Shown here: one piece after another, positions 1 through 5,197 of the stretch
Position numbering within the stretch: position 1 is the first letter of the stretch
How the letters are laid out: every line of letters starts with the position of its first letter
Program-made: the position numbers and the translations under genes
Notes under the pieces: generated by a model
The model's input: only the letters and a program-made list of their open reading frames with translations
Told to the model about the DNA's origin: nothing
The model's database searches: none
From: a virus
Lineage: Duplodnaviria > Heunggongvirae > Uroviricota > Caudoviricetes
DNA length: 5,197 bases
Reading direction: 5' to 3' (one strand)
IMG/VR virus record: IMGVR_UViG_2671180433_000002

Positions 1-78
1 ATATTCGCCCTGACTTTCCAGAACCATACGGACTGCCCGTTGACGGACTTCAGGGGAAAAACGAGTATTTTTAGTCAT
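1..78 (-). CDS. IS629-like transposase OrfA, 5' portion only (26 codons; continues past window edge)
   Basis: Minus-strand ATG at 76-78, preceded by AGGA-containing AAACAGGATG context. Translation MTKNTRFSPEVRQRAVRMVLESQGEY is a typical IS3-family OrfA HTH N-terminus. Confidence 0.75.
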   Translation of the reverse strand, partial: MTKNTRFSPEVRQRAVRMVLESQGEY

Positions 79-132
79 CCTGTTTACCTCTTTCTCAGGA
101 AGTTTAGTCTCCAGGATTCCCGGGGCGGTTCA
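1..132 (-). mobile_element. IS629-like (IS3 family) insertion sequence, terminal fragment; left inverted repeat abuts 132 and the element continues beyond the window start
   Basis: Bases 1-132 are the exact reverse complement of 5066-5197. The terminal sequence TGAACCGCCCCGGGAATCC reads on the minus strand and ends at 132. The minus-strand ATG at 76-78 opens an ORF translating MTKNTRFSPEVRQRAVRMVLESQGEY, which I recognise as the N-terminus of IS629-type OrfA. Confidence 0.8.
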
Positions 133-671
133 TTGAGGAAAAACACTTCTTCAAACTTGAAGGTGAAACTTTACGTGAGTTCAAGCACAGAGTAGCTTTT
201 AACTACTCTGTGAAAATTGCCCGTAACGTTCGCTCCCTCATCCTCTGGACAGAACGAGGCGCAGCCCGTCACGCCAAAATGCTAGAAACCGATCAGGCGT
301 GGGATGTGTTCGAAAAACTGGAAGACTGCTATTTCAGCCAGTGCGAGAAAAATACTGGCAAACAAGAGAAGAAGCCCAACGGGCTTTCCGCAAAAGAAAC
401 AGACAGCCTTGTATGGCTGTGGGATTATGCCAACCGCTCACAGGCATTGTTCCGTGAGTTGTATCCCGCATTAAAACTGATTCAGTCTGGCTATTCCGGC
501 ATATGCCACGACTACGGCTATGAGTTCTCGTATATCATCGGGAGGGCGAGGGGCGTTTTAATTAATCACACGCGGGATATAGATATTTATGAGCCTGACG
601 GGCCGACGAACCTTCTGGCATGGGAAAGGCTTAAGAACAAAGAGTTGCCGCCTTCACTGCATCGCTACTGA
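133..671 (+). pseudogene. 5'-truncated phage regulatory protein (Rha/antirepressor-like N-domain remnant plus unassigned C-terminal domain); residual ORF annotated from GTG 210
   Basis: The frame of ORF 210-671 stays open upstream to the IS boundary at 133 ([32 protein letters not shown]...) with no ATG and no Shine-Dalgarno before GTG 210. The segment [28 protein letters not shown] resembles the C-terminal end of the Rha-type domain of the downstream antirepressor (LSPEFTARLVDRWRELE). Stop TGA at 669-671. Confidence 0.45.
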
Positions 672-687
672 CAATTGACAACTTAAC

Positions 688-714
688 AAACCCAGCTTCG
701 GCTGGGTTTTTTAT
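688..714 (+). terminator. Rho-independent terminator after the truncated gene
   Basis: Stem CCCAGC (691-696) pairs with GCTGGG (701-706) around loop TTCG, extended by AAA/TTT, followed by a T-run at 707-712. Confidence 0.7.
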
Positions 715-739
715 TGCTGAATTTTCAATATGAGAGGAC

Positions 740-1468
740 ATGACAATGAATGAGCTGATAAATAGCAGCATCATCAAAATGACCAGCATTGAAATCGCTG
801 AGTTGGTGGGGAGTCGTCCAGATAACGTAAAAATATCAATAGAGCGCCTGGCTGAATCTGGAGTTATTCAACTTCCTGCATTGCAGGTTTTCGAAAAAAT
901 CAATAACTTAGGACTGCGCCGTAGTGTCGAGGCTTACGTCTTCGAAGGCGAACAAGGTAAGCGAGACAGCATTATTGTCGTCGCCCAATTGTCGCCGGAA
1001 TTCACCGCTCGTCTTGTTGACCGTTGGCGAGAGCTTGAAGGGGCAACCGCGAAAATACCACAAACCTTTTCTGAGGCATTGCGCCTTGCGGCCGACCTTG
1101 AAGACCAGAAGGCTGAACTGGAGAAACAGCTTGCTCTCGCAGCACCTAAAGTTGAGTTTGCCGATCGAGTTGGCGAGGCCAGCGGAATTTTGATTGGAAA
1201 CTTTGCAAAGGTTGTTGGTATTGGTCCAAACAAACTGTTTGCGTGGATGCGCGATCACAAAATCCTTATTGCTTCAGGTTCCCGGCGCAATGTGCCAATG
1301 CAGGAATATATGGATCGCGGCTATTTCACAGTGAAAGAAACAGCGGTCAATACAAATCACGGAATACAGATCTCGTTCACCACAAAAATCACCGGGCGTG
1401 GTCAACAGTGGCTGACCAGAAAGCCGCTCGATAACGGAATGCTGAAAGTAACAGGGGAGGCTGCTTAA
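740..1468 (+). CDS. Phage antirepressor, N-terminal Rha-like domain plus C-terminal KilAC (ANT) domain
   Basis: 242 aa ORF. The N-terminus (SIEIAELVGSRPDNVKISIERL) has a Rha-like HTH. The C-terminal half (PKVEFADRVGEASGILIGNFAKVVGIGPNKLFAWMRDHKILI...YMDRGYFTVKE...TTKITGRGQQWL) matches the KilAC antirepressor domain pattern. GAGG at 734-737; ATG 746 is an alternative start with better spacing. Stop TAA overlaps the next start (TAATG). Confidence 0.8.
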   Translation: MTMNELINSSIIKMTSIEIAELVGSRPDNVKISIERLAESGVIQLPALQVFEKINNLGLRRSVEAYVFEGEQGKRDSIIVVAQLSPEFTARLVDRWRELEGATAKIPQTFSEALRLAADLEDQKAELEKQLALAAPKVEFADRVGEASGILIGNFAKVVGIGPNKLFAWMRDHKILIASGSRRNVPMQEYMDRGYFTVKETAVNTNHGIQISFTTKITGRGQQWLTRKPLDNGMLKVTGEAA

Positions 1469-1758
1469 TGGCTAACCTACGCAAAGAAGCGCGCGGCAGA
1501 GAATGCCAGGTACGGATTTACGGCGTATGCAATGGCAATCCTGAAACGACAGTTCTGGCACATTACCGGATGGCTGGAATTTGCGGAACGGGAATGAAGC
1601 CTGACGACCTGATCGGTGCATGGGCTTGTAGTGACTGCCACGCGGAGATCGACCGACGCACCCGAATTCTCGACAACAACGACGCCAGACTTTACCACCT
1701 GGAAGGCGTGATCAGGACGCAGGCGATATTGCTGAAGGAGGGGAAGATTAAGTCATGA
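1468..1758 (+). CDS. ybcO: YbcO-like DUF1364 protein (putative zinc-binding nuclease of lambdoid nin regions)
   Basis: 96 aa; MANLRKEARGRECQVRIYGVCNGNPETTVLAH...CSDCHAEIDRRT...RTQAILLKEGKIKS closely resembles the DLP12 YbcO sequence as I recall it, with four Cys in two pairs. GGGGAGG Shine-Dalgarno at 1453-1459. Lies immediately upstream of rusA as in DLP12. Confidence 0.85.
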   Translation: MANLRKEARGRECQVRIYGVCNGNPETTVLAHYRMAGICGTGMKPDDLIGAWACSDCHAEIDRRTRILDNNDARLYHLEGVIRTQAILLKEGKIKS

Positions 1759-2117
1759 ATGAATATGAGTTTGTGCTTCCCTGGCCGCCGACGGTGAATA
1801 CCTACTGGCGAAGACGGGGAAGCCAGTACTACATCAGCGATAAAGGCCAGAAATACCGAAAAGACGTACAGCAAATCATCCGGCAACTCAGATTAGACAT
1901 TTTCACTAAATCACGACTTCGCATCACAATTATTGCTGAACCACCAGATTCCCGCCGTCGCGACCTCGATAACATCCTGAAAGGTTTACTCGACTCTCTT
2001 ATCCACGCCGGATTTGCGGAAGACGACGAGCAATTCGATGACATTCGCGTAATTCGCGGCGTGAAAGTGCCTGGCGGTAGAGTGGGGATAAAAATCACCG
2101 AACTGGAGAACATTTGA
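1755..2117 (+). CDS. rusA: Crossover junction endodeoxyribonuclease RusA (Holliday junction resolvase)
   Basis: 120 aa; EFVLPWPPTVNTYWRRRG...RRRDLDNILKGLLDSLIHAGF..DDEQ..DIRVIRGVKVPGGRVGIKITE parallels E. coli RusA motifs (LPWPPS.N.YYR, RRRDLDN). ATG overlaps the ybcO stop (ATGA). Confidence 0.9.
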   Translation: MNEYEFVLPWPPTVNTYWRRRGSQYYISDKGQKYRKDVQQIIRQLRLDIFTKSRLRITIIAEPPDSRRRDLDNILKGLLDSLIHAGFAEDDEQFDDIRVIRGVKVPGGRVGIKITELENI

Positions 2118-2311
2118 TGAATGCTAAAATTCAAACGATACCTGAATTACTGATCTGCACCAGGGGAAATCAGACAGAAGTCGCCAGAATACTGAACTGC
2201 AATCGTGCTACAGTCAGAAAATACATTGATGATAAAGATGCGAAAAAGCACGCCGTCGTCAATGGCGTCCTTATGGTTCATCGCGGATGGGGTAAAGATA
2301 CTGATGCGTGA
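2117..2311 (+). CDS. ninH: NinH-like small DNA-binding protein
   Basis: [58 protein letters not shown] closely parallels lambda NinH as I recall it (..[50 protein letters not shown]). ATG 2117 overlaps the rusA stop (TGATG) with GGAG at 2105-2108; the ORF track's 2114 start is an in-frame TTG. Confidence 0.8.
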
Positions 2312-2738
2312 TATCCGGCAGGTTCTTGAGCGCTGGGGGGCATGGGCGGTAAATAACTATGAGGATGTTACATGGTCGCCCATTGCTGCCGGATTTAAGG
2401 GACTGATCCCCGAAAAAGTAAAATCACGTCCACAGTGCTGTGACGATGATGCGATGGTGATATGCGGGTGCATAGCCCGCCTTTACCGGAACAATCGCGA
2501 TCTGCATGACTTGCTGGTTGATTACTACGTGTTGGGGGAGACGTTCATGGCGCTGGCACGGAAACATGGGTGCTCTGACACCTGTATAGGTAAACGCCTT
2601 CACAAAGCGGAGGGGATTGTTGAAGGCATGCTGATGATGCTGGGAGTGAGGCTTGAGATGGATCGGTATGTTGAGCGTGAATTGCCGGGAGGGAGAAGCT
2701 CTGTATTTTATCAGCGAAAAAATAGTTTACGATCGTAA
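2304..2738 (+). CDS. Q: Late-gene antiterminator Q, Q82/QuuD-type
   Basis: From ATG 2304: [34 protein letters not shown]...[20 protein letters not shown]...[11 protein letters not shown] matches the N-terminus and Cys-rich zinc motif of QuuD-family Q proteins as I recall them. The start overlaps the ninH stop. The upstream in-frame extension from 2205 overlaps ninH and is not supported. Confidence 0.85.
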
Positions 2739-2753
2739 AAATCTGCATATCAT
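2726..2753 (+). promoter_or_regulatory. Candidate late promoter pR' (-35 TTTACG 2726-2731, -10 TATCAT 2748-2753, 16 bp spacer), overlapping the 3' end of Q
   Basis: Hexamers read directly from the sequence, in the position expected for pR' immediately after Q in lambdoid phages. The match to consensus is modest and the spacer short. Confidence 0.3.
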
Positions 2754-2784
2754 GATAAGAGTGGTTACATTGCCACGCAGCCGA

Positions 2785-2808
2785 ACCCGCCGATGCGCGG
2801 GTTTTTTT
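2785..2808 (+). terminator. Rho-independent terminator, candidate tR' (target of Q antitermination)
   Basis: Stem ACCCGC (2785-2790) pairs with GCGGGT (2797-2802) around loop CGATGC, followed by a seven-T run (2802-2808), about 50 bp after the candidate pR'. Confidence 0.7.
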
Positions 2809-2988
2809 GTACCCAGAATCCTGTGAGCTATACGGAAAGTACACAGAAAGGAAGGTACGACCGCAATTAATAACAAAATCTTAAAAATCTCATATGGCAC
2901 TATTAGTTTTCTAAATATTGTATATTTTAAGTATTGCAGGATAACCCTGTAACGAAGTTTGCGTAACAGCATTTTGCTCTACGAGTTT

Positions 2989-3018
2989 GCCAGCCTCCCC
3001 TGGTGGCTGGCTTTTTTT
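2989..3018 (+). terminator. Rho-independent terminator
   Basis: Stem GCCAGCC (2989-2995) pairs with GGCTGGC (3005-3011) around a 9 nt loop, followed by seven Ts (3012-3018). Confidence 0.65.
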
Positions 3019-3252
3019 GTATCCGTTCAACGGGAATGTTACATACCTCACAATTAAGTCAGTTGAATGTTGTCTGCCCGGATGAGAATTTGTTAGAAAA
3101 AACTGCATGGTGAATCCCCCTGAGCGGAGGGGCGACTGGTGACGGTATAATCTCTGATTATCAAAACGAGAATGACGCGGGTTTAGTGGCACCGGGCTGA
3201 ACTCACCGGGAGGCACCCGGCACCATGCAATGGCACATAGCGCCACTCTCCA

Positions 3253-3278
3253 GCCCCTCTCCGGAGGGGCTTTCTTAT
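3253..3278 (+). terminator. Terminator-like hairpin with interrupted T tract
   Basis: Stem GCCCCTC (3253-3259) pairs with GAGGGGC (3264-3270) around tetraloop TCCG, followed by TTTCTTAT (3271-3278). Confidence 0.5.
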
Positions 3279-3282
3279 GGAC

Positions 3283-3310
3283 AAAAAAGCCCGCGCTGGG
3301 AGACGCGGGC
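3283..3310 (-). terminator. Minus-strand rho-independent terminator, convergent with the 3253-3278 hairpin
   Basis: Stem GCCCGCG (3289-3295) pairs with CGCGGGC (3304-3310) around an 8 nt loop. It is preceded on the + strand by AAAAAA (3283-3288), which is a U-run after the hairpin for a minus-strand transcript. There is no T-run after it on the + strand. Confidence 0.5.
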
Positions 3311-3503
3311 GGCAAGGAATGAACAATGAAACGTGAAGTAATATTTCAGCTGGCGAATAATACCCCATAGTAATCACTCTGCGCAACTGCGCGACCTTTT
3401 TCGAATTGCGGGCTGTAGTCTCCCTTCTGCCATTGTCCTGTAACTTCCGGACTTCAGCCCGCTCCTTATTTTACTCACAATATTATCCCGGCCGGGAGGA
3501 TTC

Positions 3504-5065
3504 ATGGCATTTAAACACTATGATGTTGTCAGGGCGGCGTCGCCGTCAGACCTTGCGAAACGAATAACTCAAAAACTGAAGGAAGGGTGGCAGCCTTATG
3601 GTAGTGCGCTGATTTCGACAGCTGGTTATGGTGCGGAGTTCATCCAGCCAGTTGTGAGTGAGGGGAGCATCTCATCACCAGAGGAGCCAGGCAACCGTCC
3701 GACGACCTCAGCGCCTTCTGTTGCGCCAGAATATTACTATGTGATCGCGCTTGCTGGTCAGTCCAATGGTATGTCATACGGTGAGGGACTGCCATTACCG
3801 GATACATTCGACAGCCCTGATCCACGTATTAAACAGTTAGCGCGTCGCAGTACGGTGACACCGGGCGGTGCAGCATGCAAATATAACGACATCATTCCGG
3901 CGGACCATTGTCTGCATGATGTGCAGGACATGAGCCGTCTTAACCATCCGAAAGCGGACCTGTCAAAGGGGCAGTACGGAACCGTGGGGCAGGGGCTGCA
4001 TATCGCCAAAAAACTGCTGCCGTTTATACCGGCGAATGCGGGCATTCTGCTGGTTCCGTGCTGTCGTGGTGGTTCAGCGTTCACCACCGGAGCTGATGGC
4101 ACATACAGTGACGCGAGTGGCGCCTCGGAGAATTCAACCCGCTGGGGTGTGGACAAGCCGCTGTATAAGGACCTTATCGGTCGAACAAAAGCGGCACTGG
4201 AGAAGAACCCGAAAAATGTGCTGTTTGCCGTGGTGTGGATGCAGGGGGAATTTGATTTTGGCGGTACGCCGGCAAATCATGCCGCACAGTTTGGTGCGCT
4301 GGTTGATAAATTCCGTGCAGACCTGGCGGATATGGCAGGCCAGTGCGTCGGTGGCTCTGCTGGCGGTGTTCCCTGGATATGCGGGGACACGACGTATTTC
4401 TGGAAGCAGAAGAACGAATCCACGTACCAGACGGTGTACGGCAGCTATAAAAATAAAACGGAAAAGAATATCCATTTCGTACCGTTCATGACCGATGAGA
4501 ACGGGGTGAATGTGCCGACGAACAAACCGGAAGAAGACCCGGACATTCCGGGTATCGGTTATTACGGTTCGAAATGGCGTGACAGCTCAGCCACCTGGAC
4601 GTCACAGGACAGGGCGAGCCATTTCAGTTCATGGGCTCGCCGTGGGATTATTTCCGACCGTCTGGCAACGGCGATTCTGAGCTGCGCGGGTAAGTCTTCT
4701 GCGTTTGTTAATGGTACTGCCGGGGTGGTTGTTCCAGACAGACCGGTTACCACCTCAGAGTCTGTAATTTTTTACGATGCCAAAAAAGCTACAGACAATC
4801 AGCTGAAACCCTATGGCTGGGACGGTGTGTATGGCAGGCGCACACTGGTTGATGACAGCGGCAATAAAGCTCTGCGAATTGAGAAAAATAACAGCGCGAA
4901 ATCCTGGTCAATGTACTGTGATATTGCTGCAGACAAGGCAAAACTTTTACTGGAAAAAGGCGGGGAAATTGCTGTCCGGTTTAAAATCCCCGAAAACGTC
5001 AATCTTGAGACAACCAGAAACAAGTATGCCTTTGGTTTGTACTGGCGAATAGCGGAATGGCCGGG
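3504..5065 (+). pseudogene. nanS-p: NanS-p-like prophage sialate (9-O-acetyl-Neu5Ac) O-acetylesterase, 3'-truncated by IS629 insertion (ORF runs to 5114 using IS-derived codons)
   Basis: N-terminal DUF1737-like segment (MAFKHYDVVRAASPSDLAKRITQKLKEGWQPYG), then an SGNH/SASA esterase block with the catalytic-serine motif (YYVIALAGQSNGMSYGEG). GGGAGGA Shine-Dalgarno at 3494-3500. The IS629 terminal repeat begins at 5066, so the last 16 codons ([15 protein letters not shown], stop at 5112-5114) are read from IS sequence. I recall full-length NanS-p proteins as roughly 600-650 aa, so about 100+ C-terminal residues are missing. Confidence 0.75.
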
Positions 5066-5197
5066 TGAACCGCCCCGGGAATCCTGGAGACTAAACTTCC
5101 TGAGAAAGAGGTAAACAGGATGACTAAAAATACTCGTTTTTCCCCTGAAGTCCGTCAACGGGCAGTCCGTATGGTTCTGGAAAGTCAGGGCGAATAT
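5066..5197 (+). mobile_element. IS629-like (IS3 family) insertion sequence, terminal fragment; left inverted repeat starts at 5066 and the element continues beyond the window end
   Basis: TGAACCGCCCCGGGAATCCTGGAGACTAAACTTCC starts at 5066. Bases 5066-5197 are the exact reverse complement of 1-132. The OrfA start ATG lies at 5120. Confidence 0.8.
5120..5197 (+). CDS. IS629-like transposase OrfA, 5' portion only (26 codons; continues past window edge)
   Basis: ATG at 5120 preceded by GAGG/AGGA; translation MTKNTRFSPEVRQRAVRMVLESQGEY. Confidence 0.75.
   Translation, partial: MTKNTRFSPEVRQRAVRMVLESQGEY

Follow-up and report, generated by a model that had tools for sequence, protein, structure and literature searches.

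Gene content of the locus

The window, that is, the whole 5,197-nt stretch of DNA that was analysed, is an exact piece (L003:20-5216) of the 5237-bp draft contig CYAX01000113.1 (assembly GCA_001285865.1), which is labelled E. coli. Between two oppositely oriented ends of the insertion sequence IS629 it carries part of a lambdoid prophage, beginning inside an antirepressor gene (ant) and ending inside an esterase gene (nanS-p) (Table 1). Identification of the segment as a nin/Q module, made in the original prediction, is borne out by Pfam matches on every ORF and by the order ybcO, rusA, ninH, Q, late promoter region and nanS-p, which is that of annotated lambdoid prophages. The region between Q and nanS-p is rich in terminator-like sites, with six against 1.1 expected and hairpins at 2783-2804, 2987-3006 and 3252-3271. 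It also contains a match to the STnc100 sRNA at 3077-3282 (Rfam RF02076, 165 bits; gathering score 47). Neither stx genes nor tRNA genes were found in this region.

Table 1. Features of the 5,197-nt window
Feature	Position	Strand	Evidence
Left-hand IS629, visible part	1-132	-	IRL terminus at 132 (…GGGGCGGTTCA); orfA start codon 78-76, reads towards base 1
ant antirepressor, 3' part (ORF6N + P22AR_C), residues 49-227 of 227	132-671	+	Pfam, frame analysis, intact homologue
Second antirepressor, KilAC domain protein, 240 aa, intact	746-1468	+	Pfam ANT E=5.5e-32; identical protein in intact prophages
YbcO/DUF1364 nin-region protein, 96 aa, intact	1468-1758	+	Pfam YbcO E=8.8e-44
RusA Holliday-junction resolvase, 120 aa, intact	1755-2117	+	Pfam RusA E=4e-17
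NinH, 64 aa, intact	2117-2311	+	Pfam Phage_NinH E=2.4e-30; annotated at L001:7989-8183
Late antiterminator Q, 144 aa, intact	2304-2738	+	Pfam Phage_antitermQ E=2.1e-50
Q-to-nanS-p intergenic late-promoter region	2739-3503	+	Hairpins, sRNA match
nanS-p, 5' part (DUF1737 + SASA esterase + start of DUF6645), native codons 1-520	3504-5065	+	ORF listing, Pfam
Right-hand IS629, visible part	5066-5197	+	IRL terminus TGAACCGCCCCGGG… at 5066; orfA start 5120, reads rightwards

The IS629 ends

IS629 is a member of the IS3 family, with the isoforms IS1203 and IS3411. The two arms of the window form a 132-nt inverted repeat, 100% complementary across an interval of 4933 nt, and a repeat so perfect cannot be due to chance. 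Each arm is 100% identical to the IS629 of Stx phages in GenBank ('IS3 family IS629 / IS629 transposase OrfA'; records LC567824 and LC567828) and is the same as positions 1-132 of a complete IS629 of 1310 bp (L008:1401-2710). This reference copy is flanked by a 3-bp target duplication (CTG/CTG) and possesses orfA and orfB, the programmed frameshift and the right-end repeat. The terminal inverted repeat of the arms begins 5'-TG… and matches the left end of IS629 (IRL), and in both copies this orfA-proximal end faces the interior, just as had been read from the sequence alone. The ATG at 5120 opens MTKNTRFSPEVRQRAVRMVLESQGEY, whose 26 residues match Pfam HTH_Tnp_1 with E=5e-4, a score under the gathering threshold because the orfA fragment is so short. 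Since both junctions use the same (left) end, a single IS copy behind both arms was rejected: there must be two of them, or two left ends at the least. By coincidence, four nucleotides at the left IS end (TTCA) and three at the right IS end (TGA) equal the uninterrupted phage sequence, for which reason BLAST alignments overrun the junctions; the IS termini place them at 132/133 and 5065/5066.

Each copy was assembled for 132 nt only in the window and for at most 151 nt in the full contig, the remainder of the 1310 bp lying off the contig. In an IMG/VR contig of the same locus (L019) the arms measure 80 nt, so that arm length is no property of the element. An assembler cannot pass through IS629, as the element is multicopy, and bracketing by IS ends is the expected outcome for a window that constitutes a whole short-read contig ending in a multicopy repeat. 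The IS629 bracket thus marks where the assembler stopped within a repeat and is no measured structure. It is normal for short-read assembly to yield contigs that terminate in IS repeats. When a short contig has identical inverted ends, repeat-limited assembly should be the first reading, and genes that appear truncated beside such ends are usually just interrupted.

Interrupted genes and their intact counterparts

The left IS629 cuts ant after codon 48. Relative to the intact 227-aa gene (L001:5860-6543), codons 1-48 are missing; an open frame extends from 671 backwards past 133 to base 108, in agreement with the earlier reading that the first phage gene loses its 5' end here. The remnant retains the whole P22_AR_C domain, and its match to ORF6N begins at model position 41. 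Translation could start at the earliest from a GTG at 210, giving the 153-aa product that is called in the assemblies. On the right side, the cut in nanS-p (636 aa when intact, L001:9376-11286) follows codon 520 and falls within DUF6645. The ORF is prolonged into IS629 as far as a stop at 5112-5114, and the resulting fusion of 536 aa includes 14 residues encoded by the IS. This window-type NanS-p/IS629 fusion protein is found on only four draft contigs, all of 5-10 kb.

The interior matches an intact prophage in one collinear piece with 99.9% identity, only 3 SNPs separating it from E. coli cM8a in 4933 bp. The prophages of E. coli cM8a, ML35 and NCCP15648 (L001, L002) share the identical order ant, KilAC-ant, ybcO, rusA, ninH, Q, nanS-p; they differ from the window by the absence of both IS629 copies, with ant (227 aa) and nanS-p (636 aa) intact. 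The nin/Q regions of Stx phages show 95% identity over 73-76% of the interior. When the KilAC protein and Q were looked up, all the prophages returned were free of the IS.

Far junctions of the two copies

A plain insertion of the right copy that duplicated 3 bp would have GGGTGAGGGTGG…, the 3' end of nanS-p, beyond the element, and its far junction would read …GGTTCA/GGG/TGAGGGTGG… or, in longer form, …CCCGGGGCGGTTCA/GGGTGAGGGTGGTGAAGG (slashes mark boundaries). The protein predicted from this junction, IS629 right end plus GGG plus the 3' part of nanS-p (142 aa or 136 aa), was found exactly in the protein collection. Its accessions carry the prefixes CTT (two), CTU and CTW (plus CTZ), as in the four window-type assemblies; it is further encoded by a contig of 4.73 Mb (4,733,599 bp; protein OUZ78427.1), and in one source it bears the label Shigella flexneri. 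A DNA search with a pattern built only from pieces of the window recovered the same junction in the contig L030, which reads …CCCGGGGCGGTTCA/GGG/TGAGGGTGGTGAAGG… and then continues as L001:10935-13042, with the 3' end of nanS-p followed by DUF1378, DUF826, holin and lysozyme. L033 has the same junction as L030, and two further matches to the pattern (L031 and L032) proved to be unrelated loci. The right copy is therefore flanked by a GGG target duplication, the window reading …CCGGG/IRL and L030 reading IRR/GGG/TGAGGG… (L001:10935 onward). The accession prefixes suggest that the right junction of the window and this far junction lie in one genome; the IMG genomes of L030 and L033 differ from that of L019.

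For the right copy, both the target duplication and the 3' part of nanS-p beside another IS629 end, which the original prediction had proposed to look for, were thus recovered in related assemblies. Its statement that the right IS629 cuts the NanS-p-like esterase gene stands, with the cut at codon 520, but the 3' part is not removed: it lies beyond the IS, displaced by 1.3 kb, and nanS-p is interrupted rather than deleted. The supposed separation of the module from its lysis genes is likewise unsupported, for DUF1378, DUF826, holin and lysozyme follow the far junction.

For the left copy, a plain insertion would have …GGTCGTTTCATTG on its far side (ant 5' end, ninE, ninB), with the junction …GGTCGTTTCATTG/TGAACCGCCCCGGGTTTCC…. 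The reciprocal junction was predicted as …TTCATTG or …TTCATTGA, then TGAACCGCC…. The missing 5' part of ant beside an IS629 end was sought by ORF look-up, by homology and in IMG/VR, and was found by none of these. Of the junction ORFs predicted for the two copies and looked up exactly (10, then 6), only right-hand ones matched, and none composed of the ant 5' end, TTG or TTGA and the IS629 right end did. Homology search with the predicted fusion returned many unrelated genes joined to antisense read-through of IS629, and search with the N-terminal 49 aa of Ant gave no left-junction fusion among its matches. The Ant N-terminal matches are accounted for by a frameshift allele (P0168) or by contigs that end in the paralogous ORF6N gene upstream of ninB (P0167). 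An IMG/VR match with TTCATTG and an IS end (L029) was a chance match in another gene. These negatives are weak, since on a contig that stops some 150 nt inside the IS the predicted fusion ORF would extend past the last base and escape being called.

Origin of the arrangement

The window probably represents a resident lambdoid prophage with two separate plain insertions of IS629, which struck ant and nanS-p in opposite orientations, and a contig that stops inside each. The source would be an E. coli/Shigella-type genome whose prophage carried ant, KilAC-ant, ybcO, rusA, ninH, Q, the late promoter region and nanS-p. One IS629 copy would have transposed into ant and another, oppositely oriented, into nanS-p, and the contig would end a k-mer-dependent distance inside each copy, producing the identical inverted ends. 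The left copy would likewise be a plain insertion with the 5' end of ant on its far side, and the segment would still have its original orientation. The original prediction had thus identified the genes and the IS correctly, but the rearrangement or composite unit that it deduced from them is unsupported. Inversion or deletion between IS copies, of which the bracketed ends were said to be the signature, finds no support in the collinear interior or, on the right side, in flanks that are contiguous as in the ancestral arrangement.

Among the alternatives, a true rearrangement at the left copy is unlikely, though the least improbable of them. Either a deletion associated with IS629 or an inversion involving a distant copy would have taken away or shifted the 5' end of ant together with the upstream early region, and the Q module would really be cut off from the replication and immunity genes on that side. 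It is favoured by the failure of every route tried to recover the reciprocal left junction, and by the finding that in O157:H7 only 21 of 47 IS629 sites have matching duplications, rearranged copies being common (PMC3271280). That failure, however, is expected from annotation practice on draft contigs, and at the right-hand end of this locus the insertion is a plain one. Moreover, two other contigs (L005 and L007) have their first base 3-15 nt within this left junction, and in L005 nanS-p is intact and the lysis genes are present, which fits a stand-alone insertion in ant.

Two identical inverted repeats at a distance of 4.9 kb can serve RecA as a substrate for inversion. It is conceivable, if rather improbable, that after two plain insertions recombination between the inverted 1.3-kb copies flipped, or keeps flipping, the 4.9-kb segment, leaving Q and the late promoter facing away from the lysis and morphogenesis genes. 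Such an event would alter none of the four IS/unique junctions, so that no observation contradicts it and short reads cannot decide it; by the same token it has no positive evidence in its favour, short-read contigs carrying no orientation information. More improbable still is the extension of this idea in which flipping of the 4.9-kb Q/late-promoter cassette by RecA would disconnect Q and PR' from the lysis and morphogenesis genes or reconnect them, as a reversible on/off switch of late-gene expression in this prophage lineage.

A composite-transposon-like block (IS629, Q region, IS629) moved to a new site, as originally proposed, is extremely improbable. The flanking of the segment by two inverted IS629 ends fits such a block, but the right IS has a GGG duplication of its own, which argues against a unit moved as a whole, and is followed by the remainder of the cognate nanS-p and by the lysis genes that belong with it. 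A single prophage contains both cut points at normal spacing, no other context of the unit was found in GTDB species representatives, JGI metagenomes or the other searches, and the outer ends, as judged from the structure of the element, would both be IS629 right ends rather than the left/right pair of a single copy. Equally hard to credit is an assembly artefact in which repeat collapse made one or both junctions chimeric: the contig does end in a multicopy repeat and the junctions occur in no finished genome, but both recur, independently assembled, in four NCBI assemblies and one IMG genome whose arms come in three lengths, lie well within the contig and so must have been spanned by reads, and the reciprocal right junction exists.

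Relation to known IS629 insertions

Insertion of IS629 in an E. coli prophage is routine and already well known, and IS629 in prophage genes is a well-documented cause of strain differences in pathogenic E. coli and Shigella. IS629 makes duplications of 3-4 bp, and 62% of its copies in O157:H7 sit in prophages (PMC3271280). The copies described here resemble those in the lambdoid and Stx prophages of O157:H7 and other STEC in the element itself, in the TGAACCGCCCCGGG… termini, in their location in prophage genes and, for the right copy, in the 3-bp duplication. They differ from known IS629 sites in position, as neither window junction (ant codon 48/49 and nanS-p codon 520/521) occurs in the 5426 complete E. 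coli genomes searched; exact scans of GTDB species-representative genomes and of JGI metagenomes also gave none. Both insertion sites occur in a few draft assemblies, and that in nanS-p is found also in contigs whose protein is labelled Shigella flexneri by one source.

The Stx prophages phiPA2 and phiPA8 differ mainly in the position of IS629, which interrupts an accessory gene or sits between genes and can alter prophage induction and virulence (PMC10810198). In those stx-carrying phages the element has hit a methyltransferase gene or sits at an intergenic site, whereas here ant and nanS-p are struck in a stx-negative prophage. The importance of the present case is small, its local consequence being presumably a prophage lineage with no functional Ant and a C-terminally truncated NanS-p. 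The Ant antirepressor is likely inactivated, and NanS-p likely retains its esterase domain and loses the C-terminal domain. Polarity on Q expression and late transcription may follow. With 1.3 kb added both upstream of Q and in the stretch from the late promoter to the lysis genes, the prophage may also be less inducible.

Other IS629 insertions in ant were also encountered. Two contigs (L004 and L006) carry a separate IS629 in this gene, 33 bp downstream and in the opposite orientation, with nanS-p intact, and further ant homologues (P0047 and P0049) are likewise cut by IS629.

IS629 ends and interior genes

The window is probably best explained as a resident prophage into which IS629 would have transposed twice, independently, seen through a contig that would have been broken at the IS629 repeats. 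Its two ends form a perfect inverted repeat of 132 nt per arm, the arms being separated by 4933 nt. The arm shows 100% identity to a stretch that GenBank Stx-phage records annotate as "IS3 family IS629 / IS629 transposase OrfA", and equals the first 132 nt of a complete 1310-bp copy in E. coli 4/2-1. The annotation of that copy is IS3-family transposase with programmed frameshift, and a CTG/CTG duplication lies on its two sides. Both arms carry the terminus TGAACCGCCCCGGG… and orfA codons 1-26, with orfA pointing outward from the interior. The IS629 ends, their inverted orientation and the cutting of the first phage gene and of nanS-p were thus correctly recognized in the original prediction; what the window itself shows is only an IS629 left end adjoining each side. 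Two mirror-image ORFs start antisense to orfA in the arms and run into the interior; almost certainly they code for nothing and arise only from the inversion of the ends.

Features of the window and the basis of their assignment
Feature	Position	Strand	Basis
IS629 arm, left	1-132		Inverted repeat
Mirror-image ORF	40-195	+	
Antirepressor (ant), 5'-truncated			Pfam: P22_AR_C whole; ORF6N from model position 41 only
KilAC antirepressor			Pfam
YbcO			Pfam
RusA			Pfam
NinH			Pfam
Antiterminator Q			Pfam
Hairpin, terminator-like	2783-2804		
Hairpin, terminator-like	2987-3006		
STnc100	3077-3282	+	Rfam: full length, 165 bits (gathering score 47)
Hairpin, terminator-like	3252-3271		
Hairpin, terminator-like	3310-3289	-	
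NanS-p type esterase			Pfam: DUF1737 and SASA
Mirror-image ORF	4811-5158	-	
IS629 arm, right	5066-5197		Inverted repeat

The interior occurs as one collinear piece at 99.9% identity among 5426 complete E. coli genomes, for example in cM8a and NCCP15648, with 3 SNPs between cM8a and the window. Relative to cM8a (ant, 227 aa; nanS-p, 636 aa), ant lacks codons 1-48, with the break within ORF6N, and nanS-p lacks the codons beyond 520, with the break within DUF6645 and the SASA domain whole. Neither tRNA nor stx genes were found in the window; Stx phages carry both between Q and nanS-p, whereas the window has, beside the strong STnc100 match, just a run of terminator-like hairpins there. The intact prophage contains a pair of ORF6N/P22AR_C paralogues whose N-termini are nearly identical (L001:4276-4941 and L001:5860-6543, upstream of the window). 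As a result, other assemblies have extra contig breaks near residue 49 (P0167), and in some genomes BLAST adds a spurious first piece to the match (2 pieces).

The right copy and the far side of nanS-p

A plain insertion at the right copy predicts the IS629 right end, a 3-4 bp repeat of the bases that close the interior (GGG) and the continuation of nanS-p (TGAGGG…). This construct was built from a reference IS629 joined to intact prophage sequence, and its ORFs were matched exactly against the protein collection. The 142-aa and 136-aa ORFs predicted for a 3-bp duplication both exist exactly, as E. coli and Shigella proteins under the names YjhS or DUF6645 protein. Their accession prefixes (CTT, CTT, CTU and CTW, plus CTZ) match those of the four window-type assemblies, and they are also encoded on one 4.73-Mb contig. 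A DNA scan with a pattern composed solely of window pieces yielded two contigs, L030 and L033, the former reading …CCCGGGGCGGTTCA-GGG-TGAGGGTGGTGAAGG…. Beyond this junction L030 matches L001:10935-13042 at 99.7% identity, covering the nanS-p 3' end, DUF1378, DUF826, holin and lysozyme. The 3' part of nanS-p, which the original prediction suggested seeking beside other IS629 copies, is present there with the GGG duplication, both in these contigs and in the exact proteins. It follows that nanS-p is interrupted and its 3' end is not deleted, with the lysis genes next as usual, contrary to the view that the one was removed and the others separated.

The ORF that opens within the IS629 right end and runs in frame into the nanS-p 3' fragment (P0031, P0046) is treated as genuine in public databases, under the name 'DUF6645 domain-containing protein' (MULTISPECIES Shigella); as its first ~20-26 residues are IS-derived, this looks like an annotation artefact. 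A 536-aa partial protein (P0045), of a clearly different nanS-p allele, is broken off by its contig edge at the very residues (…RIAEWP) where IS629 sits in the window. Another prophage could have been hit at this site too, or recombination could have carried the insertion along.

The left copy and ant as a target

At the expected left reciprocal junction, the ant 5' end (…TTCATTG) would run into the IS629 right end. It was absent from exact look-ups of predicted ORFs, homology searches and IMG/VR scans (3-bp and 4-bp duplications), negatives that are weak because the predicted 102-aa fusion ORF overruns a contig ending ~150 nt into the IS. Two contigs, L005 and L007, begin 3-15 nt inside the same left junction, and in L005 nanS-p is intact and the lysis genes are present; these contigs indirectly support a stand-alone insertion in ant, as do the repeated IS629 hits in ant-type genes. 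That the left copy marks a genuine rearrangement is unlikely.

In L004 (1-460) and L006, from other E. coli assemblies, an independent IS629 interrupts this ant gene 33 bp further downstream (equivalent to window 165/166) and in opposite orientation, while nanS-p is intact. IS629 also cuts two more ant homologues at other codons (P0047 and P0049, of which one is labelled O145:H28), and it seems to strike prophage ant genes recurrently. The target at the left insertion (GGTCGTTTCA followed by TTG; window 123-135 versus L001:5995-6007) resembles the IS629 terminus (GGGCGGTTCA) at 8/10 positions, which may be chance or may reflect insertion beside IS-end-like sequences.

Origin of the arrangement

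IS629 in O157:H7 is found mostly within prophages, with 3-4 bp duplications (PMC3271280), and its position inside an Stx prophage can alter induction and virulence (PMC10810198). The window is another such case, at two sites that finished E. coli genomes lack; it represents no new type of element and no new variant.

Recombination between the two inverted copies could invert the 4.9-kb segment and would leave every junction unchanged; such an inversion is considered quite improbable. A composite transposon is hardly credible, as the right IS629 has its own GGG duplication, which opposes movement as a block; of the original interpretation, this part and the deletion of the nanS-p 3' end are not upheld, so that the interpretation is partly supported, whereas the observation itself is confirmed.

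The 536-aa nanS-p/IS629 fusion protein, labelled E. coli, occurs on only four contigs, each of 5-10 kb. Neither junction of the window was found in the 5426 complete E. coli genomes, GTDB species representatives or JGI metagenomes. One of the four, CYAX01000113.1 (5237 bp), contains the window exactly at positions 20-5216 and has arms 151 nt long, and the same locus has 80-nt arms in an IMG/VR contig, so it is the assembler that dictates how long the inverted ends are. A chimeric join is as hard to credit as a composite transposon, since the independent recovery of both junctions in five assemblies speaks against it.

Follow-up and report, generated by a model that had tools for sequence, protein, structure and literature searches.

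The 765-bp block at positions 2739-3503 of the window (the whole analysed stretch of 5,197 nucleotides, virus record IMGVR_UViG_2671180433_000002) is very probably the late-operon control region of a lambdoid prophage of the 933W/H-19B type, with its cargo slot unoccupied. The block is neither anonymous nor decayed: each of its hairpins is assignable to a described element. The region is, in fact, already known and well studied as the late-gene control region of Shiga-toxin-type prophages, which separates Q from the esterase gene nanS-p. Since the hairpins are known terminators and small regulatory RNAs, and the slot for toxin and tRNA genes is empty, the original prediction of a hairpin-dense, cargo-less block is correct but ordinary, and there is nothing here to surprise specialists. 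Its value is one of annotation: a seemingly anonymous hairpin-rich spacer turns out to comprise a late-gene switch and three regulatory RNA loci that have experimental support, none of which is annotated in the RefSeq record of an identical O104:H4 locus. What was computed on the sequence is the homology, where each element lies, its assignment to covariance-model families, how stable the hairpins are and the lack of cargo or coding signal; that the locus is transcribed, that RNase E processes the leader, that Hfq binds the RNAs, that rpoS is activated and that Q allows read-through would be expected from what occurs at homologous loci.

Q (2304-2738, + strand) encodes a 144-aa antiterminator (Pfam PF06530, Phage_antitermQ, 170 bits) that carries the label 'antiterminator Q family protein' in RefSeq at the O104:H4 locus. 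The 144-aa class of Q co-occurs with the small RNA StxS (PMC7547250). The late promoter pR' (TTTACG, 16 nt, TATCAT; 2726-2753, +), located by a promoter scan, overlaps the end of Q, where it had been overlooked in the original prediction. It matches the pR' feature of phage 933W base for base on coordinate transfer, and its flanks are invariant in five phages. Counting back 258 nt from the end of tR' (the length is from PMC7547250), transcription would start at ~2760, which places the start of the leader ~22 nt past the Q stop codon. The initial transcribed region contains a putative qut (Q-utilisation)/pause element at 2767-2774 (+), transferred from the 933W annotation (the feature is putative in that source record too) and invariant in the phage alignment.

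Two intrinsic terminators follow. The promoter-proximal hairpin (2783-2811, +; ~+23 to +50 of the pR' transcript) has an 8-bp stem; its folded part, 2783-2804, precedes a run of seven U and has an energy of -12.6 kcal/mol (z -2.3 vs shuffles). It corresponds to the first feature labelled 'possible rho-independent terminator' in 933W, and its stem and U-run are invariant in five phages. A canonical terminator at +23 to +50 is hard to square with a full-length RNA reported to be 258 nt long; the publication on StxS (PMC7547250) does not discuss a terminator at this position. The late terminator tR' (2989-3019, +; hairpin 2989-3011 plus U7) is the more stable of the two at -16.8 kcal/mol (z -4.6; none of 200 shuffles as stable) and is annotated as a terminator in 933W and in further Stx phage records. 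The 3' end of StxS, as determined by Term-seq, is tR' (PMC7547250).

The segment between pR' and tR' (2760-3019, +) is a homologue of the long form of StxS. Its length and ends are consistent with the published RNA (PMC7547250), the pR'-to-tR' spacing being about 259 nt as against about 258 nt for StxS, and it is identical at 249/258 positions (96.5%) to both Sakai Sp5 and 933W and at 243/258 to an Stx1 phage. The AT-rich segment that the original prediction had singled out falls within it. The composition was described correctly (GC goes down to 0.30-0.37 across 2800-2999), as was the SD-like AAGGAAGG at 2848-2855, which has no start codon behind it. The proposal that this segment is decayed or deleted cargo fails, however, because it is instead the conserved body of the leader; AAGGAAGG itself is invariant in five phages. 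The predicted RNase E site (2931-2935, +), read from the sequence as GUAUU with the cut after GU at ~+172/+173 of the leader, is likewise invariant (GTATT) in five phages; cleavage of StxS has been reported at +173, with GUAUU as the RNase E motif (PMC7547250).

The 3' part of the leader, 2933-3019 (+), is the homologue of processed StxS (fold -30.3 kcal/mol, z -3.2) and matches StxS2 of Sakai Sp5 at 83 of 86 positions. Two of the changes are in the terminator loop and the third is in the U-run (an indel, one extra U), so that the StxS body with the rpoS-pairing seed is identical. Rfam scores for Qrr, RprA, DsrA and VqmR on this region are far under gathering and are driven by the terminator hairpin; the sub-threshold matches to RprA and DsrA are at most a curiosity, since StxS uses the same rpoS site. 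Expression, Hfq binding and rpoS activation are known for the Sakai copies of StxS only, and it has already been noted that some non-toxigenic phages encode it (PMC7547250). The stx-negative prophage of the window is 100% identical over 2100-3700 to a prophage in the O104:H4 outbreak lineage; its nearly unchanged StxS could contribute to activating RpoS without any involvement of the toxin phage.

The small-RNA genes suggested for the interval are thus present, one as the StxS homologue and another as an Rfam match to STnc100 (RF02076; 3077-3282, +). The latter scores 165.1 bits (gathering score 47; E 2.4e-38) and covers model positions 1-206 of 206. In an alignment of ten copies, 7 of its 41 predicted pairs show compensatory change, and the core (a long-range helix and two inner hairpins) is invariant. 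Its terminator occupies 3252-3278 (hairpin 3252-3271, +; -17.3 kcal/mol, z -3.2). Northern sizes of the STnc100-type RNA in Sakai (235/247 nt) are above the length of the Rfam model. Tree et al. 2014 described small RNAs encoded in convergent pairs at the site where morons lie downstream of pR'.

The convergent partner is on the minus strand, where an intrinsic terminator (3283-3310; hairpin 3310-3289 plus U6, -16.9 kcal/mol, z -3.4) stands back to back with that of STnc100. A short RNA of ~68 nt (3283-3350, -), its 5' end set by a candidate promoter, would occupy the AsxR position and be the equivalent of EcOnc08 of Sakai Sp4. That promoter, TTGCGC-18-TATTAT, is placed as is AsxR's TTGCGC-18-TAAAAT, and its -10 element is invariant in related phages. 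The EcOnc08 Hfq peak transfers onto 3285-3357, on the assumption that Sp4 has the same coordinates in the old and the new Sakai numbering. The region equivalent to the peaks EcOnc21 (Sp4) and EcOnc42 (Sp15) lies at 3363-3448 (-), two independent routes of coordinate transfer giving 3363-3448 and 3364-3446. It probably belongs to a longer minus-strand transcript (~190-270 nt) that also ends at 3283, for which weak promoter candidates would provide starts at ~3475 or ~3513. An Hfq-bound minus-strand RNA of ~271 nt by northern is listed by Tree et al. 2014 (Table S2); that size in Sakai exceeds the promoter-based estimates. Equivalence to EcOnc08/21/42 is, throughout, one of sequence homology and coordinate transfer.

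Membership of the AsxR and AgvB families (RF02703 and RF02702; Tree et al. 2014) was considered and rejected: there is no Rfam match within 3270-3510 at E up to 10, and AsxR of Sakai Sp5, as positive control, scores 88.1 bits. OmrA-B and anti-hemB scores on the minus-strand terminator are far under gathering and hairpin-driven. The 5' part of the minus-strand RNA and Spot 42 have 11 nt in common, matching exactly in the sense orientation. By blastn, the window aligns with Sakai Sp5 over 3048-3229 (79%) and 3379-3800 (98.8%), with no match between, so that 3230-3378 constitutes an allelic cassette; Sp5 has another STnc100 terminator plus AsxR at this position. That the minus-strand RNA (from 3350 or further, to 3283) is a functionally distinct, swappable regulatory cassette we regard as an unlikely proposition. 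Were it true, the RNA could act in antisense on the leader and start of nanS-p, or in trans with a new specificity, and lambdoid prophages would swap small-RNA cassettes at a fixed site, 3230-3378, beside the cargo slot.

The hairpins beyond the minus-strand terminator belong to the nanS-p 5' leader. A small hairpin with a U-run (3380-3400, +; hairpin 3380-3393) is the sixth terminator-like site in the terminator scan and is also seen on folding; it marks the start of the block 98.8% identical to Sp5, and its complement bears the -35 element of the minus-strand promoter. The long imperfect hairpin (3408-3462, +; -22.6 kcal/mol, z -4.7) is matched in stability by none of 200 shuffles, is near-invariant in four phages and underlies the region equivalent to EcOnc21/42. 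The nanS-p gene (3504-5066, +; Pfam DUF1737 plus SASA) is preceded by the ribosome-binding site GGAGG at 3495-3499. It is truncated by an IS end at 5066, where the inverted repeat I1 begins. The window as a whole is flanked by IS ends, neither of its two IS junctions being found among 5426 complete E. coli genomes. Given these IS ends and the truncated nanS-p, this may be a defective prophage in which Q is never produced.

How well do other readings of the interval fare? All five hairpins claimed in the original prediction (four terminator-like and a long imperfect one) are where it had located them. Short GC-rich palindromes with a T-run behind them do arise randomly, and the hairpin at 2783-2804 is equalled by 5 of 200 shuffles, so one might take the set for functionless features of an AT/GC-patchy spacer, products of chance or composition. 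The probability of this is, in our estimate, negligible. A terminator scan of 2500-3700 finds 6 sites against 0.9 +/- 0.9 in dinucleotide-preserving shuffles, which puts hairpin density above chance. Every hairpin is kept in related phages, and each falls at an RNA 3' end that is annotated or has been mapped by experiment: the first two are the two terminators annotated in 933W, the third is the STnc100 terminator and the fourth that of the convergent Hfq-bound RNA known from O157 Sakai, identities of which the original prediction was unaware. In our judgement, shuffle statistics and conservation refute the chance reading. It is also very improbable that the interval encodes small proteins. 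The candidates are minus-strand ORFs at 2727-2972 (81 aa) and 2911-3315 (134 aa), both of which match PHROG families of unknown function (phrog_17306, 1.3e-50; phrog_28474, 6.6e-50) and have equivalents annotated as hypothetical proteins in an Stx1 phage and in phi296. The PHROG matches are attributable, however, to old all-ORF annotation of near-identical DNA. ORFs of 30-134 aa on both strands lack Pfam matches, as the claimed absence of a convincing ORF would have it, and RefSeq/PGAP places no CDS between Q and the esterase at the identical O104:H4 locus. The variable sites of the 81-aa ORF in five phages fall 3/9/4 on codon positions 1/2/3, without a third-position excess; this test and the Pfam search accordingly disclose no conserved protein-coding ORF in 2739-3503. 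The 134-aa ORF crosses the cargo junction and is therefore broken in all cargo-bearing relatives, and both ORFs overlap RNAs that have experimental support.

A more substantial question is whether the empty slot is primary or the result of loss. In blastn comparisons with cargo-bearing phages the unoccupied moron (cargo) slot is confined to 3020-3034: homology on the left side stops by ~3026 and resumes on the right at 3035, with identical break points against a tRNA-bearing phage, which has three tRNAs in 469 bp of additional sequence, and against an Stx1 phage, which has stx1AB in an additional 1490 bp. The reported absence of tRNA and stx is upheld; ARAGORN finds 0 tRNA or tmRNA genes and Rfam no tRNA match, relatives carry their cargo exactly here, and the tR'-to-STnc100 interval holds neither ileZ-argN-argO nor stxAB. 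That an ancestral tRNA and/or stxAB cargo was cleanly excised, leaving a scar at 3020-3034, is a proposition to which we give a minority share of our belief. Most relatives are occupied (of 683 E. coli genomes with the same tR' no more than 90 have the empty junction, and of 301 phage records none has it), the preprint on the Pas sRNAs suggests that chromosomes may have lost stx repeatedly, and the junction contains a small palindrome, CCGTT-C-AACGG. Against excision, no cargo remnants were found between tR' and STnc100 with four relatives as queries (blastn at word size 7 and tblastn; all E above 0.04). The cargo sequences of these relatives and the Stx proteins match the window at chance level only, which also disposes of the suggestion of cargo decay. 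The junction ATCCGTTCAAC[G/A]GGAATGTTACAT recurs in lineages that are 94-98% identical and also downstream of a different antiterminator type. At a third locus a different moron (DUF7661) is inserted left of the same linker, so that in the window the flanks of two insertions with different positions adjoin without interruption; this is the pattern expected of unoccupied backbone. On the preferred reading of a control region with an unfilled slot, the site would serve as a reference for the placement of stx and tRNA morons in the backbone.

The control region would then work as follows. In a lysogen lacking Q, the constitutive promoter pR' would initiate at ~2760, and RNA polymerase would encounter the promoter-proximal terminator hairpin (2783-2811) and next tR' (2989-3019). 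Termination at tR' would yield the leader of ~258 nt, which RNase E is predicted to cleave at 2932/2933 to the Hfq-dependent small RNA StxS, and StxS would activate translation of rpoS. Q, when present, would render polymerase terminator-resistant. Such a modified polymerase should pass the two terminators of the leader, that of STnc100 and the hairpin at 3380, and thus reach nanS-p and the lysis genes. On the 3' side of the empty slot there would be a convergent pair of small-RNA genes, STnc100 (EcOnc27-like, +) and an Hfq-bound RNA of the EcOnc08/21/42 type (-), with terminators that meet at 3282/3283.

Each part of this arrangement has its counterpart. StxS (EcOnc15; Sy, Lan and Tree, PNAS 2020; PMC7547250) is the pR'-tR' leader small RNA of Stx1 and Stx2a phages. 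The window shares with these loci a location directly 3' of a 144-aa Q, the promoter pR', the ~258 nt to tR' and GUAUU at ~+173; it differs in having neither stx nor tRNA genes after tR', and the published cis target of StxS, stx1B, is absent from its prophage. In lambdoid phages morons insert at a site downstream of pR' (Juhala et al. 2000, as cited by Tree et al. 2014). Relatives have stx1AB there, or stx2AB together with three tRNAs, or three tRNAs without stx, or a DUF7661 gene; the site is unoccupied in the window, a minority state in genomes and one absent from the phage records searched. The STnc100 copy is a homologue of EcOnc27 (Sakai Sp5) and sRNA103 (EDL933), with PasD of EPEC as a relative. 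Like EcOnc27 and sRNA103 it lies just 3' of the cargo slot and 5' of the sialate esterase gene, and has its own terminator; it begins ~57 nt after tR', as compared with 75 nt after stx2B in Stx2 phages. Its central variable region and 3' terminator differ from those of the Sp5 copy, the terminator being of the Sp4/Sp15/phi296 type. The minus-strand RNA is homologous to EcOnc08/21/42: the window is 93.5% identical to Sakai Sp4 over 3197-3595 and ~90% identical to the Stx1 phage over 3035-3556. With AsxR and AgvB the minus-strand RNA has in common its slot, orientation, convergence with STnc100, abutting terminators (3310-3283 and 3282) and promoter context, the -35 element TTGCGC lying inside the conserved 3380 hairpin; unlike them, it lacks the conserved 42-nt 3' region, and the candidate is longer, at ~68 nt or as part of the ~190-270-nt transcript.

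The density of hairpins that the original prediction saw between the Q antiterminator gene and the nanS-p esterase gene (2739-3503) is real and above chance. A terminator scan of 2500-3700 returns 6 sites, against 0.9 +/- 0.9 in shuffled sequence, and the five hairpins singled out earlier come to -12.6 to -22.6 kcal/mol, with z-scores of -2.3 to -4.7. GC content over 2800-2999 falls to 0.30-0.37, and the Shine-Dalgarno-like AAGGAAGG at 2848-2855 has no start codon behind it. The absence of tRNAs also holds: ARAGORN finds 0 in the window and Rfam gives no tRNA match.

Across 2100-3700 the sequence matches, at 100% identity, a prophage found in E. coli O104:H4 (2011C-3493, C227-11 and others), FORC_069 and ML35, with the gene order ninB-ninE-rusA-ninH-Q, gap, SASA esterase (nanS-p), holin, lysozyme; the gap between Q and the esterase carries no RefSeq annotation. 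Q (2304-2738) encodes a 144-aa antiterminator (PF06530), and the nanS-p ORF, starting at 3504, has DUF1737 and SASA domains. Upstream of its nin region the O104:H4 prophage (locus L004) has Rfam matches to sok, isrK and C4 antisense RNA (1729-1903, 3780-3857 and 3883-3967). A perfect 132-nt inverted repeat at window 1-132 and 5066-5197, corresponding to IS3-family ends (IS629/IS1203-like), brackets a 4933-bp prophage fragment and truncates nanS-p (at 5066) and, near 133, an antirepressor-like gene. Both IS junctions are absent from 5426 complete E. coli genomes, the interior being nonetheless identical to the O104:H4 prophage; the window may be an entire short contig with terminal IS repeats, or an IS-bracketed fragment.

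A promoter scan places TTTACG-16-TATCAT at 2726-2753. Four 933W GenBank features, transferred with the Q stop codon as anchor, put pR' at the same 2726-2753, qut at 2767-2774 and two possible terminators at 2786-2808 and 2989-3017. In Sakai Sp5 and Sp15, the pR' start lies 258 nt from the mapped tR' 3' end, and RNase E cleavage at GU|AUU (+173) yields products named long and short StxS (Sy et al., PMC7547250). StxS activates rpoS in an Hfq-dependent manner, and some non-toxigenic phages also encode it (PMC7547250). With a start at ~2760 in the window, GTATT (2931-2935) spans +172 to +176, and the U-run of tR' spans +253 to +260. Identity to Sp5 and 933W is 249/258 over the leader and 83/86 over the processed StxS part, which differs only in the terminator loop and U-run. 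Because of this identity, the AT-rich segment with its orphan Shine-Dalgarno sequence, previously offered as a sign of decayed cargo, is by homology the conserved body of the leader. The hairpin at 2783-2811 is a canonical intrinsic terminator (8-bp GC stem, U7) at +23 to +50 of the pR' transcript, invariant in five phages; the StxS paper, which reports a full-length RNA of 258 nt, does not discuss it (PMC7547250). Among the best Rfam matches below threshold over 2905-3021 are RprA (27.9 bits) and DsrA (16.6 bits), the pair of core sRNAs that share StxS's rpoS activation site; both score far under the gathering scores, and the matches are probably terminator-driven.

Immediately beyond tR', relatives carry cargo at a point that is empty here. 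Phage phi296 aligns with the window at 2165-3020 and 3035-4676 and has 469 extra bases (three tRNAs) between; a Stx1 phage aligns at 2167-3020 and 3035-3556, with 1490 extra bases (stx1AB). Base by base, the left homology runs to ~3026 (..TTTTTTGTATCCGT) and the right resumes at 3035 (AATGTTA..), leaving the 8 nt TCAACGGG between. The interval is thus cargo-empty, as had been said; no stx or tRNA remnant was found, searches of the whole window with cargo sequences and Stx proteins giving only chance-level matches, which speaks against decay in place. The empty slot is the minority state: with a 171-nt probe (window 2940-3110), the tR' half is present in 683 of the 5426 genomes and the contiguous junction in at most 90, and among phage records the counts are 301 and 0. 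Genomes that are 94-98% identical share this junction, in one case after a ydfT-type antiterminator, and in E. coli FHI_NMBU_10 the linker has another moron (DUF7661, minus strand) on its left. Since the window contains, uninterrupted, the sequences flanking two insertions at different positions, we infer an unoccupied backbone in preference to a deletion scar, and consider a clean deletion unlikely.

In E. coli UTME-2 the empty tR'-STnc100 junction follows a different antiterminator, of 250 aa and ydfT type, and the 3' part of StxS is more diverged (L009 486-1238 and 1501-1674), a case that breaks the reported Q-StxS linkage.

To the right of the unoccupied slot, STnc100 (RF02076) matches over its full model at 3077-3282 on the plus strand (165.1 bits; gathering score 47), with the third hairpin (3252-3278) as its terminator. 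Copies occupy the equivalent place in phi296, the Stx1 phage, two Stx2a phages, Sakai Sp4 and empty-slot genomes; a comparison of ten copies shows no change in the long-range helix or the inner hairpins, and changes on both sides in seven pairs. In the literature the locus corresponds to EcOnc27 of Sakai, which binds Hfq and gives northern bands of 235 and 247 nt, and to sRNA103 of EDL933; it is also related to PasD, which in EPEC lies upstream of the gene for the sialate esterase. FHI_NMBU_10 has two tandem copies with different terminators (L011 1964-2169 and 2231-2444), following the minus-strand DUF7661 gene in the cargo slot.

Downstream of pR', the moron site is described as carrying convergent sRNA pairs; in Sp5, AsxR lies antisense to stx2AB (Tree et al. 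2014). In Sp5, STnc100 is followed directly by AsxR on the other strand (Rfam, 88 bits); at the equivalent spot of the window lies a strong terminator on the minus strand (3310-3283), but neither AsxR nor AgvB is matched even at E values up to 10. Because the window cannot be aligned with Sp5 over 3230-3378 and is 98.8% identical to it from 3379 on, the former stretch behaves, as judged by alignment, as an allelic cassette. The non-homologous segment (L006 3272-3409 in Sp5), between conserved flanks, swaps the STnc100 terminator together with the minus-strand sRNA, AsxR in Sp5 and EcOnc08-type in the window, which suggests modular exchange of sRNA alleles. The window allele belongs with those of Sp4, Sp15 and phi296 and is 93.5% identical to Sp4. 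Tree et al. (Table S2) treat the Hfq peaks EcOnc08 and EcOnc21 (both Sp4) and EcOnc42 (Sp15) as homologous and give a northern band of ~271 nt. Transferred directly via Sp4 and, independently of that route, via the spacing to tR' in Sp15, the peaks would fall on the minus strand at 3285-3357 and 3363-3448/3364-3446; the agreement of the two routes supports the transfer. A candidate promoter, TTGCGC-18-TATTAT, where AsxR has TTGCGC-18-TAAAAT, predicts a 68-nt RNA from 3350 to 3283; weaker candidates predict RNAs of 193 or 231 nt overlapping the nanS-p leader. The 3380 hairpin and the long one at 3408-3462 lie in that leader, which would be transcribed on both strands. The candidate RNA also contains (3331-3341) an exact 11-nt sense match, UUACUUCACGU, to Spot 42 nt 40-50, reached in only 6/2000 shuffles in a post hoc comparison with a handful of sRNAs; it is a weak lead only.

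The view that the interval holds no convincing ORF can be kept. Its ORFs have no Pfam match. Two on the minus strand do have matches among PHROG families of unknown function, but several features speak against their being genes. Both overlap StxS and tR'; the larger spans the cargo junction and is therefore broken in all cargo-bearing relatives; and the other, of 81 aa, has variable sites of 3/9/4 at codon positions 1/2/3. They are regarded as legacy calls.

Of the explanations advanced originally, decayed cargo is not supported, and small-RNA genes are the correct one: a StxS leader, STnc100 and a candidate convergent RNA. Their homology, positions and structure are directly evident at the locus; how they would be transcribed and processed, bind Hfq and act on targets follows the cited work on homologous loci. 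Most probably, pR' transcripts would stop at the leader terminators without Q, giving StxS, and STnc100 and the minus-strand RNA would each start from their own promoter, their terminators lying back to back. Once Q is made, polymerase would resist termination, pass every hairpin of the plus strand and continue into nanS-p and the lysis genes. All of these parts have already been described, and the locus is a known system in its minority, unoccupied configuration.

Follow-up and report, generated by a model that had tools for sequence, protein, structure and literature searches.

A predicted STnc100-family small RNA with a conserved 5' domain and a hypervariable tail in the late region of a lambdoid prophage

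Genomic context of the locus

The DNA analysed here, referred to as the window, is a 5,197 nt stretch of a Caudoviricetes record (IMG/VR IMGVR_UViG_2671180433_000002). Its upstream genes encode an antirepressor, YbcO, RusA, NinH and the antiterminator Q (PF06530; ending at 2738), and a DUF1737–SASA sialate esterase gene follows from position 3504. In E. coli O104:H4 and further strains, prophages carry this intergenic region with 100 % identity and without any annotation in it; at the matching O104:H4 locus, genes for holin and lysozyme lie downstream. We assigned the following features to this region.

3070–3075, plus strand: -35-like hexamer TTGTCT, 18 nt upstream of the -10-like hexamer; putative function suggested by the layout
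3091–3099, plus strand: extended -10-like element TGT-TAGAAA (TAGAAA at 3094–3099), the proposed sRNA promoter, based on positional conservation
3105–3278, plus strand: predicted STnc100-family sRNA of ~174 nt, based on Rfam, nhmmer, PasD2 homology, the -10-like element and the terminator
3105–3112, plus strand: 5' arm of helix H1, GCAUGGUG, pairing with 3221–3228 (minimum free energy (MFE) fold, covariation, RNAalifold)
3115–3135, plus strand: hairpin HP1, CCCCU/AGGGG core with loop GAGCGG, within the near-invariant core GGUGAAUCCCCCUnnGCGGnGGGGC (MFE fold, RNAalifold)
3137–3163, plus strand: hairpin HP2, weak, G-U-rich and variable, with TATAAT in its apical loop (MFE fold only)
3179–3204, plus strand: hairpin HP3, GGGUUUAGU / GCUGAACUC, with the first GGCACC in its loop (Rfam, MFE fold)
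3206–3220, plus strand: hairpin HP4, CCGGG-AGGCA-CCCGG, within the invariant core CACCGGGAGGCACCCGG and containing the second GGCACC (alignment, RNAalifold)
3221–3228, plus strand: 3' arm of H1, CACCAUGC, overlapping the third GGCACC (covariation, RNAalifold)
3229–3252, plus strand: variable tail AAUGGCACAUAGCGCCACUCUCCA, putative seed and Hfq-contacted region (hypervariability, homologue data)
3253–3278, plus strand: intrinsic terminator GCCCCUC-UCCG-GAGGGGC followed by UUUCUUAU (sequence, terminator scan, fold)
3281–3475, minus strand: candidate convergent partner sRNA, EcOnc08/21/42-like, with an approximate 5' end (homology)
3310–3289 with T-run 3288–3283, minus strand: terminator of the partner (terminator scan)
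3510–3482, minus strand: promoter-like ATGCCA-17-GATAAT of the partner (sequence comparison)

The same setting recurred across 206 viral loci carrying homologues. Same-strand neighbours upstream encoded RusA, three types of Q, a NinG-like protein or a methylase, whilst those downstream encoded the esterase, holin, endolysin and Rz; the esterase was downstream in 80 loci and Q-type antiterminators were upstream in 47–55. No gene specific to the RNA or acting as its dedicated partner was found among the 206 loci, only standard late-region genes. Tandem arrays of up to five STnc100 units were also present, with a -10-like promoter and a terminator in each unit.

The plus-strand gene and its candidate partner end in back-to-back terminators (3253–3278 on the plus strand and 3310–3283 on the minus strand), the arrangement of the EcOnc05/EcOnc08-type dyad. 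The partner was ~93 % identical (estimated from alignment A3) to E2348C_1409.E2348C_1408.IGR, a 182 nt sRNA candidate from EPEC Hfq RIL-seq and a homologue of EcOnc08/21/42, and the probe site of Sakai EcOnc08 was homologous to window positions 3357–3391. The conserved ~42 nt 3' region of AsxR/AgvB (RF02703/RF02702) gave no match in 3260–3420 at E-values up to 10, Rfam Esr41 did not match the minus-strand partner, and the alignment of the partner to the AsxR region of Sakai Sp5 diverged over the 3' ~100 nt. Hfq-crosslinked 'convergent sRNA' pairs have been described in eight Sakai prophages, where they occupy the moron site that separates PR' from the lysis genes (PMC4104026).

Assignment to the STnc100 family

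An Rfam scan of the window returned a single strong match, to STnc100 (RF02076), at 3077–3282 on the plus strand (165.1 bits, E-value 2.4e-38, against a gathering score of 47), covering the full length of the model (positions 1–206 of 206). A family profile built with nhmmer aligned to 3105–3279. A sequence-only reading of the window had flagged positions 3146–3278 as a candidate sRNA; the Rfam match holds this whole stretch and ~70 nt upstream of it, so that the TATAAT box proposed in that reading as the promoter falls within the RNA model. What that reading flagged corresponds to the 3' two-thirds of a catalogued prophage sRNA of the STnc100, or EcOnc05/EcOnc27/PasD, group. The element is therefore already known as a catalogued STnc100 member, and its nearest relative has been detected experimentally.

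The window copy has the closing helix around hairpins with the cores GGUGAAUCCCCCU..GCGG.GGGGC and CACCGGGAGGCACCCGG, and its setting is a lambdoid prophage late region, in which Q and the lysis genes have the same orientation as the RNA. Helices, invariant cores and late-region context are those of STnc100 in Rfam; relative to the consensus HP2 is longer (a 5 nt insertion in the Rfam alignment), and nothing essential differs. STnc100 is catalogued as 'Gammaproteobacterial sRNA STnc100' and was first listed for Salmonella prophages (RF02076). In the phage collection, 369 records had an STnc100 match, mostly Stx-converting phages, and distant copies from metagenomic phages also exceeded the Rfam threshold.

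Many other prophages carry a second, degenerate STnc100 copy upstream; none was found in the window, where 3105–3279 was the sole nhmmer match with all filters off. Weak Rfam matches to Qrr, rsmX, mir-74, anti-hemB and OmrA-B fell far under their thresholds and were rejected as terminator-driven noise. Scanning bacterial genome contigs with GCATGGTGAATCCNCC gave chance matches in unrelated bacteria and nothing else.

Conserved and covarying RNA structure

Homologues were gathered from IMG/VR by three anchor patterns and an iterated nhmmer profile, and reduced to 117 representatives with less than 94 % identity. Covariation was counted on a MAFFT alignment (alignment A2) of 55 sequences with less than 87 % identity. 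The MFE fold of 3105–3279 (-71.6 kcal/mol, z = -2.9) reproduced the Rfam architecture, and unguided RNAalifold predicted H1 (7 bp), HP1 and HP4. Across the whole structure 82.9 % of cells were paired, compared with at most 50.5 % with slid partners, and none of 500 shuffles reached the observed values.

The closing helix H1 displayed the clearest covariation, with compensatory double changes at seven of its eight pairs and 90.5 % of cells paired among the 55 diverse sequences; one pair was GC in 25 sequences and AU in 24. The arms were also compared at fixed offsets, as the 8 nt before AAUCC and the 8 nt after the invariant hairpin CACCGGGAGGCACCCGG, so that no search for complementarity was involved. 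At these positions the arms covaried as GCGUGGUG/CACCACGC, GUGUGGUG/CACCACAC, AUAUGGCG/CGCCAUAU, CUGCUGUG/CACAGCAG, UUGUGAUG/CAUCACAA and CUACGGUG/CACCGUAG. Since this pairing covaries, the RNA includes 3105–3112, sequence that lies upstream of the TATAAT.

Two sequence cores of the 5' domain were invariant, even in their loops, across very diverse phages. HP4 was paired in 100 % of cells with an invariant loop among the 55 sequences, and HP1 displayed rare compensatory variants (CCCAU/AUGGG and CUUUC/GAAAG). HP3 had double changes at all nine pairs with 62 % of cells paired, in a region where the MAFFT alignment is poor, whilst HP2 was not in the centroid fold and its region varied in length and could not be aligned among homologues. 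As the alignment is unreliable at both, we make a weak claim for HP3 and none for HP2.

This architecture also accounts for the GGCACC repeats, which the sequence-only reading had taken as iterated seed or protein-binding motifs. The strings themselves were confirmed when 2900–3500 was read (TATAAT at 3146–3151; GGCACC at 3188, 3212 and 3219; TGGCAC at 3231). GGCACC occurs three times in the window against 2.65 expected, a chance-level count, yet all three copies lie within 37 nt. The first copy falls within the non-conserved HP3 loop, which reads, for example, AGGUGCUGGUACU in other lineages; the second is made up of the loop and 3' arm of invariant HP4; and the third bridges the HP4 end and the 3' arm of H1. 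The apparent repeats are thus a consequence of the structure, being a loop and helix arms of a conserved fold.

Proposed promoter and 5' end

Upstream of H1, the one element conserved between lineages was a -10-like hexamer, at constant spacing from the helix. A TAnnn[A/T] hexamer began 9–14 nt before H1 in 93 of the 117 representatives, against a background median of 18 and maximum of 46, and most representatives lacking it carried TGTTAAAAG. The gap between hexamer and H1 was 4–5 nt in most lineages. In the window this position is occupied by TAGAAA, and the layout TTGnCT-18 nt-TAAAAA/TAGAAA is common to Sakai Sp5 and Sp4 and to EPEC PasD2 (TTGACT). Both window hexamers, TTGTCT and TAGAAA, are weak matches and were absent from the list of a generic promoter scan. 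RpoD ChIP-exo signal has been reported at Salmonella STnc100 copies (PMC10794520).

PasD2 has a published start at NC_011601:741157; this base, the G of GCATGG, corresponds in the alignment to G3105 of the window. Based on this homology and the conserved -10-like hexamer, we place the probable 5' end at ~3105, and with the 3' end given by the terminator the predicted RNA is ~174 nt. The 5' boundary of the Rfam match (3077) probably corresponds to promoter DNA and not to RNA.

Terminator and hypervariable tail

The GC-rich hairpin GCCCCTC-TCCG-GAGGGGC (3253–3270) followed by TTTCTTAT (3271–3278), named in the sequence-only reading as the 3' end, was borne out by direct reading and is kept in homologues. 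Six terminator-like sites were detected in 2600–3600 against 0.9 expected, this hairpin and its T-run among them; the excess over chance and the conservation in homologues both indicate that the terminator is real. Its U-tract is interrupted (UUUCUUAU), which is suboptimal for both termination and Hfq binding.

Between the conserved 5' domain and the terminator, the tail was hypervariable. Of 115 representatives scanned, 84 had a detected terminator-like hairpin, and these carried 67 distinct tails whilst conserving the 5' domain; in the same 84 the median tail was 26 nt and the median total RNA ~170 nt. The tail AAUGGCACAUAGCGCCACUCUCCA and terminator GCCCCUCUCCGGAGGGGCUUUCUUAU of the window were identical to those of Sakai EcOnc05, and this hairpin and tail recurred together in 20 viral-contig copies as well as in Sakai Sp4. 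The PasD seed occupies the equivalent tail position (PMC8550237), and Hfq-CRAC peaks of EcOnc13 and EcOnc27, together with PasD RIL-seq chimera ends, map to the 3' 50–80 nt of those RNAs. By analogy with these relatives, the tail at 3229–3252 likely acts as a seed.

Comparison with characterized relatives

Published probe sequences place EcOnc05, EcOnc06 and EcOnc27 as STnc100-type RNAs. The closest is EcOnc05 of prophage Sp4 in E. coli O157:H7 Sakai, detected both by Hfq-CRAC and by Northern blot (PMC4104026). Its locus is 94.8 % identical to window positions 3197–3503, including the tail, terminator, U-tract and EcOnc08-type partner, and has the same promoter layout. In contrast, HP2 of EcOnc05 (AAUCAGCGAGUAGGUAUAUGGGAUAAUCGCG) is unrelated to that of the window, and the upstream neighbours in Sp4 are tRNA genes where the window has Q. 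The window HP2 instead matches that of another viral copy (L138, at position 1308), whose tail differs. Having an EcOnc05-type tail and terminator with an L138-type HP2, the window copy appears to be a mosaic of exchangeable modules.

Of the other relatives, EcOnc06, from Sakai prophage Sp17, was likewise identified by Hfq-CRAC and Northern blot (PMC4104026). EcOnc27, also named sRNA103, lies just after stx2B in Stx2 phages (PMC4104026, PMC7873438, PMC12711010, PMC12370729); it has the family, the 5' domain and the convergent-dyad position upstream of the esterase in common with the window, but its tail AGUAUACAGAGAUUAGGCAUAUACCA, its terminator and its minus-strand partner (AsxR) are unlike those of the window, which is without stx genes. 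The more distantly related PasD1 (173 nt) and PasD2 (172 nt) of EPEC E2348/69, supported by Hfq RIL-seq, Northern blot and RNA-seq (PMC8550237), share the 5' arm of H1, the HP1/HP4 layout, a similar length and the gene order Q, sRNA, SASA esterase. However, PasD scores 41 bits on the STnc100 model, under the threshold of 47, and both its HP1 (CCUCC-UU-GGAGG; CCUCCUUGGAGG) and the seed CCUUGUGAG in its tail are absent from the window; in a pairwise alignment the two RNAs resemble each other over the 5' domain alone and have unrelated tails. Shared ancestry of PasD and STnc100 has been proposed in a 2026 preprint (bioRxiv 10.64898/2026.05.13.724894). In EDL933, all 11 STnc100 copies are transcribed and one (STnc100_4) was Northern-positive (PMC5331693). 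Such Hfq-bound relatives from EHEC and EPEC are in keeping with the earlier remark that EHEC prophage late regions encode sRNAs (PMC4104026, PMC8550237).

Alternative interpretations

In the sequence-only reading, a structured plus-strand sRNA of ~110–130 nt was transcribed from TATAAT 3146–3151, with a start near 3158 and its 3' end at the same terminator. The existence of such an RNA, its late-region location and its 3' end stood, and the covariation among homologues that it called for was found; its promoter, its 5' end and the meaning given to the repeats did not hold. The hexamer is a perfect -10 sequence, and 3158–3279 (122 nt) does fold well (z = -2.95), but the conserved helix needs the 5' arm further upstream, and a transcript from ~3158 would lack half of H1 and the entire invariant HP1 core. 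One TATAAT on both strands of the window, against 1.68 expected and with at least one in 158 of 200 shuffles, is a chance-level count. The promoter scan omitted it because no acceptable -35 lies 16–18 nt upstream; AGCGGA stands 17 nt upstream, and the hexamer is not directly preceded by TG. It falls in the unalignable, length-variable region and is confined to closely related, near-identical variants such as the L138 copy. Other -10-like strings (TATGAT, GATAAT) are similarly placed in some E. coli variants, but these are close relatives and not independent lineages. We consider it very improbable that this shorter RNA is the main product or a shorter isoform. The displacement has practical consequences, as probes, deletions or fusions built on a promoter and 5' end misplaced by ~50 nt would halve the RNA. 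The opposite displacement, in which the same gene has a 5' end at or upstream of 3077 or yields a processed late-promoter read-through product of ~200–250 nt, is unlikely, though less so. The Rfam model reaches 28 nt upstream of 3105, and Northern estimates for EcOnc05 (~222 nt against ~167 predicted) and EcOnc27 (~235/247 against ~175) exceed the predicted sizes (PMC4104026), whereas EcOnc06 (~177 nt), EcOnc13 (~187 nt) and PasD (172/173 nt) fit a ~174 nt model. Against a longer RNA, only the fixed-distance hexamer is conserved upstream of GCATGG, the outer 3 bp helix of the Rfam model is non-canonical in the window, and PasD starts at the G of GCATGG by RNA-seq and Northern blot. The EcOnc13 probe, reverse-complemented, matches upstream of GCATGG in another copy; we set this aside as weak evidence for a farther-upstream 5' end because the probe has no match at its assigned Sp3 locus.

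A role in cis would also suit the constant, always co-oriented placement between Q/PR' and the lysis cassette and the spacing of 3–10 nt between terminators on opposite strands. In the lysogen, back-to-back terminators could shield the esterase and lysis genes from transcription arriving from upstream, whilst polymerase modified by Q would read through them, or the region could be an RNA processing or stability element. For a terminator, however, neither a promoter of its own nor a ~120 nt 5' domain of covarying helices and invariant cores would be needed, homologues are discrete Hfq-bound RNAs with many RIL-seq partners, and each tandem-array unit has both promoter and terminator. As a replacement for an sRNA gene this explanation is improbable; an insulator role may exist alongside one in trans, although it would leave the conserved 5' domain unexplained. 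A protein-coding origin of the conservation is less credible than any of these. ORFs are listed at 2911–3315 on the minus strand (134 aa, TTG start) and, as the mini-ORF MVNPPERRGDW, at 3107–3142 on the plus strand; some annotations place a minus-strand hypothetical protein over PasD-type copies; and ribosome-footprint ratios above 1 have been reported for some EDL933 STnc100 copies. Yet homologue indels are not multiples of three (domain lengths range over 110–146 nt), variation tracks base-pair covariation and not codon positions, the invariant cores have no third-position variation, and in further lineages the AUG becomes GUG, GCG, CUG, UAG and others with pairing kept. Coding potential was rejected on both strands on the basis of the indel and covariation pattern.

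Proposed model

We regard it as highly probable that the locus encodes a trans-acting sRNA of the STnc100 family, transcribed from its own promoter as a ~174 nt RNA (3105–3278) of three modules in a lambdoid prophage late region. Its existence as a discrete transcript of this size that binds Hfq is proposed by analogy with its homologues in the literature. The gene would form a self-contained 'moron' unit between Q and the sialate esterase gene, oriented as the late operon. In a lysogen, sigma-70 polymerase would most likely initiate at the extended -10 (TTGTCT at 3070, TGT-TAGAAA at 3091–3099), transcribe from about G3105 and stop at the intrinsic terminator (3253–3278). The first module would be the conserved 5' domain (3105–3228), in which the 8 bp closing helix surrounds four hairpins, two with invariant cores, and which may serve as a stability or protein-binding scaffold. 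The second would be the hypervariable single-stranded tail of ~24 nt (3229–3252) and the third the terminator. As in its relatives, Hfq would bind the 3' part and the tail would pair with mRNAs or sRNAs of the host or a prophage. In the lytic phase, polymerase modified by Q would continue through the sRNA gene.

In pathogenic E. coli, RNAs of the STnc100 type rank with the most abundant prophage-encoded sRNAs; they lie beside stx2, and a link to clinical outcome has been made for them. Despite this abundance, the literature holds no STnc100 member with a demonstrated function. Useful starting points for experiments are the conserved scaffold, the hypervariability of the tail and the occurrence of tandem arrays across diverse phages. 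One further idea, which we offer tentatively and think doubtful, is that the invariant 5' domain does not solely stabilise the RNA but is a docking scaffold for a specific protein, either CsrA or another factor from host or phage. STnc100 RNAs would in that case act as modular, programmable guides, each a fixed scaffold with a swappable 20–30 nt tail, which phages would diversify by module exchange and deploy in tandem arrays of up to five units. Indirect support lies in the invariance of the domain, loops included, across very diverse phages, in the 67 distinct tails and in the mosaic make-up of the window copy. Of all RNAs in CsrA-bound chimeras, PasD2 is the most abundant, and for PasE guidance of CsrA by the sRNA has been demonstrated (bioRxiv 10.64898/2026.08.12.744399). 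In the window RNA, GGA motifs are present in HP4 and in the terminator loop.

Features around the STnc100 copy

The plus-strand STnc100 copy, a member of the prophage sRNA family RF02076, lies between the antiterminator gene Q and the DUF1737-SASA esterase gene. Features identified in this region were as follows:

2726-2753, plus strand: promoter-like TTTACG-16-TATCAT, overlapping the end of Q
2783-2804, plus strand: strong terminator-like hairpin, followed by a T-run, downstream of the 2726-2753 site
2987-3020, plus strand: second terminator-like hairpin, preceded by an AT-rich stretch
3107-3142, plus strand: mini-ORF, AUG GUG AAU CCC CCU GAG CGG AGG GGC GAC UGG UGA
3281-3475, minus strand: convergent sRNA candidate
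3310-3283, minus strand: terminator of this candidate
3510-3482, minus strand: promoter-like site of this candidate
3380-3400, plus strand: terminator-like hairpin TGCGCAACTGCGCG, then ACCTTTTT

The promoter-like site at the end of Q and the first hairpin could represent PR' with tR', yielding a short, StxS-like RNA of approximately 50 nt. The second hairpin gave a weak Rfam match to Qrr (23 bits), which was judged to be noise. The mini-ORF begins 2 nt downstream of the inferred sRNA 5' end, overlaps the conserved STnc100 5' core and would encode MVNPPERRGDW. It was judged to be non-coding because other lineages retain the pairing of this segment but not the AUG.

The terminator of the minus-strand candidate stands back-to-back with that of STnc100. 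An sRNA candidate from EPEC Hfq RIL-seq (E2348C_1409.E2348C_1408.IGR, 182 nt) displayed an estimated identity of ~93 % to the minus-strand candidate (alignment A3), and the Sakai minus-strand sRNAs EcOnc08, EcOnc21 and EcOnc42 are its homologues. By Rfam, the candidate does not belong to the anti-sRNA families AsxR/AgvB. The plus-strand hairpin at 3380-3400 falls inside the region encoding this partner and is kept in EPEC and in Sakai prophages Sp4 and Sp5. This hairpin could simply correspond to the partner RNA's 5' stem-loop, seen from the opposite strand.

Tandem and diverged STnc100 copies

STnc100-family units were also found in tandem in viral contigs, with three to five units per array at a spacing of ~250 nt:

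L287, 4349-5513 and 8357-8555
L255, 342-1038
L268, 1702-2340
L126, 2265-3380

Every unit of these arrays carried its own -10-like element, and several had distinct tails and their own terminators. An isrI-family RNA was located within the L287 array, and tRNA genes were close by in L255, L126 and a further contig, L138. In L138, a strongly diverged third copy (1065-1213; ~27 bits with the nhmmer profile built from IMG/VR homologues) is located between two full STnc100 copies that are separated by 468 nt. Despite its altered sequence, this copy retains the STnc100 architecture, including the closing helix of the 5' domain (H1, UGUGAUG/CAUCACA), the enclosed hairpin HP4 (CCGG-GAAA-CCGG) and its own terminator. 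Diverged third copies of this kind were also present in L129, L148, L161, L195 and L206.

Window ends

The window ends (1-132 and 5066-5197) form a perfect 132-nt inverted repeat. Each carries only part of an outward-reading IS3-family transposase, namely its end together with its first 26 codons (MTKNTRFSPEVRQRAVRMVLESQGEY). The prophage segment is either bordered by two inverted IS copies or a contig with repeats at its ends. The esterase ORF is shortened at 5114, giving 536 aa in the window compared with 636 aa (1911-nt CDS) in O104:H4 2011C-3493.

Follow-up and report, generated by a model that had tools for sequence, protein, structure and literature searches.

Introduction

NanS-p esterases serve pathogenic Escherichia coli in the use of O-acetylated mucin sialic acids, and a strain holds several redundant copies of them. 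The nanS-p genes are late phage genes and are induced together with stx by mitomycin C (PMC10462455). The proteins of phages 933W (Z1466) and phi24B (vb_24B_21/gp84) follow a DUF1737-SASA-jelly-roll plan, in which the C-terminal part, a lectin-like jelly-roll, is a proposed carbohydrate-binding module whose contribution is an open question (PMC8065619, PMC10462455). The NanS-p alleles of EDL933 and the five alleles of O104:H4 C227-11, all of them full-length, give active esterases (review, PMC8065619). In phi24B, DUF1737 docks gp84 as a hexamer on the capsid hexons, and processing of virion gp84 after release leaves a fragment of ~35 kDa that persists, retains the esterase domain and lacks the jelly-roll; an SSP motif has been proposed for autoprocessing, and both domains, including the jelly-roll, add to the enzymatic activity (bioRxiv 10.64898/2026.04.10.717836).

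Disruption of nanS-p by an insertion sequence has been described before. IS3-family elements (IS629/IS1203) in nanS-p of O157 Stx2a phages give rise to the "CTR3" variant, which has 634 aa instead of 645 aa and occurs in 18 of 59 phages (PMC10462455). An example is ORF C75 of Stx2 phage II (AP005154; sequence 16 of the same study), and for the Stx2 phage II protein the IS element is the sole difference from 933W NanS-p (PMC10462455). Here we analyse a prophage segment in which IS629 has entered nanS-p at another codon and in another orientation, together with a second copy of the element less than 5 kb away.

Results

Gene content of the segment

The window, by which we mean the whole 5,197-nt stretch of DNA that was analysed, corresponds to the short-read draft contig CYAX01000113.1 (GCA_001285865.1, 5,237 nt) less about 20 nt at each end. 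We compared it as a whole with 5,426 complete E. coli genomes and with phage records, and in neither set did its two IS629 junctions turn up. On the plus strand it carries, in order, nin-region and late-control genes of a lambdoid prophage, and it is bounded on both sides by the left end of IS629. The following features were assigned.

1-132, minus strand: second IS629 left end, inverted, which is also the contig-end repeat; the orfA ATG lies at 78-76
133-671, plus strand: 3' remnant of ant (phage antirepressor), cut at codon 49 of 227; residual ORF 210-671 from a GTG at 210, with a P22_AR_C domain
746-1468, plus strand: KilAC-domain antirepressor
1468-1758, plus strand: ybcO/DUF1364
1755-2117, plus strand: rusA
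2117-2311, plus strand: ninH
2304-2738, plus strand: late antiterminator Q, intact (144 aa, identical to WP_001204886.1)
2726-2753, plus strand: pR'-like promoter, a consensus match only
2783-2813, plus strand: tR'-like intrinsic terminator with a T-run, a consensus match only
3077-3282, plus strand: STnc100 sRNA (RF02076), full-length Rfam match, 165 bits against a gathering score of 47
3504-5114, plus strand: truncated nanS-p ORF (536 aa, ~58.6 kDa), from ORF calling
3510-3662, plus strand: DUF1737 domain of truncated nanS-p, residues 3-53 (Pfam PF08410)
3717-4682, plus strand: NanS-type SGNH/SASA catalytic domain, complete, residues 72-393 (3pt5 alignment)
[quoted passage not shown]
5066-5197, plus strand: IS629 left end (IRL side) in sense orientation, 100% identical to annotated IS629; orfA starts at 5120 (MTKNTRFSPEV...)

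Between the two IS ends, the native sequence (133-5065; 4,933 nt) has 0 mismatches to a prophage of the laboratory strain ML35 (NZ_CP025747.1) and 6 to that of NCCP15648. These parent prophages present the same context (ant, KilAC antirepressor, ybcO, rusA, ninH, Q, STnc100, nanS-p) and differ in that DUF1378, DUF826, holin and lysozyme genes follow downstream of nanS-p. Apart from the two genes cut by IS629, all genes of the segment are intact, and no sign of decay, compensation or selection after IS insertion was seen in the native 4,933 nt. The lack of mismatches to ML35, taken together with the intact state of the other genes, indicates that both IS629 insertions are very recent.

Q lies 765 nt upstream of nanS-p, from which it is separated by a non-coding stretch, in a region colinear with that of intact prophages, and it is expected to regulate nanS-p transcription. 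The promoter- and terminator-like signals, Q itself and the ribosome-binding site of nanS-p (Shine-Dalgarno GGGAGGA at 3494-3500, upstream of the start codon) are the same as in those intact prophages. The pR'/tR'-like signals directly after Q occupy a position analogous to that of the annotated signals of Stx2 phage II; in Stx phages a short terminated late transcript is made from this position. STnc100 sits between Q and nanS-p and ends in a terminator-like hairpin (3252-3271); a 2026 preprint relates this sRNA to the PasD sRNAs, which are associated with esterase genes. The interval was considered as a site of stx or tRNA content, and this was rejected: no tRNA was found between Q and nanS-p by ARAGORN, STnc100 was the only Rfam match above threshold, and stx was absent. 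The segment therefore belongs to a non-Stx lambdoid prophage, unlike those of 933W and phi24B, with which it shares the location of the esterase gene in the late region downstream of Q.

On the left side of the window, IS629 cuts the ant gene at codon 49 of 227, so that the nin-region transcription unit is broken upstream of Q. The 153-aa ant fragment also occurs on longer contigs of draft E. coli/Shigella assemblies (L005:1-500, L007), where nanS-p is intact and a different IS629-family insertion lies 33 bp further into ant, in the opposite orientation. The two ant insertions, 33 bp apart, are independent IS hits in one short stretch.

The nanS-p reading frame ends inside IS629

The initial annotation had reported an ORF of 536 codons at 3504-5114 with a terminus derived from IS629, and the ORF was recovered exactly, on the plus strand. 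The element starts at position 5066, the third base of codon 521 of a gene that has 636 codons in its intact allele. In the DNA alignment, native identity runs to ...GGAATGGCCGGGTGA, after which the window continues with IS sequence and the intact allele with GGGTGGTGAAGG...; the native sequence departs exactly at the start of TGAACCGCCCCGGG, the canonical IS629 end, and the lost 3' part of nanS-p begins GGGTGAGGGTGG.... Bases 5066-5111 thus supply the tail of the ORF, with 15 full codons (522-536) encoded by the IS and followed by its stop (5112-5114). Since native and IS DNA share the TGA at 5066-5068, residues G521 and E522 match the native ones by coincidence, and therefore only 14 residues are foreign. 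The origin of the last codons and of the stop in IS629 was thereby borne out, whereas the 16 codons first counted must be reduced to 15 full codons and 14 foreign residues. Altogether, ~114 native residues were lost and 14 foreign residues, which form a basic tail, were gained.

Each of the three frames that enter the IS629 left end meets a stop, after 0, 15 and 8 codons. The stop of the truncated gene precedes the orfA ATG of IS629 by 5 nt (5112-5122), on the same strand and inside the Shine-Dalgarno region of orfA, and late phage transcripts would continue into the transposase gene at this point.

The parent allele could be identified as WP_000874468.1 (636 aa, "SASA family carbohydrate esterase"), which is encoded in E. 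coli O104:H4 C227-11 and in ML35. Residues 1-522 of the 536-aa protein are 100% identical to the 636-aa proteins of C227-11, ML35 and the draft assembly L005, and over the 1,562 native nucleotides of nanS-p there are 0 differences from ML35. Near-identical proteins are WP_000874467.1 of NCCP15648 and YjhS of Shigella dysenteriae Sd197; across the parent-type alleles, residues 1-522 are 100% identical and 0-1 nucleotide differences occur. The gene is uninterrupted, with 636 codons, in the complete genomes of NCCP15648 (L001:7376-9286), ML35 and O104:H4 C227-11. These alleles run on for 114 more residues (GGEGHLSSFF...KAGAAA), which complete the DUF6645/jelly-roll domain, in agreement with the truncation relative to full-length homologues that had been claimed from the window alone. 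None of 8 other short members examined from the 90% protein cluster has an IS-derived tail: in 6 of them the N- or C-terminal cut is of the kind expected at a contig end, P0011 (505 aa) stops at native sequence, and P0013 represents a shorter call at the N-terminus.

Domains retained and lost

The 536-aa protein begins with a DUF1737 domain that scores well above the Pfam gathering score (residues 3-53, E 3.9e-18, 65.5 bits against a cut-off of 24 bits), followed by a SISSP linker motif at residues 55-59. The catalytic domain was likewise detected above the gathering score (SASA, PF03629, E 1.5e-10, 41.6 bits against 24.8), and residues 72-393 match the structure of E. coli NanS/YjhS (PDB 3pt5; chain positions 15-332 of 337, E 2.3e-118). 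The GQSN motif occupies residues 85-88, and the same alignment places the NanS nucleophile Ser at Ser87 (3762-3764) and the catalytic His at His373 (4620-4622). The DUF1737-like N-terminus, the GQSN motif of a NanS-p SGNH esterase and the kinship with the SASA/NanS-p family had all been recognized in the initial annotation, and each of them held. Chromosomal NanS, the 9-O-acetyl-N-acetylneuraminate esterase, aligns over the full length of the catalytic domain with Ser and His conserved; it differs in having neither DUF1737 nor a C-terminal domain and in being a core-genome gene of the nan regulon. Only 4 differences separate residues 1-393 from the NanS-p of Stx2 phage II, the copy that represents the 933W type.

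The C-terminal part has fared differently. Residues 426-520 match positions 10-100 of the 218 of 6yp6, the C-terminal domain of phage NanS-p, and positions 101-218 have no counterpart. In the intact 636-aa allele, Pfam finds DUF6645 at 483-594 with 99.6 bits, whereas in the truncated allele profile positions 1-34 of 119 are left, with 13.7 bits against a cut-off of 27 bits. The C-terminal domain is also distant from that of 933W and phi24B (34 bits to 6yp6), in addition to being truncated. Using the 6yp6 alignment and the residue numbering in PMC10462455, we placed the counterparts of four aromatic residues that are candidates for sugar binding: the first two are kept (Y508 and Y513, which correspond to Y510 and Y515 of phi24B) and the positions of phi24B Y540 and F611 fall past the break. 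The second linker of the truncated allele has no SSP motif. The break at codon 521 is given as 127 residues downstream of the catalytic His (His373).

These alignments confirm that the catalytic part of nanS-p is encoded intact and that just over half of the proposed sugar-binding domain at the C-terminus has been removed, as the first reading of the window had supposed (residues 72-393 complete, 114 residues missing). Of the features by which NanS-p proteins are recognized, the 536-aa protein presents DUF1737, the full catalytic domain and the late-region position downstream of Q, and it has lost the jelly-roll/DUF6645 domain. Judged by the 100% identity of residues 1-522 to the intact allele, from which descent can be traced, it is unambiguously classed as a truncated derivative of the NanS-p family.

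IS629 ends and the reality of the junctions

The two ends of the window, 1-132 and 5066-5197, form a perfect inverted repeat (132 nt, 100%). This 132-nt arm is 100% identical to features annotated as "insertion sequence: IS3 family IS629" in the deposited phage records LC567824.1 and LC567828.1, and 94% identical to IS1203v of Stx2 phage II. Both copies include the canonical end TGAACCGCCCCGGG as well as the start of orfA, of which the first 26 codons only fall within the window and contig, and their transposase genes read outward. ML35 has copies of the same IS629 end elsewhere in its genome; one that is identical over the 132 nt is annotated as an IS3 family transposase with programmed frameshift and flagged as a pseudogene (internal stop).

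The contig stops ~151-153 nt inside IS629 at both ends, the classic break of a short-read assembly at a repeat, and for this reason the wider structure (simple insertions, an inversion or a deletion) is hidden. Such a setting also raises the question of whether the nanS-p/IS629 junction is an assembler chimera that does not exist in the real genome, the more so as the two 80-nt junctions are absent from the 5,426 complete E. coli genomes and the right nanS-p/IS629 junction (40 nt) is absent from the GTDB representative genomes and the JGI metagenomes. Several observations speak against it. Each of the two joins coincides exactly with the canonical first base of the terminal repeat of IS629, with 3-4 nt shared with native DNA, and the three shared nucleotides (TGA) at the nanS-p join are far too few for a k-mer mis-join. 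Moreover, an identical 536-aa protein has been deposited under four accessions (CTT79955.1, CTT80903.1, CTU06176.1 and CTW71041.1, "YjhS [Escherichia coli]") from four draft contigs of 5-10 kb, so that the junction is reproducible. We therefore regard a chimera as hardly conceivable, and both the nanS-p and the ant junctions with IS629 are credible. The two inverted copies, joined by their 132-nt repeat of 100% identity, might instead delimit a composite transposon, with the 4.9-kb ant'-Q-nanS-p' segment as a cargo that is mobile as a unit. Against this, both flanking genes are cut mid-gene, the segment matches an intact prophage in gene order and in sequence (100% identity), and the pattern is that expected from two independent insertions into a resident prophage. 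Among the genomes searched, the IS-bounded unit was found in no other genomic context (5,426 complete E. coli genomes; for the right junction, GTDB and JGI as well), the contig stops short of the outer flanks where a target duplication would lie, and we consider movement as a composite transposon very improbable. The designation of nanS-p as a "cargo" gene is accordingly apt in the sense of an accessory (moron) gene of the phage; evidence for its movement in an IS629-flanked composite transposon was not found.

Discussion

The comparison with CTR3 shows that the IS629 cut of nanS-p is an ordinary event of an already documented kind. In both cases an element of the IS629/IS1203 group lies in the jelly-roll region of nanS-p, the ORF ends inside the IS, and neither DUF1737 nor the catalytic domain is affected. 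The details differ: in the CTR3 protein of Stx2 phage II the IS sits at codon 557 of 645, the opposite IS end is entered and 78 IS-encoded residues bring the product to 634 aa, whereas the window allele is cut at codon 521 of 636 by a left end in sense orientation that adds 14-15 residues. The window allele also belongs to another C-terminal sequence group, resides in a non-Stx prophage and has an IS end that is 94% identical to IS1203v.

In our reading, the prophage is a non-Stx lambdoid one whose nanS-p was interrupted by a recent IS629 insertion at codon 521 of 636, and translation runs 15 codons into the IS629 left end before stopping 5 nt ahead of the orfA start. Transcription would be expected to start from pR' under Q antitermination, as Q, the pR'/tR'-like signals and the ribosome-binding site are intact. 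If transcribed, the gene would give a 58.6-kDa product that probably remains able to cleave O-acetyl groups from free Neu5,9Ac2. This product would lack its carbohydrate-binding module and would carry an unfoldable half-domain, so that lower stability and poorer action on mucin-bound substrates are to be expected. Overall, we put the probability at roughly 0.6 that the 536-aa product would still act as an esterase on small substrates, with its substrate targeting lost and its stability reduced. Residual activity is supported by the autonomy of the catalytic domain, since stand-alone NanS consists of that domain alone and since the ~35-kDa gp84 fragment of phi24B persists without the jelly-roll. 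The parent of the truncated allele is a C227-11 gene and may be one of the five alleles tested from that strain. A search of the accessible literature found activity measurements for no C-terminally truncated NanS-p.

The main rival to an active esterase is an unstable, dead product. A broken beta-sandwich often leads to aggregation or proteolysis of the entire protein, and half a jelly-roll followed by a basic tail of 14 residues could cause misfolding, aggregation or degradation, leaving a pseudogene devoid of esterase activity and possibly silent. The greater part of the C-terminal domain is gone, as reflected in the fall of the DUF6645 score from 99.6 to 13.7 bits and in the unmatched 6yp6 positions 101-218; the counterparts of phi24B Y540 and F611 went with it, leaving Y508 and Y513, and the jelly-roll contributes to activity in phi24B. 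Because its second linker has no SSP motif, the half-domain may also escape clipping. In addition, a second IS629 has inserted in this region of the prophage, and because it breaks the nin-region transcription unit upstream of Q, Q and hence nanS-p may be poorly expressed. Opposed to this are a catalytic domain that is complete and identical to that of the parent allele, the stability of such a domain without a jelly-roll in stand-alone NanS and in the gp84 fragment, and expression signals (promoter- and terminator-like elements, Q and the ribosome-binding site) that are unchanged from intact prophages. On balance, we regard a dead pseudogene as the less likely but still quite possible outcome. 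An elaborate scenario, in which a lectin-less NanS-p keeps the capsid-docking DUF1737 and the esterase, and in which Q-antiterminated transcription and terminating ribosomes feed into IS629 orfA and so couple a burst of transposition to prophage induction, seems to us distinctly unlikely.

Returning to the shortened esterase, the IS629 event looks like neutral or mildly deleterious damage to the prophage and not like an adaptation. The finding carries little weight beyond annotation, and it illustrates that draft contigs ending in IS repeats conceal wider structure. As a further case of IS629 erosion in lambdoid prophages, it presents two insertion sites less than 5 kb apart. For the NanS-p family, a natural allele with the catalytic domain and without the jelly-roll offers a ready construct to probe the role of the C-terminal domain.
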